Source: an uncultured Methanosarcinaceae archaeon (lineage in GTDB: Archaea; Halobacteriota; Methanosarcinia; Methanosarcinales; Methanosarcinaceae). From it: a stretch of DNA of 64,000 nt. Shown here piece by piece: positions 1 through 64,000 of this stretch. Both the position numbers and the translations under genes were made by a program. The notes below the pieces were generated by a model. It saw only the letters and a list, made by a program, of their open reading frames with translations, was not told the DNA's origin and did not search any database. The DNA is taken from positions 26,719 through 90,718 of the forward strand of contig CAVRJG010000046.1 of the NCBI GenBank assembly GCA_963721455.1, in the 5' to 3' direction. Each line of letters starts with the position of its first letter. Position 1 is the first letter of the stretch.

Positions 1-195
1 CTCATACACGTCGAATACCCTGATTATGAAAGGGTATAAACGCGAAACCGTTTCTTCGGCATCGAGTTCTCCATGGCTTTTCTTATGGTTTTCTCGGTTC
101 ATTTTGGGGTTCCCGTTTCCGCAGCTTAAGATTTCATTTTCAGGTTTATCCATTTCAGGTTTTAAAACTTAATGTATCGTTTTTCGTTTTGCTGA

Positions 196-654
196 TTATT
201 TTTCAGTTTTACTGGTTCCCTGTTTGATCAGTTCAATAAATCCTTTGCTTCCGTTCACCAGAACAAGGTCTCCGTTATTTAATACTTCGTAAGGGCTCTT
301 TTCAAGCATATCTACGAGTGGGATTTCGGAAATAATGGCTCCAACTGCCACTATAGGTTCGGTTTCCAGGTTTATGATCGCTGCAGGAGCAGCTCCGTTT
401 TTTTTCAGCTGATACATTACATACGAGCCAACTGTAGAGCCTTTTCCGTGGGGAAAAATAAGAACTTTATCTTTGATCGATTTTCCCACAAGAACATGGT
501 TTTCTTCAATTATAACCCCCGTTTTCGGGTCTACACTGCCAAGGAAAGAAATGGGGTCTCTGGAGAGCAGTACTTCCCCTTTTGCACACCCTCTGGAAAT
601 TGTCCTGCCTTTTAGTTTAATAGGAACCACCTGCCGTTTTTGCTGTCCTGCCAA
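196..654 (-). CDS. Aconitase X swivel-domain protein (DUF126); likely phosphomevalonate dehydratase small subunit
   Basis: Motifs ISFLGSVDPKTG, GKGSTVGSY and GAIISEIP are typical of DUF126. Overlaps the DUF521 gene, so the true start may be slightly downstream. Confidence 0.85.
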   Translation of the reverse strand: MAGQQKRQVVPIKLKGRTISRGCAKGEVLLSRDPISFLGSVDPKTGVIIEENHVLVGKSIKDKVLIFPHGKGSTVGSYVMYQLKKNGAAPAAIINLETEPIVAVGAIISEIPLVDMLEKSPYEVLNNGDLVLVNGSKGFIELIKQGTSKTEK

Positions 655-1822
655 CTGCCTCCTCGATACAGGCCTCCATACTTCCGTAGACGGCTTCAGC
701 CCTGCACATCCCTGGCACGTAAGCGAGAGCTTTTCCCGAGTTTACCATGACGCAGGAATAATTGTTGGTAGCCGGAGAAACCACCATACAGGTGTCACAG
801 ATAACCTTAGCTCCACTTTCTTCAATAGTCCGAATCTGCTCCGGATAACGTTTTGCAAGTTCCCTTGAGGTAAAAATCCAGAACTCTTTCGAAACGGTTT
901 TTCCTTTCAGGAGTTCAGCTGCCTTTTCAAGCTCGGCTGCAGAGCAGTGAGGACATCCTATAGTTATCAATTCGGGTTCTCGGCAGGCTTTTCTCCGGCT
1001 CTCGTAAACGTCGTCAAGCTGATTTCTCTCAATAGTAATTTTCTCTGCCGGTTCTTCAAAATCCAGCCTGCAAGCTTCAGGCGTGACACCGTCCACATGG
1101 TAAAGGGCAACTGCCCCTGAAGCTGCCATTGCAGCTCCGAGAGATTTTAATTCATCTGCGTCCGGAATATTCCTGAGATGAATAAGAGGCACTCTGCTCC
1201 CTACAAGTTTGCCGGCCACATAGCCAAGTGCGCCGTAATCCGATTCCTTCAATGAGCATTCCACATCAATTGAAACCTCAGGCACACGGTTTTCGTCCAG
1301 ATGAAACCCGTAGTTTGCGGTTTTCCCGAGGAGTGCCGCAGAGAGGGCTGATGGTCCACCTTCCCGGTTTGTCCTGGCTCCGATCACGGAGTTTGCATAG
1401 GAGACGGCTGATGATTCGCTCCAGGCCAGGTGGTCCCCGTAACTGACATCAAAACCCACAAGGGTATAAGGTGTGCACGTGCACTCACAGCTAATTCCCA
1501 GCTTTTCATATGCCTGAATGATTAACTTTTGTTTTTCCGCAAAATCAGGCGAGATCCTGAGCCTTTCCCAGTCTTTCAGGTCCATTCCCGCAGGGTTCAG
1601 AATTGCAGGGACCTTGACTCTGCCCTGCAGGTCTGAGATCCATTCAAGGCCTGCATCGCCTATCGTTTTGTAAGAAACACCCGCTATCTGGGCGCTTTTG
1701 ATGGGGATAAGCCTATCTGCACCGTAAATGTCTCCAAGGGCCACCAGGATCTCAATGGCCTGCCTTAGAGTCTCCCCGGCTCCTCCATTCAAAATATTCT
1801 CTTCTTCTTTTGTGAGGTACAT
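617..1822 (-). CDS. Aconitase X catalytic subunit (DUF521); likely phosphomevalonate dehydratase large subunit
   Basis: MYLTKEEE start, CTCTPY, WSESSAVSYANSVIGARTNREG, GCPH and DTCMVV motifs. Confidence 0.88.
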   Translation of the reverse strand: MYLTKEEENILNGGAGETLRQAIEILVALGDIYGADRLIPIKSAQIAGVSYKTIGDAGLEWISDLQGRVKVPAILNPAGMDLKDWERLRISPDFAEKQKLIIQAYEKLGISCECTCTPYTLVGFDVSYGDHLAWSESSAVSYANSVIGARTNREGGPSALSAALLGKTANYGFHLDENRVPEVSIDVECSLKESDYGALGYVAGKLVGSRVPLIHLRNIPDADELKSLGAAMAASGAVALYHVDGVTPEACRLDFEEPAEKITIERNQLDDVYESRRKACREPELITIGCPHCSAAELEKAAELLKGKTVSKEFWIFTSRELAKRYPEQIRTIEESGAKVICDTCMVVSPATNNYSCVMVNSGKALAYVPGMCRAEAVYGSMEACIEEAVGRTAKTAGGSY

Positions 1823-1928
1823 GCAAATTCACTCTGTAATTGCCAGTGCTTGAAAAAATTTTTATGTCCGCGCCTGCATGCCTTCTATTAAAGAGGTTCC
1901 GACAAGCTGCCTTTATTTATCCTTTTAT

Positions 1929-3197
1929 TTATTCTTCCGGGATCACTGCCCTTTCGAAATTTTCTTTCTCTACAAGGATCTTTGTAGCATCAATTCCCAC
2001 TTTTGTGGTCGTCCCATCAGGAGCCCCTCTCGGGTCTAAGGAACTGCCGCGGACATTAGAGATAACAAGAATATCCATATCCCCTTTTACCCTGGTGGCA
2101 ATTGCAAACTCAACATCATTAGGGTCAAAAATATTTATATCTTCGTCCACAACAACCACATGCTTGAGGCTCGTATGAGCTGCAAAGGCTGCCATAATAG
2201 CGTTTTTCCCGTCTCCTTCGGTCTGTTTCTCGATCTGAACAACTGCATGAAGATAACAGCATCCCCCTTCTGTCAGCACCACGTTTTTAACAGTGGTAAC
2301 TTCCCCGACAGCCCTGTAAATCCTGGGCTCGTAAGGCACACCCATCATCAGGAGATGCTCCGGGCCAGCCGGCAAAATCCCGTGATAGATCGGGTCTTTC
2401 CTGTGGATAATTCGGGTGATATGGATAACAGGTTCTTTTCTTACCACATCGTAGGTTCCCGTAATGTCCACAAAAGGCCCTTCATCAACCTTTTCTACGG
2501 GATCAACATAACCTTCAAGCACAATCTCGGCATGAGGAACCTTTACTCCATTTGCACACTCAAAAAGTTCCACAGGGGCACCCCGCAGGGCAGCTGCATA
2601 TTCGAATTCTTTTCCTGCAGGAACCCTTGTAGAAGTCGCGTAAATAATTGTCGGATCGCAGCCGAGCACAATTGCAACAGGTAGAGGTTCGCCTTTTTCG
2701 GCGGCTTTTTTGTGCAGGAGGTAGGTATGCCTTGGAGGAACCAGGCGGGCTGCGAGTTTATCTTTTCCTGCGAGCATAAGGCGGTGAATAGAAGCGTTAA
2801 TTGTGCCTCCGTATTCGGAAACCACAATTCCTGCAGTTATATAAGGTGCTCCGTCTTTTTCAAAATGGGTGAGGATAGGGAGTTTTGTCAGGTCAACCTG
2901 ATCTTCCACGACCTCCAGGGTTGGAGACTCTGTCACCAGCCTCACTTCACCTTCAGGAGATACTTCCGAAAGCTTCTTTATAATTTCTTCTTTAGGGACT
3001 CCGAGCATGGAAGCCAGTTCATCCCTGGACCCAAGAAGGTTCATAATAACCTTTGAACCTGATATATTATGGAAGAGAACCGGGGCTTTTGCGGTTTTTG
3101 CAATTCTTGAAGCTTCGAATTTCGGGGAAACGGGTTGTGGAATTTCTACCAGTTTTCCGTTTTCTTTTAACTGGTCGATGAAATCTCTAAAATTCAT
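1929..3197 (-). CDS. UbiD-family decarboxylase; likely trans-anhydromevalonate 5-phosphate decarboxylase
   Basis: UbiD motifs EGPFVDITG, VVVVDEDI and SSLDP..KVGIDAT. Clustered with the AcnX subunits, as in the archaeal modified mevalonate pathway. Confidence 0.85.
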   Translation of the reverse strand: MNFRDFIDQLKENGKLVEIPQPVSPKFEASRIAKTAKAPVLFHNISGSKVIMNLLGSRDELASMLGVPKEEIIKKLSEVSPEGEVRLVTESPTLEVVEDQVDLTKLPILTHFEKDGAPYITAGIVVSEYGGTINASIHRLMLAGKDKLAARLVPPRHTYLLHKKAAEKGEPLPVAIVLGCDPTIIYATSTRVPAGKEFEYAAALRGAPVELFECANGVKVPHAEIVLEGYVDPVEKVDEGPFVDITGTYDVVRKEPVIHITRIIHRKDPIYHGILPAGPEHLLMMGVPYEPRIYRAVGEVTTVKNVVLTEGGCCYLHAVVQIEKQTEGDGKNAIMAAFAAHTSLKHVVVVDEDINIFDPNDVEFAIATRVKGDMDILVISNVRGSSLDPRGAPDGTTTKVGIDATKILVEKENFERAVIPEE

Positions 3198-3341
3198 GGG
3201 TATCTGAGTATCAAAAAGCTGTCAGATGATAAAAAGATTATCCGATTGCCGAACGTAAATAACTGCCGGACTCACTAATCTTATCAGTGGGCAAACAAAA
3301 CAGGATGAAACAGAGCTTTTACGCCTACAAACCCTGTCATC

Positions 3342-4409
3342 TTAACATTCATCAAGCATGAAAGCCCTGGGCCTTATGATCCTTTTCTTCTCATACTGGT
3401 CAAAGCAGTGAGCTATCCAGCCTGAAACCCTGCCGATTGCAAAGATGGATGTTGCAAGTTGAGGGGGGATATCCATATACTTGTAAATAACTGCCGAGTA
3501 GAAGTCTACGTTCGGATAAATTGGTTTTCCTTTTTTCTCTACAAGTTCACGGATAACAGTGTTTTCGATTGCTTCGGCTGTTTCGTACCAGTGCATATCC
3601 CCTTTTGCTTCTGCGAGTTGCCTGGAAAGCTGCTTGAATATCGTGCCCCTGGGGTCATAAGTCTTGTATACTCGGTGCCCGAAGCCCATGATCTTTTCTT
3701 TCTTTGCGATCTTTTCGAGGACAAATTTCTCTGCATTTTCCGGACAGGCGATTTTTTCGATCATGTTCATGACTTCTGACCTTGCCCCTCCATGCAGGGG
3801 GCCTTTAAGGGTGCAGAGCCCGGAGACAACAGCTGAGTACAGGTCTGAAAGGGTGGAAGCGGTAACTCTTGAAGAGAAAGTGGAAGCATTTAGCTCGTGT
3901 TCGGCACTGAGGATAAAGTCTTTTTCCATGACCTCAGCTTCCAGCTGACTTGGTTTGCTTCCTCTTATCATGTACAGGAAGTTAGCTCCGTGGGAGAGGG
4001 ATTTATCAGGGGGTACAGGTTCTTTTCCATTTGCCACTCTGTAGTACGAAGCAACTATGGTTGGGATCTTGGCAATTAACCGTATGGCTTTTCTCAGATT
4101 TCCTTCTGGAGAGCTGTCGTTAATGTCCGGGTCGAATTGTGATATGAAAGAAACAATTGTACGCAGCGCTTCCATAGAGTCAATATTGAAATTGCACATG
4201 CGGATAATGTCCATTACTTCTTTGTTGATTTCACGCTCCCCATGCAGGCGGGATGAATATTCGGCAAGCTCCTGATCTCCAGGGAGTTCTCCCAGGATAA
4301 GCAGATAGGATACTGCATCGTAGGGAAGCTCAACCAGCTGATTAATGTCTATTTCCCTGTATTTCAGAGTGCCCTCTAACCCGTCTATGAAACATATATT
4401 TTTACTCAT
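3342..4409 (-). CDS. gltA: Citrate synthase
   Basis: EHELNAST, GPLHGGA, IMGFGHRVYK.YDPR and YPNVDFY motifs. Confidence 0.93.
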   Translation of the reverse strand: MSKNICFIDGLEGTLKYREIDINQLVELPYDAVSYLLILGELPGDQELAEYSSRLHGEREINKEVMDIIRMCNFNIDSMEALRTIVSFISQFDPDINDSSPEGNLRKAIRLIAKIPTIVASYYRVANGKEPVPPDKSLSHGANFLYMIRGSKPSQLEAEVMEKDFILSAEHELNASTFSSRVTASTLSDLYSAVVSGLCTLKGPLHGGARSEVMNMIEKIACPENAEKFVLEKIAKKEKIMGFGHRVYKTYDPRGTIFKQLSRQLAEAKGDMHWYETAEAIENTVIRELVEKKGKPIYPNVDFYSAVIYKYMDIPPQLATSIFAIGRVSGWIAHCFDQYEKKRIIRPRAFMLDEC

Positions 4410-4827
4410 TTTCTACCTCACAGTTATGCCTCGAGGATTTTCAAAAAACTTTGAAATTTGGGGAATCCTCTGCTTATACGTGGAAGATTTAACACGAAGG
4501 GCCTTATGAGACCCAAAAATAGGGTGACAATGCACTCCTATTATCGTCGAATAAGTATATTAAATTTGTTGAAATTGTATCTCAAGATCTCTATAATTAT
4601 TTTTAAATTTTAGGGATGCCACAACTTTACATATTTTAGTTATATTATATATACTATCATATGCTATTCTTCAGAATACCGTGTTCCTCGAAATACCTGC
4701 AGCAATTAAAATAACCCTTTTTCCAGTTCGGGTAAAAGGAAAGGTTCCAAGAATAGGAAACTTTATGTAAAGCTTGCGGAACCTTTTCAAAAAGGCTTTT
4801 TCATTACATTCTGGTATTGATAACCTA

Positions 4828-7635
4828 TTATTTTTTCTTCACCGAATCCCGCAGGAACTTATGCAAAATCCCACCATTCAAGTAATACCCGATTTCCACA
4901 GCCGAATCAAGCCTTAATATTACCTGGAACTGCATTTCTCCCCCATTTTCGTCCTTTGTCCTTACTGTAAGCTCTCCGTGGGGTTCCATGTGTTCAATGC
5001 CCAGAATATCATAGCTTTCCTTTCCTGTAAAGCCGAGAGTATCGGCATTCTCTCCTTCCTTAAACTGCAGTGGAAGAACTCCCATGCCAACGAGGTTGCT
5101 TCTGTGGATACGCTCGAAAGACTCGGCAATGACTGCCTTTACTCCAAGAAGGAATGTACCTTTAGCTGCCCAGTCCCTCGAACTGCCTGTCCCGTACTCC
5201 TTTCCTGCGATAACTATCAGCGGGATATTATTTTCGGCATAAAGCATAGCTGCATCATAGATTGAAATTCCACCGCAGGATTCCGCCGGAAAGTCCTCTT
5301 TCCTGAGGTGGTATACGGTCCAGCCCCCTTCGCTGGCTACAAGCCTGTTCCTGAGCCGGATATTCCCAAAGGTCCCACGCATCATTACCTCGTGGTTACC
5401 CCTGCGAGAACCATAGGAATTGAAATCTTCAGGGTCCACACCCCAGGATATCAGGTACCTGCCTGCAGGACTATCTGACGGGATGTCACCTGCAGGAGAT
5501 ATATGGTCCGTGGTAATGCTGTCTCCGAAAAGGGCCAGGACTCTTGCATCCCTTATGCTCTCTGGCGAAGGTGGAGCAAGCGGAAAATCCACGAAATAGG
5601 GGGGTTCCTGAATGTAGGTGGACATCGGATTCCAATCATAAAGGGTGCCTGCCGGGACTTCCAGCTCTTTCCAGAGTTTGGGGCCCTCCAGAGCACCGGA
5701 ATACTCTTTTTCGAACATTGAGGGCCTAATACTGCTCTTTTCAGCTTCCTTTATCTCATCCCTCGCAGGCCAGATATCCTTAAGGTAAACAGGGCGCCCG
5801 TTGGGGTCATAAGCAAGGGGATCAGTTTCAAAGTTGATATTCACAGTACCTGCGATCGCATAGGCGACAACAAGGGGAGGAGAAGCAAGATAGTTTGCCC
5901 TGATAAGCGGATTGATCCTTCCTTCAAAATTCCGATTTCCGCTTAGCACGGCTGCAACAGTAAGGTCTTTTTCCTTAATTTCCTTTGCAACATATTCAGG
6001 TAGAGGCCCGCTATTCCCTATACAGGTCGTACAACCATAGCCAACCTGGTGGAAGCCCAGGGCTTCGAGATAGGGCAAAAGGCCTGCGACTCCCAGATAT
6101 TCCGTAGCTACTCTTGAACCCGGGGAGAGGCTTGTTTTTACAAAAGGCTTGACGTGCAGGCCCTTTTCTACAGCCTTTTTCGCAAGCAACCCGGCTCCTA
6201 TCAGGACTGAAGGGTTTGAAGTATTGGTACAGGAAGTGATGGCTGCAATCACCACAGAACCATGTGTGACCCTGAAGGCTTTTCCTGGAGATCCCACTTC
6301 TTTTGCCTCTTCCGTACCAGGGAATTCAGGCTCCCCGACCGGAGTCCCTCCTTCTCCTATCCAGCGCTGGTAAGCAGGGTCTCTGGACAGTTCAATACCA
6401 GCCTCTTTTTTCCGGATAAAGGTTTGCTGCATCGTTTCATGGAAATTCTCTGGCACTTCACTTAAAAAGAGCTGATCCTGGGGGCGTTTCGGGCCTGCAA
6501 TACAGGGCTTTACCGTGCTCATATCAAGTTCCAGAGTACTGCTGAACACAGGTTCGGGTTTGTGGATCGAATAGAGAAGGTCCTGAGCTTCCAGATACTT
6601 TTTCACAAGGTCAACCTGCTCTTCGCTCCTACCAGTTCTTCGCAGGTAGTTCAGGGTCTCGGCATCAGGTGGGAAAATTCCAAGGGTTGCCCCATACTCA
6701 GGAGCCATATTGGAGATTGTTGCCCTATCCGGAAGGCTCAGTGAGCTTAACCCGGGCCCGTAGAACTCCACGAACTTGCCGACAACTCCCTGTTTTCTCA
6801 GCATTTTTGTAATTGTCAGGACAAGGTCGGTGGCAGTTACTCCCGGTTCCAGTTTTCCGTAGAGCTTGAAACCCACAACCTGGGGCACAGGCATATAATA
6901 AGGCTGCCCGAGCATTACGGCTTCGGCTTCTATGCCTCCCACGCCCCAGCCGAGTACCCCAATCCCGTTGATCATTGTGGTATGTGAGTCAGTCCCTACA
7001 AGAGTATCCGGAAATGCATACAGCTCACCATCCTTCTCCTTAAGATGCACAAGCGGGGTCAGGTACTCAAGGTTTACCTGATGGATTATTCCTCTTCCAG
7101 GGGGCACGACTCTGAAATTGTCAAAGGCTTTCTGGGCCCAGCGCAGAACGGAATAGCGTTCCCTGTTGCGTTCAAACTCCTTTTTCTCGTTTTCCTCAAG
7201 AGCATATGAAGTCCCGTAGGAATCAACCTGAACTGAGTGGTCAATGACCAGGTCTGCAGGGATGACAGGGTTGATCTTCGTGGGGTCACCTCCCAGGCGC
7301 TGCATTGCCGAACGGAGGGCTGCCAGGTCTACTACAGCTGGAACGCCTGTAAAGTCCTGCATAATTACCCTTGACGGAATAAACGGGATATCCCTCTCAC
7401 TTATATTTTCAGGATTCCAGCGAGCAAGAGCCTCCACATCCTCGGTAGCTATTATATGCTTTTCAGTGTCCGCATGCCTGAGCAGGGATTCCAGCAGGAT
7501 CCTTATAGAGTAGGGAAGCAGGGAAATTCCCTCAAAGTCTTTTTCTTCTAGTTTGCCCAATCTGTAAATCGTAGCTTTTCCGGCAGCTGTTTCGATAATG
7601 TCTCTTACCCCAAATGGGTCCAGACCTTCTCTCAT
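4828..7635 (-). CDS. acnA: Aconitate hydratase A
   Basis: QDFTGVPAVVDLAA, DSHTTM, SCTNTSNP, GCTTCIGNSG and GSSRDWAAKG motifs; 935 aa. Confidence 0.96.
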   Translation of the reverse strand: MREGLDPFGVRDIIETAAGKATIYRLGKLEEKDFEGISLLPYSIRILLESLLRHADTEKHIIATEDVEALARWNPENISERDIPFIPSRVIMQDFTGVPAVVDLAALRSAMQRLGGDPTKINPVIPADLVIDHSVQVDSYGTSYALEENEKKEFERNRERYSVLRWAQKAFDNFRVVPPGRGIIHQVNLEYLTPLVHLKEKDGELYAFPDTLVGTDSHTTMINGIGVLGWGVGGIEAEAVMLGQPYYMPVPQVVGFKLYGKLEPGVTATDLVLTITKMLRKQGVVGKFVEFYGPGLSSLSLPDRATISNMAPEYGATLGIFPPDAETLNYLRRTGRSEEQVDLVKKYLEAQDLLYSIHKPEPVFSSTLELDMSTVKPCIAGPKRPQDQLFLSEVPENFHETMQQTFIRKKEAGIELSRDPAYQRWIGEGGTPVGEPEFPGTEEAKEVGSPGKAFRVTHGSVVIAAITSCTNTSNPSVLIGAGLLAKKAVEKGLHVKPFVKTSLSPGSRVATEYLGVAGLLPYLEALGFHQVGYGCTTCIGNSGPLPEYVAKEIKEKDLTVAAVLSGNRNFEGRINPLIRANYLASPPLVVAYAIAGTVNINFETDPLAYDPNGRPVYLKDIWPARDEIKEAEKSSIRPSMFEKEYSGALEGPKLWKELEVPAGTLYDWNPMSTYIQEPPYFVDFPLAPPSPESIRDARVLALFGDSITTDHISPAGDIPSDSPAGRYLISWGVDPEDFNSYGSRRGNHEVMMRGTFGNIRLRNRLVASEGGWTVYHLRKEDFPAESCGGISIYDAAMLYAENNIPLIVIAGKEYGTGSSRDWAAKGTFLLGVKAVIAESFERIHRSNLVGMGVLPLQFKEGENADTLGFTGKESYDILGIEHMEPHGELTVRTKDENGGEMQFQVILRLDSAVEIGYYLNGGILHKFLRDSVKKK

Positions 7636-8107
7636 ATATTTCTTACCTCCAGCAAAAAGATGAAATTAAAACTATGATATTATAGACTTTCCTTTATCCT
7701 GTGAAAGCCCCATCTTATCCTCAGACTACTTTATTCCTTCGGGTTTATTATCTCCTTTTTATATGCAGAATTTACTCGCACTGGCAGGTTTTCCTTTACC
7801 TTCCTCCGGAATCCCTGAAAATTATGCCTTAACTAAATTATATATTAACCAATATAAAAATTGTTGATTTTTACTCCACGGCTTGAGATACACTGGTTTT
7901 GAAATTTCTATTCCTTCACTACTACAGCAGGAATATCGATAAAAAGGAAAGGAAAAGGAACAGATGATTACAGCAGGGCAAATATAAAATGGTTCCAAAA
8001 GCCCTGAAGCGTCCTGAAGTTCCCGTGTTTTAAGGGGTCGAATGCGGTACCGGACTTCTATACTGTCCGGAATACCTGAAATTAAAAGAAAAAAAGCTGG
8101 AAGCTGC

Positions 8108-9505
8108 TTATTCTTCAGCAGCTCCGATTATGATTGAGTACTCAAAATTCTCGGTGTTTTCGGGAAGGATTGAAAGTGTCCATTTTCCTGCAGCCCCCGG
8201 GACGGTGTAAGTTTCCACAAAGGTTGTAGTTCCTCCCTGGTAACTTCCCTGGTTAGTAGAAGTCTCCATACCGCCCGCAATTCTTGAAGATATGTATGGA
8301 ACAGGATACGGCTGCGGATACGTATCATCTATTATGTTTATCGAGCCGCTGTATTTTGTGTTCACAGGGACAGGCGTTACCTCATTTCCTGAGGGGTCTT
8401 TCAGGCTCACATTAAAGGAAGGGGTGAGATCCCGGTTTCCTCCGGCGGTATACAGGGCGTACCCATACTGGTAGGCTTTAACCTCCACGGTGATGGGGGC
8501 GTCTGTCCCGGCGTCGAAGGCAGTCTCGTAAGGCTTTTCGAGAACCGGGAGGATGCGGAAGCTCAGGGAAACTATCCCTTCGTATTCGCGGATTCCCGGG
8601 TCATCAATATTCAGGTCAAGGCTGCCGCTGTAGCTTCCCTTTGCATCAGCCGGAACCGCAAGTGTCAGTTTTACGATAGCTGTCTGCCCGGCTTTTATTT
8701 TTTCCGGGGCTTCCACGCTTATAGCCCTGTTTCCGAAAGCCTGCTGCGGCATTCCTGCAGAGGAAGACGTGCTTTCAGCGTAAATGATGCCCCCTCCCTC
8801 AGTAAGCTCAGGGGAGAGTGCAATGTCCTTATTTCCGATATTCTTGAGTTTTATTTCATAAGTATAGTTCTTCCCGGCTTCCACCAGGTCATTGACATAA
8901 GGCGTAAGGATCTGGACTTCAGGCGGGACCCATACCTGCACGTTCAACTGCATTGTGCCCGGGAAGTTTGGATAATAACCTGCCACATCTCCTTCAGGCA
9001 CATTTTCCGTGAAAGCAATGAGTACGGCATAATTCCCAGGGTCCGCATCTTCTGGTATGCTCACCTTTACCTCAAACTCCTCTTTTTCTCCGGGCTTCAG
9101 GGCCTTTTCGGAGGGACTTATGCTGATCCAGCTCTCATTTATGAAATTTTCCGTGTAGGGAGTGATTAAAAGTTTTGGCTTCAACTCAATTGTCTTGTTG
9201 TCTTTGTTCTCAACGGTTACGGTAAAGTTTTCACTGTCTCCGGGTTCCAGTTGCAGGTACTTATAAGCCGGATCAACTCTGATTTTCTCAAATTCAGGGA
9301 AATAATCCCCGGCATAAGCTGCAGATGCGGGTACGGTGCTTGCCCCTACTTTTGCCTGTACTGCTTCTTCTTTTGCAGGCACGGCAGTATTTCCATCCCC
9401 TGCTCCTGCACAGGCAATCGAAATGATTGATATGACAAGGAGTCCGCATATGATTCCTCTTAATGTCTTTGTATCCAGTATACGCATACTTTTAACCTCG
9501 CTCAC
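8108..9505 (-). CDS. Secreted Ig-like repeat protein (COG1470-like)
   Basis: N-terminal signal peptide and two beta-rich repeats (VTVENKD..LKPGE..V.IPEDA.PG.Y). Confidence 0.6.
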   Translation of the reverse strand: MSEVKSMRILDTKTLRGIICGLLVISIISIACAGAGDGNTAVPAKEEAVQAKVGASTVPASAAYAGDYFPEFEKIRVDPAYKYLQLEPGDSENFTVTVENKDNKTIELKPKLLITPYTENFINESWISISPSEKALKPGEKEEFEVKVSIPEDADPGNYAVLIAFTENVPEGDVAGYYPNFPGTMQLNVQVWVPPEVQILTPYVNDLVEAGKNYTYEIKLKNIGNKDIALSPELTEGGGIIYAESTSSSAGMPQQAFGNRAISVEAPEKIKAGQTAIVKLTLAVPADAKGSYSGSLDLNIDDPGIREYEGIVSLSFRILPVLEKPYETAFDAGTDAPITVEVKAYQYGYALYTAGGNRDLTPSFNVSLKDPSGNEVTPVPVNTKYSGSINIIDDTYPQPYPVPYISSRIAGGMETSTNQGSYQGGTTTFVETYTVPGAAGKWTLSILPENTENFEYSIIIGAAEE

Positions 9506-9878
9506 TATTTACTAAGGAATGAAACTTATAATAGAATTGCTTAAGCTGCGAATCAATTTGCAGTTATTTCTAAAAAATAAGGACTTTAAAAGCTTTTTTT
9601 TATTTCATTTCTTTTTCAGGGGCTTAAATGCAAAAAAAGCTGATCTAATTCCTTTTTGAACCCCGGTTTTTGCCCGCCAGATGTGAAAGTTCGGACTTTA
9701 TAGTGAAAGGTAGACAGAAAAAGATATTAGATCCGAAGGTTAAACTCATTTAGGCAGTTATTATTTTATATTTAGCTGTGAATTATACTAAAGTTATCTC
9801 AGGCTGTGAATTATCCCGGTAAAGACAGCGTTTTGTTTTAACAAGAAGGTATTTTGTTTTAAGAAGGGGTGCATTTTC

Positions 9879-10610
9879 TTGCTTAAAGAGAGAGTATTCG
9901 ACACACTTTCAGATGCAGGTTTCAGGATCAGGAAGAAATCCAAATCCAGAAAGGCTTCATCACGTGAATCTCTTTTAGGGTCCAGTCCTATAGTTGATGC
10001 TGACTTTGTTGAAGTAGAAGAAGACTTTTTTCGCGACCCGGATTCCTCTTCTGAATTGAATTCCAAATCAATTGACTCCGAACTGCTGGAAAATCTCAAA
10101 GAGTACCTTAAAACGAGGTCTCAGGAAGAAATCTCTGAAATATTTGAAGAAGTTCACAAGATTCTGGAAAGCAGAGCGTCTGAAAGTAAATTCCAGGAGG
10201 CTTCTGGAGAAGAAATCCCTATTAATAAAAAGACGAAAATAAAAGATATCTCAAAGAATGCTTTTAGACTTTTTTCGGAAACTGCATCCTTTGGAAAGAA
10301 GCGGATAATAAGTGCCTCAAGAGTTGCCTCCTCTAAAGCCTCATTAATGGCATCCGAAGGAAAAGAATCAATAATGGGCTCTTCGAAAAAACTCAATGAA
10401 AAATGGAACAACCTGAGCCCCAGAGACCGTAAAATCATTTCCGAATTGATAGTTGCAATGATCGAAATAGGGCTGCTTAAGGGAGCCAGCCGGAGTAAAA
10501 AAGCAACATTTGCGATTCTGTCAAGCATATCCAGGCATCAGACACCGGGCAGAAAAGACCTGGAAGAGTTAGTAGAAGGTTTGCAGAAACTTTTCAAGCG
10601 CAGGCGTTGA
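9879..10610 (+). CDS. Hypothetical protein
   Basis: 243-aa ORF with charged, helical composition; no recognisable family. Confidence 0.55.
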   Translation: MLKERVFDTLSDAGFRIRKKSKSRKASSRESLLGSSPIVDADFVEVEEDFFRDPDSSSELNSKSIDSELLENLKEYLKTRSQEEISEIFEEVHKILESRASESKFQEASGEEIPINKKTKIKDISKNAFRLFSETASFGKKRIISASRVASSKASLMASEGKESIMGSSKKLNEKWNNLSPRDRKIISELIVAMIEIGLLKGASRSKKATFAILSSISRHQTPGRKDLEELVEGLQKLFKRRR

Positions 10611-10650
10611 ATCACGAGTGCCGGGCCGATCGGAAAAAATGTCCGGTTAT

Positions 10651-12390
10651 TCAAAACCTGAAGGGTTTGCTTATAGCCTTCACAAAACCTGCAGGGCTTT
10701 CCCCGACTTCCCAGTTTTCCGCATTCCTTATGAGATATGTGTGGTCCGAAACCTGTTCCAGTCCGCCGGCTTCATAGTTTCCTATTATTAGAGAAAAAAT
10801 TCTGGCTTTTCTTTCGGCTTTTATTTCATTCCATTCCCTGATAAGAGGCCTTTCTGAAAGTTCGGATGCCCCATCGGTAAGAAAAAGAAGGTCTGCTCCT
10901 TCAAAGGCTTTTTCATTTTTCATAGCCTTCAGGCCTGCGCGAAGTGCGGTATTGAAATCCGTGCCGCCGCCGAAAGTAAATTTCAGGAATTCCAGAAACT
11001 CCTGGCCCATACGCTTTTTATCCGTAAGTTCAATCTCAAAGGTCTGCCATTTCGAAGAGAAAAGAATTACTTTAACATCTCTGCCTTCTTTCAGCATTCT
11101 TTTTGTAACTGCAAGCAGCACGGATTTTGCCAGGATCTCGGGGCTTCCTCGCATCGACGCCGAGGTGTCCACGAGGGCGACAACAGGCCCTTTTCTCTTC
11201 TTTCCTGAAGTGTCCGAGTTCCAGTTCTTGCCTCTGAGCTGGTATGTCAGGAGTTTTCCTTCCAGCATATCCGCATAGAATTTGAGCTTTAGAAGGGGAT
11301 TTTTCAGCTTTACGGCTTCTACTGGAAGCAGTGTCTGGATATTGCCTGAAAAAGTAACCGAATGCACCTCGCTTTTACCGTATGGCGATAGATTCAGCTT
11401 TTTTGAGCCGTACTCAAGTTCGATTCTTCCAACCTGCTCCAGAATTTCATGAAGGTCGGAACTCTTTCTGAGAATTGCGGCATATTTTTCCAGGTTCCCG
11501 AAGTATTCCCTGTGCAAAGCCCTCAGGGAGTGGTCCCACATTCTGCCTGGAAAGAGCATTGAGAGAATTTCGAGCATTTCGAGGTGGTCTTCGAGGACGG
11601 GAATGAGCTCTTCAATCTTTGCAGCTATTTTCTCTCCGACTGCAGAGTCCAGTGTCTCTCCAGCCTTTTCGGAGGAAATGAACTCAAGGGTCATTGAGGC
11701 CAGTTTTTCAGACCCTGCCGCTTTTCCAGGTTGAAGATCGGGGTTTTTCCTGTTCTCGTCATCAGGGACTTTCAGGGACTTTTCCCGGTTATTCTCTTCA
11801 GTCCCCTGTTTCCGGGGCGTATCCGGTTTTTCCTCCCATTGGGAGCTTTTCTCCATCTGCTGTAATCTGTTCTTTTCCCATACAGCCTTAGTTTCCTTTA
11901 TCAGATCGTTCAGGGCTTTAAGACTTTTTTCCAGGCTTTTAGGGAACTTCTTTGAACATTCTGGGTCTATTTTTTCACAGTCGTCCAGAAGTGTAAAGAG
12001 TTCTTCAAGCAGAGTTCTCAGGAGAAAAACTCCTGCCATGCTGTTGGTTCCGGCAAGAGCTTTTATTTCGGGCCAAACCCTTAAATCCCTCATACTCAGA
12101 AGGATAGGATAAAAAGCTCCGAATTTACTCATAAACAGCTTTTCATCCTTTATTTCATATCCTTTTTCTGAAAAGAGCTCATAAACAAGAATTTCTGCAA
12201 TTTCTTCCCTGAGCTGCCTTGGCACTCTTCGCGGAGTCGCCAGGACTTCCCTAAGTTCGATATTCAATATCGTGGAAGGATTGAAGTCATGGTTGAATGA
12301 TAAAGATGAGGCTGACCCGGGTATGTCTCCAAAATTTTCCGTCCGGTTTTTTAATTCCTGCATATTTTTCCTTTTCCGGAGTTTCTCCAA
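10651..12390 (-). CDS. VWA-domain protein (ViaA-like)
   Basis: MIDAS DTSASM, GGGTDF and LTDG motifs; directly downstream of a RavA-type ATPase. The start may be the ATG at 12363. Confidence 0.85.
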   Translation of the reverse strand: MEKLRKRKNMQELKNRTENFGDIPGSASSLSFNHDFNPSTILNIELREVLATPRRVPRQLREEIAEILVYELFSEKGYEIKDEKLFMSKFGAFYPILLSMRDLRVWPEIKALAGTNSMAGVFLLRTLLEELFTLLDDCEKIDPECSKKFPKSLEKSLKALNDLIKETKAVWEKNRLQQMEKSSQWEEKPDTPRKQGTEENNREKSLKVPDDENRKNPDLQPGKAAGSEKLASMTLEFISSEKAGETLDSAVGEKIAAKIEELIPVLEDHLEMLEILSMLFPGRMWDHSLRALHREYFGNLEKYAAILRKSSDLHEILEQVGRIELEYGSKKLNLSPYGKSEVHSVTFSGNIQTLLPVEAVKLKNPLLKLKFYADMLEGKLLTYQLRGKNWNSDTSGKKRKGPVVALVDTSASMRGSPEILAKSVLLAVTKRMLKEGRDVKVILFSSKWQTFEIELTDKKRMGQEFLEFLKFTFGGGTDFNTALRAGLKAMKNEKAFEGADLLFLTDGASELSERPLIREWNEIKAERKARIFSLIIGNYEAGGLEQVSDHTYLIRNAENWEVGESPAGFVKAISKPFRF

Positions 12391-12450
12391 GCTTTTGAGA
12401 TTTTTTGCTTATTCCAGTTTTTCTTATTTTTCCAGGAATCTCCTTTACCT

Positions 12451-13974
12451 TCAGGCGACTTCTTCTGTTTTTTCAATTGCCACATCAAATACCCTGGGTT
12501 TTTCCAGCAAGAACCGTATTTCATTCAGCTTGCTTGCAATTTCGTAAATATCCGTGTTTTTGGAACGGTATTTTATAAGGATTTCCTGGCTGTCCTGTCC
12601 TGAAACCCAGATATTCTCTCTCAGGGTATTCTCAAGGGCTTTTTCTTCTTCCTGGATTTGCTTTCTGAAATAGTTCAGTCTCTCTTCCAGATTTTCGTAC
12701 TCTTTTTCATATAGCTTTTTATCTCCGTAGTCAAGGCTGATCTTGAACTCAAACCCGTATTTCCTGCGGAACTGTTCGGCCACGGATTCGAAGTCCAGAG
12801 AACTGTTGAGATTGCTGTAATCGAGCCCATAGTTGTAGGTATGGGTTGGGAACTCGGTATGGTGTTTCAGTAGATCAAGGGCGTTGTCAAATGTCAGATT
12901 CCTCTGGGTTTTCATTCCGGAAAACCTTGAGCTTTTCATGCTGCCTGTTGTTTTTCTCTCCTCTTCATAGCACTTATTGCAGGCTACAAGATCCGGAAGT
13001 TCCTGCTGCAGGCAGCTGTATATGGAGTTTTTCAGGTCAAAAACGTCCAGTTTCAGTTTTCCGGTGTCTGTGCCCCCTGAAACAACCCTATCCAGAATGA
13101 GCTTCCTGATTGCTTCCTTCTGTTCCGGCACTTCCCAGAGCACATGCTGGAGCAGAACAGCAGTCATCCTGTTTACGCTTGCATGCCCGTTTACGGCCGA
13201 GGCTACCCTGAGCACGTTTACAATCTTTTTCCAGCGCCTGTCCGAAACGAAAATATTGGAGTTTTTAAGTTCTCTTCTGAGCCCTTTTATAATTGCCCGA
13301 ACCTCAGGATCAACCGGGAGATCTCTTGCTTTCTTCTGGATTTCCCTTATATCTTCTATGTTGAGTTTCGTTGAGGGCACGAAGTCTTCAGTATTTTTGA
13401 AGATCAGGTCTTCAAGGTTCTCTTCGTGCTGGATATAATCCACCCTGTACCTGAAAAGAAAGCGGTCGTAAAGGGCTTCGAGGCTTTCATCTTCTTCGGG
13501 CAGCTCGTTGGAAGCCCCAAAAACGGAGAAAAGAGGTACCTCTATAATTTCCTTGCCGTTGTGGTACTTCCTCTCGTTCAGCACAGTCAGCAGGCTGTTT
13601 AAGATGGAACTGTTTGCCTTGAAAATCTCGTCAAGAAGGGCGATATGGGCAGTCGGCAGGTAGCCATCTATCCGTCTGCTGAATTCGTCCCTCTCAAGTG
13701 CCTTAAGGGAAAGCGGTCCAAACACTTCTTCAGGCGTGGAAAAACGGGTCAGGAGATAATGAAAAAAATTCCCTCCCTCGATAGTTTCGCAGATTTTGCT
13801 TGCAAGCAGGGTTTTTGCAGTTCCTGGCGGGCCCAGCAAGAGGACATGTTCGCCTGAAAGGAGTGCAAGAAGGGATCCATTTATTTCGGCATCCCGTTCT
13901 TTAAAGTAACCTGAAAATTCCTGTTTGATACTGATGATGGTATTTTTTAAATCCAGAACTTTCATAAATTCCAA
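12451..13974 (-). CDS. MoxR/RavA-type AAA+ ATPase
   Basis: Walker A GPPGTAKT, LLTRFSTPEEVFGP, LLDEIFKA, ASNELP, ALYDRF and SDRRW motifs. Confidence 0.9.
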   Translation of the reverse strand: MEFMKVLDLKNTIISIKQEFSGYFKERDAEINGSLLALLSGEHVLLLGPPGTAKTLLASKICETIEGGNFFHYLLTRFSTPEEVFGPLSLKALERDEFSRRIDGYLPTAHIALLDEIFKANSSILNSLLTVLNERKYHNGKEIIEVPLFSVFGASNELPEEDESLEALYDRFLFRYRVDYIQHEENLEDLIFKNTEDFVPSTKLNIEDIREIQKKARDLPVDPEVRAIIKGLRRELKNSNIFVSDRRWKKIVNVLRVASAVNGHASVNRMTAVLLQHVLWEVPEQKEAIRKLILDRVVSGGTDTGKLKLDVFDLKNSIYSCLQQELPDLVACNKCYEEERKTTGSMKSSRFSGMKTQRNLTFDNALDLLKHHTEFPTHTYNYGLDYSNLNSSLDFESVAEQFRRKYGFEFKISLDYGDKKLYEKEYENLEERLNYFRKQIQEEEKALENTLRENIWVSGQDSQEILIKYRSKNTDIYEIASKLNEIRFLLEKPRVFDVAIEKTEEVA

Positions 13975-14403
13975 AACCTTTATAACTTTCTCTTTTCCAG
14001 CATCTCACCTTAATGTATGAGAAAGTATTACAATAATGAGTTGCAATAGGCGGTTAAAATGATATTAAAAATGAACTCATCATTTTTATGGGCCTTGCCT
14101 TAATTAATTTTTCTAAAAAAAAATTCTTGCCACTGATATATCTGCGGATTATGTCTCTTCCTGGTGATATATCTTTCTGCCTTTATATTCTGAAATTCCA
14201 ACCTTTTACCAAATCTCATGCGCTGACCTGGAGTACCCGCATGATTAGAGTTTCTGCCGATTCTGCCTTTTGCTATCCGAAGAAGTTATGCATAAAGAAG
14301 TCAATCACTACTGAGAATGATTTAAACTTCTCTGGACAATAGCTTTTTCGGAGACGAACCGGTAAAATCAGTATTCGAGAAGAATATTCTGGAAGATCTA
14401 TAT

Positions 14404-15147
14404 ATGAATGATTTTGAGCGTGAAAAATACAGCCGGCAGATCCTTCTTTTTGGGGAAGAGGGGCAGGAAAAGCTAAAGAATGCAAAAGTACTGGTTGCCG
14501 GTGCAGGCGGTCTCGGAAGCCCGGTTTCGACATATCTCGCAATAGCCGGGGTAGGAAAAATAATTCTTGCAGATTTCGATTCAGTGGATCTCAGCAATCT
14601 AAACAGGCAGTTTCTCCATCACGAAAAGGATATTGGAAGGGCTAAGGTAGAGTCAGCAAAGGAAAAGCTTCTTTCTATGAACCCCGACATTGAGGTCGAA
14701 ACTATAGGGGAGATGCTTACCGAATCAAATATCGAATCTCTAATTCCTGAATGTGACATTATCGTTGATGCCCTTGATAACCTCGAAACGAGACATGTGC
14801 TTAACAGGCTTGCCATAAAAAGGAGAATTCCTTTAATTCATGGAGCAGTTACCGGGTATGACGGCCAGGTAACAACAATAGTTCCCGGAAAAACCCCATG
14901 TTTTTACTGTATTTTCCCGCGCATTTCCAAAAAAGAAGTTTTTCCTATTTTAGGGGTAACTCCAGGAGTTATCGGTTCCATTCAGGCAAATGAAGCGATT
15001 AAATTCCTGACAGGAAAAGGGAAACTTCTGGAAGGCCGCCTTCTGTTCTGGAATGGACTTTCAGGAAATTTCAGTGAAATTTCACTCTCAAAGTTAAACA
15101 ATTGTCCGGTTTGCGGATATCTGAATGAACGAATTGAAAATAAATGA
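14404..15147 (+). CDS. MoeB/ThiF (E1-like, UbaA) adenylyltransferase
   Basis: YSRQI, GAGGLGS, SNLNRQ, PCFYC and C-terminal CPVC motifs. Confidence 0.92.
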   Translation: MNDFEREKYSRQILLFGEEGQEKLKNAKVLVAGAGGLGSPVSTYLAIAGVGKIILADFDSVDLSNLNRQFLHHEKDIGRAKVESAKEKLLSMNPDIEVETIGEMLTESNIESLIPECDIIVDALDNLETRHVLNRLAIKRRIPLIHGAVTGYDGQVTTIVPGKTPCFYCIFPRISKKEVFPILGVTPGVIGSIQANEAIKFLTGKGKLLEGRLLFWNGLSGNFSEISLSKLNNCPVCGYLNERIENK

Positions 15148-15265
15148 GGACTTTGCCTTTTCTAAGGCAGGGTAAATCTTTGTTTCAATTCCCTGCTGCC
15201 TATTGATCAATTTTTATATATCCTCAGTAATAATATCATATAGGATATTTACAAGAGGAGATTTG

Positions 15266-16207
15266 ATGAAAAGGAAGGCCGGGCAAGTTGAGAAAAAAAG
15301 CAGTGATTGGGAAGACAACTCAGGCTTATGGTCTCATGGATTTCATGATCTTAATTCATCCGCACCTGATTTCTCTTCTGCTCCTATCCCGAACATTCCC
15401 TATTTTGACTTTCGGATCTATCGGGAGTCCGGGGTAAAGTCGCTGATAAAGGTACATAGTAAGGATATTTCTCGGCTGCTTGAGAAAGTTCACTTTGATG
15501 GAAACTACTACAGGGTAAAGTGTGTAAGTTCGGAGGAATGGGAATACTGCTGGGACCTGGCGGTCAGGGTTCAGTTTTTCGGAAAAATGCAGGGCATGAC
15601 TCTTTATCCCAATCGGCTGGTTTCACCGAAAGAAAAAAAGATTGTCTACAGGTCCCTGATCCTGGTTAACCCTTACCAGCTCTGGGATGAAGCTCTTGTA
15701 AGCAGATTCTGGAACTTGCAGGAGAGGGTTGAATTCCTGATAGCCAGAATCCTTTTTCACGAATGTCTTCACGTTATGATCTCGCTTGGAAATATCCTGC
15801 CTTTAAGTTTCGGAAACACTGATACGTTTCTCGAATTCAGGAGGATGCTGGAAGTCTCGAATTCTAAAAAACTTTCCACTTATCTCCACAATGTGCAGTT
15901 TCGCCTCTGGAATCTTGTCCTGTTTGGGGCGCGAGGTTCCGAAAGTGAACAAAAACTGCTCGAAAGGGTTCAGGAGATCTATGAGTTCCTTATTAATGAA
16001 AAATACAGTAACCAGAAAACGGGAGACGTTTTCAATTTTCCTTCGAACAACATGAAAATAGCCCGGAAATATGCATGGATAGCAGCCGTCAGAGCCGGAG
16101 GAAGCGCGCAGGTCAGCAAAAGGGTATGGCAGGTTGAGGTCCGCAGGCTCAGCATAGCACTGAGAGAACTCTATGATGAAATTGATATGCAGTTGAATAA
16201 AGGTTGA
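15266..16207 (+). CDS. Hypothetical protein with HExxH zincin-like motif
   Basis: GAGGAG RBS precedes the ATG at 15266; contains ILFHECLHV. Confidence 0.6.
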   Translation: MKRKAGQVEKKSSDWEDNSGLWSHGFHDLNSSAPDFSSAPIPNIPYFDFRIYRESGVKSLIKVHSKDISRLLEKVHFDGNYYRVKCVSSEEWEYCWDLAVRVQFFGKMQGMTLYPNRLVSPKEKKIVYRSLILVNPYQLWDEALVSRFWNLQERVEFLIARILFHECLHVMISLGNILPLSFGNTDTFLEFRRMLEVSNSKKLSTYLHNVQFRLWNLVLFGARGSESEQKLLERVQEIYEFLINEKYSNQKTGDVFNFPSNNMKIARKYAWIAAVRAGGSAQVSKRVWQVEVRRLSIALRELYDEIDMQLNKG

Positions 16208-16372
16208 ACCGGATAGTCTTCTGATTTTCCCGGGTATTTTCCTTAAATGTTTTTCCTTAATTTTTCAGTTCCTTAAAACGCTTTTTCTTAATTTTCCAGC
16301 CAATACCTCAATCAGTCTTTCTTACTCTTTCCTGCCTTTTCCCTCTGTTATTTTATTGTTTAAAACTGAACC

Positions 16373-16846
16373 TTATTTTTCCAGGATCTGTATGATCTCA
16401 GCGATATCAGGAAGTTCATGCCCAGGATATACTTTGAAGAATATCACTTTCTGTTCCTCGTCGATAATTATGTTCGCCCTTTCAGATACCCCTTCCTTTT
16501 CCCTGAATATTCCATATGCTCTGGCAACCTCCCCATGCGGCCAGAAGTCCGAAAGAAGCCTGATGTGTGTAATTCCCAGTTCCCTGGCCCAGGCCTTTTT
16601 TGATGGTATGGTGTCCACACTTATGCCAAAGGCCACTGTATTTAGTTTGGTGAACAACTCCTGGTTTTCTTCAAGTGAGCTCATCTGCTCTGCACAGATC
16701 TTGGTCCAGGCGAGTGGATGGAATGATAGGAGCACCTTCTTGCCGCTGAAGTCATAGAGATGCACCTCTTTATCCTTGTGGTCTTTTAACCTGAAATCCT
16801 GAATTTTATCCCCTATTTTAATCTCGCTCATGATAAATCTCCCCAT
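16373..16846 (-). CDS. Peroxiredoxin (AhpE/BCP-like)
   Basis: FHPLAWTKIC peroxidatic motif, LLSDFWPHG and SERA. Confidence 0.9.
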   Translation of the reverse strand: MGRFIMSEIKIGDKIQDFRLKDHKDKEVHLYDFSGKKVLLSFHPLAWTKICAEQMSSLEENQELFTKLNTVAFGISVDTIPSKKAWARELGITHIRLLSDFWPHGEVARAYGIFREKEGVSERANIIIDEEQKVIFFKVYPGHELPDIAEIIQILEK

Positions 16847-17189
16847 TTAATAAATTCCTCTTTATTTAATAAATTGTCTGTCTATTAACCTGTTAACATC
16901 TTTGGCAGTATCGAATAACCAATCTGGCAATCATAAAAAAGAATCAAAAATGGTATAAATTGTAAGTCAAATGAGGGGCTGGAAATGAAAATGGTATTAA
17001 CTAACCATATATTTAATAGTATATCCTGGGAATCCTATTTCCTCAATAAAAAACTTTCCTTTCCATATTAGTTTTTTTGTACATTATCTTCTATTTTCCG
17101 GAATACAACTTCTTCAAATCAAATGTTAACCTAAATCCCAGTCATATTTCGTTAACATTTATATCGGATTTGTTACAGACACTCTATTT

Positions 17190-19059
17190 ATGGCAGAAAC
17201 ATCCGTCGCAGATTCTATGGTTATTAAGGAAAACCTGGTGGATTTGTCGTTCCAGAAACATTATCTTCAGCTCGTTTACTTCTGGATGTTTGCAGGTCTG
17301 CTTGTCTCAGGCTCCACAGCTTACCTGGTCTACAAAAGTCCATTTCTCTCAAAGCTGATACTGGACAGTTTTCTGGTCTTTTTTGGGCTCCTGATTGCAG
17401 AAATTGTCATTGTGGTTAAACTCTCTAAAGACATCGACGTTCTGACTCCCCTTCAGGCCAGAGCAATGTATATGTTTTATACGTTTACCACAGGGCTTAC
17501 CCTTTCTGTGATATTTTTTCATGACGTTCCATTTTATGGAGACAAAAATACTCCCGGAATTAGGGGGATAAAACCAAAGAATGGCAGTTCATGGGGTAAA
17601 TCGTTCTGTACCCTGGATATAATTGGAACTTCTCACTTGACACTTGACGTAATCGACATTAATAGTTTGAACAAGAATTATTCTCTATTCATCGAATCTT
17701 TATTCGAAAGACTTAAGACAATAGGTGTAAAAACAGGAACAGCATACCTTGACAAAGAATTTTGTAACAGATCTGTGATTTCAAAATTAGATGAACTTAA
17801 AGTCAATTTTGTTATAGCAGCTAAATCAAATCCGGTTATCAATAGAGAACTTAAAAATCATCAAAAAGAGTGGGGAAATACTTCAACTATTTTTGAATAT
17901 CAATTTAAGCAAGGAGGACCTTCCTTCAATATTGTTGCAATATATGATGATAAAAGGGAAAGGTACATCCTGTTTGCTACAAACAAAGAGGCAGAATCAA
18001 CTGAGAAATTTGAAAAGACAATTCCAGAAGAATACAGAAAAAGATGGAATATAGAAACTGGCTATAGAGTGAAAAACGACTTCAAGATACGAACATGTAC
18101 AAAATCTCCAGTAGCAAGAGTATTGTTCTTTGTTATTCAATGCATCATGTACAATGTTCTAAATATGCTAAAGTCAGTTATTGAAATTACGGCTTATGAG
18201 CTAAAATCATTAATAAATGAAGACATAAACAAAGCTTTTAGATATGGGCTAAAGTCGTTGAATTTTATTCCGGTTAAGGTATTACTGGAATGTTTAAGAT
18301 GGTTTAATGAAGAAAGAAATCGAGTGCTACGCACTCGATTAACTACAATATAAATCACATAGAATAATAATTATTAACTTAATAGCTTATGCTATCAATG
18401 TGCTATAAAATTATTCGATAAGATCCTATTTTTTGAAAAATGTTAGTGGAAGTTATAGCTTAAAAATATTAAACTCTGATTAACAATCCAATATATTTTT
18501 AAAATTAGTAAGTGAAAAGTAAAATGTCTACACAGAAACTTCTATTTACTCCCTCTTTGGGATCTCAGCCTTTACCTTCGGGGCCATGAGCTTTTATGGT
18601 TACACCACAAACACCGACCTGAGCAGAATTGGCAACTTGCTTATGACATTCGTGGTGGGCCTTATCGCAGCTCTGCTCGGCAATTTATTCCTTCAAAGTT
18701 CGAAAATTGATTTAATTATCTCAGTCGTTGGTGTTCTTGTCTTTTCAGGGCTGACGGCGTATGATACCCAGAAGCTAAAAAGGTTGAGCCAGGGAGATCT
18801 TGAAGTACTTGAGGAACTTGGGTTCTCCAATAAAAAGGATAAAAATAAAGAGATGAATAAAAATCAGGTCGATGCAAAACCTGGAGGAAAGGAAAAAACC
18901 GGGGAAAAACCTGAAAAACCAAGGTCTCCGGAACTTATTGCAGCCGGGTCCGCGGCTCATAAAGAACCCATTATTGGAGCCCTGATACTCTACCTGGATT
19001 TCGTAAACCTCTTCCTGTACCTTCTGAGGGCGATGGGGGAAAACAACGATAACGATTGA
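17190..19059 (+). pseudogene. Bax inhibitor-1/YccA family membrane protein interrupted by an insertion at 17520-18525
   Basis: The N-part ends ...GLTLSVIFF at 17519. The frame resumes at 18526 (VYTETSIYSLFGISAFTFGAMSFYGY...LTAYDTQ...GALILYLDFVNLF), and removing the insert restores a contiguous BI-1 protein. Confidence 0.88.
17520..18525 (+). mobile_element. 5'-truncated ISH3/IS4-superfamily IS remnant (DDE transposase C-terminal part, stop at 18353)
   Basis: AT-rich segment encoding HDVPFYG, YLDKEF and YRKRWNIETGYR (YREK-type motif). Confidence 0.8.
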
Positions 19060-19238
19060 ATCCTGAATAAATGAACTAAGTAGCCATGAAAAAGTATAAA
19101 AAACTTTGTTGGGGACTGAAAATCTCGGACCGGGATAAAAGATCAAAATAAAAGTAAAACGGGTTGACAGGCAGATGATATAAGTCTTTAAATGTTCTTG
19201 AAGGGAAAAGTGTTATACTGGAAGGTGACATGGAACTA

Positions 19239-21164
19239 TTATTGCTTTTCTGTGACTGTAAATCTTATAATGAATTCAGTTCCAGAATCTCTTTTTAATT
19301 CAAGTTCACCATCTAGCTGGTTTACCAGTGTGGCTATCAGTTGAAGGCCGAGAGTCTCGGAATTTTGTATATCAAGACTTTCAGGAATACCTACCCCATT
19401 ATCTTTAACTGTCAGGACAAAGCCTGTATTTTTGCAGTCTGCTTTTTCTCTGTCCCCCCTGTCGTTTTTGCATTGCCCGGTTTCTTCCCTGAAGAGCTTT
19501 ATTTGGACGCTCCCTTTCTCTCTACCGGAAAATGCATGTTTGAGGGAGTTTGAAACAAGTTCATTTACGATTATCCCTAACGGGATTGCTGTATCCATAT
19601 CAAAGAAAATACTCTCTTCCATGTTTATTTTCAGGCTGATATCCGAGTCTCCGAGCCTGTTAGTCTGGAAAAGGTTCTCACTAAGTTTCTGAAGGTATGT
19701 TGAAAAGTTTAAGGTATCGGCTTTCCCGCCTCTGTGCAACTCTTCGTGGATGAGAGCCACGGATACTACGCGATTCTGGCTTTCCAGAAAAGACTCAAGG
19801 ATTTCTGAAGTTTGAACGGTTTTTCTGTTTCTGAACCTTTCAGCTTGAAGGTCAAGTAACGACGAGATTACCTGCAGGTTGTTCTTTATCCTGTGATGGA
19901 TTTCTTTTTTGCGGGTAATTTCGGCATTTGCAAGGGTTTCTTCTGCTTCTTTCTTTTCGGTTATGTCGTAAATTGTGCCCTGATATATGTCAGGTTTCCC
20001 GTTACTGCCAGGTATTTTCTGGTAGGTTTCATGAACCCATTTTACTTTCCCATCCTTACGTATTATCCGGAAATCAATTTCTCCGCAGCGAGAGTGTGAA
20101 GAGGTTTGAATATTTTTTTCTTTTTCATAGATACGGGGCAGGTCTTGAGGGTGGATAATCTCTTTCCAGGGGTGTCTGGATATGAACTCTTCTTCGCTAT
20201 ATCCTGTAATCTCTTCAACAGTTCCGTGGAGGAATACAGGAACGAAATTCTCATCCGCCTGGAAAACGATGCCTTTAAAATTCTTTATGAATGAGCGGTA
20301 TTTTTCTTCGCTTTCCTGAAGTTCTTTCTGCGCTTTATTGCGTTCGGTAACATCAAGCACGGCACCTACCAGTCCACTTATCTCACCGTTTGTACTGAAA
20401 CAGGGGGATTTGATAATGATAAATTCTTTTCCGAGGCAGTTTGGGAGGTATCTACTTTTTAATTCGCAACACTGCTCTATCCCATCCCGGTAAACCTGAA
20501 AGTCCAGCTCATTATATTTCTTTATCAGCTCTTGAGGCGCCCGGTGTGTAAGTTCGACATAGACTCTGCCTGTTATTTTCTCTTGAGGGAGGCCTATGAT
20601 TTCCGTTGCAAAAAGCTTATTGCAGCCTGTATATTTTCCTTCCGTATTCTTATAAAAAACAGGCACTGGAATTTCATCAAGCATTTTTTCCTTAAAGTCC
20701 AGGTTTTCCCTCAGGGCTTTTTCAGCCTGCCTGATCTCAGTAATTTCCTGCATAACCGTAACGAGTCCGATAATCTCCCCTCTTTCCCCACTGAGGGTTG
20801 ATTTATTTGTCAGAAAAATTCTTCTTACTCCATCCGCACAGATCCCCTCGATTTCAAGGGTCAGGTTTTCTCCGGAGTTTAGAAGCTGCCGGTTTGCTTT
20901 ATCCCATTCTTCAAAACACCTGAGAATACTCTGCTCGTATCCGGGAAGCTTTCCTTGAAGTTTTTCGATGGCATTGTCTATCACCTCAGGCAGGGTGTGC
21001 CCGATAATTGCTTCTTCAGAAAGGCCTGCAATTTGCCCGGCGAAAGATTTGTTAACGCCAAGGACTACCCCTTTCCTGTCCGTATATACAACAGGGTTTA
21101 GCATGTCACTGAATATTTTAGCTTCATCCCCTGCCAATTTTTCAGCTCCCCTCTCTCCTCTCAT
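19239..21164 (-). CDS. PAS/PAC sensor histidine kinase (HisKA_2/HWE type)
   Basis: Three PAS/PAC repeats, KEIHHRIKNNLQVISSLL, NELVSNSLKHAF, DNGVG and LGLQL. Confidence 0.93.
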   Translation of the reverse strand: MRGERGAEKLAGDEAKIFSDMLNPVVYTDRKGVVLGVNKSFAGQIAGLSEEAIIGHTLPEVIDNAIEKLQGKLPGYEQSILRCFEEWDKANRQLLNSGENLTLEIEGICADGVRRIFLTNKSTLSGERGEIIGLVTVMQEITEIRQAEKALRENLDFKEKMLDEIPVPVFYKNTEGKYTGCNKLFATEIIGLPQEKITGRVYVELTHRAPQELIKKYNELDFQVYRDGIEQCCELKSRYLPNCLGKEFIIIKSPCFSTNGEISGLVGAVLDVTERNKAQKELQESEEKYRSFIKNFKGIVFQADENFVPVFLHGTVEEITGYSEEEFISRHPWKEIIHPQDLPRIYEKEKNIQTSSHSRCGEIDFRIIRKDGKVKWVHETYQKIPGSNGKPDIYQGTIYDITEKKEAEETLANAEITRKKEIHHRIKNNLQVISSLLDLQAERFRNRKTVQTSEILESFLESQNRVVSVALIHEELHRGGKADTLNFSTYLQKLSENLFQTNRLGDSDISLKINMEESIFFDMDTAIPLGIIVNELVSNSLKHAFSGREKGSVQIKLFREETGQCKNDRGDREKADCKNTGFVLTVKDNGVGIPESLDIQNSETLGLQLIATLVNQLDGELELKRDSGTEFIIRFTVTEKQ

Positions 21165-21762
21165 GCCTCTTTTGCCTCTTATTTTTCAAACCTGGATTCT
21201 ACTGGACTTTATGGCTAGACTTTCAGGAATTTGCTGCAGTTTCTTATGTTTGTTATTTTACGTAAATTCTTTTATTAAAAACTTTTTTCAGACGTTTCCC
21301 AAAATAGAGATCCCCCTCACTATTTAAATATTTTTTTATTAAAAATTTTTTATATTACTATTTCAATGTTAATTGTGCCCGACAAAGGGGAATCGCTGGC
21401 TCATACGGCTATCAGTAATAAATTGTGATATTACAGGATTTAAAAATGTATCTTAAAATGGTAGAGACCTAAATAAAATTGAAGGAGGTCTATATACAAT
21501 TAAAAAATCAAAGTTTGAAAATTTTTCTGCCATTATCCTCAAAACCGTTATTTCTTCAAGAAAATAATATAATTCTGCCAGTCAAACCCTGATCCAGGAG
21601 ACCAACAGGTTAAACATTAAGCTGCTTCCGGAGAATATGGAACTAAAAAGCCCTGGTGGAAATTCTGGTAATAGAACTAAGGTCTGTTTCTGTCACAACG
21701 GAGGAAACAGAACGTGTGACAAATACAGACCTTATGCGCCCATTACTCTTTAGCCATAAATA

Positions 21763-21880
21763 ACCCGTAGTAACATTGCTGCTGAAGTTTGCTACAGGAA
21801 GTACTGGTCCTGGTGCTGGAAGAGAAACTATAAATTGCCCGAAGGCAGAAGGATCAACTCCGACTTTCACGCCTTTATAA
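21763..21880 (-). pseudogene. Remnant of a YVTN/PKD surface-protein gene
   Basis: Encodes VKVGVDPSAFGQFIVSLPAPGPVLPVANFSSNVTTGY, homologous to the propeller/PKD junction of the 22803-26417 gene; no intact ORF context. Confidence 0.65.
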
Positions 21881-22689
21881 CCTTTTTTGTGGCAGTGCCA
21901 ATTACAGATACTGTGCCTCTGTATTGGTTCATAATATATGCATATATGCCAATGGGCAGAAAAGCACAATGAAACATCAATGAAAGACAATGAAATAACT
22001 GGAGAAGGCAAGCCCTTCTATGATCCCCTTCTCTATTTGATCCTGAAAAATCAACTATGCGTCAATGAACTACCAATTGAAGCCACTGGAACAAAAAAGC
22101 ACATCAAAGAAAGAGAAAAGCCCGGAAGAGTTCTGTTCCTTCTACTGTAGCCCCCGATACAGTCGCTCCGAAGTTATACCCCCATCAAGTATATCTATTC
22201 GGAATAGGACCAATGTCTACCAGGCAATTCTTCACTCACATATCATACCGGTTATTCCCCATCCTTTTTGACCTATTTACTCCTGCTATAATATACAATT
22301 ATCCCAGTTGTTATTTTAAATTAATTATACGAAAAATTGTTTCTGAATAAAAGTTACTTCCACATAAAATATTTTTAAATCGAACAACAATTAAATATTA
22401 ATAATACTTTTTTATTATTTTCCGAGGTCTTCAAAATTTAGTATTGAGTTTTTTTCCTAAAAAAGCAATCCGGATTCATTTTATATTAAATTCCTGGATT
22501 TAAAGGCGCGATAAGAATTATTGTGAACACTATATAAAAATTAAAAATATTGAAATATTGTACATCTCCGGTGGAGATTTTGGTAACCTCATTTATGTGT
22601 ACCCCACTTCAGGTCCGCATTTTTCTTGTCATAATATTCTTTTGTAATATCTCACAGAAAACGGAGTCATATAACTGAGTCATATTATA

Positions 22690-22727
22690 GACGAAAACGA
22701 ACTCCCTTAAAGGAGTTCATTTTCATC
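22690..22727. terminator. Long imperfect inverted repeat (terminator-like or element-end relic)
   Basis: gacgaaaacgaactcc-N6-ggagttcattttcatc, just downstream of the PKD gene. Confidence 0.4.
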
Positions 22728-22802
22728 TGGACATTCTTTATCGTTTTTCCAATTTAATATGTTCATTTGCTTGTGTTAGTAACTGACATTAAGCGGCGCT
22801 TT

Positions 22803-25800
22803 TCATGATGTTACGGATGCTGAGAAAGCAGCAACCGGGGCTTTCAAAGAGTTTGCAACGCTTATATAACTATATTTTGTTACCACACTACTGCCAGCCA
22901 TATTATTTGTCGTCAAGGTAACGGTATATTGTCCTACTTTACTGTATATATGCGCTGGATTCTGTTCGGTTGAAGTATTTCCATCTCCGAAACTCCATTT
23001 CCATGAATCGGGTGATCCTGTACTTTTGTCCGTAAAACTGATATTCAACGGCGCTTTTCCTGAAGTTGTGGATGCCGAAAAGGCGGCAACAGGAGCTTCC
23101 AGAGAGTTTGTAACACTTATATAGCTGTATTTTGTAATCACATTACTGCCAGCCATATTATTTGCCGTCAGAGTAACGGCATATTGTCCTGCTTTACTGT
23201 ATGTATGCGTTGGATTCTGTTCGGTTGAAGTCTTTCCATCTCCGAAACTCCATTTCCATGATGTTGCATCTTCCGATAAGTCTTTAAATTGCACCGAAAA
23301 GGGAACACGGCCCTCAATAATAGAATCCTCCGACTTTGCAGCAGTTATATAGCTGTATTTTGTTACCGTATTACTGCCCTCAGAATTATTTACAATAAAG
23401 GTAACGGTATAGGTTCCTGCTGCAAAGTAAGTATGCATTGGATTCTGTTCGGTTGAATTAGATCCGTCTCCAAAGTCCCAGTTCCATTCGGTTGCATTTT
23501 CCGATAGGTCTGTAAACTGGACTGAGAGAGGAGCATAACCACTGGTTACGTTGGTACTGAAGTTTACAACAGGAAGTACTGCTGCAGGTTGTTCCTGTTC
23601 TTGAACAGTTATTGTAGCTAACCTTGAAGCTGTACCATTTGCATTGCTTGCAGTCAGAGTAACTGTATAGGTTCCTGGAGTTGTGAACTCGTGAATTGGA
23701 TTTCTGTCTTCGGAATCACTAATTCCATCACCATTAAAGTCCCAGCTCACAGAAGTTGCATTTTCAGAACTGTCGTTAAACTGGACTGAGAGAGGAGCAA
23801 AACCCTCACTGACATTGGTACTGAAGTTTGCTACAGGAAGTACTGCGGCTGGTTTCTCATTGAATATCTCACTAACTATCGTTAATTTTGCTGCTGGTGG
23901 ATACTCAAGAGAGTTAAACGCAACAAATGGGCCATTCATTGGTATCGCACTAGGTTCTGCATACTGGAAGTTGAATGCTGCATATTTAGCACCTGAAGAA
24001 ACCATATTTTCTAAAAATTCCGTAACATCCAGCTGAACAGTTTCCTCCCCATAATACTCAAATGTGTGGAAAAGTGTACCGGAATTAAAATCATTAAGGT
24101 CTAAGTTTCCGTCTCCACTGTATGTAAATACATCGACTTTAAAGGGATAGGGTCCATTACTGGAGAAGACACTTAAATTTAAAGTCGCATTTGTTACTGG
24201 ACCAGAGATTGTCGATATGTCGAACTCGATAATACCTCTATCCTCAAATGGCATGTCGCCTCTCTCAGTGTCGAGAAATTGAACCACGCTGTTATCCAGG
24301 GTTACATCTGCGATACCGTCTTTCGGGGAATCTAATCCGTCTCGAATAGATCCATCTACTACCGGGAATACAGACTGAACATTTTCAGCAGATGCATTTC
24401 CAATTGGTCCAATACTCTCAGAAACAGTTATTGTAGCTAACTTTGAATTTGTACCGTTTCCATTGCTTGCTGTCAGATTAACGGTATAGTTTCCTGCTGC
24501 AGAATAAGTATTCATTGGATTTCTTTCTGTAGAGTCAGCAATTCCATCACCATTAAAGTCCCAAGCTACTGTGTCTACATTTTCAGAACTGTCATTAAAC
24601 TGGACAGCAAGCGGAGCAAAACCGCTGGTAACATTGGCGCTGAAATTCGCTACCGGAAGCACTGTTACAGGTTGATCGATTTCCTTAGGTTTAATGGTTA
24701 TCTCTTTCGTGATGCCCCCTACCTTTATCTCAAAGTCTCCCGGAGGAACAGCTTTTGTATTATAGGAGTAACTGAAATCTCCGTTCGAATCCGCTTTTAT
24801 CCTCTGAAAAGCCGTAATCTTCAGATTAACCTCTGAGACTCCTTCTCCAGCGTCCCCGTCAATCTTTATTTTATAGGTTCCCGAAGGGACATTTGACTGA
24901 GATACGGTTGCAGTATCTCCTGAAGCCTCTGAGCTTTTTGTTACCCAGATAACCATTTTTACCCTCACGTTGAGGTTTTCGGCTCCTCTGGCCTCGACCG
25001 TAAAGAAGTTGTTAAAGCCCTCTGGAATTTTTACGTCTTTAAGATTATATTCAAATTTTCCCTTTTGGACAGGAATGGTTTTCTCAAAGGTCACGAATAC
25101 ATCGACCTTCTCTTCCGGAGAAGCATTCCCATTTATATTTAGGGTCTCCCCGGAAACAGGTTCTTGAGGGAAAAATTCCCAATCGCTAGCAGGTACAGGT
25201 TTTTCTAAAACAGTTATCGTTGAAAACGTTGAATTTGTACCGTTTTCATTGGTTGCTGTCAGATTAACTGTGTAATTGCCTACTGTGTAGTAAGTATGCG
25301 TTGGATTCTGCTCGGTTGAATTAGCTCCGTTTCCAAAGTCCCAGTTCCATCCTGTTGCATTCTTCGAGAGATCCGTAAACTGAACAGTAAGAGGAGCATA
25401 ACCCTCAGTGACATTGCTGCTGAAGTTTGCAACAGGAAGTACAGGTTGTGCTGGGAGAGGACCTATAAACTGCCCGAAAGCCTTAGGAAGGTTTCCTACG
25501 TCCACCGTGGCTGTAACATTGTTTGTGGCTGTATCAATTACAGAGATCGTTTGGTCGGCGGAGTTCGCTACGTACACGTTTGTTCCGTCCGGGGTAACAG
25601 CAACTCCAAAAGGATGCAAACCTACAGTCACCGTGGCTGTAACAGTATTGGTAGCAGTGTCAATTACAGAGACGCTATGGCTGTCAAAGTTCGTGACATA
25701 TACCTTTGATCCATCCGGACTGACTGCAACTCCAAAAGGATAATCTCCTACATTCACCGTAGCAACAGTGTTGGTTGCGGTGTCAATTACAGAAACAGTA

Positions 25801-26417
25801 TATTCCCATACGTTCGTCGCATATACTTTTGTTCCATCCGGGCTGACTGCAACTCCAGTAAGAGGGCTTCCTACAGTCACCAGGTGTGTAACCTTGTCTG
25901 TGGCTGTATCAATTACATAGACAGGGCCGCCTTCGTCCCCCACATATACCTTTGTTCCATCCGGGGCAACTGCAACTCCGTAAGGATGATCTCCTACAGT
26001 CAAAGTTTTCTTTACTGTGTTGTTTGCAGTGTCAATCATAGATACGGTACCGTCGCCCCCGTTCGCCACATATACCGTTTTTCTATCAGGGGTGACTGCA
26101 ACTCCTTCAGGGATACTTCCTACATTCACCGTGGCTGTAACAGTGTTTGTGACTGTATCAATCACAGAGATATTATTGCTGTAACTGTTCGTCACATACA
26201 CTTTTGTCCCATCCGGAGTGACTGCAACTCCCAAAGGATGCGAACCTACAGGCACAGTGGCTGTAATAGTGTTTGTTGCTGTGTCAATTACAGAGACATT
26301 GTCATCGCCGTAATTCGTAATATATGCATATGGCGATGCGCCTGCAGTACTCACCAGCATTAAAATCATAGCTGTTGAAACTAAAGCTATCGAATACAAC
26401 TTATTATTAGGTTTCAT
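22803..26417 (-). CDS. Cell-surface protein with YVTN beta-propeller and multiple PKD domains (C-terminally truncated)
   Basis: Signal peptide, about 7 GVAVTPDG.KVYV.N repeats and many PVANFS..VT.G.APL.VQF.D.S...W.WDFGDG PKD repeats. Confidence 0.92.
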   Translation of the reverse strand: MKPNNKLYSIALVSTAMILMLVSTAGASPYAYITNYGDDNVSVIDTATNTITATVPVGSHPLGVAVTPDGTKVYVTNSYSNNISVIDTVTNTVTATVNVGSIPEGVAVTPDRKTVYVANGGDGTVSMIDTANNTVKKTLTVGDHPYGVAVAPDGTKVYVGDEGGPVYVIDTATDKVTHLVTVGSPLTGVAVSPDGTKVYATNVWEYTVSVIDTATNTVATVNVGDYPFGVAVSPDGSKVYVTNFDSHSVSVIDTATNTVTATVTVGLHPFGVAVTPDGTNVYVANSADQTISVIDTATNNVTATVDVGNLPKAFGQFIGPLPAQPVLPVANFSSNVTEGYAPLTVQFTDLSKNATGWNWDFGNGANSTEQNPTHTYYTVGNYTVNLTATNENGTNSTFSTITVLEKPVPASDWEFFPQEPVSGETLNINGNASPEEKVDVFVTFEKTIPVQKGKFEYNLKDVKIPEGFNNFFTVEARGAENLNVRVKMVIWVTKSSEASGDTATVSQSNVPSGTYKIKIDGDAGEGVSEVNLKITAFQRIKADSNGDFSYSYNTKAVPPGDFEIKVGGITKEITIKPKEIDQPVTVLPVANFSANVTSGFAPLAVQFNDSSENVDTVAWDFNGDGIADSTERNPMNTYSAAGNYTVNLTASNGNGTNSKLATITVSESIGPIGNASAENVQSVFPVVDGSIRDGLDSPKDGIADVTLDNSVVQFLDTERGDMPFEDRGIIEFDISTISGPVTNATLNLSVFSSNGPYPFKVDVFTYSGDGNLDLNDFNSGTLFHTFEYYGEETVQLDVTEFLENMVSSGAKYAAFNFQYAEPSAIPMNGPFVAFNSLEYPPAAKLTIVSEIFNEKPAAVLPVANFSTNVSEGFAPLSVQFNDSSENATSVSWDFNGDGISDSEDRNPIHEFTTPGTYTVTLTASNANGTASRLATITVQEQEQPAAVLPVVNFSTNVTSGYAPLSVQFTDLSENATEWNWDFGDGSNSTEQNPMHTYFAAGTYTVTFIVNNSEGSNTVTKYSYITAAKSEDSIIEGRVPFSVQFKDLSEDATSWKWSFGDGKTSTEQNPTHTYSKAGQYAVTLTANNMAGSNVITKYSYISVTNSLEAPVAAFSASTTSGKAPLNISFTDKSTGSPDSWKWSFGDGNTSTEQNPAHIYSKVGQYTVTLTTNNMAGSSVVTKYSYISVANSLKAPVAAFSASVTS

Positions 26418-26664
26418 TTATCGTTCTCCAATTTTTAATATTCGGACAGTAAAAAACAGACATCACAAAAAACTGTTAAAAATTACTACTTAAGATACAG
26501 TTAAAAAATATAAACATGTCTATTAGAATTTTGGCTTTACACAGATCATTGAATTTGATAAAAGCTATCAAGTGGCGGTTAGCCGATAAGGGTCGATGTA
26601 AAAATGCTCAGATTTAACAACACAAAATGTAAACTGCACATATAAAAAATTTAAAACGAGTTAA

Positions 26665-26919
26665 AAAGGAGAGATTGAACTAATTAATGTAGCCTCGCAG
26701 GAAGACTCCAAAATTAGGGAATCCTCCCGCCTGCAGGCAAGACTAGAAGAATTACAGGCCCACAATGAAGCGTTAAAGAAAGAACTTGAGAATGCAAGCC
26801 AGAGAGAACAAGACCTCAAAAGCATGCATAATAATTACCTGCTACCGGTTCAAACACTCATCAATCAGAAAGCAATTGAAGCTCCTCGAGCTAAAAAGCC
26901 ATGGTATAAGTTTTGGTGA
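26665..26919 (+). pseudogene. Start-less fragment of a small coiled-coil protein ending KKPWYKFW (DUF536-like, mobile-element associated)
   Basis: Frame reads ...RLQARLEELQAHNEALKKELENASQREQDLKSMHNNYLLPVQTLINQKAIEAPRAKKPWYKFW*, with an in-frame stop at 26662 and no upstream start. Confidence 0.55.
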
Positions 26920-27171
26920 AGTTTAAAACACTCTTTTTTAGCTTATTACCCATTAACTATCTTACGAATCTTATCAAAGGCAATCAATAAAGTAATAACA
27001 GCCACACCCGCCTTAACTCATAATAAAAATTCATTCTAAGACCTCCTAATTCTGAGACCTCCTAATATAGTATGAGGGAAACAGATCTAAAAAATTAACT
27101 GAGGATTTAACATCTGACCTGTTTTTTATTGCAGTTGTTGTCCCGTCTGCTCCTTCTGTTTTTAATATCTT

Positions 27172-27289
27172 CAGGACTTACGCACTTGAAGTAAAAATCA
27201 AGCACAATTGAAGTTGTGGTTTAAAGTTATATTTTAAACAGTTAAAGGTTTAATGTTATTGATTTCTCAGTTCAACCGCGTAAGTCCTG
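27172..27289. mobile_element. MITE-like element with ~30-bp terminal inverted repeats
   Basis: Left end caggacttacgcacttgaagtaaaaatcaa; reverse complement of right end caggacttacgcggttgaactgagaaatcaa; non-coding. Confidence 0.7.
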
Positions 27290-27420
27290 CAAACAGAACA
27301 TGTAAAATGGATGAAAGCTCGAAGTTAATGGATTGTAATCCGGTACTTGAGCTTTAGCTCGATACCAAGTATCAGGATAAAATCGAATTAAAAGTACTTT
27401 AAACAAAAAAGAATTTTAGA

Positions 27421-27494
27421 AGCCTCGTGCGTGATTTGAACACGCGACCTAGTGATTACAAGTCACTCGCTCTACCGGGCTGAGCCAACGAGGC
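27421..27494 (-). tRNA. tRNA-Thr (anticodon TGT)
   Basis: Reverse complement GCCTCGTTGGCTCAGCCCGGTAGAGCGAGTGACTTGTAATCACTAGGTCGCGTGTTCAAATCACGCACGAGGCT folds as a cloverleaf with anticodon loop CT-TGT-AA. Confidence 0.95.
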
Positions 27495-28409
27495 AAATTG
27501 GAACTGACTGCAGACTTATCTAAATACAATACTTACAGATAAACTTTATGGCAGATTTCTTTTTCCGAAAGTCACCCGCCATGTTTTAACTGCTTTCTTT
27601 TCTCTTTTTGCCTCTTTACTTCGATTATGATACATAAGCCTTATGGCATTCTTCCTCTATATCTCGCTTAAAGTGTTGCTATTTCTCTATTTTTCAGGCT
27701 TGTTTGGCAGTGTCGCAAATTTGCTGTAAATTCGAAGTTAAGTTTTTATGTACTGTGTGTAATTTCGTTCTTCCGATATGGAATTTTTAAACTACCAACT
27801 TTTTGAGATTTATGATTTTACAGCAAAATCGGCACACTGCCGCTTGTTTCCTGCAGTTTTTGGTACTTGTTACATGGATTATAGCAACAGAACACTAAAA
27901 TATTGCTATAATCAACGTAGCATGGAAATTTTTTGAGCACAGGTACTGCGGTCACTTTCAGATTACTTTTCAGAACAAGCCAGATCCTTATGTTGGAATT
28001 ATGATTAATTACCATGGGGAACTAAGGGACCAAGAAAACAATATTCATCCCGAGTCTATCATTGCAATTGACGGGAGAAATACATCGAAATTGAGCCAAG
28101 AGGAAATTCCGGCCGTAAGCCAGATAAAATGAGACCATTGTAAAGTATCGACGAGAATAAAAACCAGTCAAATTGCGTTTTCTTTATCAAATCTCAATTT
28201 TATTAGCCGATATGATATGTATATATATTAAAATTTATATATCTTTTGCATTATATTGTTGCAACTGTTTTTTGACTGCATAGTTCTCAATAAGGTAGGA
28301 AAATACCGGGGTCGTATAAGATCGTTTGGATGATTCATATTACATCTGCCGCTCCGAAACAGCGAAACGAGAACGGACAGCAGAGCAGAATTCTTAATGG
28401 GGAATAATT

Positions 28410-28960
28410 GGATGACGTAATTTTTGGATCGATGCAGCTCTTAGACATCATGTTCGATAATCCAGGTTTCCATGGTCAGATCTGCTGTGAACTTGAATCC
28501 GTGATGGAGAAAGGAATGCCCATCTCATTGACCTGATATTAGTATGGAAAGATTAAGAAGGGAATATTAGGCATATGGAAACTACACAGTTGGATGAAGA
28601 GGAGAAAATGCTTTTTGGAGCCGTTATAGGAGAACTCATTTGGTATGGAACCGGCGGCGAAGATGGGAGATAAAAGGCACTGAGGCAGGAATCCTGGCAG
28701 CAGCCTAGGTAAATTACGGAATCACCGAGAAAGATATCCTAGAGATAGCCGAGACCATTCATAACGGTACCGCCCCTGATATCCTCATCATCGAACACCT
28801 CTGGGCAAAAAATCTGAAGCAGGAGATCCGCGAAGCTGGAATAATCCTGGTCCCCCAGGGCATGCTCACACCCGAGCTTCTCGTTGCCGTTGTAGAAGAA
28901 CTGGCAGAGGCGGTTAAATCTGGCAGAGAAGAAAAAACCGGGATCCAGGGTAGAGTCTGC
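28410..28960 (+). pseudogene. Degenerate DUF1269/DUF6325-like gene
   Basis: Broken frames read FGSMQLLDIMFDNPGFHGQI..ELESVMEKG, LIDLILVWKD* and ITEKDILEIAETI..ILIIEHLWAKNLKQEIREAG; several stops and frameshifts. Confidence 0.5.
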
Positions 28961-29057
28961 AGTCTGAATGGCTGCCCGCTCGAATTCCTATATAAAAAAA
29001 TTATTACCGGAAGTTTTGCTTCAAATTTTATAGAAGAAAATTAGCAGCAAGAAAAGA

Positions 29058-30131
29058 TTGGAGGATGTGAACATAAATGCGAATACTGGTTCAATACCAG
29101 CCAAAGTTCTAATTTATAGCACTGCTGCAGTTCTCCTGACACTTGGTATGAAGGCGATTTCAACTATACTGTTGCCGGTTTTTTTCGCTCTTTTTGCCTA
29201 TTTAATCTTTGCCCCTCTGGTTCACTGGCTCCAGAGGAAAGGGGTTCCGGGAACGGTTAGTGTTCTTCTGGTGATCCTTTTTTTCATTTTTGTTTTTTTT
29301 GGAACCGCAATTCTGTTTGCAAGCTCTTTACTCCAGCTCAGTGGGCGGATTCCAAGCTATGAAAATCAGTTGGAGAGTATTCTGAACAGTATTTCAACAT
29401 ATTTGCCTGCATCTGGAGTTTCCGTGGAATCGGTCCTGCAAGATATTGCAGCATTTGCTTTCAGTGTGTCTGGGGATATTATTTCAGGAACCTTAAATGC
29501 CGGGTCAACACTTGTGCTCATTGTTATCACGACAACGTTTTTACTTCTGGATGCTGCAGGTGTGCCAGAAAAGGCGCAAAAAGAAGTTGAAGAGCAACCA
29601 GTCCATCTTTCGCGGTTTACCGAATTAAGCAGAACCGTCATAAATTACATGCTCCTGAGGACTGAGACCAATTTGTTTGGGGGCATTGGAGTTGCCATAC
29701 TTCTCTTTATTGGGGGTATAGATTTTCCTATTCTCTGGGGCCTTCTGTTCTTCCTGTTCGGTTATATCCCTTATCTGGGTTTTTATCTTGCCGCTATTCC
29801 ACCTATGCTCCTTGGCCTGTTCAAATACGGGCCTATAGGGGCACTGGGTATCCTTGCCGCCATCACTATTGTCAATGCGCTCGTAGAAGATGTTATTTTT
29901 CCATCTCTTGCAGGAAAAGGCCTTAAATTATCTCCGACGATTGTATTTCTTTCTTTATTTTACTGGTCTTATGTGCTTGGGACTGCAGGCGCACTGATTG
30001 CTGTACCCCTTACAATGGTCGTGAAGATGATCCTGGAAAGTTCCGAAGATACGCGCTGGATGGCTAAACTGATGGAATCAAGTGGGGATAGAGATCAGGA
30101 TGAGGAAAAGATTATAGGAAATTCATCTTGA
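29058..30131 (+). CDS. AI-2E family transporter (PerM/TqsA-like)
   Basis: Multi-TM; YIPYLG, LSP..VFLSL.YW..VLG..GALIAVPLT motifs. Confidence 0.88.
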   Translation: MEDVNINANTGSIPAKVLIYSTAAVLLTLGMKAISTILLPVFFALFAYLIFAPLVHWLQRKGVPGTVSVLLVILFFIFVFFGTAILFASSLLQLSGRIPSYENQLESILNSISTYLPASGVSVESVLQDIAAFAFSVSGDIISGTLNAGSTLVLIVITTTFLLLDAAGVPEKAQKEVEEQPVHLSRFTELSRTVINYMLLRTETNLFGGIGVAILLFIGGIDFPILWGLLFFLFGYIPYLGFYLAAIPPMLLGLFKYGPIGALGILAAITIVNALVEDVIFPSLAGKGLKLSPTIVFLSLFYWSYVLGTAGALIAVPLTMVVKMILESSEDTRWMAKLMESSGDRDQDEEKIIGNSS

Positions 30132-30161
30132 AGTTCTAAAGACCTGTGATTTCAAAATTAA

Positions 30162-30241
30162 TTAGTCACTGCGATTCAGAGTAGATGCACAAGTTGATGC
30201 TACTTGGCTTTGTATTCGAATGCGTCTAATGCAACGACTAT
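30162..30241. repeat. Short palindromic-ended interspersed repeat (MITE-like)
   Basis: tagtcactgcgattcagagt...gtctaatgcaacgacta with imperfect inverted ends; resembles a recurrent Methanosarcina intergenic element (from recall, not searched). Confidence 0.4.
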
Positions 30242-30649
30242 GAGATTTTTCTATACTATGCTATAAGAATCTATGTTTTGGTGCTTGTATTATTGTAACT
30301 ACCATCTGAATTGTTAGGGAACATGAAAGACTACAATATCTCCAATGTTTCTTATGATAAGTCCTGCAAAAGGAGAGCAAGTGCAACAATAAAATGTAAA
30401 ATCGGCCATTCAGAAAACCACGAATCATAAGATAACGGCTTTCTTGTTTTTATAGCAGTGTGTAGGTATTATTGGAATCTATTTGGACGAAATTTCATAA
30501 AATTAAAATAGATAAGAAGGATTATAGTTTTAGAGTTTTTAAACGTTAAGAGAAAAAGAAGGATTATTGAGAGCCTATTTTTTAGATATATAACCGCGAA
30601 CTTCTAACCAATATATATTATTAACCGAAGGTATAATATACCGCTTAAG

Positions 30650-31219
30650 ATGTGGCAGGAAATAGCAAAATACGGGCGCAAGCTTGTTGAACACGGGCTT
30701 GTTGAATCCAATTTCGGGAATATCAGTCTCAGGGCTGGCGATAAAATGCTTATTACCCGGACAGGGGCAGCTCTTGATGAGATCACCGGGAATAGTATTG
30801 TTGAGGTGGACATTCAGGACACTTCGTCTCTGGACATAATTGCATCTTCCGAAACCGTCGTACACAGGGAGATTTACAGGCAGACTTCTGCTCTTGCAAT
30901 CATTCACGCTCACTGTCAATACGCAGTTGTTGAGTCCCTGCTTGCAGGCCCCGGAGGGATAATTGCGCCTGTAGATAGCGAAGGGCAATACTTTCTGGGG
31001 GATATTCCTGTGGTCGGAGGGGGAATAGGCAGCCGCGAGCTTGCAGGAAATCTTGCAAATATACTATCGAGACACAGAGGCGCTGTAGTTTACAGTCATG
31101 GAACTTTTGCAATCGGGAGAACGCTTGGAGATGCATATATAGTGACCACACAGCTTGAACATTCTTGTAAAGTTAAATACCTGTATGAGCGTGCAGTTGC
31201 AGAAAAGGGAAATAAGTAA
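30650..31219 (+). CDS. Class II aldolase/adducin family protein
   Basis: GNIS.R, SSE..VH..IY, IIHAH and HG motifs. Confidence 0.88.
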   Translation: MWQEIAKYGRKLVEHGLVESNFGNISLRAGDKMLITRTGAALDEITGNSIVEVDIQDTSSLDIIASSETVVHREIYRQTSALAIIHAHCQYAVVESLLAGPGGIIAPVDSEGQYFLGDIPVVGGGIGSRELAGNLANILSRHRGAVVYSHGTFAIGRTLGDAYIVTTQLEHSCKVKYLYERAVAEKGNK

Positions 31220-31407
31220 ACTTATCTATTGAGTGTGCGGATAACTATACAGCCTTAAGTATAAATATAAAAAGCAGGTAAACACAGAAACGATATAATT
31301 CAGCAGATCCAAACCGGCATACTGAGCAAGACAAGGTGCCTGTTTTTGGGGCAGCTCTCTATCACTATATTCACGATATATATCTAAAGGAAGAATCATC
31401 GAGTACC

Positions 31408-32019
31408 ATGACGTTTAATACCCTGAGACCTTTTGCCTCAAAAGTCATCGAACCGCTGGCAGACTTTTTAATCCGATTTGAGGTCTCACCTGATACAGTT
31501 TCCATAGCTTCCCTTGTCTGTGCCTTTTTTGCAGGGCTCAGTTTTTACTATTCTCCGGCAGCTAAGGAACTCGTCCTGTTGGCAGGCATCCTGGTGATAT
31601 TTAACTCACTTCTTGATGCCCTTGACGGGGTAATTGCACGGAAATCCAATAGGGCCACTCCCAGAGGCGATTTTCTGGATCACGTTATCGACCGCTATTC
31701 GGATGTTTTCATTATATGCAGTATCTTTTTTGCAGGTTATGTTCCCTGGCAGATCGGAGTTGCGGCAATAGTAGGTGTGCTTCTTACCAGCTATCTCGGA
31801 ACCCAGGCTCAAGCCCTCAATCTGGGAAGGTACTATGGGGGGATTATGGGCAGGGCTGATCGCCTTGTAGTTATAATTCTTGCAGCTTTCATCAACTTTG
31901 TCTTTTCATCATTGATCGCAGGTTTTTCAATCCTGGGCTGGGCTGTCATCCTAATTGCTGTAACCAGTCATATAACTGCAATCCAGAGGATTATCTATAT
32001 CTGGAAGAACCTGAGCTGA
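31408..32019 (+). CDS. CDP-alcohol phosphatidyltransferase (archaeal phospholipid synthase)
   Basis: DALDGVIAR...GDFLDHVIDRYSD signature; ATG at 31408 chosen as the start. Confidence 0.9.
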   Translation: MTFNTLRPFASKVIEPLADFLIRFEVSPDTVSIASLVCAFFAGLSFYYSPAAKELVLLAGILVIFNSLLDALDGVIARKSNRATPRGDFLDHVIDRYSDVFIICSIFFAGYVPWQIGVAAIVGVLLTSYLGTQAQALNLGRYYGGIMGRADRLVVIILAAFINFVFSSLIAGFSILGWAVILIAVTSHITAIQRIIYIWKNLS

Positions 32020-32135
32020 TGGCATCTTTTTTGAATCATCTTGTAATAATTTTTATCTCAATTCATGGAAGTTTCCGTTACTCCTGAATGCAGGCTTCTG
32101 AAGCGGATAAGTTAATGTAACACAAAACCCAATAC

Positions 32136-32582
32136 TTGACTATGCCGTCTCAACAAAAACCGTATGAGTACCTGGAACACACGGCAGACGCGAAATTCCG
32201 GGCTTATGGAAATACTCTGGAAGAAGTATTCGAAAATGCAGCTCTCGCGATGTTCAATGTTATGATCGATACCAAGAAAGTATCGGGAGAGATGGCAAGG
32301 GAGATCTGTCTTAATTCTCCTGATCTGGAGTCCCTGCTTGTGGATTGGCTTTCTGAACTTCTGTACATCTTTGAAGTGGATGAGGTTGTTTTTCGGAAAT
32401 TCCGGGTTGAGGAGATCAGGGAAGTGGAGGGCGGGTACTCAATAAAAGCCCGGGCTTTCGGGGAAAGATTTGAACGTGGAAGCCATCCCTTCGAAACCGA
32501 TATCAAAGCCGTCACTTACAATCAGCTCGAAGTTTCAAAGACCGAAGAAGGCTGGGAAGCCCAGGTTGTTGTTGATATTTAA
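32136..32582 (+). CDS. Archease
   Basis: YEYLEHTAD, IKAVTY and C-terminal VVDI; adjacent to rtcB. Confidence 0.93.
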   Translation: MTMPSQQKPYEYLEHTADAKFRAYGNTLEEVFENAALAMFNVMIDTKKVSGEMAREICLNSPDLESLLVDWLSELLYIFEVDEVVFRKFRVEEIREVEGGYSIKARAFGERFERGSHPFETDIKAVTYNQLEVSKTEEGWEAQVVVDI

Positions 32583-32925
32583 GGACACAGAGTTTCAAAA
32601 TCCGGAATCCGGCTGGCGTATTGTCTGTTAATTTCTTTTTTATCAGTTTTGCAGGCTATATATTCATTTATGTGAATAATTTCTGTGGGCAATTCTCCTG
32701 GCCGGCATCATTATATCCAGATTGAATTTCATTTAGTCCCAATTGGATCTTATTAGATCTCAAATTGAACTTCTTTACATAATATTCAGGATTCCTTTAT
32801 CAGATATTCATGCAGCCCAAAGGCTCGTATCTCAATATTATTCAATCCATTACAGACCTTTAAGGAAACAGCAAATAAACAAGTAATTTCAACTTATATA
32901 GGCAAATTAACACTGGAGCATCGAT

Positions 32926-34428
32926 ATGACAGAGAGTGAGGAGACAGGTACTGAGGAGACGGATACGGAAAGTGTTCCCCAAGCAGCGCGTGGAATGGTC
33001 AGGAAGCTTTCCGATAACAGCTGGGAAATCCCAATAGGGCACACGCCGGGAATGAGGGTTCCTGGGCGCCTTTTTGTGTCGGAAAGTTTGCTTGAGGGTA
33101 TCGATCCGGGAACCATTGAGCAGATTGCAAACGTGGCAACTCTTCCCGGCATTCTGAAGTATTCCATGGCAATGCCTGATGCCCACCTGGGCTACGGGTT
33201 TGCAATCGGCGGGGTTGCGGCTTTTGACAGGGAAGAAGGAATTATCAGCCCCGGAGGGGTGGGGTTTGACATCAACTGCGGGGTCAGGCTAATTCGCACT
33301 AACCTGCAGAAAGAGGACGTGGTTCCCCATATTGAGGCGCTTACCGACGCCCTTTTCCATAATGTTCCCTCAGGAGTCGGCTCAAAAAGCCGTATCAGGG
33401 CTTCTGACCGGGAGCTTGATGACGCTTTTCTCCATGGGGCAAAATGGGCTGTGGAGGCCGGGTATGGAGTTGAGGCAGACATGGAACACTGTGAGGCAGA
33501 CGGTTTCCTGGATGGCGCCGATCCTTCTCACGTGAGCGCGAAAGCCAGGACCCGGGGCAAGCCCCAGTTCGGGACCCTTGGGAGCGGAAACCATTTCCTT
33601 GAAGTCCAGTATGTAGATGAGATCTATGACAGGGATGTGGCTTCGGCTTTCGGGCTTGAAGAAGGGCAGGTCACAGTGATGATCCACTGCGGTTCACGGG
33701 GTGCGGGACACCAGATCTGCACGGATCACCTCAAGGAGCTTTCCCAGGCCGTAAAGAAGTACGGGATCCAGATTCCGGACAAACAGCTTGCATGTGCTCC
33801 GGCTCAGTCAAGGGAGGCACAGAACTACTTCAAAGCCATGCTCTGTGCTGCAAACTACGCCTGGGCTAACCGTCAGGTGATCACCCACTGGACTAGAGAA
33901 ACATTTGAAAAGATCTTCGGCAGGGATGCTGACGATCTGGGAATGGACCTCCTTTATGACGTTGCTCATAACGTGGCAAAACTTGAAGAGCACATTGTGG
34001 ACGGCAGGAAAAAAGAGGTATATGTGCACCGGAAAGGGGCTACAAGGGCATTTCCCCCGGAGCATCCCGAAGTTCCGGCGGCTTACCGGGCTGTAGGACA
34101 ACCGGTTTTGATCCCGGGGAGCATGGGGACCCCCTCCTTTATCCTTTGCGGCACAAAAGAAGCAATGGATATCTCTTTCGGCAGTGCCTGTCACGGGGCC
34201 GGGAGGGTCATGAGCAGGGCACATGCAAAGAAAGAATTCCGCGGACAGACTATAAAAGAAAACCTTGAGGCTCAAGGCATTACAGTAAGAGCAACGCATC
34301 CTTCAGTAATTGCAGAGGAAGCTCCGGGTGTATACAAATCCAGCAGCGAAGTGGTAAATGTCGTGCACGAGCTTGGCATTGCGCGTAAGGTTGCAAGAGT
34401 TATTCCTTTAGGGGTTGCAAAAGGTTAA
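32926..34428 (+). CDS. rtcB: tRNA-splicing ligase RtcB
   Basis: [37 protein letters not shown] and HGAGR motifs. Confidence 0.96.
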
Positions 34429-34564
34429 GTTAAGATCTTATGACGAAAAACAGGTTCAGATCCTGAAATGAGTAAACATCGGAAGTTTCTGGAATACTTT
34501 GGCATGCAGAATGAAATTTTTAACCTTAATTTTTTCTTTTAATATTTTCTTTAATTCTTTTCTT

Positions 34565-35728
34565 TTAATTTCCGGCCCTTTCATTTTTCAGGAGCTTCAT
34601 TCTTTTGCAGGATATCCGGGCTCTTCCATATCTTCTTCCATTAAGTGCGAGTTCAGAACTTTCGAGTTTTGATTCCGGGTAGAATTTGAATACGATCATG
34701 CTTGAGTATGAGGATGTCTCGAAAGGTGTACCGTTTTCCCTGAATATGTTCGAAAAGTATTCAACAAGGTTGTGGATAACTCTTTCATCTTTGAAGTCGT
34801 GGAAAATGGTTAAGGACTCATTCCCGGGTTCAAGGCAGCTATCTATATTCTTGACAAGCTGGGTTGCCAGGTACATTCTCCTGAAATGGACAAATAAATC
34901 CGGAAGAGTCATATCAGTTACCGACTGCTTGCACAGGCGTTCAAGGATTTTTGTCGGGTTTGGAACTTCTCCGGTTGCAAAAATTTCAAACTGGCTCCGA
35001 TGCAGAGTTACGAGATTGAACCTCTCAACATTATAAGTATACATGAGCTGAGTCCAGAACTCGGTATTGTCGTCCAGTTCCTTACATAAAATATCAAGAT
35101 ACCCGAAGTGTTTCCTGATTCCTGGCATAGTCTCATTCGAAGATGTAGATGGATTCTTTTTGAAAGAAATCTGGGTCGAGTTTGCTTTCCTGAAAACATG
35201 CTCAACATCGAGTTGTCTCCATCTGGAAAGGAAATGAGCCACCAGCTGGGCAAAAAAGTCTCTACTATGTACAGTAGCGTTGGAGATGAGTACGAGTGCG
35301 GATTCGGGATTATGGATATCTTCACATTTTATTGAAGTTCGGATTGTCCATTGATAGTTTCTGGAAACCCGGTTCAGATGGTCTTCGAGTTGTTTCATAT
35401 CCTGAATCTCAAACGGATTGACAAGTTCATTGACAAGCTCTTCGTCCGTGAGCCTGCCTCTGGTATACCTGAACAGCCATTCGAGCATCGTCTTATTTAT
35501 AACGATATTTTCTCCGTTCTGAATTGTATCATTCAACTCTTCTTTTGCAGGAGTTTCTTTTAAAAACCCTATTGCTTCGTCAATACTCTTATGATATGTA
35601 AGAGCTGTATCCGCAACTTCAATGGTATCCCTGACTGCAGCGCTCAAGTTCCCATTATTGGCATCCAGAAGGGGCTGTAACTTTTTAAGGTATTTGTCAT
35701 CCAGGGATATGTTCTTTCTGATCAGCAT
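34565..35728 (-). CDS. Conserved hypothetical protein with N-terminal ribbon-helix-helix-like segment
   Basis: MLIRKNISLDDKYLKKL..GNLSAAVRD is RHH-like; the C-terminal ~25 aa may be frameshifted. Confidence 0.65.
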   Translation of the reverse strand: MLIRKNISLDDKYLKKLQPLLDANNGNLSAAVRDTIEVADTALTYHKSIDEAIGFLKETPAKEELNDTIQNGENIVINKTMLEWLFRYTRGRLTDEELVNELVNPFEIQDMKQLEDHLNRVSRNYQWTIRTSIKCEDIHNPESALVLISNATVHSRDFFAQLVAHFLSRWRQLDVEHVFRKANSTQISFKKNPSTSSNETMPGIRKHFGYLDILCKELDDNTEFWTQLMYTYNVERFNLVTLHRSQFEIFATGEVPNPTKILERLCKQSVTDMTLPDLFVHFRRMYLATQLVKNIDSCLEPGNESLTIFHDFKDERVIHNLVEYFSNIFRENGTPFETSSYSSMIVFKFYPESKLESSELALNGRRYGRARISCKRMKLLKNERAGN

Positions 35729-36733
35729 ATTTCCACCCGATATGATCCGGTTCTCTGGCTCTTTATGCTACGATCCGTTATTGGTGCCCTTAAAATCAGG
35801 ACTCTTTTATGGCTTCCGGTTTAAAAATTTAGAAAATTCCTTTTTTATAAAGAGATACTCTGCAAGCCCTAAAAATTTTTACTTATAACCCTATTTTATG
35901 GTACTGGTAAGTACTACCGAATATTAAATCTTTCTGTTTAGTATTATTTCTTGATAACTTTCTTTAATATATAATTCCTCAGGCTTGTCAATTAATTTCA
36001 CATTTTTATACAATATTGTCATATTTACAAACTCTGGCGATTTGTTCAGATGCACATTTTTGTCGATTGTCTTATTTTCAAATTTTAATTGAATTTTTCT
36101 TTTGATGTCAAGCGAAAAACGTGGCAAATGGCCGGAATCAGATGATACCGGTTCACAACTCTTTATATATATATGTTAAGACAGTGTACAACATGTAAAT
36201 TACAAAAGTCGGAATGTGAATAGGACTGGTATAACCTGGAAGATCACATTATCGGTTTCACCCTGTCCTTACAGTTTGTCTAACCTTTGATCGCCTACTC
36301 TAATCTCGATAGCATCGGTTGACACTTTTTAAAAGCTGTGAGTTTGGGAGTCTATTGTACAGCTTCTGCTTGAGTGCGGGGTATATACTCTTCAGGTTCT
36401 TACAATTTCCTGATAACTCATGATCTTCCGAGGCAATAGCAGCCCCAAAAAGCGAGTTTGGGAGTGGATTAATAAGTACCTGGCAGGTTCTGATGGAATT
36501 ATTCAACCAGCCAGGAACTTTCATCCTAAAAAGAAATGTAAAACCTTTTAATATCTGTATTCTTTCTGCCTTTTCCTTTGTGGCCTCTACTCGGATACTA
36601 TATTTTTGCCGGAAAAGTAGCAGATAATATAAGAGTGAACTACCACTCAGCTAAAGACTGAGTGGCTTCTCGTTTCATTCCCCGAACCATTGTCCGTAAG
36701 TCCACGAGCACTACCCTACGTTCCATAGGTGAA

Positions 36734-37846
36734 TTAGATTACTACCAAATTTTGAGACTGTAATGCAAACTTCTTAATATTTATCGCCGCATTTACATCT
36801 CTATCATGGGATGTATTACAATCAGGACAAATCCACTCTCTAACCTTGAGAGTTAAATCCTGATTGTAGTATCCGCAATTGTTACATATTTTACTTGATG
36901 GTACAAATCTACCTATCATTAATACCGTTTTTCCGAACCATTGAGCTTTATATTCTATTTTAGTTACGAAGCTACCCCATGCTGCATCACTAATAGCCTG
37001 AGCTAAACAGTGATTTTTTACCATACCTTTAACGTTCAGAGTTTCCAGAGATACTGCTTGGTTTTCGCTTATTAGTTTAAAAGAGAGTTTGTTCTGGAAA
37101 TCATTACGTTGATTGGTAACTTTTTCATGGAGCTTTGCAAGTCTAATTATAGCTTTTCTTCTACGGTTAGAACCTTTTACCTTTCGACTTACTTGCTTCT
37201 GTAATACCTTAAGGGTTTGTAGTGATGTTTTCAGGTACTTCGGATTTTCTACTTTCTCACCATTAGAAAGAACTGCAAAATCCTTTATACCTACATCAAT
37301 TCCTATGGTTGTTGCTGCTGTAAATTCTTGTTTTACAGGAGCTTCTTTGTTATCTTCCACAAGAATACTGATGTAATATTTGCCAGTACATGATTTTGAA
37401 AGAGTTGCAACTTTTAGTGTACCATCAAACTTCCTATGAATGACAGCTTTAACTTTACCGATTTTAGGAAGTTTGATTATCCCACTATCAAAATCGACAG
37501 TATAATGTTGTGGAATGGGAAATGACTGTACTGGATTCTTCTTTGATTTAAACTTAGGGAATCCGGTCTTTTCTCTAAAGAATTTAGTAAATGCAGATTC
37601 AAGATTTCGAGTCATTCCCTGTAATGATTGAGAATTTACCTCAGTTAACCATGTTTTCTCTTCTTTAAGTGCAGTTATTTTTTTGTTTAAGTCAAACTGT
37701 GAAATAGAATGATTTGTTTGTTCATAGGTTTTGATTTTCTCTGCTAGAGCCCAGTTATAGACAAACCTACAGCTACCAATGTGCTTTTCTATTAGCGTTT
37801 TTTGGTATTTTGTAGGGTAGAGTCTAAACTTGTAGGCTTTTAACAT
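36734..37846 (-). CDS. tnpB: TnpB RNA-guided endonuclease (IS605 OrfB)
   Basis: MLKAYKFRLYP HTH start, RuvC residues GIDVG / ETLNV / DRDVNAA, and zinc finger CNNC..CPDC. Confidence 0.93.
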   Translation of the reverse strand: MLKAYKFRLYPTKYQKTLIEKHIGSCRFVYNWALAEKIKTYEQTNHSISQFDLNKKITALKEEKTWLTEVNSQSLQGMTRNLESAFTKFFREKTGFPKFKSKKNPVQSFPIPQHYTVDFDSGIIKLPKIGKVKAVIHRKFDGTLKVATLSKSCTGKYYISILVEDNKEAPVKQEFTAATTIGIDVGIKDFAVLSNGEKVENPKYLKTSLQTLKVLQKQVSRKVKGSNRRRKAIIRLAKLHEKVTNQRNDFQNKLSFKLISENQAVSLETLNVKGMVKNHCLAQAISDAAWGSFVTKIEYKAQWFGKTVLMIGRFVPSSKICNNCGYYNQDLTLKVREWICPDCNTSHDRDVNAAINIKKFALQSQNLVVI

Positions 37847-37890
37847 AGTAATTATTATATATTTACAGATACTTATATTTATCTGTAAAT

Positions 37891-38285
37891 ATGATGATAC
37901 GAGACAAGAAACCATAGCAAATTTTCGTTAATGTACCATGTTATCTTCGTTTGCAAGTACCGGAAAAAGATACTTGAACCTATTAGTGAAGAGCTTAAAC
38001 AGATCGTCTTTGATATTTAAAAGAGTCAGATTTTGAAATGCTTGAAATGGAAACTAACAAAGACCATATCCATTTCTTAATTAAGAGCGAACCGAAAGTT
38101 AGTGTGCTTGCAATAGTTAGAAGATTGAAACAAGAGTCTACTAACAGGTTATGGAAAACTCAAAACGGCTATTTGAAGAAGTATTATTGGAGTGAAAATT
38201 CATTATGGAGTGATGGGTATTTTGCATCTACTATAGGGAATGTTAGTAACGAAGCTGCTGAAATTACATATGGAATCAGGGTTAA
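37891..38285 (+). pseudogene. tnpA: IS200-type Y1 transposase TnpA, frameshifted
   Basis: YHVIFVCKYRKK, HUH motif DHIHFL and LWSDGYF lie in different frames; indels near 37897, 38018 and 38262. Confidence 0.85.
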
Positions 38286-38339
38286 AGTTGACGCTTACAT
38301 TCCCTGAGCTAAAGACTCAGGGGTTTTACGCTTCTTTCT

Positions 38340-38695
38340 ATAAAAAGTGGAGAATCGGTGGAGATGTTCATGCACCGATGGAAAACAAGCTCAAATTTCT
38401 TATGAGATTGGAAGGAAAAGAACAGGTAGGAATGTACCTGAGAAACCAGAACATCAGAGATGAGTCTTTTGATGACCAGTATAAAAAGAGAGCTGAATGT
38501 GAAAAGATACATGGAAATATTACGGGTACAGTAAAATTCGATATCAGAAGAGTGAGAAATGGGAGTAGAGGACTCTACTCTCTATTAAGTTTCATAGCAT
38601 ATCAACTGCTGGTGCTGACAGAAATACAAAATAAAGTTGGAAATAAGAATTATTTGGGAGATACTTTTAAAGAAACGGGTGTCAAATTAGATTAA
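38340..38695 (+). pseudogene. C-terminal remnant of a second, probably DDE-type, transposase
   Basis: YKKRAECEKIHG (Y-x2-R-x2-C-E pattern like DDE C-termini); the N-terminus is missing at the IS605 boundary. Confidence 0.55.
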
Positions 38696-38842
38696 AGATT
38701 TTAAGAGCTAATTTGAGATCCTTATATAAGAATAAAGATTTGCCAGAAAAGTCACAGTGAATCAAAAATAGGAAGTAAAGCAAAGGAAAATTTCCTCTGC
38801 TTTCAAGCCTTAAAATGCTTTTCAATTTTTTTTTCGTTCCGT

Positions 38843-39794
38843 TTATGTCAGCTTGGTAACCGGGTGGTTTGCCAGATCTGCGATCTCGACGCCAAGTTCC
38901 TTTGCAGTTTCTCCAAGCATGATGTCGACCATTGCGACAGCAGGGAAAACTTCGTTGACGTTCTCGATAGGTCCATAAAGAACGTAATCGGCGCCTGCAA
39001 TCTGTGCTACCAGGTTGGTACCAATGTCTGTAGGCATGTAGACAGCTTTCGGATCAGGCTGAGTTTTCTTGAATTTCCGGAACCAGCTCCAGGAAGATGC
39101 CATGTTGTGGAATCCACCGCCAACAGGCAGGCCGAGTATTCCTTTAATTGTCGGAACTGAGCGGATTGTTGCGCCTGAGCCTGCACCGAGAGGCATTGCT
39201 GCAACGTCAATGATGGGACGCGTTATTCCGCATTCCTTGGCGACCTGGAGCATACCCTTGGTCTGTCCGGAACCACCGACTTGAAGGATGTCCAGCTTTC
39301 CTTTTAAGGACGGGTCAGTTGCGTTGAAGGCAAGGACAATTGAAGAATTCCACATCGCTTTCCTTGAGCACGTCTATTTCGTCCTGTTCAATACTTGCAT
39401 TAATCGAGTTGTGAATCGCCCTGTCTGCAACACCGATTTCGGTACAGTACTTAGCTGCGGCTGCACGCACGTTTCCGGCTGAGGAGTCGATCAGGAAGGG
39501 GGTCTTGTCTTCGAGCCCAACAAACCAGTCAATATAACGTATAATTGCTTCAGGGGTTTCTCCCACAATCTGGTTTACGTAGGGGTTTCCTGTGGCATCG
39601 CTCATAGACACCTGGGTATTCCAGAGGGTTTCTGCAGCTGCCCTGTCGAAGATACCCTTGTCTTCATCAGTCACAATCTTGTGCCTTCCATAGAACATGG
39701 TACTGACTAACACGGTTGGGTATTCACCCGGCTGTCCGCCGAACTTAACTCCTCCGATTTCAAAAACTTCCTGTTTCTTGTCAAACTTGAACAT
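38843..39794 (-). CDS. mtrH: Tetrahydromethanopterin S-methyltransferase subunit H, split by a +1 frameshift at about 39346-39349
   Basis: MFKFDKKQEVFEIGGVKFGGQPGEYPTVL N-half and SIVLAFNATD...YGPIEN...HPVTKL C-half lie in adjacent frames. Confidence 0.9.
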
Positions 39795-39807
39795 TTTGAT
39801 CCCTCAC

Positions 39808-40032
39808 TTACATGAACATTGATGATACCGAGACATAGATCAGGAAGAGCAGAAGGCCAATAACTCCGCCGTATAGAATTCCCATATCTCTTCCTACTTT
39901 CTTTCCGATTCTCTGTGCAATTTCACTGTTGACAAACTCTACTTTTTCATCGATCTTATCGAGCCTTTTCATTACTTCGTTGAATTCGCCTGGCTCTACA
40001 AATGCTGCTGGTGCTTTTACCATATTATTCAC
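39808..40032 (-). CDS. mtrG: Mtr subunit G
   Basis: RLDKIDEKVEF..SEIAQRIGKKVGRDMGILYG; operon position. Confidence 0.93.
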   Translation of the reverse strand: MNNMVKAPAAFVEPGEFNEVMKRLDKIDEKVEFVNSEIAQRIGKKVGRDMGILYGGVIGLLLFLIYVSVSSMFM

Positions 40033-40041
40033 CTCTTACGC

Positions 40042-40266
40042 TTATAGACCGACAGCTAGTGGGAGTATAATTACCATCACCAGTGAAAAGAGGAAACCAG
40101 CTACAAAACCGATCATTCCGGTAGCCATGACTCCGGAGTCCAGCTTCTGGTTCCTCGCAATCAGCTGTGCTCTGTACCGAATGCTCTCAACAGTAGCGTC
40201 AATTGCACCCATCTGGGGGGCAAGCACCATTGGGACCCCTTGTCCGTATTCTTCTGCCATTTTCAT
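40042..40266 (-). CDS. mtrF: Mtr subunit F
   Basis: [17 protein letters not shown] motif. Confidence 0.93.
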
Positions 40267-40988
40267 TACCTCCCGAGCAGTAACATTCCAAGCAGGGATA
40301 TGGTTACGGCCAATCCGATCATGGCACCTTCAACCTTGCCTGCGTGAACCCCTGAGTGGAATTTGTTCCAGTTTCCTATGTCAAGCATGCGGGATTCAAT
40401 GCCCTTCAGCCTGGCGCGGATAACTGCAATTTCACCGGATACCGGCCTGACAACAGCGCCCTCTTCTTCCTCTCCGCCTTCTTCACTGATCTCCACGACC
40501 AGTGGTTCTGCATCAAAGGCCCCAGGGTCTTTTGAGGCGAGTTCCCTCACCTTGGCGGTGATGGCACCCATGTCTTCTGTATCCAGCAGATTGACGACCT
40601 GAACCTGTTCCTGGAAACGGGTAACTGCAGCTGGATTAAGGTTTTCCACATACGGAATTGCACCTAATGCTCCTGCAATCCTGTTGTCTTTTACACCGTT
40701 TGCATGGAGGCTCATCATTGACTGTCCGGTAATGTGTCCCTTAACCTCAGAGCCGGTTACAAGCAGGTATCTGATGTTCGGGTTTGAGATAATGTGGGCA
40801 ACGACCTTTTCAATACCGAGGTTTTCGGTTTTACATGAGCCGGTAACTGCTGCACCTGCATCAAGAACAGGCTTCCCTGCAAGGTGTGATCCGCAGGTAA
40901 TTACCAGTACACAGTTCTTGACATCGCCAACTTCGTATTCACCTTTTAAAATTGGCCATCCTGGTGCGGGCTCTCTTTTATTCACCAT
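40266..40988 (-). CDS. mtrA: Mtr subunit A (corrinoid protein)
   Basis: [26 protein letters not shown] and EVKGHITGQ motifs. Confidence 0.97.
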
Positions 40989-40989
40989 T

Positions 40990-41313
40990 TTACACTCCTC
41001 CCATCATTCTACTTATGGCTATGGCTAGAGCCAGCAGTCCGCAAAAGGCAAGACCTACAACGACTCCAAAGAAAGAGTTGCTGTAGAATCCAGCCATGTA
41101 GGATGTATTTTCACGACCGGGCCATGAGTTAAGGAGCGGCATGCTTGGGGAAAGGGAATTTACAAGGTCCTCCGCGATTGCATCAAGCTTGTCCAGCCTC
41201 TCAAAGACAGGTTCCATGGAATACTCAATCGAGTCTTCCCTTTCTTCCGCCACAATTGCGGTGTCCGGGTCAAGGACCAGATGTACTTCGGGAGCTATTC
41301 TAATCATGCTCAT
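40990..41313 (-). CDS. mtrB: Mtr subunit B
   Basis: [16 protein letters not shown] and WPGRENTSY motifs. Confidence 0.93.
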
Positions 41314-42110
41314 TGTAGTTCCTCCGCACTGGGCAGCAGACCGGTTCCGACCACCTGGTATGCATCTCTCTTAATAAGCGCATAATATTTGGTGAAACCG
41401 AAATACCAGATAATGATTCCCAGAAGTGTTGTCACAAAAGCTGGTCCCAGCCCTACACCAACTGCGGATGCTATGCCTGCAATGACCATTGAAAGTGCAC
41501 CTTTTTCCAGGGCACATACAAGAGTCCTGTCCTGCGATTCATCAGGTCCAAGGTTTGCATTGAAAGGGTGCAGCATTGCCATACCGCCTGCGATGTAAAT
41601 CACTGCTATAAAGCCCGTTGTGACCACATTTTCGACTACTGGCATGTACTCAAACGAACCGGTCATTGCGACACTTAATCCGATAATTAACAGGGCTCCT
41701 GCTCCCGCAATCTCTACCATTGTCTGTTCCATGACAGGAATGGCCATGCCGATTACCTTGTTAGCAAGTAGACCGATCACAGCTCCGAGGATGCATGCGA
41801 CAATGAATGCGACAATAGGGCCTAAGATGCCACCAACGGACAGCCCGAAGAGAGCTGCGACTACTCCCATACCAAGGGCAAGCAGACCGATTGACGGGAC
41901 ACCTGTACCAAGCCCGTAGCTTGCAACGCGCCGGACCGCATCAGCACCCCATATAGCGGCGCAAATTGCTCCAATAGCTCCGAAGAACGAAAATAGCGGG
42001 CTTATTAAGGCACCAAGGTAGATCCCCACAAGGCCGCCAACTACACCGAGACCTATGGTTGTTTGCGGGGGGTATTTTAGTTTAGCTGCTCCAGATCCTC
42101 CTCCAGACAT
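41310..42110 (-). CDS. mtrC: Mtr subunit C
   Basis: [21 protein letters not shown] and [11 protein letters not shown] motifs. Confidence 0.95.
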
Positions 42111-42836
42111 TTAAATCCCTCCAAGCTGTCCGATTGCTACTACTGCCACAAGGGCGCAGAGAACTGTTGCAATCAAGGAACACATAACCGCTTTCGGCCA
42201 TTTTTTGAATTTCGGGTCATGGAATCCTTCAATTGTACCACCGATGTTGTACGAGGGGATAACAGCATTTACAAAGAAAATTCCTATTGAGAAAATTGCC
42301 ACAACTGCTACAAGATTCGGATTAATTGTAGCGCCTGTCATTCCTACCTGCATAAGGGCATAGTATATGAGAGCTCCTCCAATACCTCCGAGGCCGCCGC
42401 CTATATTTCCGCTTACGAAACAGACGGTTGGAAGCCCGTGTCCTTCAGTACCCTGAGAGACATAGAGGTCCTGTCTGTACTTGGTGATAGGGTCAACCTT
42501 TACCTTTGCAGATGCAGGTACACAGCCCACACCATAGGCGTAGACCCAGCTTCCGACAAGCATGGTGACTGCTATCATGATCATTGCACCGACTGCCGCA
42601 GAAGCAATGATTAGAGGGAAATTCGTGGTTACTTTCATCATATACGCGGCACTTACAAGCCCCGTAAGCCCGGCTCCGGCTGCGAGCTGCACTGTACCGG
42701 TACCGATACCGGTTGCCTGAGCCATTGCTGCAGGAGCACCGCCCACAGGTACGAAGTGGACGCTCTGGGAAATCAGCGCACCGCCGATTGTAATTATTGC
42801 TATCCAGAGAAGGTTAGCAGTGATGATTTCAATCAT
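42111..42836 (-). CDS. mtrD: Mtr subunit D
   Basis: VHFVPVGGAPAAMAQATG, GTEGHGLPT and SYNIGGTIEGFHDPKFK motifs. Confidence 0.95.
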   Translation of the reverse strand: MIEIITANLLWIAIITIGGALISQSVHFVPVGGAPAAMAQATGIGTGTVQLAAGAGLTGLVSAAYMMKVTTNFPLIIASAAVGAMIMIAVTMLVGSWVYAYGVGCVPASAKVKVDPITKYRQDLYVSQGTEGHGLPTVCFVSGNIGGGLGGIGGALIYYALMQVGMTGATINPNLVAVVAIFSIGIFFVNAVIPSYNIGGTIEGFHDPKFKKWPKAVMCSLIATVLCALVAVVAIGQLGGI

Positions 42837-43750
42837 GCGTTCGCCTCTTCTTCGCTCTTGTCTGCTTTATACGGACCGAATGCCTTCCTGGCTCTGGCTT
42901 CAATATCCCAGTTCCAGATAGTTAAAATAACAACAATAAGAAGACCTGCAGCAACTGAGAGCCAGCCCATGCCCACTCCTTTTGCAGGATCAAAAATAGT
43001 GGTTATCCAGCTGCCCAGGAATACAGTCATTCCAAAAGCAAGCCCTGTAACAGGTCCACCGAACTTTGCACAGAACCAGGAGTTATCAAAACCGTCCCTG
43101 ATACCTGATTCGGCATACCTGACAATGTTTCCTGAGTTTGAAGCATTCAGGCCTGTCCCGAATTCAAACTGCTGGAATTCACGTTCTGCACCATAGTGGA
43201 CGTCACCTGTGGACGATCCGATTGCACCGACGGTGATTCCCCAGATAAAGGCCATTATAGGCATCGGGAAGGGGTGACCGAGTACGGCGACCATCAGGTA
43301 CGAGACTACCAGGACACAGAACGTCGTTATGAACGAATACCCCATTATTGCGGGGGTGTGTGATCTGATCATGTCCAGGTATACCGGCTGTTTGAAACGA
43401 CTCTGACTGGCACAGCGGCCCATTGTAGCGGTAACTGCATACGTTCCATGCACAGTCGCTGCAACAATGGAGCCGAGAACCAGTGCCAGAAGCGGTGAGA
43501 AATTTAATACGCTAATTAATGTAACCGCCACAGTAGCACCAATGCTGCACATTAACGCATTGGATGGTGGTTCACCGGAAATGGCTTTATTGAAGATTCT
43601 ATGTGGATACGCCATCTGGGGAGCTAATTGCACCTGAGAGTTAGGGTTACTCTGCGATCCTATATCAGATTCCAGGTCCTCTGAGGCACCTGCAATGGTC
43701 GCAGCCACTCCGATAAGTGCAAGCACTCCCATGCTTATGAGTGGTTCCAT
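42833..43750 (-). CDS. mtrE: Mtr subunit E
   Basis: EDLESDIGSQSNPNSQVQLAPQM and GSSTGDVHYGAERE motifs. Confidence 0.96.
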   Translation of the reverse strand: MEPLISMGVLALIGVAATIAGASEDLESDIGSQSNPNSQVQLAPQMAYPHRIFNKAISGEPPSNALMCSIGATVAVTLISVLNFSPLLALVLGSIVAATVHGTYAVTATMGRCASQSRFKQPVYLDMIRSHTPAIMGYSFITTFCVLVVSYLMVAVLGHPFPMPIMAFIWGITVGAIGSSTGDVHYGAEREFQQFEFGTGLNASNSGNIVRYAESGIRDGFDNSWFCAKFGGPVTGLAFGMTVFLGSWITTIFDPAKGVGMGWLSVAAGLLIVVILTIWNWDIEARARKAFGPYKADKSEEEANA

Positions 43751-44532
43751 TCATTTTCCTCCTTTGTTTATTACATGTAATAAGGTGGATTCAAAAAAAC
43801 GTTGTACATTTTTTTAATATCGTCTGCCATATCATCACAAAGAAATATGATTATGACGCGCGTTAAATTTTGGATTAGAGAGGATCATTCATAAACCTTT
43901 CGAAATATGCAGGCTTTTAAAATATTATTATACAATTATATAATATACAATCAATTTTATAAGATGTACATGAGGGGTTAAAATAAACAAACTCCTATAT
44001 ATATATAAAAAAATAAATTCTACTTTTCTCAATATCATATAAAGATTCCGATTCTTACTAATGATTTTTTTTGTTTCTTCTTTAAAAATATATTTCATAT
44101 TTTTATATTTATGAGTTTTCCCAATGTGGTTTTTATATTAATAAATTTTATAAATATACACCTTATTAATCATTCCTTTTTCTTCCGGGGATAAACAGAA
44201 CGTGGCTTCCGTGTCTAAAATGCAAAATTATTTTTTAATGTACAGTTCTCGGATGAAATTATATTCTTCCTCAAAAACTATATACTTTTTTTAACAACTA
44301 CTTATAAATTCTTTTTGGCCGTTACACCGGCAACACTTATTTATATATAAATATGTTGGCTAATTTTGTCGCTTACAGCAGCGTAAATTTATTGGGGCTT
44401 TATTTGAGAGCAACTCAAAATATTTTTTTTCTTTTTACCCTTTAACGGCTTAATTATTTTTTAATGTTTGTCGCATCTGATTCCTATGGGATTAACAAAA
44501 GTATTTTTATATTTTGTCTCCTTGCTTAATAC

Positions 44533-45342
44533 GTGATTTTCGGAGCCTCATCCTTTGCCGGTCCTCTTGCGGATTTAAAAGGGCACGTTGGGTCCATAGA
44601 ACTGTACATTCCCAAGATGGGTATCTACAACGATTCTGTACTTGAAAAGGAAAAGCTTGACAGGATACTTGACGAAGTATCTATCTACGATTTTGCGAGC
44701 ACAGTTCACGCTCCTTATTCTGCAGCAGACTCCAAATATCCTGCAGCCCTTCAGGTAGACACTGCACGGATGGGCGAGAGAGAGTTTGCCCTTATGGGGG
44801 AATCCGTTGCGCTTGCAAACCGGATCGGAGCTAAGGTAGTTGTTTTGCATCCGGGAAGGGTTGGGCCTGAGAGGGAGAAATCTTTTCTCTCTATGGTCAA
44901 AAACCTCTGCACTCTTGCTTCTGTAGCTGAAGATTACGGAGTTACTCTGGCCCTTGAAAATAAAGAAGGTACGGACTCTTCCAATTTTTGCTGTGAGGCA
45001 GAAGAGCTTTCGCGGACCATCGAAGCTGTAAATTCCGGGCATCTGAAGGCTACTTTTGACATAGGGCATGCAAACCTTACCTGCGGAGGCGATCCTGAAA
45101 AACTCGGAAATTTTGTCCGAACCCTGCAGAAGCATATTATCCATCTTCACCTGCATGACAATAGCGGGCAGTGGACAGAAAAATACGATGGAGATGAGCA
45201 TATGGCTCCCGGAAAGGGCTGTGCGGATTTTTCAGTCCTGAAATTGCTTTCAGGATACAGGGGCGTCTATAACCTTGAAGTATTTTCCCTCGAAGATCTT
45301 CGTTTCGGAAAAAAAGCCCTTGAGAGCGCCTTCAAGCTTTAA
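44533..45342 (+). CDS. Sugar phosphate isomerase/epimerase (AP endonuclease 2 TIM-barrel) family
   Basis: VHAP, VVLHPG, LALEN, FDIGHA and HLHLHDN..DEH metal ligands. Confidence 0.85.
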   Translation: MIFGASSFAGPLADLKGHVGSIELYIPKMGIYNDSVLEKEKLDRILDEVSIYDFASTVHAPYSAADSKYPAALQVDTARMGEREFALMGESVALANRIGAKVVVLHPGRVGPEREKSFLSMVKNLCTLASVAEDYGVTLALENKEGTDSSNFCCEAEELSRTIEAVNSGHLKATFDIGHANLTCGGDPEKLGNFVRTLQKHIIHLHLHDNSGQWTEKYDGDEHMAPGKGCADFSVLKLLSGYRGVYNLEVFSLEDLRFGKKALESAFKL

Positions 45343-45406
45343 AGACCATTTAATATTCTGAAAAAAGAGATAAAGCCAGGGTTCGATTGAGAACCTCAGC
45401 TCTTTT

Positions 45407-47332
45407 TTAATAAAAGTCCAGATTTACACCCTTCTGGTCGAGTACCTTTTTCAACTCTTCGTAAGCCGTGAAAAGCTCTTGCTTCTGCCTGCCGACGGTT
45501 TCAAGCCTGGGCTCGGCCTTAAGCCAGATATCCCTCTCCCCGGTCCCTCTCGTGACCGCAACACAGGCAAGCATATCCCCATGGGTCAGCCTGTATATTG
45601 AGTCAAGTCCCGTAGGGGTGACCCAGGCAGGAGAAACGATTTTAAGTTTTTCTATAAGTTCTTTCCAGCTGAGATTTCCCGACGCCCGGAGGTTGAGCTG
45701 GAGGTGGGTACGTTCCCCTGCGACTTTTTCATCAACATTTTTGAGGAAAGTACTGTACTCAGGATCTTTCTCGTTGATCTCTCTTGCTTCATAACGGGAA
45801 AGTTCTTCGGCTTCCTCTTCGAAGAAAGGCGCAAGATTAACCCTGCTTGAAGGTTTTGTCATCAGGGAAATCCCGAAGAAAGCGATAGCACTCAGAGACA
45901 TTCCCACGATAACCCCGTGGCTCATGAGAATCGGGTGAATGCTTTCCAGATAATTGGGGGCCAGAGGGGGCGTTTTTATAAGGTCCAGAACCACAAGGGC
46001 TACCTGAACTGTAAACCCTACTACCATGCCTGCAAAGGCTCCTTCCTTGGTAGCTCGCTTCCAGTACAGGCCTCCCATGAGCGGGAAGAAGTAGGAGGAA
46101 CTTGCAATGAAAGTTGCGATGTGAATTGCATCGATAATATTGGGGATTACAAATGAGCCTGCCGTTGCAGCGAGTATGATAAACAGCACACTGATCCTGT
46201 TTATCAACATCATTTCCTTCATTGTTGCATCTGGCTTTATATACCTCTGGTAAATGTCCCTTGAGATACAGGAAGCTCCTGATGTTGAAAAAGTGTCCGT
46301 ACAGGACATGGAAGCTGCTGCAAGCCCTATTGCACTGAAGGCTATTACCGCGGGGGCAGAGGCGAAACGTTCACTGACAAAGGTCAGGAGTGCGGGCTCT
46401 GCAAGGGCCATGCCTGCAGGAAAACCCATTCCTGCTATTTCAGGATATATGGCGTTGAGGGCTATTGCAATCACAGCGCAGGCTGCAAAGACCACAGTAA
46501 TCATAAGAGAGCCAATTATCATCCCAAGACTGGCAGATTTTCCATCTCTTGCAGCCCAGACTTTCTGCCAGGGGTCCTGCTCGGTAATCCAGCCCGGAAT
46601 TATAGCCAGGATAAAGATCAAAACCATAGGAAGGCCGATTGAGAAGGGATTCCACCAGTCCCCGGATACATTTCCGAAAAGCTCTGAAGCGCTTATCGCA
46701 GTAGTATTGAGGCCTCCATCCGCGACTGTTCCTACTGCGGCAAAAGCTATTCCTACTGCGAAGAGGGCAAGGAAGGAAAACTGGATGACATCCGTCCAGA
46801 TTACTGCATACAGCCCTCCGAGAGTTACGTAAAGGGAAACCGCAACTGCAACAATGGCTGCAGCGTAGAAAGGATCAAGGCCGTAAAAGACCTGCAGCAC
46901 AAGGGAAAGTCCTGTAATGTCGGCTACTGAAAAAAGAATCATTACAACAGTGATGATCAGGGCAATCGGCCATCTGACTATACTGCCGTAGCGCTGTTCC
47001 AGAAGTTCGGGCTGGGTGATTGCAGGCAGGTTTTTGATCTTTCCCACAAGTACGGCAATGATAAGGAGGGCGAGGATATTGGGAGCCACAAATCCCCATA
47101 TAGAACCCATTCCCTGAAGCATATAAAACCCGACAACCGCAAGAATTCCACCGGCTGTCAACCAGGAAGCTGCGGCTGAAAACCCCAGAGCTGAGGGTCC
47201 TATCCTGCGCCCTGCAAGCCAGAAGTCCGTAACGGATTTCTGTCTACTATTAAAATACCAGCCAATAGCAACAAGTCCGGCTATATAAACTGCAAGCATT
47301 ACAAGGAAAATACTGTAACCATCCATATGCAA
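45407..47332 (-). CDS. Sodium:solute symporter family protein
   Basis: DFWLAGR, GGLYAVIWTDVIQ and GLYWKRAT..GA motifs; about 13 TM segments. Confidence 0.9.
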   Translation of the reverse strand: MHMDGYSIFLVMLAVYIAGLVAIGWYFNSRQKSVTDFWLAGRRIGPSALGFSAAASWLTAGGILAVVGFYMLQGMGSIWGFVAPNILALLIIAVLVGKIKNLPAITQPELLEQRYGSIVRWPIALIITVVMILFSVADITGLSLVLQVFYGLDPFYAAAIVAVAVSLYVTLGGLYAVIWTDVIQFSFLALFAVGIAFAAVGTVADGGLNTTAISASELFGNVSGDWWNPFSIGLPMVLIFILAIIPGWITEQDPWQKVWAARDGKSASLGMIIGSLMITVVFAACAVIAIALNAIYPEIAGMGFPAGMALAEPALLTFVSERFASAPAVIAFSAIGLAAASMSCTDTFSTSGASCISRDIYQRYIKPDATMKEMMLINRISVLFIILAATAGSFVIPNIIDAIHIATFIASSSYFFPLMGGLYWKRATKEGAFAGMVVGFTVQVALVVLDLIKTPPLAPNYLESIHPILMSHGVIVGMSLSAIAFFGISLMTKPSSRVNLAPFFEEEAEELSRYEAREINEKDPEYSTFLKNVDEKVAGERTHLQLNLRASGNLSWKELIEKLKIVSPAWVTPTGLDSIYRLTHGDMLACVAVTRGTGERDIWLKAEPRLETVGRQKQELFTAYEELKKVLDQKGVNLDFY

Positions 47333-47397
47333 ACCTTCAAAAAAAATTAAATAATATTTATGAGTCTACTTCTTTTATCGAAACTATGGGTATTATT

Positions 47398-47463
47398 CGT
47401 TTCTGAAATATATTACCGTTTATATATTGCCGTTTCTGAAATATATTACCGTTTATATATTGC
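47398..47463. repeat. Perfect 33-bp tandem duplication containing a TATA-like box
   Basis: cgtttctgaaatatattaccgtttatatattgc occurs at 47398-47430 and 47431-47463. Confidence 0.85.
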
Positions 47464-47832
47464 CATTGTATCGACATACAAATAAATAAACTTTTACTTC
47501 GGTTTATACTGTTTATCTCTCTTTTTGCCGGGGGAATGGCTCTTTTCTTCCTCTCCACGCAAGTTAACTTGAATTCAAATGATCTTTTACTTCTATACTT
47601 ATGAGCGGAAATATTTACACTGCATCCATTACAGAAAAGATTTACACTTTACTGAATTCGCGAGCAAGATTCATTAAAACAAGGATTAAAACAAAATAAA
47701 GCGGGGAGAGCTGAAAGATTTAACCAATAACGAACTTAACCAGATCTTCCAGGATGAAGATGGAAACAAACAGTTCAAAAAATACCGGAACTGGATTATA
47801 GCTATATCAAGAAGTAAGGAGATACCCTATTT

Positions 47833-48045
47833 ATGGTTTTATTGGACGACAGCAAACCATATAAAATAAATTTTAATTTAATTTGTATGAGATGCAAGCA
47901 TTTTCACATAGAGGATGTGAAACTCCATACATGCGATGCGTTCCCGGACGGTATCCCTGATGAAATATGGCGGGGAGACAATGACCATAAAAAGCCGAAT
48001 CCTGGAGATCATGGAATACAATTCGAGCAAATATCACAAGACTAA
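47833..48045 (+). CDS. Small Cys/His protein (CxxC...CDAFPDGIP...[11 protein letters not shown]), cassette 1; putative immunity protein
   Basis: 70-aa ORF preceded by AAGGAG; 52/70 identical to the cassette-3 gene. Confidence 0.75.
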   Translation: MVLLDDSKPYKINFNLICMRCKHFHIEDVKLHTCDAFPDGIPDEIWRGDNDHKKPNPGDHGIQFEQISQD

Positions 48046-48124
48046 AATTTTTTATAGAACATCTTTCATTTACTTATTGCAGTTATCGAAACACTATCCT
48101 GGAAAAATTTCACCCACTTTAAGA

Positions 48125-48180
48125 TAAGGGCCCCTGAGTTGACCGGGGGCTTGGATTCTCTTCCTTTCTCTCTTCTTTTC
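48125..48180 (+). terminator. GC hairpin followed by a pyrimidine tract at the end of cassette 1
   Basis: gcccc-tgagttgaccg-ggggc followed by ttctcttcctttctctcttcttttc. Confidence 0.45.
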
Positions 48181-48222
48181 CGAATTCGCGAGCAAGATCC
48201 ACTAAAACAAGGATTGAAACAC

Positions 48223-48372
48223 ACCGCCGAGCATGAGGTATTATATCAAAAAGGACAGCATTTAAAATTATTAGGAGTTGAAGGAGTTGATAGGGTCGGC
48301 ATGATAGGAGATGACGGCACATGGGTTGCCAGCACAAACAAAATAAGACTGTTATACTGTAAGCTAATTTAA
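48223..48372 (+). pseudogene. 3' stub of a probable ADP-ribosyltransferase-like toxin gene (cassette 2)
   Basis: Begins right after repeat 2 and reads TAEHEVLYQKGQHLKLLGVE...IRLLYCKLI*. The E-x-E-V-L motif plus terminal beta-strands match VIP2/C3-like ART tails. Confidence 0.5.
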
Positions 48373-48436
48373 ACAGATCAACATTATATATACCCGAATC
48401 GTCCTGGAAAGCAGACAAACAGGAGGAAAAGCAGCC

Positions 48437-48577
48437 ATGCCAAAAGATGAGAACGGTCGCGAGATACCGAGCCGGTTTTATATTGATGACGGCGACCTGC
48501 GATTTATTGACGCGGCGCCCTTAACAGAAGAGGACCGGGCCGAGCTTAAGCGTATGAAAGAACTTATGGAAAAATAA
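48437..48577 (+). CDS. 46-aa acidic small protein (cassette 2); putative antitoxin
   Basis: AGGAGG RBS at 48421-48426; MPKDENGREIPSRFYIDDGDLRFIDAAPLTEEDRAELKRMKELMEK*. Too short for the ORF track. Confidence 0.65.
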   Translation: MPKDENGREIPSRFYIDDGDLRFIDAAPLTEEDRAELKRMKELMEK

Positions 48578-48733
48578 AGGATTTAAAGAAGTGAGTACAG
48601 GAGCGCGAAAAAACAGTGGAAGAATTAAACTTTAAAAAGTATTCGGAAGAGACATTCGCGAGCAAGATCCACTAAAACAAGGATTGAAACCTGAACTACT
48701 CATTTATCAAGAAGTAAAAGGGATATTATACAT

Positions 48734-48946
48734 ATGGTTCTATTAGATGATCGCGAATTATATAGGATCAATTTTAATCTGATTTGTATTAAATGCAAGC
48801 ACTATCACATAGAAAATACAAACCTCAACTCCTGTGATGCGTTCCCGGATGGGATCCCGGATGAGATCTGGAGGGGGGACAATGACCACATAAAACCGTA
48901 TCCTGGGGATCACGGTATCCAATTCGAGCCGGAAGAAGAAGACTAA
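48734..48946 (+). CDS. Small Cys/His protein, cassette 3; homologue of the cassette-1 gene
   Basis: 70-aa ORF with [23 protein letters not shown] and [11 protein letters not shown]. Confidence 0.75.
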
Positions 48947-49189
48947 AATTGTTTATAGAATATCTTTCATTTATTTGTTGCAGTTATTGAAACACTATCC
49001 TGGAAAAATTCTACACATTTTAAGAATTCGCGAGCAAGATCCATTAAAACAAAGATTAAAACGTAATCCTTTTTTAAGATAATTTCAGGTTACTTTTTTC
49101 AGTTTCTTTTATTTTTGCAGCTTCTAATGGTTAAAAAAGATTTATTATGCCTTTAATTTCTATTTTCTTCCAAAATATTACTTTTTTAA

Positions 49190-50341
<1,152 letters not shown>

Positions 50342-50582
50342 AGATTATAACAAGTACCAGAAATCCTTACTAATTTCAAACAACAAGTAAATCACTGGAA
50401 ACATAGAAATACACGGAAAATCTGTAACCTGGTAAATTGGCCCTCGTGAGCGAAGCACGATTCCAAGCTATAAGTTAGTCTGCTTGAACGAGCGAAGCGA
50501 GTGAAACGGACAGCGCACTGCAGAGCCGCAACTCTGCTGGCGCAACTCGGGAAAACAAAAACGACAGTAAAAAGGTATACGA

Positions 50583-51401
50583 ATGAAAGCCATAACCCGA
50601 AAAATCCGCAAATTTGAACCTATGACTTTCATTTTTTCCCTTTTACTGTTTGTTCTCTTTCTTTTCATTTTTTTAACTCTTTCAAACATGGTTTTCGGGC
50701 AGATTTTTGATGATTTCCAGGGATTGGTCGAAGCTGCACGAACCCGGTCTGTAGTTGGCTCTATTTTTCTCTCCCTTTATGCAGGCTTTCTCGCAACCCT
50801 TCTTGCCTTTTTTCTCGGAGTGCCCTCAGGTTATATTCTTGCAAGGTTCAATTTTCCCGGAAAAAGATTAGTTGAAAGCATTATCGATGTGCCTGTGGTG
50901 GTTCCGCACACAGTAGCAGGGATTGCCATTCTTACGGTTTTTGGGTCAAGAGGGCTTATTGGCGGTCCTCTCAATGCTTATATCCAGTTCCGGGATGCAC
51001 TTCCGGGAATTGTGGTTGCAATGCTCTTTGTATCCCTGCCATATCTTGCCAATTCTGCAAGGGAAGGCTTCAAAAGTGTGGACCCGAGGCTTGAAAATGC
51101 AGCCCGCTCGCTGGGGGCTCCCCTCTGGAAGGCATTTCTTTTTGTAACCCTCCCTCTCTCGGCAAGGCATATTTTGATAGGAGCCATCATGACCTGGGCA
51201 AGAGCTATCAGTGAATTCGGAGCTGTTGTGCTGATTGCCTACTACCCCATGATAGGGCCTACGCTTATCTATGACCGGTTTCTTTCCTATGGGCTGTCTG
51301 CGTCCAGACCCATAGCCGTACTGCTTATACTGGTCACGCTTTCCATATTCATAGTAGTAAGGGTCCTTTCCGCAGGCTGGAGTATATATGATAGAGATTG
51401 A
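50583..51401 (+). CDS. wtpB: Tungstate/molybdate ABC transporter permease
   Basis: DVPVVVPHTVAG, ENAARSLGA (EAA loop) and WARAISEFGA motifs. Confidence 0.92.
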   Translation: MKAITRKIRKFEPMTFIFSLLLFVLFLFIFLTLSNMVFGQIFDDFQGLVEAARTRSVVGSIFLSLYAGFLATLLAFFLGVPSGYILARFNFPGKRLVESIIDVPVVVPHTVAGIAILTVFGSRGLIGGPLNAYIQFRDALPGIVVAMLFVSLPYLANSAREGFKSVDPRLENAARSLGAPLWKAFLFVTLPLSARHILIGAIMTWARAISEFGAVVLIAYYPMIGPTLIYDRFLSYGLSASRPIAVLLILVTLSIFIVVRVLSAGWSIYDRD

Positions 51402-52434
51402 ATCCCTGTCCCGAAAATGGAAGAATTTTTCTCTGGATAATTTGAGCCTTAAAATCGAGTCAGGAGAATATTTTGTAATTCTCGGGCCTACCGGGGCTGG
51501 AAAAACCCTGTTTCTGGAACTTATAGCTGGTTTTCATTCCCCTGATTCCGGAAAAATTCTGATCGACGGAAAAGAAGTAACCCACCTGCCTCCGGAAAAA
51601 CACGATCTTGTCTTTGTCTATCAGGACTACTCGCTTTTTCCTCACATGAGCGTAAAAAAGAATATCGAATTCGGAATGCGGATGAAAAAAATAAAGTCAC
51701 GGGAGAAGCTCCTTGAAACCGCTAAAGACCTGAAGATCACCCACCTCCTTGATCGTCATCCCCTTACACTTTCAGGGGGAGAACAGCAGAGAGTTGCCCT
51801 TGCGAGAGCCCTCGTGACCGATCCTAAAATTCTGCTCCTGGATGAGCCCCTGAGTGCACTCGATCCCAGAACACAGGAAAGTGCCAGGGAACTGCTTCTG
51901 GCTCTCCACAAAAATAAAAAACTGACTGTGCTGCATATCACCCATGACCAGACTGAAGCCCGGATAATGGCTGACAGGATTGCAATAGTAATGGACGGGA
52001 AACTTATGCAGGTCGGGGTTCCCGAAGAGATCTTCGAAAAGCCGGTTGATAGCAGGGTAGCCAGTTTCGTAGGGTTTGAGAATATGCTGAAAGGCAGGGT
52101 CATCTCTGCTGACCGCGGTCTTCTCAGAATTGAAGCCGGGGAGATGGTCATTGACGCTTCAGGGGATCTGGAGGTAGGGAGCCAGGCATATGCTTTCCTG
52201 AGGCCTGAAAACATAGTTTTAAGTAAGATTTCCGCACAATCCAGCATCAGAAACTCCCTGCAGGGCAGGGTTACCGACGTCTTAATATTGGGCGCTCTTG
52301 TAAGGGTAAAAGTTGACTGCGGAGTCATCCTTAATGTCCTGATAACAAGGCAGTCGGCAGAGGAAATGGGTATTTTTCCGGGAGTTCCGGTCTACGCTCA
52401 ATTCAAGGCAAGTTCTGTCCATGTGCTCCACTAA
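51388..52434 (+). CDS. wtpC: Tungstate/molybdate ABC transporter ATP-binding protein
   Basis: GPTGAGKT, LSGGEQQR, LLLDEP and a C-terminal TOBE domain. Confidence 0.92.
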   Translation: MIEIESLSRKWKNFSLDNLSLKIESGEYFVILGPTGAGKTLFLELIAGFHSPDSGKILIDGKEVTHLPPEKHDLVFVYQDYSLFPHMSVKKNIEFGMRMKKIKSREKLLETAKDLKITHLLDRHPLTLSGGEQQRVALARALVTDPKILLLDEPLSALDPRTQESARELLLALHKNKKLTVLHITHDQTEARIMADRIAIVMDGKLMQVGVPEEIFEKPVDSRVASFVGFENMLKGRVISADRGLLRIEAGEMVIDASGDLEVGSQAYAFLRPENIVLSKISAQSSIRNSLQGRVTDVLILGALVRVKVDCGVILNVLITRQSAEEMGIFPGVPVYAQFKASSVHVLH

Positions 52435-52447
52435 AAGGTGAATATCT

Positions 52448-53035
52448 GTGAAAGCAAAAACAAAGCTCTGGTTTACGGAAGACGGAAAAACCGTCATGGG
52501 TGCCGGAAGGGCCGAGTTACTTAGAACAATTGACAAAGAACGCTCCCTTCGAAAAGCCTGTAAGATTCTTGACATTTCATACAAACACGCCTGGATGATG
52601 CTTAAAAAAATGAATGAAGCTCTTGGCGAACCCGCAGTAACCACAGTACGCGGGGGAAAGAATCAGGGCACTTTCCTGACTGATCTTGGAAGAAAACTGC
52701 TGGCTGAGTATGAGACAAACAAGCAGATTATCAATGAAACAATTGGGGATGAAACTGCCTGGGAAAATGTAGGCTTCAAGTTATCAGCCAGAAATCAGCT
52801 TCCAGGTAAAGTGCTTAAAGTGGAGAAAGGCGGGCTCGTTTGTAAAATCACAATTGAAATGGAACCCTCAATTATCACCTCGGTAGTCACTGAAGAGGCT
52901 GTAGAAAAGCTGGACATAAAACCCGGAGACAGGATTTATGCGGTCATCAAATCGACTGAGGTAATGGTTGCAAAAGCTGTCAGTGAAAAAGGACAGATAA
53001 AAGCCGACTCGAAAGAGACGGATCGCTCCGGCTGA
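52448..53035 (+). CDS. ModE-family regulator (wHTH plus TOBE/Mop)
   Basis: SLRKAC..LDISYKHAW, RGG...GT.LT and SARNQL.G motifs. Confidence 0.88.
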   Translation: MKAKTKLWFTEDGKTVMGAGRAELLRTIDKERSLRKACKILDISYKHAWMMLKKMNEALGEPAVTTVRGGKNQGTFLTDLGRKLLAEYETNKQIINETIGDETAWENVGFKLSARNQLPGKVLKVEKGGLVCKITIEMEPSIITSVVTEEAVEKLDIKPGDRIYAVIKSTEVMVAKAVSEKGQIKADSKETDRSG

Positions 53036-53295
53036 AAATTATAACCCCAATTTGACAGAAGCATACATTTTCTAATGTATAAATGGGCGTTATATTTCTG
53101 TTTTCTGTATATAATTTATAATTTTATCTTATGTCTTTGGATTTTTAACATTCTTCATTTTAGACATTCTTCATTTTTCTGAAAGATTTTGTGCCGATGC
53201 AATGAATCTGTTTTTTGGCATGCAATTTACACCTTTGAGTCCGCTGAATCCTGATTTCTTTCTTTTCCCAAAAAGCTTCCAGTTAACAGAAAGTT

Positions 53296-53775
53296 TCAGC
53301 TTTGCTCTTCTCCCCGGACGACCATGACCGGGACTTTTGAGCCTCTCACTACTTTTTCTGCAACGCTTCCTATTAGAAACCTTTCGAGCCCGGTTTTTCC
53401 AAGGGTACCCATTACTATCAGGTCAATGTTATTATTTTCTGCGAAATCGATAATTTCATTACTCGGGTGCCCGTCTAAAACAACTTCTCTTACCTCCACT
53501 CCTGAGGCCTCTCCAATCTTCTTAATTTTAGATACTACTTTTTCTCCATCATTTCTCATAATTTTGTAGATTGTTTCTTTACCAGCAGTCCAATTTTCAG
53601 AAATTGTAGAGGGTGTATTTACTACGTAAAGGGCATGGACAGTGGCTCCGCTAAGTTTTGCAATCTCAATACCGTAAGAAATGGCCCTCTGGGTATTCTT
53701 AGATCCGTCTGTTGCAATCACTATATTTCGGTAAAGCTCTCTTTTCATGTGTTGTCCTCCATTTGCTTTACGCAT
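53296..53775 (-). CDS. Universal stress protein (UspA family)
   Basis: IVIATDGS and DLIVMGTLGKTG...GSVAEKVVR motifs. Confidence 0.92.
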   Translation of the reverse strand: MRKANGGQHMKRELYRNIVIATDGSKNTQRAISYGIEIAKLSGATVHALYVVNTPSTISENWTAGKETIYKIMRNDGEKVVSKIKKIGEASGVEVREVVLDGHPSNEIIDFAENNNIDLIVMGTLGKTGLERFLIGSVAEKVVRGSKVPVMVVRGEEQS

Positions 53776-54059
53776 AAAGTACCGATATGACAGAAAAGAT
53801 TAATTCAGTTATCTCATACAGGTTCGATTTTCAGAATTATTTGGGGTATTGCTTTGCAATTTGAGCTAAAAATTCAAAATTATAAAGCTGGATGAGTATA
53901 TTTCCGAAAATAAGGGTTGTAGCCTTTTAAAAAGGCTACCTGGATATTTCCTTAGATATGCTGTTAGCTCAAACCTTTTCGGTTTTTTAATAAAATTGCG
54001 AGATTCTATATTATATCTTTATTTATGACTACAGGTATCTTTTTCTTTGTTTTTTGACT

Positions 54060-55166
54060 TCAATCCTGCTTCTTCTTTCTTAACATGATGAAACAGGCTG
54101 CGAGGGCCATTGCAACACCAGTCCCAATCTGATATCCCGGAAGCGTTTCTTCAGCAGGCAGGACTTTAGTGTTGATCTTGACGCTGTCTGAGACCTGGTC
54201 GTGCCCGTCGGCATCTTCGTAGAGGATCTCGCTGTTAAGGGAATAAGGCTTGGGAGTTGCGGTTTCATCCACACTCATTTCAAAAGCAGCAACCGCGCTT
54301 TCCCCTGGGTTCAGAGTTCCGAGATAAGCCTGGTCGTCGGTGGTACTGAAGGGATCAGCTGCACTGATTCTAACGGTTGCATCTTTTGCAGGTTCTTCTC
54401 CGGTGTTCCTGTATGTGACGTAAAGCATCCCGCTTTCGTCAGGGTAAAGGTCACCTGTTACATTTGTGGCCTCAAAGTAAGGTTCTTTTTTGACTTCTAC
54501 ATCTATAGTCTGGGTCTGAGTCTTGTTTTCGTACCAGATGCCTACCTCCTTGTTTGTCACAAGGCCTGTAGTACTGTCGAACTCGTCCCCTCCTACCTGA
54601 ACATTGTTCTGGTACTTGTACAAAAGTTCCAGGGTTAAGGGATAGGTACCTGCAGAGGTATTTTTGTTAATCTCAATCGTAAACTTTGTGGGGCTTGAAC
54701 TCTGTTTTCCCTGCTTGAGAGTACCTGCTTCCTGGGGACCTGATTTGACCTTAATATTCGGATTGTCGGATTTGAGAGTTGCAAGGATGCCTACTGCTGT
54801 TACAGCCTGAGCTTCATACTGCATTTCTGCCTGCTGGAGCATCTCGTCCGCATAATTTCCCATATCTATCTCATTTTCAGACTTAAAGCCGGAAATTGCG
54901 CCCTTATTCATCATCTCTATATTAAGGGTTACAGTATCTCCTCTGGAATACTCATTGTCTCCGATGAGTGTTGCATTAAGGTCAGGCCCTCCGTACACTG
55001 TGTAGTAGTTTTCACTAATATCGAAATTCTCGGGTAAAGCTGCCTGCGCTGGCAGGACTACAGAGCAAAGGATTAGAAGGGTTGTGAAAGTAGTAAAAAA
55101 TCCATTTTTATTCATTCTCATCACCTGATGCGTTCTCATTATTCTGGTTTCTTTTCCGGTGTACAT
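54060..55166 (-). CDS. COG1361 S-layer-like secreted protein
   Basis: Signal peptide, Ig-like repeats (Y.NTGEEPAKDA...YLGTL.PGES) and a C-terminal TM anchor. Confidence 0.75.
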   Translation of the reverse strand: MYTGKETRIMRTHQVMRMNKNGFFTTFTTLLILCSVVLPAQAALPENFDISENYYTVYGGPDLNATLIGDNEYSRGDTVTLNIEMMNKGAISGFKSENEIDMGNYADEMLQQAEMQYEAQAVTAVGILATLKSDNPNIKVKSGPQEAGTLKQGKQSSSPTKFTIEINKNTSAGTYPLTLELLYKYQNNVQVGGDEFDSTTGLVTNKEVGIWYENKTQTQTIDVEVKKEPYFEATNVTGDLYPDESGMLYVTYRNTGEEPAKDATVRISAADPFSTTDDQAYLGTLNPGESAVAAFEMSVDETATPKPYSLNSEILYEDADGHDQVSDSVKINTKVLPAEETLPGYQIGTGVAMALAACFIMLRKKKQD

Positions 55167-56262
55167 TTACTATCTGGTAAAGGGCGATAAGGATAATCAG
55201 TATGATTGCTATGCCGGTTGTGCTGAATTTCTTTTCTGTGGCTTCAAGGGGCACATTCACTTTCATGCTTTCTGAAAAGGAAGTTTCCCCCTCTTCATCA
55301 ATATATTTTATTTCGCTGTTGATGCCGTAGTTCTTCACAATGGCTTCCTGGCTTGCCAGAATTTCGAATCTGGCAGTTCTATTCTCCCCGGGCCCTATAT
55401 CTCCGAGCCTTACTATAGACTCCTCAGTGCTCAGGGGACTCATAACAATAATCCGGGCTATGGCATCTTTTGCCACGTTTTCTCTGGTGTTTTTATAGAT
55501 AACTTCAATGACTTTACTCTCTCCCTGCACCAGGCTTCCGGAGACATTTGTTACTTCGAATCTAGGTTCGCTTTTTATGGAAATAGGTACTCGGAGAGTC
55601 TCATTTTTCATTTTATACTCTCTTGTGTAATCCATATCCGTGATCCCCAGGTTTATTACATCCGCAGTTACAGTTCGGACGTTTGCCTGGTATTGATAGT
55701 TCACGGGAAGGAGGAGTTCATAATTCCCAGCAGGTGTGTCGCTATCGATTTTCACAGTGTAGCTTAGGGTTGCCGTATTTCCGGTTTCAAGTTCTTCCAC
55801 ACTCTGGACACCGGTTGTGGGCTCGACTTCAATGTACTTCGTTCCCGATTGAAGGGTAGCTTCGATGTCTTTTGCTGTTGTACATTCTTTTTCTTCTTCT
55901 ACCTCTTTCAGTGCAATCGTTTCCTCAATGGAATCGTTTATTTTTTTCTGGTTTACGTTCAGCCTCTGAAAACCATCTATAACTCCGGCATTCGCGATTT
56001 TTACCTTCAGGTCTGCAGTTTCTCCCCTTCTTAACTCGGGATCTCCTGTGATTGACACATGCATGGATGGCTCCCCGTAGCTCCTGTAGTAGTCTACGGT
56101 GTACCCATGGTCTGGAATGAGGAAGTTTGTTTCTTCATCGTCACCGTTATCGTTTCCGAGGGCTGGAAATGCAGTCACTGATACTATTAACAGAATTAAC
56201 GCAAATGTAGCAACTTTTTTAATCATTTTTTGCCTTAATTTTTTTATGGGCACTTGTATCAT
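55108..56262 (-). CDS. COG1361 S-layer-like secreted protein (paralogue)
   Basis: Same architecture as the neighbour (YKNT.E..AKDA, LGDIGPGE, C-terminal TM). Confidence 0.75.
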   Translation of the reverse strand: MIQVPIKKLRQKMIKKVATFALILLIVSVTAFPALGNDNGDDEETNFLIPDHGYTVDYYRSYGEPSMHVSITGDPELRRGETADLKVKIANAGVIDGFQRLNVNQKKINDSIEETIALKEVEEEKECTTAKDIEATLQSGTKYIEVEPTTGVQSVEELETGNTATLSYTVKIDSDTPAGNYELLLPVNYQYQANVRTVTADVINLGITDMDYTREYKMKNETLRVPISIKSEPRFEVTNVSGSLVQGESKVIEVIYKNTRENVAKDAIARIIVMSPLSTEESIVRLGDIGPGENRTARFEILASQEAIVKNYGINSEIKYIDEEGETSFSESMKVNVPLEATEKKFSTTGIAIILIILIALYQIVNVHRKRNQNNENASGDENE

Positions 56263-58613
56263 ATCTCGGCCCCCTGAATTTGTTTTTTTGTCTCTTTCTC
56301 TGCCGTCCTGAGTCCTTTTCTTCTATCTCGCCAGGTATCAAGGATAATAATGAGCGGCGGGAAGACCACAAAGGTTGCAAGGAGAGCCAGCACGACATCG
56401 ATAACCGTAACCATACCAAAGTCAGCTATCATGGGAAAAGGAGAAGCCAGCAGGGCCATGAACCCGAATACTGTAGTCGCTCCCGAAGCAACGATTGCAC
56501 TTCCTATTTTGGCACTGGCCATATGGATTGCTTCCATAGGACTTTGTCCTTTATCCTTTTCTTCAAAGTAACGTTCCATCATCAGAATCGCATACTCGGA
56601 CCCGACTCCTAGAATCAGAGCTCCCAGAGTTGCTGTTAGAGGAGTATAGCTGATGTTAAGGTAGCTCATAACTCCTCCTGACCAGCCGATGACTATAACC
56701 ATTGGGATCACAGGGACCAGGGCTTTCACCCAGTCTCTGTAAACAATATAAAGCCCTGCGAGCACGAGGACAAGGCCGAGGAAAGTCATTGCTACTCTTC
56801 CGCTGGTAAGAGCGGTAATGACTTCCATAAAGACGACCGAACTTCCGGTAATCGTGACTGTGGTGCCCGGTGGGGCTGGCATCCACTGCATATCCTGTTT
56901 GACGATGTTTATAAGTTCTTTAATTCCTGTTAACTTGATGTCTGCAACCGCATTTCCTATGTTGAAGTTCAGGAGAAGCATGTTCTTCCCATACATGTAG
57001 CGGTCTTTCTGTGCCTCAGGAATTTCGGAATAGATGTTCTCTATCTCCTGGCTGGTGTCAGGGATCACGCCCCCATTCCTTTCCTTTACGAGAGATACAA
57101 TGCTCGAAGCGCTGTAAATATGGCCACTGGTTGCCACTTCATGTTCGGAAAACTTGTCAATCCATTTCAGGACAGCCGGATTGGTGATATCCTCAACCTT
57201 GATGATAAGATTTAATTCGTCTTTTCCGCCCATGATATCCCCCATATGCTTTAGATCCAAAAGGGCAGGCATATCCTGGGGTACAAAGGTCTGAACATCA
57301 GTCTGAATAGGTACGGACTGATCGAGGTAGAGGCCGCCAAAACAGAGTAAACATGCGATTCCCAGTACGACAACATCGTATTTTATTGTCAGGTCTGTGG
57401 TTTTCTGGAGAATTTTCCCTATTAGACGGTCGCTTCCGCTTTCTTCCTCTGGCTTTTTCTTCTTTTCCGAATCTGCAGGTTTTATCTTATTTGCTATCTT
57501 CCTCAAGGGATTTCTATCTGAATAGCTATCAAATAATGAAAGCGTTGCAACACCTACGAATATGGAGGAGAGATAACACATAACAATACCTATCATGAGC
57601 AGTTTTCCAAAGTCCTGGATCATTGGTACTGTGGATGTGAATAGGGAGAAAAAACCAAGAGCTGTCATTACCAGAGCTATGAGGACTGCAGGGCCTGTGT
57701 GTTTTACGGTTTCTACAATCGCTGTTGTTTTGTTCCCTTTATCCTGCAGTTCTTCTTCAAGCCTGTTATGGAACTGGATGGCATAGTCGATCCCTACGCC
57801 TATGAGGATCGGGAATGCAGACATTGAAACCATGGACATGGGAATCCCGACATAACCCATAGCTCCGAAGGTGTAAACAATGCCAAGAAGAACCACCGGC
57901 AGAGGAAGAAGACACCAGCGGACATGCCTGAAAACAAGGAGCAGTACCATAACCATGAAAACAGCGGAAAGCCCCAGAAGTATGCCCATACTGGAATTCA
58001 TCTCTTTATTCATGGAGATCTGGAATGCCGGGTCACCTGTAACTATAATATTGTAAGAAGGTGGGAAATCCGCAAATGGGACTGCATCTTCAGTAGCAGT
58101 AAGGATATCTTGCTGAGTTTTGTCACTGGCTGAGCCGGCCATGACTACCGAAATCAGCATATGAGTATTGTCAGGGATAATCTGGCTGAAAACAGCAGGA
58201 TTTCCGTCTATGATAGCTTCTATTTCTTCATCTGTTTCAGGAAGCACATACTTCCCTGTCATCTTGTAGTTGACCGTTTTGATAAGGGAGGCAGGGCTTG
58301 TAGTCTCAATCACTCCATCCGTTGCCTGAAGCTGATGTTCTAACCTGTCCACAGCTTTCATCAGGTCAGCAATCTTCACATCGTTGCCCTCTACCATTAC
58401 AACAATAGACTGTGTCTGAAAAATATTTTGATAAAGGTGATCAAAGTCCTGGTAGAGAGGAGAGCTTTTTCCGACAAAGGTCTCCGTTCCTGATTTCATC
58501 TCGATTAGCTGTGCTCCCTGCATTGCTATGATTATGCACAGGAAAGCTATCAGGAGTACGGAAAAACGGTTATTTTGAATAAAAAACCCCAGTTTTTCAA
58601 AAGATTTTTTAAT
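56259..58613 (-). CDS. MMPL/RND-family (HAE3) transporter
   Basis: Two repeats with GVGIDYAI and GVGSEYAI. The frame stays open 30 codons upstream of the ATG at 58523, to an ATT at 58613, and this extension encodes TM1. Confidence 0.88.
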   Translation of the reverse strand: MKKSFEKLGFFIQNNRFSVLLIAFLCIIIAMQGAQLIEMKSGTETFVGKSSPLYQDFDHLYQNIFQTQSIVVMVEGNDVKIADLMKAVDRLEHQLQATDGVIETTSPASLIKTVNYKMTGKYVLPETDEEIEAIIDGNPAVFSQIIPDNTHMLISVVMAGSASDKTQQDILTATEDAVPFADFPPSYNIIVTGDPAFQISMNKEMNSSMGILLGLSAVFMVMVLLLVFRHVRWCLLPLPVVLLGIVYTFGAMGYVGIPMSMVSMSAFPILIGVGIDYAIQFHNRLEEELQDKGNKTTAIVETVKHTGPAVLIALVMTALGFFSLFTSTVPMIQDFGKLLMIGIVMCYLSSIFVGVATLSLFDSYSDRNPLRKIANKIKPADSEKKKKPEEESGSDRLIGKILQKTTDLTIKYDVVVLGIACLLCFGGLYLDQSVPIQTDVQTFVPQDMPALLDLKHMGDIMGGKDELNLIIKVEDITNPAVLKWIDKFSEHEVATSGHIYSASSIVSLVKERNGGVIPDTSQEIENIYSEIPEAQKDRYMYGKNMLLLNFNIGNAVADIKLTGIKELINIVKQDMQWMPAPPGTTVTITGSSVVFMEVITALTSGRVAMTFLGLVLVLAGLYIVYRDWVKALVPVIPMVIVIGWSGGVMSYLNISYTPLTATLGALILGVGSEYAILMMERYFEEKDKGQSPMEAIHMASAKIGSAIVASGATTVFGFMALLASPFPMIADFGMVTVIDVVLALLATFVVFPPLIIILDTWRDRRKGLRTAEKETKKQIQGAEI

Positions 58614-58839
58614 AGTTGATTCCTCTCATATTTTTTAGTGTGAAATGAAATTTGGGAACTCTGATTCAAAACTTCAACCTTCCGGTTTTTTCCTTAGGGC
58701 TGGAGGTCTCCCATTCAAGGTTTGTTTATATACACATTTATCTTTTTTCTACTGTTTACGTATCTCTTTAGTGTCGTAGATCTGGCGACGTATTATAGAT
58801 AGAAAAGATTTAAATCTATTGTTACTTTAGAGGTAACAA

Positions 58840-59610
58840 ATGTTTTCACAAATTAATCCTCAATTAATTTGCAACCTTGAAAAGCTCGGGCTAACTGAAA
58901 ATGAGGCCAAAGCCTATGTGGGGCTTGTCAGTTTGAGAGAGGCTACAGCCCGCGAGATTCATGAACTTACAAATGTGCCGAGAGCCAAAATATATGAGAT
59001 CCTTAAAGTGCTTGCGAAAAAAGGCTATCTGGAAGTACGACAGGGAACCCCAACGTCTTTCCGGGCAGTTGACCCCAGGCAGGTAATCGGGAAGATAAAA
59101 GATGAATTCCTAAACTGCGCAATCGAGACACTTGGCCAGCTCAACGAACTGAGTTATGAACTTCCAAAGACCTCTCCTGTATGGTACATCCAGAGTGACT
59201 GGGGAATAAAGAACCGGATCCGTGAAATCATGGCTGGGGTAAAGGAGGAATTGATTCTTTTCTCGTCCAGCCCTGAGTTTCTGAAGGAGTTTGAACCGGA
59301 GTTAAAAAAACTGGAGAAAACCTGTAATCTAACCCTTATCGTTAATGAACTGGACAGGTTCAGATCACTGCCTTTTGAATTCAGGGAAACAACAAAAGAG
59401 TTTACGGAGTTCCTGAATAACATTGTAATTGAGGGAGTCCGGTATAATGAAGAATTCTTCATGATTGCCGATGGAAAGGAATCAATAGGGGTTCACAGTG
59501 CAGGGAACAAAAGAGAAGCAGTGGTAATCAAACTGCCGATTGTCTCTTATATGCAGAAAATGATCTATGAAAGGGTGCTTGAGCCAAGTTTTGTCAAAAA
59601 GGACAGGTAG
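58840..59610 (+). CDS. TrmB-family transcriptional regulator
   Basis: LGLTENEAKAY..L, VPRAKIYEIL..L.KKG wHTH; divergent from the RND operon. Confidence 0.9.
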   Translation: MFSQINPQLICNLEKLGLTENEAKAYVGLVSLREATAREIHELTNVPRAKIYEILKVLAKKGYLEVRQGTPTSFRAVDPRQVIGKIKDEFLNCAIETLGQLNELSYELPKTSPVWYIQSDWGIKNRIREIMAGVKEELILFSSSPEFLKEFEPELKKLEKTCNLTLIVNELDRFRSLPFEFRETTKEFTEFLNNIVIEGVRYNEEFFMIADGKESIGVHSAGNKREAVVIKLPIVSYMQKMIYERVLEPSFVKKDR

Positions 59611-59823
59611 CCGCCTACAGGTCAGAGTTCTACAGTTGTTCTTAACCTTCAGGATACTTATTCTCGGACACTTTAAATCATAAGTTTGCCCGGAATTTTA
59701 AGGGCTCTTTTCTCTTTAAAGAATAGAGTCAACGCTGTCGGATACTATTAATATAATCCCGGAACAATCCTTCTATAAGTTTTTCTCACAAGCTCAGTTA
59801 CGGAGTCCGGAGGTGTATCTGAA

Positions 59824-60486
59824 ATGAACAGTGTAAAGATTGGGAATGTTACTATTCAGTGGTTGGGTCACTCTGGTTTTTTGCTTGAAGGGGACGGTAA
59901 AAAGATTTACATCGACCCCTATGAACTCAGTGAAGAGCCGGCTTTTGATGATAAGGCAGATATCCTGTTGATCACTCATGAGCACTTTGACCACTGCAGC
60001 CCTGAAGATATACGAAAAGTCAGGCGGTCTGACTCAACCACGCTGATCCCTGAGAGCTGTTCCCTGCAATTCAGGGGGGACGCAAGGCGGGTTTCTGAGG
60101 GGGATATCCTGGCTGACGGGCTTGAAATCAAAGGAATTCGGATTGAGGTAGTTCCTGCATATAATCTCGATAAACCTTATCATCCCCGTGGATTCGGAGT
60201 CGGGTACATCGTAGAGATTGGAGGAATCAGGATCTATCATGCAGGGGACTGCGATTTCTTCCCTGAGATGAAAAGCATAAAGGCCGATGTCGCCCTTTTG
60301 CCTATAGGAGGCACGTATACAATGGATGAGGAAGAGGCAGCCAGCGCAGTTGCAGCTATATCCCCGAAGACCGCAATTCCGATGCATTACGGGAAATCAG
60401 ACATAAAGGATGGAAATCCCGAAAAGTTTAAAACCTTTGTACACGGCAAGAATCCGGATATTAATGTGATTATTCTTGATTCCTGA
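59824..60486 (+). CDS. MBL-fold metallo-hydrolase
   Basis: WLGHSGF, THEHFDH, YHAGD and IPMHYG motifs. Confidence 0.9.
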   Translation: MNSVKIGNVTIQWLGHSGFLLEGDGKKIYIDPYELSEEPAFDDKADILLITHEHFDHCSPEDIRKVRRSDSTTLIPESCSLQFRGDARRVSEGDILADGLEIKGIRIEVVPAYNLDKPYHPRGFGVGYIVEIGGIRIYHAGDCDFFPEMKSIKADVALLPIGGTYTMDEEEAASAVAAISPKTAIPMHYGKSDIKDGNPEKFKTFVHGKNPDINVIILDS

Positions 60487-60553
60487 TTTATCTTTTTAAC
60501 GAAAAACAGAAATCGGATTCTGATACGAGAGAATCCACAGGATCGGTCTACCC

Positions 60554-60877
60554 ATGTCTAAAATGGCAAGAAAACAACAAAAAAACCTGATTCAGGTTAT
60601 CGCAACCCAGCGCATGTGGCGGCTTTTTGAGCTTGCGAAAAGGGAATACGCAGAACATCCTGACCGCAGCGAGCGTTACGTGCAGCTTATCAGGAATATT
60701 TCGATGAGGAACAGGATGAGCATTCCAAGGGAGATCAAAAGCAGAATCTGTAAACACTGTTATGCTTTCCTCGTGCCCGGAAATAATGCCCGCTACAGGC
60801 TGAAAGAAGGATACGTTGTTGTTTCCTGCCAGCGCTGCGGAAAAGAGATGAGGTATCCTTATAAAAAATTAAAATAA
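60554..60877 (+). CDS. rnp4: Ribonuclease P protein component 4 (Rpp21)
   Basis: RYV..I..I.MR, ICKHC..FLVPG and CQRCG..MRYPY motifs. Confidence 0.92.
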   Translation: MSKMARKQQKNLIQVIATQRMWRLFELAKREYAEHPDRSERYVQLIRNISMRNRMSIPREIKSRICKHCYAFLVPGNNARYRLKEGYVVVSCQRCGKEMRYPYKKLK

Positions 60878-60983
60878 AGGTTAACTGGATTTATAGGGGC
60901 TGCCTTAAAGCTCAGACCGGGAACTTCTCAAATTGTCTCTTTTTCCCTATCAAGAAACAAAATGTAACTTTAGGTTCTGACCT

Positions 60984-61295
60984 TTAAGTTCTGGCAGAAC
61001 TCTCCTGGCCTCGCATCTTCTTTATGGATGAAGCTATCTGTTTTGCAATGACGGATTTCGGACCTTTATCGTCCACAAGCACTCTCCCGCTTACTTCCCA
61101 CCATGTCTTTGGGTAGGCTTTTTCCGGCTCTACTTCAGGGTTTAAGCCAAGTTGCCTTGCTGCTTCTTTTATCTCATTGAGCCGCGGCTCCTTTATCGCA
61201 TTTTTTCGGGAGATTATTCTGCCGCTGCTCCTTGATTTTGTCTGGTCGATGTATGCTGGCCAGATTACAAGTTTTCCCTTATCTTTCATCATCAT
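60984..61295 (-). CDS. srp19: Signal recognition particle 19 kDa protein
   Basis: VIWPAYID..KSRSSGR and KAYPKTWW..SGRVLV motifs. Confidence 0.93.
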   Translation of the reverse strand: MMMKDKGKLVIWPAYIDQTKSRSSGRIISRKNAIKEPRLNEIKEAARQLGLNPEVEPEKAYPKTWWEVSGRVLVDDKGPKSVIAKQIASSIKKMRGQESSART

Positions 61296-61451
61296 GTTAT
61301 CTTCGTTCTAAATTGCTTTCATGCAATTTAAAACTGCCCCGGAAGCCTCTTCATATACAGGTCTTCTTTCTTATCTGTAGAGTTTTTCATTTTCTTGAAT
61401 TTTCAACCTGTAATTATTTATCTTCCCCGGACAACTTTGCATGGTGTTAAT

Positions 61452-61709
61452 ATGATTCCGTCGTTTGCAATTGATGAAAAGGTAAGAGCTTACATAAGAA
61501 AAAACGGGCAGGATTTCAGGCTCTCCACATCCCCTGAGGGTCCTGTACTTCTTCCGCTCGGTACAGCCTCTCCCAAACCTTCCGACATTAAAATACTCAT
61601 TGGTAGTAATGTTCTTTATATTTCCAAGCTTCAGGCAAAATACATAAAAAAAGTTGACTGGCCTATGGTGGAAAGGTTCCTGAATTCTTCCGGAGAGTTT
61701 AAAACGTGA
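61452..61709 (+). CDS. Small conserved hypothetical protein
   Basis: ATG at 61452; contains DFRLSTSPEGPVLLP...PKPSDIKI.IG...LYIS. Confidence 0.6.
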   Translation: MIPSFAIDEKVRAYIRKNGQDFRLSTSPEGPVLLPLGTASPKPSDIKILIGSNVLYISKLQAKYIKKVDWPMVERFLNSSGEFKT

Positions 61710-61914
61710 ATTTTGCTATCTGCCGGGCTTACTCCTTTTATTGAGAAACCGGGCTTTTGTCATATTTCTTATAGATGTCTATCCGTCTTGTTTATTAAGA
61801 AGAGGGAGCATAGGATAAATGTTGACCTGTTCCAGATCCTGCACGGGCTTCACCTCAGGAGAGAGGGAAATTGCCGCAGGCTGAAAAGAGATCGCTTCAA
61901 GCTCAAGGGAGAAT

Positions 61915-62784
61915 TTGTCTGTGAAAATGAGAACGAAAACCGTGTTTATGCTCCTTGCCCTGCTGGTGGTCTTCGTATCGGGCTGTATGGGTGAAAAAAA
62001 GGAAATTGTTCCGAATGAGCCTGGCAATATCTCTAATTATGAATTTGAGGTTTTTCTGAACGAATCGGATGTTCAGGCGCCTGCAAATACCACCACGTAC
62101 TATCTTCTGGAAAACAAAACAAGAGTGCAGGTTGTAAATATTGTAATAAACACCAGCAAGCTTGAGATCTATCCTCCTGATACCCTGGGCGGCAGTTCAG
62201 AGGACAATCCTATTGAAAACTTTGTACTGCTTGTAGACCCTGCAAACGAGACCACAGCAAGCCCGCAGACTTTTAAAGAGCTTTCCACCAGAAATGAGAC
62301 CTCGGCTATCAATTATACTCTGACTCAGGAAATTAGCCGGAGCATGAAAGTTATACACCTGGAGTTCAAAGAGCCTGTGACAGGCTTTATTGCATATACT
62401 CTTGAGACACCGGCAACTCAGAGCTTTGCATTCCTTAAACCTGATTCCGAATTCATCCGCGTGGTTCTTCCCGAGGGGTATGTAACTGGCAACAGGGTGT
62501 TCGGGATAGCAAGGCCGGAGCCTTCGGATGTAACTTTTGATGAAAAAGGAAGGCAGACTCTCCTTTGGATTTCTTCGGAGATGGGAGCTCGAGAAGAGGT
62601 TATTCAGGTGAAATATTATACAAAATCGGCACCTCTATTTTTCTCAGCCGCAATTATAGCCCTGCTCTCCGGAGTTGGTCTTGTGCTTTTACATTATGTC
62701 AGGAGCAAAAAAGAACTCGAAGCTGTTAGAGGAATTTTCGAGCTCGAAAAGGAATATGAGAAGAAACAGCGAAAACGAAAATAA
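61915..62784 (+). CDS. Membrane-anchored lipoprotein (DUF5803-like)
   Basis: Lipobox VSGC, VVLPEGY..GNRVFG.ARP and a C-terminal TM. Confidence 0.6.
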   Translation: MSVKMRTKTVFMLLALLVVFVSGCMGEKKEIVPNEPGNISNYEFEVFLNESDVQAPANTTTYYLLENKTRVQVVNIVINTSKLEIYPPDTLGGSSEDNPIENFVLLVDPANETTASPQTFKELSTRNETSAINYTLTQEISRSMKVIHLEFKEPVTGFIAYTLETPATQSFAFLKPDSEFIRVVLPEGYVTGNRVFGIARPEPSDVTFDEKGRQTLLWISSEMGAREEVIQVKYYTKSAPLFFSAAIIALLSGVGLVLLHYVRSKKELEAVRGIFELEKEYEKKQRKRK

Positions 62785-62885
62785 TCCTGCGAGGAGATTT
62801 TTTTCCTCCGGATTTTGTTTTCTTAAAATTCATCTTTTTCGGATAATTAATAAATTATTTATGGCAGTTTGCCCATATTTTCTCC

Positions 62886-63572
62886 TTGATGAAGCCCTGG
62901 GGAAAAATCCGGTATAAACATTTCTTTTCATCAGAATCAGTGTCAGAAGCCGTAACCCCTGTTATAGGTTCCCTTCTCATGTTGCTAATTTTATTTGTAC
63001 TCGCAGGTGCGGCTGCTACTAATGTTTTTAACATTGCCGGGGGCGGCACGAACTCTCAACCTCTGGCGGCAAAAATTTCTCTTGAATCCTGCGAAGGGGG
63101 ACTTTTTAATAATGGACCTGAAGATGAGAGGGCTACGCTTGAGAATAACACAATCGTGCTTGTGCACGAAGGAGGCAGTTCTCTTCCTCTTGACACCGTT
63201 TCCATAAAGGTTTCAGGATATGGGAATTCCTACACGGGTATTGCTGATGGAAATGGGACAAAGATTGTAGGAAACACGGAAGTCTTTTACCAGAACCTGA
63301 GCCCGACAGGGAAAAACCCCAAATACATGACCCGAAATAATCAAGTCCTTAAAGATGGCTCCTGGACCGTTGGAGAAAAACTGATCCTCTGCGGACAGGA
63401 CAGTTCGACATTCATCGATTCAAGTGTAAAAGTAAGTGTTGATGGAGTCGGTAATACTTCTGACAATTATGGCTTTAAAGCAGGCTCCGAAATTATATTG
63501 AAGGTTGTTGACATTCAAAGCAGGAATATTCTTGCTGAACAGAGAATTTTTGTAAAGCATGCAGGAGGATGA
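62886..63572 (+). CDS. Archaeal type IV pilin-like protein (class III signal peptide)
   Basis: EAVTPVIGSLLMLLI prepilin N-terminus, HEGG..L and W.VGE motifs. Confidence 0.8.
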   Translation: MMKPWGKIRYKHFFSSESVSEAVTPVIGSLLMLLILFVLAGAAATNVFNIAGGGTNSQPLAAKISLESCEGGLFNNGPEDERATLENNTIVLVHEGGSSLPLDTVSIKVSGYGNSYTGIADGNGTKIVGNTEVFYQNLSPTGKNPKYMTRNNQVLKDGSWTVGEKLILCGQDSSTFIDSSVKVSVDGVGNTSDNYGFKAGSEIILKVVDIQSRNILAEQRIFVKHAGG

Positions 63573-63687
63573 AATGAAAAAAAAGGAAACCTCCGTTTTC
63601 ATTGTCTGATTTAACCTGAGCTCTTTTCTATAAACTTTGTTCTTATTATCCTCTTTTTTGCCTTTTTTTGGATCTGACAAAGTCAAA

Positions 63688-63927
63688 TTACAGTCCCGCT
63701 CTTTCAACCATTATGTCTGCCACGTGTTTTGCATCTTTGAACGGGAAATCCTTTTCAGTAATCAGGCTTTCCGCCTCTTTTGCAGTAACTTCAACATCAC
63801 CTATTCTGCACGTGGTGTCCAGCCCCTCGGGTAAGGCAGCAATCAACTCATCCATCGTGTTTATGGGAAATTTTGCATCTTTAAGTATTGCAAGGATCTG
63901 TTCGTAAACTTCTTCCTTTACGTTCAT
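63688..63927 (-). CDS. MTH865-family protein
   Basis: AKFPI.T..EL..ALPEG..TTC and DFPFK.A..VAD motifs. Confidence 0.8.
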   Translation of the reverse strand: MNVKEEVYEQILAILKDAKFPINTMDELIAALPEGLDTTCRIGDVEVTAKEAESLITEKDFPFKDAKHVADIMVERAGL

Positions 63928-64000
63928 CTCTTCCCTCCGATTCTGGTCTTTTTGTTTCGCGCCTTAACTCGGATGAATTAGGGTATAAGCATTAAATTAG

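What the first reader, a model, noticed from the sequence alone, without database searches (positions are those of the whole stretch)
47656..49062. CRISPR repeats delimiting whole-gene cassettes: a candidate integron-like, CRISPR-derived gene-capture array
Seen in sequence: four direct 37-bp repeats (47656, 48184, 48654, 49026); the inner two are identical and the outer two carry 3 mismatches each. The intervals are 491, 433 and 335 bp, about ten times normal spacer length. Each interval has the same co-oriented layout: an abrupt 3' stub of a gene starting at the repeat edge, one complete small gene with its own ribosome-binding region, and some 3' flank. Established knowledge: a 37-nt repeat ending ATTGAAAC is the type I-B/III form known from Methanosarcina, processed by Cas6 and duplicated by Cas1-Cas2 during spacer integration. 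Inference: gene-sized foreign fragments were integrated like giant spacers and kept because they express useful proteins, so the array stores genes rather than only guides. No cas or integrase gene is in the window, so any machinery would act in trans. Standard CRISPR finders would probably miss this because of their spacer-length limits.
Basis: partly seen in the sequence, partly recalled or inferred. Interest (0 to 1): 0.95.

Follow-up and report, generated by a model that had tools for sequence, protein, structure and literature searches.

The report
Gene-sized inserts in relic CRISPR array
Four genuine Methanosarcina CRISPR repeats in a genome that has lost its Cas genes enclose three gene-sized inserts instead of normal spacers, a rare but previously reported kind of array that turns out to recur across the genus.

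Summary
Four co-oriented 37-nt repeats (47656, 48184, 48654, 49026) all score as Rfam CRISPR-DR7 and equal the canonical array repeat of the same genus. They enclose inserts of 491, 433 and 335 bp.

Inserts 1 and 3 are diverged copies of one stretch of head-tailed virus DNA. It holds the end of a Mu-F-like head gene, a 70-aa phage gene and its 3' flank. Insert 2 carries a 46-aa gene. Relatives of that gene sit directly after CRISPR repeats, always in sense, in at least five other Methanosarcina genomes.

The site is an old array locus: the sister species has a CRISPR leader plus one repeat there. This genome has no leader, no regular array, and no Cas1, Cas2, Cas5, Cas6, Cas7 or RAMP match, so nothing can be processed or acquired now.

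Gene-sized intervals make up about 2% of repeat-to-repeat distances in related arrays. Some sit between perfect repeats of live arrays. Mixed repeat variants point to exchange by recombination between repeats.

Published precedents exist: the 2-kb Sulfolobus islandicus pseudo-spacer and erm(N) in Campylobacter arrays. A Cas1-Cas2 'integron' is not shown. The best reading is a relic array with captured pseudo-spacers. The array-linked small-protein family is the new lead.

The parts
45407..47332 (-). Left chromosomal flank: sodium:solute symporter gene (641 aa)
   Evidence: ORF. Pfam SSF PF00474, E 7.8e-35. The flank is syntenic in G008, G015 and G016.
47656..47692 (+). Repeat R1: CRISPR repeat with 3 mismatches (T16, T19, A33). 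No leader lies upstream.
   Evidence: 43 bits, RF01320. The leader of G016 and of canonical arrays has no match anywhere in G000.
47693..48183 (+). Insert 1 (491 bp): fragment of a head-tailed virus
   Evidence: Paralogous to insert 3. Its gene content matches proviruses and viral contigs.
47758..47817 (+). Broken 3' end (19 codons plus stop) of a Mu-F-like head-morphogenesis gene
   Evidence: tblastx hits fall on the C-terminal codons of the gene just upstream of the 70-aa gene in L049, L032, L241 and L031 (E 0.005 to 0.23; C-termini listed). Those upstream genes are Pfam Phage_Mu_F. A stop codon lies directly upstream in this frame.
47833..48045 (+). p70a: 70-aa Cys-rich phage protein of unknown function
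   Evidence: phrog_33375, E 5.9e-9. 158 homologous clusters, all hypothetical. Lies next to Mu-F-like genes in proviruses. AF2 pLDDT 72.7 with no PDB fold match.
48046..48183 (+). 3' flank of p70a. The first 78 nt are 69/78 identical to the flank of p70b. It ends in a GC hairpin and a T-rich run before R2.
   Evidence: and direct reading.
48184..48220 (+). Repeat R2: exact consensus repeat
   Evidence: 56.5 bits.
48221..48653 (+). Insert 2 (433 bp): ORF fragment of unknown origin plus the p46 gene
   Evidence: Both junctions with repeats are covered by contigs of other runs. Only the gene core matches elsewhere in the genus (G017, 131 nt at 78%).
48223..48372 (+). 49-codon open frame that runs in from R2 ('stub 2'). 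Its origin is unknown.
   Evidence: No homologue in 58 genus genomes or among longer proteins.
48437..48577 (+). p46: 46-aa acidic protein, member of a small Methanosarcina family often found directly after CRISPR repeats
   Evidence: Alignments A3 and A4. 36 clusters in 5.8 billion proteins. Array-linked relatives. No hit in Pfam, PHROGs, NCBIfam, PADLOC or PDB beyond chance.
48654..48690 (+). Repeat R3: exact consensus repeat
   Evidence: 56.5 bits.
48691..49025 (+). Insert 3 (335 bp): second, diverged copy of the viral fragment. It starts 43 nt before its gene.
48734..48946 (+). p70b: 70-aa paralogue of p70a (74% identical in protein)
   Evidence: phrog_33375, E 3.2e-9. dN/dS 0.03 against p70a with synonymous sites saturated.
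49026..49062 (+). Repeat R4: 3 mismatches (T19, A27, A33). Orthologous to the single degenerate repeat of G016.
   Evidence: 41.1 bits. The alignment with G016 runs through the repeat into the shared downstream flank.
49253..50341 (+).
   Evidence: ORF. Pfam SBP_bac_11, E 1.6e-34. Syntenic in relatives.

Best explanation
The block is the remnant of a chromosomal Methanosarcina CRISPR array whose three spacer positions hold gene-sized 'pseudo-spacers'.

Shown:
- The repeats are the genus' canonical CRISPR repeat.
- The site is an array site, because the sister species keeps a leader plus one repeat there.
- This genome now lacks a leader, regular arrays and the cas families searched.
- Inserts 1 and 3 are two diverged copies of the same piece of head-tailed virus DNA: the end of a Mu-F-like head gene, a 70-aa phage gene and its 3' flank.
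- Insert 2 carries a 46-aa gene of a family that recurs, always in sense, directly after CRISPR repeats in other Methanosarcina genomes.
- The outer repeats are one repeat variant and the inner two are another.

Inferred:
- The fragments were captured while the lineage still had Cas proteins. The route was either integration of untrimmed, over-long prespacers or recombination of mobile-element DNA with resident spacers or repeats.
- Cassettes were then shuffled between arrays by homologous recombination in the shared repeats.
- After loss of cas the array froze and lost its leader.
- Today no crRNA can be made. The small genes can only be expressed from their own or read-through promoters, and may be kept by selection or simply be young.
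For: Repeat identity. Rfam CRISPR-DR7 matches all four repeats. The same repeat forms regular arrays in same-genus genomes, for example 28 and 41 copies at about 72-nt spacing in L020 and L022.

Array site. G016 has a 165-nt stretch 78-82% identical to leaders of canonical arrays, followed by one degenerate repeat and the same downstream flank. G008 and G015 have neither.

Loss of the system. There are 0 matches for Cas1, Cas2, Cas6, DevR/Cas7, RAMPs and Cas5d, with M. acetivorans positive in each control. Only 18 dispersed repeats exist on 7 contigs. No leader homologue exists in G000.

Viral origin of inserts 1 and 3.
- phrog_33375 matches both 70-aa proteins.
- In 13 of 15 related loci examined, an ORF of 100 or more codons ends next to the 70-aa gene. 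The three of these tested are Pfam Phage_Mu_F, and a terminase lies nearby in L029.
- The stub matches those genes' C-termini.
- 89 of 123 candidate viral stretches encode a relative.

A genus-wide phenomenon.
- 1913 of 1961 repeat-to-repeat distances are 60-89 nt and 48 are 100 nt or more.
- Only 3 of the 43 intervals of 200-4000 nt from those loci contain a leader.
- The Ant1 array (L154) has 264-, 311-, 482- and 483-nt cassettes, each with one sense ORF, among normal spacers.

Recombination.
- The window's outer repeats share T19 and A33, and the inner ones are consensus.
- In L154 the 482/483-nt block carries CG-type repeats inside an AA-type array.
- The same 483-nt cassette is 97% identical in another genome with different neighbouring spacers.
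- Internal giant spacers touch an off-type repeat in 5 of 9 cases, against 106 of 1617 normal spacers.

Precedent. Passages seen in PMC3718332 describe a roughly 2-kb plasmid fragment flanked by perfect repeats in a Sulfolobus islandicus array. Its authors propose the same two mechanisms.
Against: - No donor sequence was found. The best relatives are 55-66% identical in protein, or 70-82% over about 100-190 nt. So neither a PAM nor the donor junctions could be examined.
- No normal spacer among 1966 matches the ends of any giant spacer. That gives no support to the spacer-guided recombination route.
- Nothing shows that Cas1-Cas2 can integrate DNA of this length.
- Capturing the same viral stretch twice, in the same orientation, is not expected from random faulty integration.
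- The 3' flank of the two copies is 88% identical while synonymous sites are saturated. This is unexplained.
- The absence of a leader next to an almost intact R1 needs an extra deletion. My attempt to explain it by homology failed a shuffle test.
- The cas searches cover a draft assembly of 73 contigs.
- The counts of orientation and off-type repeats include related cassettes and are not independent.
Confidence: 0.6

Rival explanations
1. One reading: a dedicated, integron-like gene-capture function of CRISPR arrays. Cas1-Cas2 integrates whole small genes as giant spacers. The array promoter and Cas6 cuts at the flanking repeats express them. Selection keeps those that help the host.
For: - Complete ORFs with purine-rich ribosome-binding stretches sit in all three inserts, while the neighbouring stub is broken.
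- The longest ORF is in sense in 24 of 31 long intervals.
- The 46-aa family lies in sense directly after a repeat in 9 of 9 array-linked cases, in G000, G050 (two arrays), G057/L215, G006, G070 and one metagenome protein.
- 7 of the 30 fetched loci hold repeats, plus one unfetched place in a second G050 array. That makes 8 of 34 family hits in the genus next to repeats.
- In the Ant1 array, 264- and 311-nt cassettes lie between perfect resident-type repeats amid normal spacers, as repeat duplication on integration would give.
Against: - This genome has none of the cas families searched and no leader. The function cannot operate here.
- Cargo elsewhere includes an IS transposase, toxin-antitoxin pairs and housekeeping-type genes, some of them antisense.
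- Most long intervals lie in decayed array ends.
- There is no integrase on the contig and no shared 3' recombination site.
- The strong purifying selection on the 70-aa gene (dN/dS 0.03) dates mostly from its life in viruses.
- The orientation counts are not independent, and vertical inheritance of an old arrangement could explain part of them.
- No RNA or protein data exist.
Confidence: 0.15
2. Virus-driven insertion. Viruses of this family carry solitary copies of the host repeat. Recombination or integrase action between such a copy and a host array repeat inserted viral DNA into the array, as a counter-defence or by accident. Later deletions left the present fragments.
For: - 5 viral stretches carry the repeat core.
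- One viral contig carries both a solitary repeat (L045:3752, T19 variant as in R1 and R4, same strand) and a 70-aa gene homologue at 63% identity.
- A half-repeat lies in the G007 provirus and in L046. Two-repeat mini-arrays lie in L038 and L042.
- Reviews discuss exactly this recombination (passages in PMC8616872).
- Prophage integration into CRISPR repeats is reported for Streptococcus pyogenes (bioRxiv 10.1101/2020.10.09.333658; search listing and abstract start only).
Against: - In the only contig with both features, the solitary repeat lies 6.2 kb from the 70-aa gene and not at either junction.
- None of the other p70-bearing loci scanned has a repeat at 8 or fewer mismatches.
- The left junction of insert 1 cuts a viral gene at the repeat edge, which plain homologous recombination does not produce.
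- The 46-aa family was not found in viral contigs, phage records or plasmid records.
- The block sits between conserved chromosomal genes with no other provirus remains.
Confidence: 0.15
3. Artefact or chance: a mis-assembly that joins CRISPR reads to unrelated contigs, or chance repeats.
For: - The genome is a draft of 73 contigs.
- No single record elsewhere spans the whole block.
Against: - 0 of 100 shuffles give any match to the repeat.
- Contigs from other runs cover flank|R1, R2|insert 2 and insert 2|R3.
- The same architecture is seen in many independent assemblies.
- The sister species has a repeat at the same site.
Confidence: 0.02

Closest known systems
Pseudo-spacer SiL-E1 of Sulfolobus islandicus LAL14/1 (Open Biol 2013, PMC3718332; one Discussion passage seen)
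   Same: A kilobase-scale piece of a mobile element sits in spacer position of an archaeal CRISPR array, flanked by perfect repeats. Its authors proposed either faulty protospacer processing or recombination with resident spacers.
   Different: Here there are three adjacent inserts, each much smaller (335-491 bp) and each with one complete small gene. Two are copies of the same viral stretch. The array is an orphan in a genome without cas. Related cassettes recur across a genus.
erm(N) inside the type II-C CRISPR array of Campylobacter coli (PMC11823653; passages seen)
   Same: A whole, expressed gene lies between CRISPR repeats among normal spacers.
   Different: That is a single resistance gene in a bacterial Cas9 array with cas genes present. 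No viral fragment or small-protein family is involved.
Orphan or degenerate CRISPR arrays (review passages in PMC8616872)
   Same: Repeats of a known CRISPR family without cas genes in the genome, with mutated outer repeats and no function as immunity.
   Different: Ordinary orphan arrays keep 30-45-nt spacers. Here every spacer position holds a gene.
Virus-borne solitary repeat units, mini-arrays and RNA anti-CRISPRs (PMC8616872 passages; PMC10651486 search listing and abstract start only)
   Same: The same host repeat occurs singly or in pairs in viral contigs of the family that donated inserts 1 and 3.
   Different: The block lies in the host chromosome at a conserved array site, not in a virus. 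The viral repeats are not at the junctions seen here.
Integrons (recalled knowledge, no call)
   Same: Tandem, co-oriented, promoterless-looking gene cassettes separated by a repeated site. The same cassette appears in different arrays.
   Different: There is no IntI-type integrase on the contig and no attC-like structured site. The repeated site is a CRISPR repeat, and exchange is better explained by homologous recombination.

Membership tests
CRISPR array | Direct repeats belong to a known CRISPR repeat family and to the arrays of the same taxon | tested here: met
   RF01320 matches all four repeats above the gathering score. Identical repeats form regular arrays in same-genus genomes.
CRISPR array | Regular spacing with spacers of about 30-45 nt | tested here: not met
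   Intervals are 491, 433 and 335 nt. In related arrays 1913 of 1961 distances are 60-89 nt.
CRISPR array | AT-rich leader upstream of the first repeat | tested here: not met
   The genus leader has no match in G000. It is present at the syntenic site of G016.
CRISPR array | cas genes in the genome (needed for a functional system, not for an orphan array) | tested here: not met
   0 matches for PF01867, PF09827, PF01881, PF01905, PF03787 and PF09704. The assembly is 98.5% complete, and the M. acetivorans control was positive.
CRISPR array | Spacer content derived from mobile elements | tested here: met
   Inserts 1 and 3 are viral. The origin of insert 2 is unresolved.
Giant pseudo-spacer (SiL-E1 type) | Fragment of a mobile element far longer than a spacer, bounded on both sides by full-length array repeats | tested here: met
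   All six junctions lie at full-length 37-nt repeats. Viral content as above.
Integron | Adjacent tyrosine-recombinase (IntI) gene | tested here: not met
   PF00589 has 5 matches in G000, none on contig C46, which holds the window.
Integron | attC: imperfect inverted-repeat recombination site at the 3' end of each cassette | tested here: not met
   The three cassettes share no 3' element other than the CRISPR repeat. The repeat folds into a 5-bp stem at most, no better than shuffles.
Virus-borne mini-array / solitary repeat unit | Located within a viral or proviral genome | tested here: not met
   The block lies between conserved symporter and solute-binding-protein genes, which are syntenic in relatives. 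No match was found in phage or plasmid records.
CreTA-type cas-addiction module (recalled) | Repeat-like flanked pseudo-spacer RNA that represses a neighbouring small toxin through Cascade, next to cas genes | not tested
   No cas genes are present here. No complementarity search between inserts and promoters was done.

The most novel reading that the evidence does not exclude
Methanosarcina CRISPR arrays double as carriers of small genes. A previously unnamed family of acidic 46-80-aa proteins (the family of the window's p46) and other small ORFs are embedded in spacer position, always co-oriented with the array. They would then be transcribed with the pre-crRNA and released by Cas6 cuts in the flanking repeats, and they move between arrays as repeat-bounded cassettes. 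The proteins would act on the CRISPR system itself, as anti-CRISPR, regulator or addiction factor, or on infecting viruses. The window shows the fossil of such an array after loss of cas.
Probability: 0.17. Interest if true: 0.85.

Novelty: new variant of a known kind. Interest (0 to 1): 0.62.

Why it matters
CRISPR arrays are treated as lists of 30-45-nt guides, and array finders enforce that.

If gene-sized inserts with intact, sense-oriented small genes are a regular minority component of arrays in a whole genus, three things follow:
- Arrays are also a place where genes are captured and exchanged.
- Over-long integration, or spacer- and repeat-guided recombination with viruses, is more common than the two isolated published cases suggest.
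- A small protein family tied to arrays becomes a concrete candidate for a new CRISPR-related function, testable in the genetically tractable Methanosarcina species.

For this window alone the result is more modest. It is a dead array that records past virus contact, in a lineage that has since lost CRISPR-Cas.

Tried and rejected
Explanations and tests that led nowhere:
- I suspected that the 70 nt upstream of R1 is the 3' flank of a lost fourth cassette, which would explain the missing leader. Local alignment scores were matched by 345-716 of 2000 shuffles, so I rejected it.
- A repeat-like stretch at the 5' edge of G016's leader looked like an orthologue of R1. The alignment was too gapped to use.
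- BLASTP of the frame-1 reading of insert 1's stub against a Mu-F-like protein gave E 38. Only the last 18 codons, in another frame, are supported.
- PAM test. Only 2 of 1966 spacers had protospacers in the DNA I held, with TTA and TTG upstream. That is too few, and no donors of the inserts were available.
- End composition of giant against normal spacers was uninformative.
- No normal spacer matches the ends of any giant spacer.

Function of the small proteins:
- No Pfam, NCBIfam, PADLOC or PDB-sequence hit beyond chance. PHROGs matches only the 70-aa proteins (phrog_33375, unknown function).
- The AF2 model of p70 found no PDB fold.
- The ESM Atlas gave no usable lead.

Donor searches:
- The 3'-flank pattern is absent from viral contigs.
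- The block is absent from phage and plasmid records.
- p46 is absent from plasmids and viral contigs.

Sequencing runs:
- No RNA holder is listed.
- No run holds half of the words of the stretch. Parts without cover are not evidence.

Literature: five searches found no description of gene-bearing giant spacers in Methanosarcina. Supplements were not consulted.

Full report
OBSERVATION

The 37-nt repeat occurs four times on the + strand, at 47656, 48184, 48654 and 49026, with 3, 0, 0 and 3 mismatches. None of 100 dinucleotide-preserving shuffles of the window gave a single match. All four copies pass Rfam's curated threshold for CRISPR-DR7 (RF01320), with 43, 56.5, 56.5 and 41.1 bits against 37.

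The intervals are 491, 433 and 335 bp. Each holds one complete small ORF on the same strand: 47833-48045 (70 aa, 'p70a'), 48437-48577 (46 aa, 'p46') and 48734-48946 (70 aa, 'p70b').

IS IT A CRISPR REPEAT OF THIS ORGANISM?

Yes, for the genus. The same repeat forms long, regularly spaced arrays in same-genus genomes, for example 28 and 41 copies at about 72-nt spacing in two fetched loci. Named records in a scan of species genomes are Methanosarcina and close relatives.

The assembly has 73 contigs and is 98.5% complete. It holds only 18 copies at up to 8 mismatches, dispersed over 7 contigs, and a few of those form one-spacer mini-arrays. Whole-genome six-frame searches found no Cas1, Cas2, Cas6, Cas7/DevR, RAMP or Cas5 domain, while Methanosarcina acetivorans scored in every control. 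There is no tyrosine integrase on the contig either.

THE SITE

The block lies between a sodium:solute symporter gene and a solute-binding-protein gene. In two relatives (G008, G015) these flanks are adjacent and hold no repeat.

In the closest relative found (G016) the same intergenic region holds about 165 nt that are 78-82% identical to the leaders of canonical arrays. Directly after it come one degenerate repeat and the same downstream flank as after R4. So the common ancestor had a CRISPR array here.

In the window there is no leader, and the leader has no match anywhere in this genome.

R1 and R4 share two changes (T19, A33). T19 is the canonical variant in another species' array, in G016's repeat and in viral solitary repeats. 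R2 and R3 are the plain consensus. The block is therefore a mosaic of two repeat lineages.

WHAT THE INSERTS ARE: THE 70-aa GENES

p70a and p70b match phrog_33375, of unknown function (E 6e-9 and 3e-9). There are 158 homologous clusters, all hypothetical, and relatives occur in cultured Flavobacterium and Brevibacillus phages.

In 13 of 15 related loci examined, an ORF of 100 or more codons ends next to the 70-aa gene. The three of these that I tested are Pfam Phage_Mu_F. In the G007 provirus a terminase large subunit lies two genes further on. The ORF in between sits in portal position but matched no portal family.

The last 18 codons before p70a match the C-termini of those Mu-F-like genes at exactly that position in four loci (tblastx E 0.005, 0.013, 0.047, 0.23 in a 209-kb set). 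The frame is broken just upstream. The rest of the 'stub' could not be confirmed.

Insert 3 begins only 43 nt before p70b. The two genes differ at nearly all synonymous sites (pS 0.75) but at few replacement sites (dN/dS 0.03). They therefore come from two long-separated viruses, not from a recent duplication in place. Oddly, their 78-nt 3' flanks are 88% identical, which I cannot explain.

One viral contig has five tandem paralogues of this gene.

WHAT THE INSERTS ARE: INSERT 2

Its first 150 nt are an open frame with no homologue. p46 belongs to a small family of 36 clusters among 5.8 billion proteins, all unnamed. The family was not found in viral contigs, phage records or plasmid records.

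Close relatives of p46 (59-89% identity) are free-standing genes: in G017 and in three metagenome contigs none has repeats nearby.

WIDER CONTEXT

I re-scanned the loci returned by an exact-match scan for the repeat in one genome per species (112 stretches, 80 of them listed in the output). Of 1961 repeat-to-repeat distances, 1913 are 60-89 nt and 48 are 100 nt or more. Some loci overlap, so these counts are approximate. Only 3 of the 43 intervals of 200-4000 nt from those loci contain a leader, which would mark two arrays in tandem.

The others carry diverse cargo:
- a DDE transposase;
- a Fic/Doc plus antitoxin pair, shared by at least five genomes and inverted once;
- a ParE toxin;
- UbiA;
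- a metallophosphoesterase;
- a cupin, which also lies between relic repeats on this genome's contig C33;
- many small ORFs without a family.

The clearest case is the array of Methanosarcina sp. Ant1 (L154). Among normal 32-40-nt spacers and intact repeats lie cassettes of 311, 482, 483 and 264 nt, each with one sense ORF of 68-87 aa. Three of those ORFs belong to the p46 family.

Further array-linked members of the family are:
- one in a second Ant1 array;
- one in G057/L215, one in G006 and one in G070;
- one metagenome protein whose frame reads straight into a translated repeat.

All nine array-linked members lie in sense. 7 of the 30 fetched loci hold repeats. Adding the unfetched place in the second Ant1 array gives 8 of 34 family hits in 59 genus genomes next to repeats. 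Two of the nine are 95%-identical duplicates, and kinship between genomes weakens any statistic.

Over all long intervals the longest ORF is in sense in 24 of 31 (not independent).

HOW CASSETTES MOVE

In the Ant1 array the resident repeat variant differs from the consensus at positions 6-7. The block repeat-482 nt-repeat-483 nt-repeat carries consensus-type repeats, so it was imported. The 483-nt cassette is 97% identical in another genome, where it has different neighbouring spacers. Its gene has free-standing homologues at 71-78% in 13 further genomes; no repeats lie near them in the 8 loci I scanned.

Among intervals internal to arrays of 8 or more repeats, 5 of 9 giant spacers touch an off-type repeat, against 106 of 1617 normal spacers (Fisher p 1.4e-4; small and not independent). 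Together with the window's own mosaic, this points to homologous recombination in the shared repeats as the way cassettes spread.

The 264- and 311-nt Ant1 cassettes are flanked by resident-type repeats. That fits integration in place with repeat duplication, or an old import.

HOW THE FIRST CAPTURE HAPPENED

This remains open. I put the options as follows.
- About 0.3: over-long, untrimmed prespacers integrated by the adaptation machinery.
- About 0.3: recombination of mobile-element DNA with resident spacers or repeats.
- About 0.15: a virus-driven route through viral solitary repeats.
- The rest: unknown.

For the viral route, viruses of the donor family do carry the host repeat singly, as a half-repeat or as two-repeat mini-arrays. 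In the one contig that holds both a repeat and the 70-aa gene they are 6.2 kb apart. The window's left junction also cuts a viral gene.

For the spacer-guided route I found no spacer matching a cassette end among 1966 spacers. A PAM test was impossible because no donors were found.

COMPARISON WITH WHAT IS KNOWN

A giant 'pseudo-spacer' is in print. About 2 kb of a pING1-like plasmid lies between perfect repeats in Sulfolobus islandicus LAL14/1. Its authors name faulty protospacer processing or recombination with matching spacers as options (PMC3718332; Discussion passage seen).

erm(N) sits among spacers of Campylobacter coli arrays (PMC11823653; passages). Long spacers of 100 nt or more in bacterial data sets were mostly transposons (PMC4524480; passages). 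Solitary repeat units in viruses, and their possible recombination with host arrays, are reviewed in PMC8616872 (passages).

Five full-text searches found nothing on gene-bearing giant spacers in Methanosarcina, and nothing on a protein family tied to arrays in this way. I could not consult supplements.

The locus fails the tests for an integron: no integrase and no attC. It also fails the tests for a functional CRISPR system: no leader, no cas genes and no regular spacers. It passes the tests for an orphan array with pseudo-spacers.

ASSEMBLY SUPPORT

No public run holds half of the stretch. Contigs from four metagenome runs of two studies cover flank|R1, R2|insert 2 and insert 2|R3 at 95-100% identity. 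In one run the sequence after R1 differs from the window. The best holders may be related to the source sample, so this is modest support.

VERDICT

The locus is best read as a fossil CRISPR array with three captured, gene-sized pseudo-spacers. It is one instance of a recurrent but little-known feature of Methanosarcina arrays.

An active 'CRISPR integron' is not shown and cannot operate in this genome. The most interesting lead is the small acidic protein family that repeatedly sits, in sense, in spacer position.

Noticed in passing
window 47398-47463: An exact tandem duplication of a 33-nt unit containing a TTTATATA box lies in the intergenic region between the symporter gene and R1. Relatives have one copy. 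It may be a duplicated archaeal promoter element.
   Followed up: no
window 48046-48123 and 48947-49025: The 3' flanks of the two 70-aa genes are 69/78 identical although synonymous sites of the genes are saturated. In insert 3 the flank contains the repeat's last 8 letters, followed by exactly 32 nt before R4. There is no Rfam hit and no significant fold.
   Followed up: partly
G000 contigs C33 49242-52114, C64 62-4401, C41 47867-49393, C8 89148, C23 11837, C38 124910: Further relic CRISPR repeats occur in this cas-less genome, including three one-spacer mini-arrays. A cupin cassette between repeats is 85-89% identical to cassettes between repeats in two other genomes.
   Followed up: partly
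L045:3752-3788 (IMGVR_UViG_3300033889_000615); L040; L029:129 and L046:19825; L038 and L042: Methanosarcina viral contigs and a provirus carry the host CRISPR repeat in three forms: a solitary unit just upstream of a 418-aa ORF, a half-repeat, and two-repeat mini-arrays.
   Followed up: partly
L047:4881-5983 (IMGVR_UViG_3300010277_000169): Five tandem paralogues of the 70-aa phage gene follow a Mu-F-like gene in one viral contig.
   Followed up: no
L214:497-1343, L138, L192, L217, L150: A Fic/Doc toxin plus antitoxin pair lies between CRISPR repeats in at least five genomes (74-91% identity). In one genome it is inverted relative to the repeats.
   Followed up: partly
L154 (Methanosarcina sp. 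Ant1, MDTP02000091.1), oriented positions 837-3474: A live-looking array carries four gene-sized cassettes among normal spacers. Two adjacent cassettes are flanked by a foreign repeat variant.
   Followed up: yes
G000 C64, about 1363-1387: A normal spacer of the Ant1 array matches 25 nt (96%) inside a long inter-repeat interval of this genome.
   Followed up: no
window 27421-27494: tRNA-Thr (TGT) on the minus strand is the only other Rfam or ARAGORN feature in the window.
   Followed up: no

Follow-up and report, generated by a model that had tools for sequence, protein, structure and literature searches.

In polymorphic toxin systems, orphan immunity genes reportedly form arrays that lack the toxin partner and often consist of tandem paralogs. 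Integron cassettes are short promoter-less genes that follow one another between recombination repeats, for the most part in the same orientation, and that can be read from a common upstream promoter. In temperate phages, MuF toxins are described, in the available portion of the report, as carrying a variable C-terminal enzyme domain with a small ORF at once downstream (Jamet et al. 2017, PMC5576092). For polyvalent proteins in which MuF is fused to a RadC-type JAB domain, a zincin-like peptidase or an ADP-ribosyltransferase (ART), packaging into the head followed by injection has been predicted (Iyer et al. 2017, PMC5512222). Phage DNA can also reside within CRISPR repeats: the accessible part of one report describes a whole prophage at a fixed 8-bp att site, an arrangement that serves the phage (Varble et al., 10.1101/2020.10.09.333658).

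Here we describe a locus in a 64,000-nt stretch of DNA from an uncultured Methanosarcinaceae archaeon (hereafter, the window), in which four CRISPR repeats enclose three gene-sized inserts, two of them with a complete gene for a 70-aa Cys/His protein. As in orphan immunity arrays, copies of the small gene are kept apart from the partner gene, often as tandem paralogs, but here it is CRISPR repeats that hold them, in several lineages, and a virion protein takes the role of partner in place of a secreted bacterial toxin. The likeness to integron cassettes lies in short genes set between repeats, mostly in one direction; here, however, neither an integrase nor attC is present, the genes are set between repeats of the CRISPR type and their expression is putative. 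With the MuF toxin-immunity modules, as far as the available portion of that source goes (PMC5576092), the locus and its relatives share a small downstream ORF (<150 aa) and ADP-ribosyltransferase ends. They differ in that one conserved small family follows three unrelated ends, that the nearest ends are RadC/JAB-like and not a described toxin, and that the hosts include archaea, with copies inside CRISPR arrays. The same JAB, zincin-like and ART fusions that were described as MuF-effector fusions are found here, whereas a conserved downstream small protein and a link to CRISPR are not mentioned in the excerpted text of that study (PMC5512222). Finally, CRISPR repeats flank phage DNA both here and in the prophage-in-repeat arrangement, as given in the accessible part of its description (10.1101/2020.10.09.333658), but the DNA held here consists of 0.3–1.9-kb fragments with variable ends, centered on one gene.

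A remnant CRISPR array with gene-sized spacers

The 37-nt repeat is present in four copies, all on the + strand (Table 1). The inner pair is identical and each of the outer repeats, 1 and 4, has three mismatches to the 36-nt search pattern, which had no match in 100 shuffles. All four repeats exceed the gathering score of the Rfam family CRISPR-DR7, and the DR7-type repeat of the window builds normal arrays in relatives. The interval singled out by the initial annotation, 47693–49025, proved to be that from the first repeat through to the last. The inserts between the repeats measure 491, 433 and 335 nt, as against the ∼25–50 nt of uniform short spacers. Short metagenome contigs from four DNA runs confirmed both junctions of insert 2, that with repeat 2 and that with repeat 3. 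Among relatives, G006, judged at the left junction, is missing the same block as G008 (Table 1), and in G016 a single degenerate repeat remains at the site of repeat 4. The region is a remnant CRISPR array whose "spacers" are 335–491-nt pieces of mobile-element DNA.

A search of the organism's own assembly (98.5% complete) for the Cas1, Cas2 and Cas6_C families found none of them, and the controls matched. Because these proteins were not found in the genome, repeat-guided processing of transcripts is unlikely here. When 86 normal spacers from arrays were compared with all collected loci, only self matches were obtained, and the DR7 repeat was not found in 160 homolog loci at up to seven mismatches.

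Table 1. Features of the remnant array and its inserts (positions are those of the window)
Feature	Position	Strand	Evidence
Block absent from the equivalent intergenic region of relative G008	approx. 47603..49084		Both junctions aligned
CRISPR repeat 1, degenerate (3 mismatches, 36-nt pattern)	47656..47692	+	CRISPR-DR7, 43 bits (cut-off 37)
Insert 1, giant spacer of 491 nt, fragment of viral head-gene module	47693..48183	+	Homology
Start-less stub WKQTVQKIPELDYSYIKK*, C-terminal end of MuF-JAB gene, insert 1	47761..47817	+	Homology
70-aa Cys/His gene, copy 1, complete (matches PHROG 33375 but no Pfam family)	47833..48045	+	ORF and profile
CRISPR repeat 2, consensus	48184..48220	+	CRISPR-DR7, 56.5 bits
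Insert 2, giant spacer of 433 nt, not related to either of the other inserts	48221..48653	+	Metagenome contigs cross both junctions
Open frame TAEHEVL...YCKLI*, second "stub" of the initial annotation, unsupported as gene remnant	48223..48372	+	HMMER
Complete 46-aa gene, GGAGG box upstream	48437..48577	+	ORF
CRISPR repeat 3, consensus	48654..48690	+	Pattern match and CRISPR-DR7
Insert 3, giant spacer of 335 nt, homolog of insert 1 with other ends	48691..49025	+	DNA alignment
Stub LNYSFIKK*, final 8 codons of MuF-JAB gene, insert 3	48691..48717	+	Homology
Complete 70-aa Cys/His gene, copy 2	48734..48946	+	ORF and profile
CRISPR repeat 4, degenerate (3 mismatches, 36-nt pattern)	49026..49062	+	Pattern match and CRISPR-DR7

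Inserts 1 and 3 are fragments of viral head-gene modules

The DNA of inserts 1 and 3 aligns over 300 nt with 78% identity, and their 70-aa ORFs share 74% amino-acid identity. Both ORFs are matched by the phage protein family PHROG 33375 (E = 5.9e-09 and 3.2e-09). The short, start-less reading frames that precede them match the ends ...DLDYSYIEEKT and ...ELDYSFIEEKS of ∼480-aa MuF proteins, which in Methanosarcinales viral contigs are encoded directly upstream of homologs of the 70-aa protein. The insert-1 stub aligns to positions 186–201 of the 202 in a MuF C-terminal domain profile, with a weak score of 2.7 bits. Insert 3 keeps the last 8 codons of the MuF gene and insert 1 the last 18, possibly ∼40. 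The two inserts were captured separately, each from one of a set of related tailed viruses of Methanosarcinales. Since the same gene is whole in two of the three inserts, which have differing boundaries, its presence appears to be more than chance.

In a different frame, codons 47693–47760 (KIKRGELKDLTNNELNQIFQDE) may, as read by eye, extend the insert-1 stub across a frameshift; the MuF C-terminal domain profile gave no support for this upstream frame. An environmental variant of insert 1 on a metagenome contig is 95% identical, with nine listed differences in the ORF. When the codons were read by eye, six of the nine fell at third codon positions and one more was a synonymous change at a first position. 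We also rejected the possibility that insert 3 arose in situ as a duplicate of insert 1: the two share 78% identity, the inner repeats are the same and neither end coincides.

Insert 2 holds a different small gene

An exhaustive HMMER search with the TAEHEVL...YCKLI* frame of insert 2 gave two weak matches, each with 6–8 repeated stretches. The DNA similarity of this insert to two related loci is confined to the 46-aa gene. The encoded protein belongs to a family of only nine clusters, for which neither Pfam nor PHROG gave a match, and its single viral-contig match is weak. Only two contexts of its relatives are informative: a metagenome contig of 6.2 kb that carries an 850-aa primase-helicase-like ORF, and genome G017, in which the gene occurs as a lone copy. 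The initial annotation had proposed that all three inserts pair a stub of an upstream gene, taken to be a toxin tail, with an intact small gene. This pattern holds in inserts 1 and 3. In insert 2 the 46-aa gene is indeed complete, but the stub is unsupported, there is no MuF and the one longer relative belongs to an element that carries the primase-helicase-like gene. Insert 2 is a third capture, of a different small gene from a different kind of element.

The 70-aa family and its genomic neighbors

The 70-aa family comprises 168 database clusters and was located in 363 genome stretches and in at least 493 viral ones, with 45–80% identity spanning two domains of life. The protein had no match in Pfam, PADLOC, a PDB sequence profile search, a Foldseek search of the PDB or a VIA wide search, and the ESM Atlas returned unnamed clusters only, mostly viral. 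Its structural model is of moderate quality (pLDDT 72.7). The conserved C-x2-C-x-H...C...H cluster is probably a zinc site.

Viral copies of the gene occupy the late head-gene module and nearly always come after a MuF protein that ends in an enzyme domain. The immediate upstream neighbor of the 70-aa gene is of the MuF type at 63 of 75 assessable viral loci and at 31 of 76 assessable genome loci, where the viral figure combines Pfam MuF matches with C-terminal domain classes; Pfam PF04233/PF06152 alone matched 60 of 143 upstream ORFs at E ≤ 0.001. The association of CxxC...AFPDGIP...GDHGIQFE proteins with MuF genes, which the initial annotation had put forward from recall, is thereby borne out. 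In most adjacent cases the gap from the MuF gene to the 70-aa gene is −4 to +24 nt, and a 4-nt overlap is common.

The remaining 45 of the 76 assessable genome loci have no MuF-type neighbor. Tandem MuF-less copies occur in cell genomes (six in G316:C81 and pairs in G164:C2 and G153:C79), and at L017 a MuF-less copy lies within a type I restriction/Mrr island. These copies, together with the whole copies at arrays of seven genomes that are described below, fit the earlier proposal that hosts keep the small gene without the big one.

The 70-aa gene recurs in CRISPR arrays of other genomes

Seven other genomes, archaeal as well as bacterial, have the gene within or next to CRISPR arrays, and the repeats of these arrays differ. 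At L035, csm6-cas1-cas2 is followed by five spacers of 34–37 nt, a 505-nt spacer and the last repeat; the 505-nt spacer contains an intact 43-codon MuF tail, the whole 70-aa gene and 112 nt. L212 has the whole gene in a 301-nt spacer and a further copy between two array blocks. At L066, 19 repeats precede 1887 nt (the last 310 aa of MuF plus the whole 70-aa gene) and a degenerate repeat. A MuF tail and the whole gene stand before the repeat at position 537 of L080, where the contig starts with a repeat's last bases. At L231, two DR7-like repeats flank an antisense copy. The gene abuts the array end at L044, L273 and L248, the last of which is cut and carries only the 3′ half. In our own scan, arrays were present in 5 of 80 genome loci of the family versus 0 of 80 viral loci. 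This recurrence is partly a matter of ascertainment, because the other array cases were found by searching with the 70-aa gene. Giant spacers with other cargo also exist, namely insert 2, a 564-nt spacer in G001, a second long spacer at L080 and the C33 locus of the organism's own genome, where the enclosed genes are antisense. In the main texts of openly accessible papers, neither long spacers that bear genes nor array-borne members of the 70-aa family were found to be described; these texts yielded only the prophage-in-repeat report (10.1101/2020.10.09.333658).

The repeat-flanked copies, eight in all, contain the whole ORF in every case (one left repeat is inferred), with 43–973 nt retained 5′ of the start and 20–1401 nt 3′ of the stop. 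Seven of the eight are in the sense orientation (one-sided p = 0.035, which is statistically weak, the cases being non-independent). All conserved Cys/His residues are retained in the array-embedded copies, and at least eight different repeat sequences hold the gene.

The main rival to the reading that we favor, and one that we consider rather unlikely, is that the inserts are a neutral by-product. Oversize spacers would arise through faulty Cas1–Cas2 integration or spacer–virus recombination and linger in a decaying array, they would recur because the 70-aa gene is the most conserved and most targeted stretch, and the proteins would be useless to the host. The 3′ 100 nt of the gene retain 72–80% DNA identity even between archaeal and bacterial copies, which makes the gene a durable CRISPR target. 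The long spacers of other content in the same or related arrays, the Cas1, Cas2 and Cas6_C families not found in the organism's genome and the truncated copy at L248 are also as this explanation would have it. However, recombination through intragenic spacers should yield partial genes, whereas all eight flanked copies are whole despite their variable ends. The predominance of the sense orientation and the full set of conserved Cys/His residues in embedded copies likewise argue against neutrality. So do the stand-alone tandem copies outside arrays, which indicate that hosts keep the gene in other settings too. From an ORF that is always kept whole despite variable boundaries, and mostly in sense, we infer retention by the host.

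Upstream MuF proteins end in three unrelated enzyme domains

Among 101 adjacent upstream ORFs, the C-terminal domains were JAB-like in 62, zincin-like with an HExxH motif in 23 and ADP-ribosyltransferases in 6 (L068, L122, L152, L153, L162 and L168). The zincin-like domain gave a weak ATLF match. The JAB-like domain had no sequence match in either Pfam or the PDB. Across 36 sequences, the E, H, H, S and D of its E...HxH-x7-S-x2-D metal site are invariant. The model of this domain (pLDDT 90.5) retrieved RadC 2qlc as the best Foldseek match (prob 0.98, E 6e-3), followed by AMSH, JAMM1 and Cap3. As judged from this motif and this model, the domain encoded upstream of the closest relatives of the window's 70-aa genes is RadC/JAB-like, and the MuF tail is its end.

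These data bear on the interpretation given in the initial annotation, in which the 70-aa protein is a cognate immunity protein that blocks the active site of a toxin domain at the MuF C terminus, and the host copies are orphan immunity genes. The gene order is that of MuF toxins, with a small gene immediately 3′ of a MuF gene with a C-terminal enzyme domain. ADP-ribosyltransferase ends are found in six loci, and the MuF-less sets of tandem paralogs look like orphan immunity arrays. The upstream tail, however, proved to be a RadC/JAB-like end with an invariant E..HxH..S..D site and a fold like those of RadC, AMSH and Cap3, not a recognized toxin. Domains of the RadC/JAB type are treated in the excerpted text of the polyvalent-protein study as injected effectors whose activity is possibly nucleic-acid-directed, not as toxins (PMC5512222). 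Tandem duplicates of the 70-aa gene also stand directly after MuF in the prophage-like loci L250 and L251. Cognate immunity proteins are expected to differ along with the toxin domain. Here, a single family of 45–80% identity, found in two domains of life, follows JAB-like, zincin-like and ADP-ribosyltransferase ends, and for this reason the 70-aa protein fits poorly as toxin-specific immunity. We therefore consider a strictly cognate antidote improbable.

Two further explanations have very little in their favor. In Streptococcus pyogenes, a temperate phage has been documented to integrate into CRISPR repeats through an 8-bp att site (10.1101/2020.10.09.333658), and the inserts could be remnants of proviruses that integrated site-specifically and were later mostly deleted. 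Both insert ends differ in every case, the left end lying within the MuF gene, unlike an att site; the piece kept is the middle of the head-gene module and not the integrase-proximal end; no integrase was found near the inserts; and at least eight different repeat sequences are involved. Site-specific provirus integration was therefore rejected, as insert boundaries vary. It is equally hard to credit a benefit to the virus, with the inserted piece disabling or distracting the array or the protein being a leftover viral anti-CRISPR: the gene is associated with arrays, and the organism's genome yielded none of the three Cas families, but the insert-bearing array of L035 adjoins cas1, cas2 and csm6 and has normal leader-side spacers, and the viral gene sits in the late head-gene module rather than in an early anti-defense position.

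Discussion

The reading that we tentatively favor is that hosts may retain a protein that partners the MuF proteins of virions, to serve them as an antidote or a decoy. Virus-derived fragments of the head module would enter the array, and the next gene after MuF would be kept entire. The embedded genes may be expressed from transcripts running through the array, and the 70-aa product would act against incoming MuF-bearing viruses, hence its retention by the host. The likely mechanism would be binding of the virion MuF protein; the 70-aa protein would then be an antidote to the enzyme that the virus injects or, alternatively, an assembly partner present at the wrong time.

Several observations count against retention of a MuF partner. 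The 98.5%-complete genome yielded no Cas1, Cas2 or Cas6_C, giant spacers with unrelated content occur, and the recurrence is partly due to ascertainment. The flanked copy at L231 is antisense and the abutting copy at L248 is cut. One conserved protein after three unrelated enzyme domains disfavors a classical cognate antidote, and the 70-aa protein has no PADLOC, PDB sequence or fold match, with a model pLDDT of only 72.7.

A broader proposal, which the arrangement of these loci prompts and which we regard as doubtful at present, is that CRISPR arrays can serve as capture-and-hold sites for whole small genes, beyond short memory tags. Fragments of 0.3–2 kb would enter, and complete sense genes useful against the donor virus would be kept and read from the array transcript. 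Were this so, the gene for the MuF partner would be the first cargo to recur, found in Archaea and Bacteria and in at least eight repeat sequences, and the CRISPR locus would house a protein-based layer of acquired immunity. Even if the inserts are neutral, recurrent gene-sized spacers bear on how spacer length is measured by Cas1–Cas2 or by recombination. If hosts do keep and express a virus head-module gene in their arrays, immunity loci would store working genes as well as guides, and the system would offer a test bed for the role of injected MuF enzyme domains. PHROG 33375, a widespread and unnamed family, would then gain its first functional handle, as a partner of MuF effectors.

The array and its genomic setting

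The anatomy of the array is secure: four 37-nt repeat copies bound and divide a stretch of the window into three inserts (see the table), leaving 491, 433 and 335 nt between repeats, ∼10 times the normal spacer length. All four exceeded the gathering score of Rfam CRISPR-DR7, and a 36-nt repeat pattern had four matches in the whole window, all at the array, and none in 100 shuffles. The inner two do not differ from each other; three changes are present in each of the outer two. The repeat has the 3′ end ATTGAAAC, from which we take the plus strand to be the usual crRNA sense. The array is flanked by a solute symporter gene (minus strand) and a molybdate-binding protein gene (plus strand); the block is absent from the equivalent intergenic region of relative G008 and, at the left junction, from that of G006, and G016 retains a single degenerate repeat at the equivalent site. 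Just upstream, in conserved intergenic DNA, a 33-nt unit that is single copy in relatives is exactly duplicated in tandem. Each unit contains the TATA-box-like TTTATATA, and the duplication could drive transcription toward the array or toward the divergent symporter gene.

No Cas1, Cas2 or Cas6_C was found in the 73 contigs of the assembly that holds the window (98.5% complete), and control genomes gave matches; lacking cas6, this genome would have nothing to process an array transcript. Just 22 scattered repeat-like copies are present in it, several separated by gene-sized gaps. Gaps between scattered repeats (766, 1922, 557 and 1490 nt, measured from one repeat start to the next) hold complete cellular-type genes, two examples being a cupin-like gene of 132 aa and another of 424 aa that both run antisense to the repeats.

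Coordinates of the array, of scattered repeats and of related loci
Feature	Location	Positions
Repeats, 37 nt, plus strand (starts)	window	47656, 48184, 48654, 49026
Stretch bounded and divided by the repeats	window	47693-49025
Tandem 33-nt units	window	47398-47463
Block absent in G008	window	roughly 47603-49084
Scattered, partly degenerate repeats of the window's type	own assembly, C33	49242-52114
Same	own assembly, C64	62-726, 4365-4401
Same	own assembly, C41	47867-49393
564-nt spacer	L183 (G001:C252)	1532-2095
94-aa ORF in 564-nt spacer	L183 (G001:C252)	1696-1977
359-nt spacer	L080	805-1163
94-aa ORF in 359-nt spacer	L080	819-1100
Six tandem small genes	L249 (G316:C81)	413-2991
Four tandem small genes	L270	2502-4138
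Three small genes	L054	3402-4815
Small gene in restriction island	L017	3986-4201
46-aa-gene relative and adjoining ORFs	L178 (G017:C3)	1938-2800

The small gene lies downstream of viral head-protein genes

The complete 70-aa gene of inserts 1 and 3 belongs to a family for which no Pfam model was found and which matches PHROG 33375. Of 170 candidates, 168 clusters matched the family at E ≤ 0.001, and pattern scans picked up 363 relatives among species-representative genomes and, among viral contigs, at least 493. We compared 160 loci, the best 80 of each set, and the profile recovered the small gene in every one. An upstream same-strand ORF, by our own rule, was present in 143. Pfam assigned a domain of MuF, the virus minor-head protein, or minor-capsid-2 to 60 of these ORFs and an ADP-ribosyltransferase (ART) end to six (L068, L122, L152, L153, L162 and L168), with weaker ART/PARP matches at L169 and L143.

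When clustered by their last 230 residues, the 101 upstream ORFs that are at least 150 aa long and terminate no more than 80 nt from the small gene fell into groups of 62, 23 and 6, with 10 singletons. In the group of 62 the pattern E...HxH...S..D is invariant; this motif was found in 52 of the 143 upstream ORFs and located 104-123 residues from the C terminus in 51 of them. The domain of this group was modeled with confidence (pLDDT 90.5) and has a JAB fold, for which RadC, AMSH, JAMM1 and Cap3 were the top matches, all with weak E-values. The group of 23 carries HExxH followed downstream by an E-x-F-A-E motif and is zincin-like. Counting the three C-terminal classes together with Pfam, the small gene is immediately preceded by a MuF-type gene in 63/75 assessable viral loci and 31/76 assessable genome loci, which bears out the association with MuF that the initial annotation had put forward. 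In a named phage the small gene is placed between MuF and a virion-morphogenesis gene, with the portal gene ahead of MuF. The small protein is tied to no single enzyme domain class. What had been called a toxin upstream is an enzyme domain at the end of a MuF-type head protein, regarded in the literature as an injected effector (PMC5512222). Intein or Hint domains occur in the upstream MuF-type genes at L104, L109, L128, L131 and L147.

Cargo of the three inserts

Inserts 1 and 3 are homologous over 300 nt at 78% identity, and their 70-aa proteins are 74% identical. In Methanosarcinales viral contigs, the small gene's nearest relatives come immediately 3′ of a gene for a ∼480-aa protein with the C-terminal sequence ...DLDYSYIEEKT or ...ELDYSFIEEKS. 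Given this likeness, the start-less stubs that precede the small gene, ...PELDYSYIKK* and LNYSFIKK*, represent the final codons of that gene. The domain profile aligned the insert-1 stub to its final 16 positions, at a very low score, the stub being so short. Upstream of this stub a second frame (KIKRGELKDL...) resembles, by eye, the preceding part of the viral protein, which suggests that the insert-1 MuF stub contains a frameshift.

The same arrangement had been described for all three inserts, and it holds for inserts 1 and 3 as written; in insert 2, which is unrelated to them, a homologue search gave no credible match to the "stub" before the 46-aa ORF. The 46-aa family has nine clusters, and its only longer relative comes from a contig of 6.2 kb that also carries an 850-aa primase-helicase-like ORF. 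DNA similarity between insert 2 and its relatives is limited to the 46-aa gene. A lone relative of this gene (L178) adjoins small ORFs resembling, by eye, toxin-antitoxin genes, one of them short and ribbon-helix-helix-like and another a zinc-finger ORF.

The small gene recurs in other CRISPR arrays

A generic scan detected arrays in 5/80 genome loci and 0/80 viral loci. A later set of 36 Methanosarcinales loci, 20 Armatimonadota loci and 5 others, some places being sampled twice, brought additional cases. In a Methanosarcinales MAG (L035), csm6, cas1 and cas2 precede six repeats unlike the window's, with spacers of 34-37 nt; a 505-nt spacer before the last repeat holds a MuF tail intact over 43 codons, then the small gene in full and another 112 nt. 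In a Chthonomonadaceae bacterium (L212) the whole gene nearly fills a 301-nt spacer, and an additional copy lies within the 1.5-kb gap separating two blocks of one array. One cyanobacterium (L066) has 19 perfect repeats and, 1887 nt farther on, a degenerate one; the stretch between encodes the final 310 residues of a MuF-JAB protein and contains the small gene in full. In another (L080), whose contig begins with the last bases of a repeat, a zincin-class MuF tail of 53 codons and the whole gene lie between this remnant and an array. At L231, two DR7-like repeats 1780 nt apart flank the gene, which is whole and antisense, together with a zincin-class tail. Two copies in one Blastocatellia genome (L044 and L273) each abut their own, different array, and at L248 the gene is represented by its 3′ half, which begins directly after the last repeat.

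With the window, the total comes to 11 copies from eight genomes, and at least eight repeat sequences are involved. Where a copy is flanked on both sides (eight cases, one of them with an inferred left repeat), 43-973 nt are kept upstream and 20-1401 nt downstream; the ORF is whole in 8/8 and sense in 7/8, in arrays that, beyond the window's, were found via searches for the small gene itself. The "tail plus whole gene" pattern is therefore not a quirk of the window array, and because it recurs across domains of life the finding is of more interest than first written.

Published work already describes MuF toxins with small ORFs downstream (PMC5576092), MuF-effector fusions (PMC5512222, PMC9503650) and prophage integration into CRISPR repeats (preprint 10.1101/2020.10.09.333658). 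A search of the main text of a limited set of papers found no account of gene-bearing long spacers or of the 70-aa family in CRISPR arrays.

Long spacers also carry other genes. A normal-looking array of the window's repeat in relative G001 has a single 564-nt spacer with a complete sense 94-aa ORF, membrane-protein-like with a hydrophobic stretch, and a 359-nt spacer at L080 has another, different 94-aa ORF, likewise complete and sense, with a GGAG box ahead of it. Neither matched Pfam or PADLOC.

Stand-alone copies

Diverged tandem sets without MuF comprise six copies on one Armatimonadota contig, the entire ∼375-nt unit of gene and spacer region being repeated, and three in a Dehalococcoidales MAG, with a repeated 557-nt unit of the same kind. 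Four tandem copies without MuF in a cyanobacterium were seen as four profile matches alone. Methanosarcina has pairs without MuF, and tandem pairs also occur directly after MuF in prophage-like loci. In Methanosarcina hadiensis a stand-alone small gene lies between type I restriction R and S subunits, near a DUF3644/REase-like gene and an Mrr-type nuclease gene. The family was present in 29/284 Methanosarcinales, 27/301 Armatimonadota and 4/401 cyanobacterial genomes sampled.

Interpretation

Overall, the initial observation was confirmed in part and its interpretation, orphan immunity genes from viral polymorphic-toxin loci, gained partial support. Cognate immunity directed at the active site of one domain is disfavored, because a protein of that kind would not be expected to be common to JAB-like, zincin-like and ART domains.

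Neutral, oversize capture at a conserved, much-targeted stretch retains a substantial share of the probability, since several points weigh against a function of any kind: the own genome lacks cas6, one flanked copy is antisense (L231) and one abutting copy is cut (L248), the other arrays were located by searching for the small gene, and long spacers carry other cargo (insert 2, the G001 spacer and the antisense cellular-type genes between repeats of the own genome). On the other side, when the ends vary around an ORF that is complete every time, selection for the ORF is the usual cause. Added to the bias toward sense copies, the orphan tandem sets and the copy in a defense island, such ends make retention of the small gene by hosts for its function the best single reading of these sequences.

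If hosts do retain the gene for function, the most economical mechanism predicted is that the small protein binds the MuF head protein, the sole feature common to all viral neighbors. Made before infection, it would neutralize the injected enzyme or disturb head assembly. The spirit of the immunity proposal would thereby be kept, though not its exact form, with the small protein as a putative host-retained partner of MuF.

Follow-up and report, generated by a model that had tools for sequence, protein, structure and literature searches.

In a window of 64,000 nucleotides, the whole stretch of DNA analysed here, from an uncultured Methanosarcinaceae archaeon, we found a CRISPR array whose spacers are hundreds of base pairs long and carry complete small genes, two of them copies of a viral gene for a 70-aa protein. 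The locus as a whole is best explained as the orphan remnant of a Methanosarcina array with oversized captured spacers, among them two captures from related viruses, and we consider this explanation probable. The array is built on a 37-nt repeat in four copies on the + strand, R1 (47656-47692), R2 (48184-48220), R3 (48654-48690) and R4 (49026-49062), a set that was matched in none of 100 shuffles. All four repeats passed the gathering score (37 bits) of the Rfam family CRISPR-DR7 (RF01320), with 43, 56.5, 56.5 and 41.1 bits for R1 to R4, respectively. R2 and R3 are identical, and R1 and the degenerate terminal repeat R4 each differ from them at 3 of the 37 positions. Two substitutions are common to R1 and R4 and absent from R2 and R3, indicating that recombination is part of the array's history. 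The fold of the repeat is weak (-3.1 kcal/mol). The repeats bound three units, all on the + strand, of 491 bp (unit 1, 47693-48183), 433 bp (unit 2, 48221-48653) and 335 bp (unit 3, 48691-49025), none of which falls within the uniform short spacer length of about 30-45 nt.

The array lies between two conserved neighbours, a sodium:solute symporter gene on the left (45407-47332, - strand; PF00474, E 7.8e-35) and an ABC-transporter solute-binding protein gene on the right (49253-50341, + strand; PF13531, E 1.6e-34), the latter followed downstream by a permease and an ATPase with TOBE domains. In most genomes of the genus (e.g. G040 and G001), the symporter and solute-binding protein genes are directly adjacent, with no array between them. 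In the nearest species (G045), the same site is occupied by a regular array of 25 perfect repeats with 34-40-nt spacers. Upstream of R1 is an AT-rich CRISPR leader (47333-47655, + strand) with TATA-like TTTATATA motifs and a 33-bp tandem duplication (47398-47463), one copy of which is absent in contigs from two metagenome runs (joint 47393>47425). Positions 47272-47651 are 88% identical to the DNA directly upstream of the first G045 repeat, and the flank of R4 identifies it as the counterpart, by orthology, of the degenerate repeat that ends the G045 array. Because the nearest species has a regular 25-repeat array with the same leader at the same site, the locus is a true CRISPR array, an ortholog of the one in G045, and its leader presumably acts as the promoter of the array. 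The repeats sit between genus-syntenic host genes and not inside a virus or provirus genome, the setting expected of a virus-borne mini-array.

We also searched this genome (G000) for cas genes. The Cas1, Cas2, Cas6, Cas7/DevR and RAMP families (profiles PF01867, PF09827, PF01881, PF01905 and PF03787) were not found in G000, a 73-contig draft on whose completeness (98.5%) this absence rests, and the M. acetivorans positive control was matched each time. As none of the five families was found, the array is an orphan. No evenly spaced array was detected elsewhere in G000. A CreTA-type regulatory mini-array was rejected as a candidate, since it requires degenerate repeats beside cas genes, together with a pseudo-spacer matching the promoter of a toxin, and no cas genes were found in G000.

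Unit 1 is virus-derived over its whole length. It begins with a stub, the 3' end of a gene for a Mu-F-like minor head protein (47693-47817, about 41 codons), which lacks one nucleotide between 47759 and 47760 when compared with a native gene; in the native virus contig L132, that gene ends in AGELQGLTNEELNGLFQNEAWKQTVETIQALDYSYIKR and a stop. The stub is followed by the first copy of the 70-aa gene (47833-48045; phrog_33375, E 5.9e-9), a non-coding 3' flank common to units 1 and 3 (48046-48124), and a GC-rich hairpin of 9 pairs with a T-rich run behind it (48128-48152), which is confined to unit 1. Positions 13 to 330 of the unit align with L132 at 72%; the hairpin region aligns as well, and a matching hairpin lies downstream of the gene in L132. 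The initial annotation had described this hairpin as terminator-like: the structure itself is there, but the one terminator-like site observed is no excess over shuffles (mean 1.3). Unit 3 likewise consists of a head-gene stub (48691-48717, 8 codons plus stop), a second copy of the 70-aa gene (48734-48946; phrog_33375, E 3.2e-9), here called copy 3, and the 79-nt flank; the phrog_33375 matches of both copies span residues 16-69.

The annotation had proposed that units 1 and 3 are homologous with different end points, and our measurements agree with it. Positions 113-432 of unit 1 align with positions 15-335 of unit 3 (321 nt, 79.1%), and unit 1 extends 98 bp further upstream and 59 bp further downstream. 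The 70-aa copies are identical at 52 of 70 residues and 160 of 210 bases, and many of the changes are synonymous, as had been noted: 22 of the differing codons are synonymous and 18 nonsynonymous, and the differences by codon position are 14/9/27. Between the copies, dN was 0.14, dS at least 0.55 and dN/dS about 0.03-0.26; the stub has stayed in frame, and the divergence arose under coding constraint. Homology extends into the upstream stub, where 20 of 27 bases are identical and a Ser is kept as AGC in one copy and TCA in the other, and into the 3' flank, put at about 75 bp in the annotation and measured here as 79 nt with 70 identical positions. This flank is more conserved than the third codon positions (70/79 vs 43/70 identical; Fisher p = 1.2e-4), which could mean some gene conversion between units 1 and 3.

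RNA-structure analysis of the 3' flank gave z-scores of 0.21 and 1.18 and nothing besides the hairpin. Two further candidate features of the units were rejected. A leader-like character of the 3' flank was dismissed, the local alignment score being reached by 12 and 49 of 500 shuffles. The 8-nt crRNA handle ATTGAAAC at 48986-48993, in unit 3 and 32 nt before R4, was taken as a chance occurrence: the rest of the repeat is absent, and unit 1 has ATCGAAAC at the matching position.

Units 1 and 3 are viral in origin. In its native contexts, the full-length parent head gene matched PF04233 (E 1.8e-10, L015) and phrog_115 (E 1.4e-18, L132), the stubs themselves being too short for profile matching, and in G001 the gene order is terminase, a 413-aa gene, the Mu-F-like gene and then the 70-aa gene. 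The 70-aa protein is highly conserved, with C18, C21, H23 and C34 as invariant columns of a family for which 168 relatives were found. IMG/VR holds 89 relatives, and the ESM Atlas returned only unnamed, mainly viral clusters. In 10 other genomes of the genus, the 70-aa gene was examined at 12 loci, and none has repeats nearby. A blastn search of 47693-49025 against the GenBank phage collection gave no match, and the AlphaFold model of the 70-aa protein (mean pLDDT 72.9) had no PDB match by Foldseek. The finding provides a handle on an unstudied, widespread 70-aa tailed-virus protein that adjoins a Mu-F-like head protein.

Unit 2 shows the same plan: the tail of an upstream gene, open over 49 codons (48223-48372), stands ahead of a complete 46-aa gene (48437-48577) preceded by AGGAGG. 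Its product belongs to a Methanosarcina small-protein family (..SRF..PLTEED..), hereafter the PLTEE family; it has 8 relatives at 64-89% identity and a 47-aa homologue in G035, and matches to the family occur at 32 places in 22 of 59 genomes. Profile comparison linked the family to ORFs of the G014 array (probability 83.9%, E 7.7e-6). CRISPR repeats were found near 8 of 30 PLTEE loci examined, and the four of these eight that were checked all have a same-strand repeat upstream of the gene. Searches of IMG/VR found no relatives of this 46-aa family or of an 87-aa family found in other arrays (below), and the small proteins gave no significant match in Pfam, PADLOC or NCBIfam.

We then compared units 1 and 3 with a metagenomic array of more than 80 repeats (L137). 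One of its spacers is 535 nt long, is 100% identical to the provirus contig G059, and spans the same head-gene tail and 70-aa gene as units 1 and 3, here in antisense and with the start codon lost. This is a third, independent capture of that virus locus. In the G059 virus, TTA adjoins the leader-proximal side of the 535-nt stretch, and the regular spacers of that array that match the same provirus are flanked by TTA in 4 of 6 cases, TTT in one and CTC in one (a partial match). The motif could be derived only for this metagenomic array. Indeed, none of 865 regular spacers from 16 array regions of the genus matched G000 or the viral loci compared, and their only matches were to a second copy of the G045 array (L021). 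For units 1 and 3, no donor with more than 81% protein identity turned up, so that their motif-side flanks cannot be read and a TTA rule would be conjectural for this window.

The explanation that we prefer runs as follows. Positions 47656-49062 are a remnant array in which three spacers, about ten times the normal length, survive. Each unit is a contiguous foreign piece, a gene tail and then a complete small gene that points the same way as transcription of the array, and units 1 and 3 overlap in the head-morphogenesis module, across the Mu-F-like 3' end, the phrog_33375 gene and the non-coding DNA downstream. The mechanism of integration is inferred: most likely, the CRISPR adaptation machinery inserted the units at the leader-proximal repeat, which was duplicated, and the probable anchor was a TTA motif at an end of a fragment that was over-long because it had not been trimmed. 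The insertions would predate the loss of cas in the lineage, unit 3 being the older capture and unit 1 the newer, and priming by the older, partly matching unit could bring capture back to the same locus. After cas loss, normal spacers may have been deleted between close repeats, leaving the widely spaced units, and selection on the genes possibly aided their persistence. To our knowledge, the insertion of 300-550-bp fragments by Cas1-Cas2 is without biochemical precedent. A full-text search of openly accessible articles for over-long spacers, for genes carried within arrays and for long prespacers returned only Kupczok et al. 2015.

Oversized spacers are not confined to the window. Between perfect or near-perfect repeats, in arrays beside an intact cas1, they are present in G002, G009 and G014, and the oversized inserts range over 179-553 bp; in 16 sampled array regions, the norm of the genus is 30-49 nt (868 of 897 intervals). 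A whole small ORF was found in 11 of 11 oversized spacers and was in sense in 10 of them, counts that are biased because the sample was partly found by searching with these same genes; in random 335-535-nt windows from three provirus contigs, a whole ORF of at least 40 aa occurred in 7-26%. This excess of whole and sense ORFs is not predicted by simple error-prone capture, and added selection or another mechanism is needed. Furthermore, two families recur, the 70-aa family in three oversized spacers and the PLTEE family in unit 2 and three G014 units, and two species have in their arrays the same 87-aa cassette, which has one common start and 97% identity over 469 nt, although the spacers next to it do not align. 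Other long intervals were left uncounted, namely arrays of a second repeat type, leader copies, a small element inserted in a repeat (L128), and old chains of degenerate repeats with cellular genes.

It is possible, if rather less than probable, that the arrays serve as a platform for gene cassettes, in which small genes of mobile elements lie between repeats, are transcribed from the leader, are cut out by Cas6 where it is present, and are kept as useful to host or element. Tentatively, such genes would also move between arrays by repeat recombination, and the 70-aa copies would be selected variants. This proposal is compatible with the capture mechanism set out above and would be layered on top of it. 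The ORF counts, the two recurrent families and the near-identical 87-aa cassette speak for it, as does the contrast between the window's intact ORFs and its frameshifted head-gene stub. Against it, no RNA run is listed as containing the stretch, searches for function and fold of the small proteins were without result, the 535-nt metagenomic unit is antisense and lacks its start codon, and the sample carries the search bias mentioned. Methanosarcina arrays might, on this still doubtful proposal, double as capture-and-expression sites for whole small viral and other mobile-element genes that outlive CRISPR-Cas itself, by steps that are each conjectural: entry by adaptation, retention of sense genes, transcription from the leader, excision by Cas6 and exchange by repeat recombination. 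If true, arrays would have a protein-level layer of memory, for example dominant-negative virus assembly factors, or would carry a viral Trojan horse against CRISPR.

The 535-nt spacer also bears on an unlikely alternative for the origin of the units, recombination between spacer and protospacer, in which an array with two ordinary spacers from the same virus, a few hundred bases apart there, has the intervening viral stretch swapped in by repair or recombination. The exact junctions and the motif-adjacent leader-proximal end of the 535-nt example are what it predicts, and several regular spacers of the metagenomic array do target the same provirus. However, a second motif would be expected 33-41 nt from the distal end, where the example has no TTA, only TTC (37) and TTT (38), and the whole genes and the sense bias are left unaccounted for.

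Within the capture explanation that we prefer, units 1 and 3 are best read as independent captures from two related tailed viruses, as the initial annotation had suggested; the differing ends next to intact repeats, the codon-wise divergence of the stub, the relationships of an environmental protein and the third capture all support this reading. Since the head-gene stub, functionless inside an array, has also diverged codon by codon, the divergence arose in intact donor genomes. The annotation would have given up its reading if the two copies were each other's closest relatives in all strains and later deletions explained their different boundaries. The environmental protein P0002 is instead 81% and 80% identical to the two copies, which are 74% identical to each other; over 67 shared positions, the identical residues number 54 and 53 for P0002 against each copy and 51 between the copies. 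A phylogenetic tree placed copy 1, copy 3, P0002 and P0004 in one clade (support 97/92), inside which the order is not resolved. It is quite improbable that a single capture was duplicated in the array and diverged in place, with unit 3 trimmed at both ends. Such a duplication would fit the copies being mutual best matches among 59 genomes of the genus (74% vs at most 61%), the 89% identity of the 3' flank, and a G014 unit pair that is 94.7% identical with a common start. However, P0002 is closer to each copy than they are to each other, and the functionless stub diverged codon by codon; the units are 21% diverged though R2 and R3 are identical, the repeats being, as the annotation had observed, less diverged than their cargo; two deletions, each ending exactly at an intact repeat, would be demanded; and the host genes on either side are only about 12% diverged from those of the nearest species, which is without the units.

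The annotation had also read the two acquisitions as a sign of repeated selection for variants of the same gene. Two captures are supported, and repeated selection for variants of the 70-aa gene is at most plausible. It would fit ORFs that are intact and in sense and the surplus of complete small genes among oversized spacers; primed acquisition around a conserved target would likewise yield repeated capture, and the third capture is antisense and has no start codon.

An artefact in which viral contigs were misjoined to CRISPR repeats, classic assembler break points, in a 73-contig draft is very improbable, because the R2/unit 2 and unit 2/R3 junctions are bridged by contigs of other metagenome runs (records 4, 12 and 26), and because complete single-contig genomes (G009) and several other assemblies show this architecture too. 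Overall, contigs from such runs cover unit 2, the leader and, through a 258-nt contig that shows 12 differences, part of unit 1, and leave unit 3 uncovered.

CRISPR spacer length is thought to be set by a molecular ruler, and programs that search for arrays drop or break them up where an interval is long, which leaves units like these unseen. The precise, motif-consistent insertions of 0.2-0.55 kb in several Methanosarcina species, nearly always with a complete sense small gene, with the same two families, and with survival in G000, where no cas was found, suggest a real, recurrent route for whole genes into CRISPR arrays. The strictness of the archaeal type I-B ruler and the use of arrays as gene-expression platforms become testable questions.

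Several known systems resemble the locus in part. Orphan toxin-tip/immunity modules lie downstream of CDI and Rhs loci, and temperate phages encode Mu-F-fused polymorphic toxins; these share with the units an architecture in which the end of one gene precedes a complete small gene, as well as diverged variants and a Mu-F-like upstream gene. However, the stubs here are only 8-83 codons long, the Mu-F-like proteins gave no match to a toxin domain, and the 70-aa protein is not hypervariable. Ordinary type I-B acquisition, which proceeds by Cas1-Cas2 and Cas4, depends on a motif and occurs at the leader-proximal repeat, is like the present case in its exact repeat/insert junctions, direct repeats of one family, leader and viral inserts, and in the array's own TTA motif at the leader-proximal side in the sole case with a known donor. 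It differs in that the inserts here are 179-553 bp instead of 30-45 bp with a whole gene in each, and in that no cas gene was found in G000. Long spacers (100 nt or more) in bacterial arrays, the majority of them described as transposon-like, i.e. insertions into arrays (Kupczok et al. 2015, PMC4524480), are likewise rare over-long intervals between intact repeats; compared with the cases described there, the units here lack transposases and terminal inverted repeats and consist of unbroken viral or mobile-element DNA that carries small genes. Virus-borne mini-CRISPR arrays and solitary repeat units, for which recombination with host arrays has been proposed (PMC8616872), also place viral DNA beside CRISPR repeats and, as presented there, invoke repeat recombination, whereas the array here is chromosomal and the native virus contigs L132 and G059 have no repeats at the unit boundaries. 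Finally, integron cassettes resemble the units as promoter-less small genes in tandem, bounded by repeats, with one promoter region, one orientation and paralogous cassettes. In contrast, the bounding repeats here are RF01320 and not attC, the units include tails of neighbouring genes, and the orthologous locus is a normal CRISPR array. The units are not cassettes of the integron type but oversized spacers of an orphan CRISPR array.

The 37-nt repeat is present in four direct copies, R1-R4, starting at 47656, 48184, 48654 and 49026, between a sodium:solute symporter gene on the minus strand (45407-47332), the left neighbour of the array, and an ABC-transporter binding-protein gene (49253-50341), the right neighbour. 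None of 100 shuffles gave a match to the repeat, and all four copies lie above the curated threshold for Rfam CRISPR-DR7. The intervals between them, units 1, 2 and 3, measure 491, 433 and 335 bp, against a genus norm of 30-49 nt in 868 of the 897 intervals of a spacing survey that covered 17 regions, 16 of them with arrays, in 12 further genomes of the genus. R2 and R3 are identical in sequence, and R1 and R4 depart from that sequence at three positions apiece; two of the substitutions, CACT>CATT and TTGAAAC>TTAAAAC, are common to R1 (47656-47692) and R4 (49026-49062) and absent from R2 and R3. Recombination between two repeat subtypes may have produced the window array. The leader carries a perfect 33-bp tandem duplication at 47398-47463, which is single-copy in contigs of two metagenome runs (joint 47393>47425).

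In most genomes of the genus, e.g., G040 and G001, the symporter and ABC-transporter genes are adjacent, with no array between them. In the nearest relative, G045 (~88% nucleotide identity in the flanks), exactly the same site holds a regular array, with the same repeat in 25 perfect copies and with spacers of 34-40 nt; its leader matches window 47272-47651 at 88%, and its last repeat is degenerate and adjoins the transporter gene. An integron is thereby ruled out, given the CRISPR repeats and the orthology of the locus to an array, as is a viral mini-array by the host-gene neighbours; transposon insertion was rejected, the units carrying neither a transposase nor terminal inverted repeats. 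An assembly artefact is unlikely, with the unit 2 junctions bridged in other runs and the same build found in a complete genome.

Profiles for Cas1, Cas2, Cas6, Cas7/DevR and RAMP proteins gave no match in G000, the genome holding the window, with the M. acetivorans control positive every time. This genome has no evenly spaced array, and its repeat-like copies number only 18, on 7 contigs, several with long intervals between them. Because the draft is 98.5% complete, the absence of cas genes is likely rather than proven. The window locus is a real CRISPR locus that is orphan today. More orphan repeat remnants with long intervals lie outside the window on G000 contigs C33 (49242-52114) and C64 (62-726). 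One such interval holds a minus-strand ORF, cupin-like by eye only, and, on the other strand, a gene for a large secreted protein; the interval with this ORF is 83% conserved beside arrays in G028 and G024, and is therefore an old structure. In G045, the Cas1 matches on contigs C13 and C48 are split, with TAG or TAA stops; possible reasons are decay of these cas1 genes or, for TAG, decoding as pyrrolysine.

Units 1 and 3 each carry a gene for a 70-aa protein (copy 1 and copy 3) matching phrog_33375. A large protein collection yielded 168 to 343 relatives of the family and IMG/VR 89, and the ESM Atlas assigns the family to mainly viral clusters. Among the 58 other genomes of the genus, 10 contain the gene, with no CRISPR repeats within 1.5 kb at any of their 12 loci. 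In G001, a large terminase gene, a 413-aa gene and the gene for a Mu-F-like protein (485 aa) precede it, and the native order in the metagenomic virus contig L132, which carries the relative P0004, is a 511-aa minor head protein (phrog_115), the small gene and a hairpin. Unit 1 aligns with L132 from unit base 13, within the head gene, as far as the ORF end, and the alignment resumes at the hairpin; units 1 and 3 are therefore each an uninterrupted stretch of tailed-virus DNA. Unit 2 is built in the same way, with the open tail (49 codons) of a preceding gene and then a 46-aa gene after AGGAGG. The latter has 8 relatives (64-89% identity), and its product is a member of a Methanosarcina small-protein family occurring at 32 places in 22 of the 59 genomes; no viral relative was found in IMG/VR. 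In G050 (L016, 9805-10311), the 70-aa gene stands in two tandem copies outside an array, beside an AMP-binding enzyme gene, so that the 70-aa family duplicates outside viruses and arrays too.

The initial annotation had proposed that units 1 and 3 are independent captures, and this is well supported. The units align at 79% over 321 nt, and the 70-aa ORFs agree at 52/70 residues and 160/210 nucleotides, with 18 non-synonymous and, in line with the many synonymous changes claimed, 22 synonymous codon differences. The dN is ~0.14 and the synonymous sites are near saturation; since dS depends on the method (0.55 to saturation), omega ranges from 0.03 to 0.26. The homology indeed extends into the upstream stub, the 3' end of the head gene, in both units (..LDYSYIKK* in unit 1 and ..LNYSFIKK* in unit 3, with Ser kept as AGC and TCA, respectively). 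Both end points differ and the repeats are intact, which counts for two captures: unit 1 starts 98 bp further upstream, its longer stub having a 1-nt deletion relative to a native gene, and ends 59 bp further downstream, where the extra part contains the hairpin that the annotation called terminator-like, with 9 pairs, GC-rich and followed by a T-rich tail. In addition, the codon-wise divergence is found even in the stub, which is useless within an array, and the units therefore diverged in intact donor genomes. The repeats are less diverged than the cargo, as claimed, the units being 21% apart, compared with no difference between R2 and R3 and only ~12% between the host flanks and those of the nearest species. 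Furthermore, P0002, a relative found in an environmental assembly, shares 81% and 80% identity with the two copies, which share 74% with each other (54 and 53 versus 51 of 67 common positions), and the differences among the three look like those of three lineages from one point. A homologue tree (57 rows kept, rows <60 aa removed) united copy 1, copy 3, P0002 and P0004 with support of 97/92, but did not resolve the branching within this clade.

Two observations speak against two captures, namely that, within the 59 genomes, each copy finds its best match in the other, and that their 3' flank is unusually alike. This common non-coding flank (48046-48124 and 48947-49025) is identical at 70/79 positions versus 43/70 third codon positions (p = 1.2e-4), opens with the TATA-like TTTATAGAA, and shows no conservation in two native contigs, L132 and the provirus contig G059. 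It may be a constrained element, the product of mosaic donors, or the result of gene conversion.

A third capture has a known donor. The 70-aa protein was used to fetch 160 viral and metagenomic loci, among which one metagenomic array in two records (L135 and L137) contains a gene of this protein family; the array has >80 repeats of the family found in the window, and the CATT form is the usual repeat in L137. The interval of 535 nt comprises 83 codons from the tail of the head gene together with the small gene and a 67-nt flank, is antisense to the repeats, and has lost the gene start through a 1-nt insertion. All 535 nt match G059 (L038) and L136 at 100% identity, and both of these lack repeats at this place. 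The virus triplet adjoining its leader-proximal end is TTA, and the six regular spacers of this array that match G059 have TTA upstream in four cases, TTT in one (86% match) and CTC in one (partial match). Since TTA lies on the leader-proximal side, as for most of these regular spacers, the piece follows its array's own motif at the proper end, which is a prediction of capture by the adaptation machinery. Recombination of two normal spacers with the virus, which could also have given the 535-nt unit, is improbable: under it, another motif should precede the distal end by 33-41 nt, but only TTC and TTT, and no TTA, are found there.

Gene-bearing oversized spacers occur more widely. The spacing survey gave two clean cases between perfect repeats, in G002 (482 bp, an 87-aa gene preceded by GGAGG) and G009 (553 bp, a 95-aa ORF). 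Over 469 nt, and from a common start, the G002 unit has 97% identity to one in a G014 array of 102 repeats; this array holds five oversized units (179, 311, 482, 483 and 264 bp), each with an ORF of 48-87 aa in sense. Two of these are 94.7% identical with a common start and different ends, and three encode relatives of the window unit-2 protein (hhalign probability 83.9%, E 7.7e-6). In the unit-2 family, CRISPR repeats lie nearby in 8 of 30 fetched loci, and a repeat lies upstream on the gene's own strand in 4/4 loci examined. Intact cas1 adjoins the arrays of G014 (C91), G002 (C57) and G009. Overall, the oversized spacers contain a whole ORF in 11/11 cases, in sense in 10/11, in a sample where the metagenomic case was found via the 70-aa gene itself, the G014 array via similarity to the G002 unit, and the 87-aa units of G002 and G014 are mutually non-independent; by comparison, a whole ORF of at least 40 aa is present in 7-26% of random 335-535-nt windows drawn from three provirus contigs. 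The ends of the oversized spacers are GA in 5/11 versus 7.9% of 934 regular spacers, as noticed post hoc, and terminal GA with the start of the next repeat gives GAATTC, likewise at the leader/R1 junction. In G001 (L128, 9087-9328), a ~130-bp element with terminal inverted repeats GAGCCTATCCGAAAAGT... and duplicated ACTAA splits a CRISPR repeat, and looks like a miniature transposon inserted into it.

The array locus is thus genuine, its cargo is viral with exact repeat junctions, and units 1 and 3 diverged outside the array; the motif-consistent precedent has 100% identity, and such units recur in cas-positive arrays. We propose that Cas1-Cas2 would have integrated over-long fragments at the leader-proximal repeat, with the motif end of the fragment defined and the other end untrimmed. 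Unit 3 would be the first capture and unit 1 a later one, possibly primed by a partial match, and after cas loss the closely spaced repeats would have collapsed and the widely spaced units remained. Capture errors alone do not explain the marked preference for whole, sense-oriented genes, which would reflect either selection retaining units that express a putatively useful small protein or a non-random source of fragments. Selection for the 70-aa gene, which the annotation had also proposed, may have acted. That arrays serve as sites for the capture and putative expression of whole small genes is a tentative reading, which we hold to be possible but rather unlikely.

In the main texts of openly accessible articles, our full-text searches turned up no account of spacers of such size that derive from viruses and carry genes. 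The nearest published statements are the suggestion of possible recombination between viral solitary repeats and host arrays (PMC8616872) and the report of long spacers by Kupczok et al. 2015 (PMC4524480). The long spacers of the latter paper are mostly transposon-like, unlike the units of the window.
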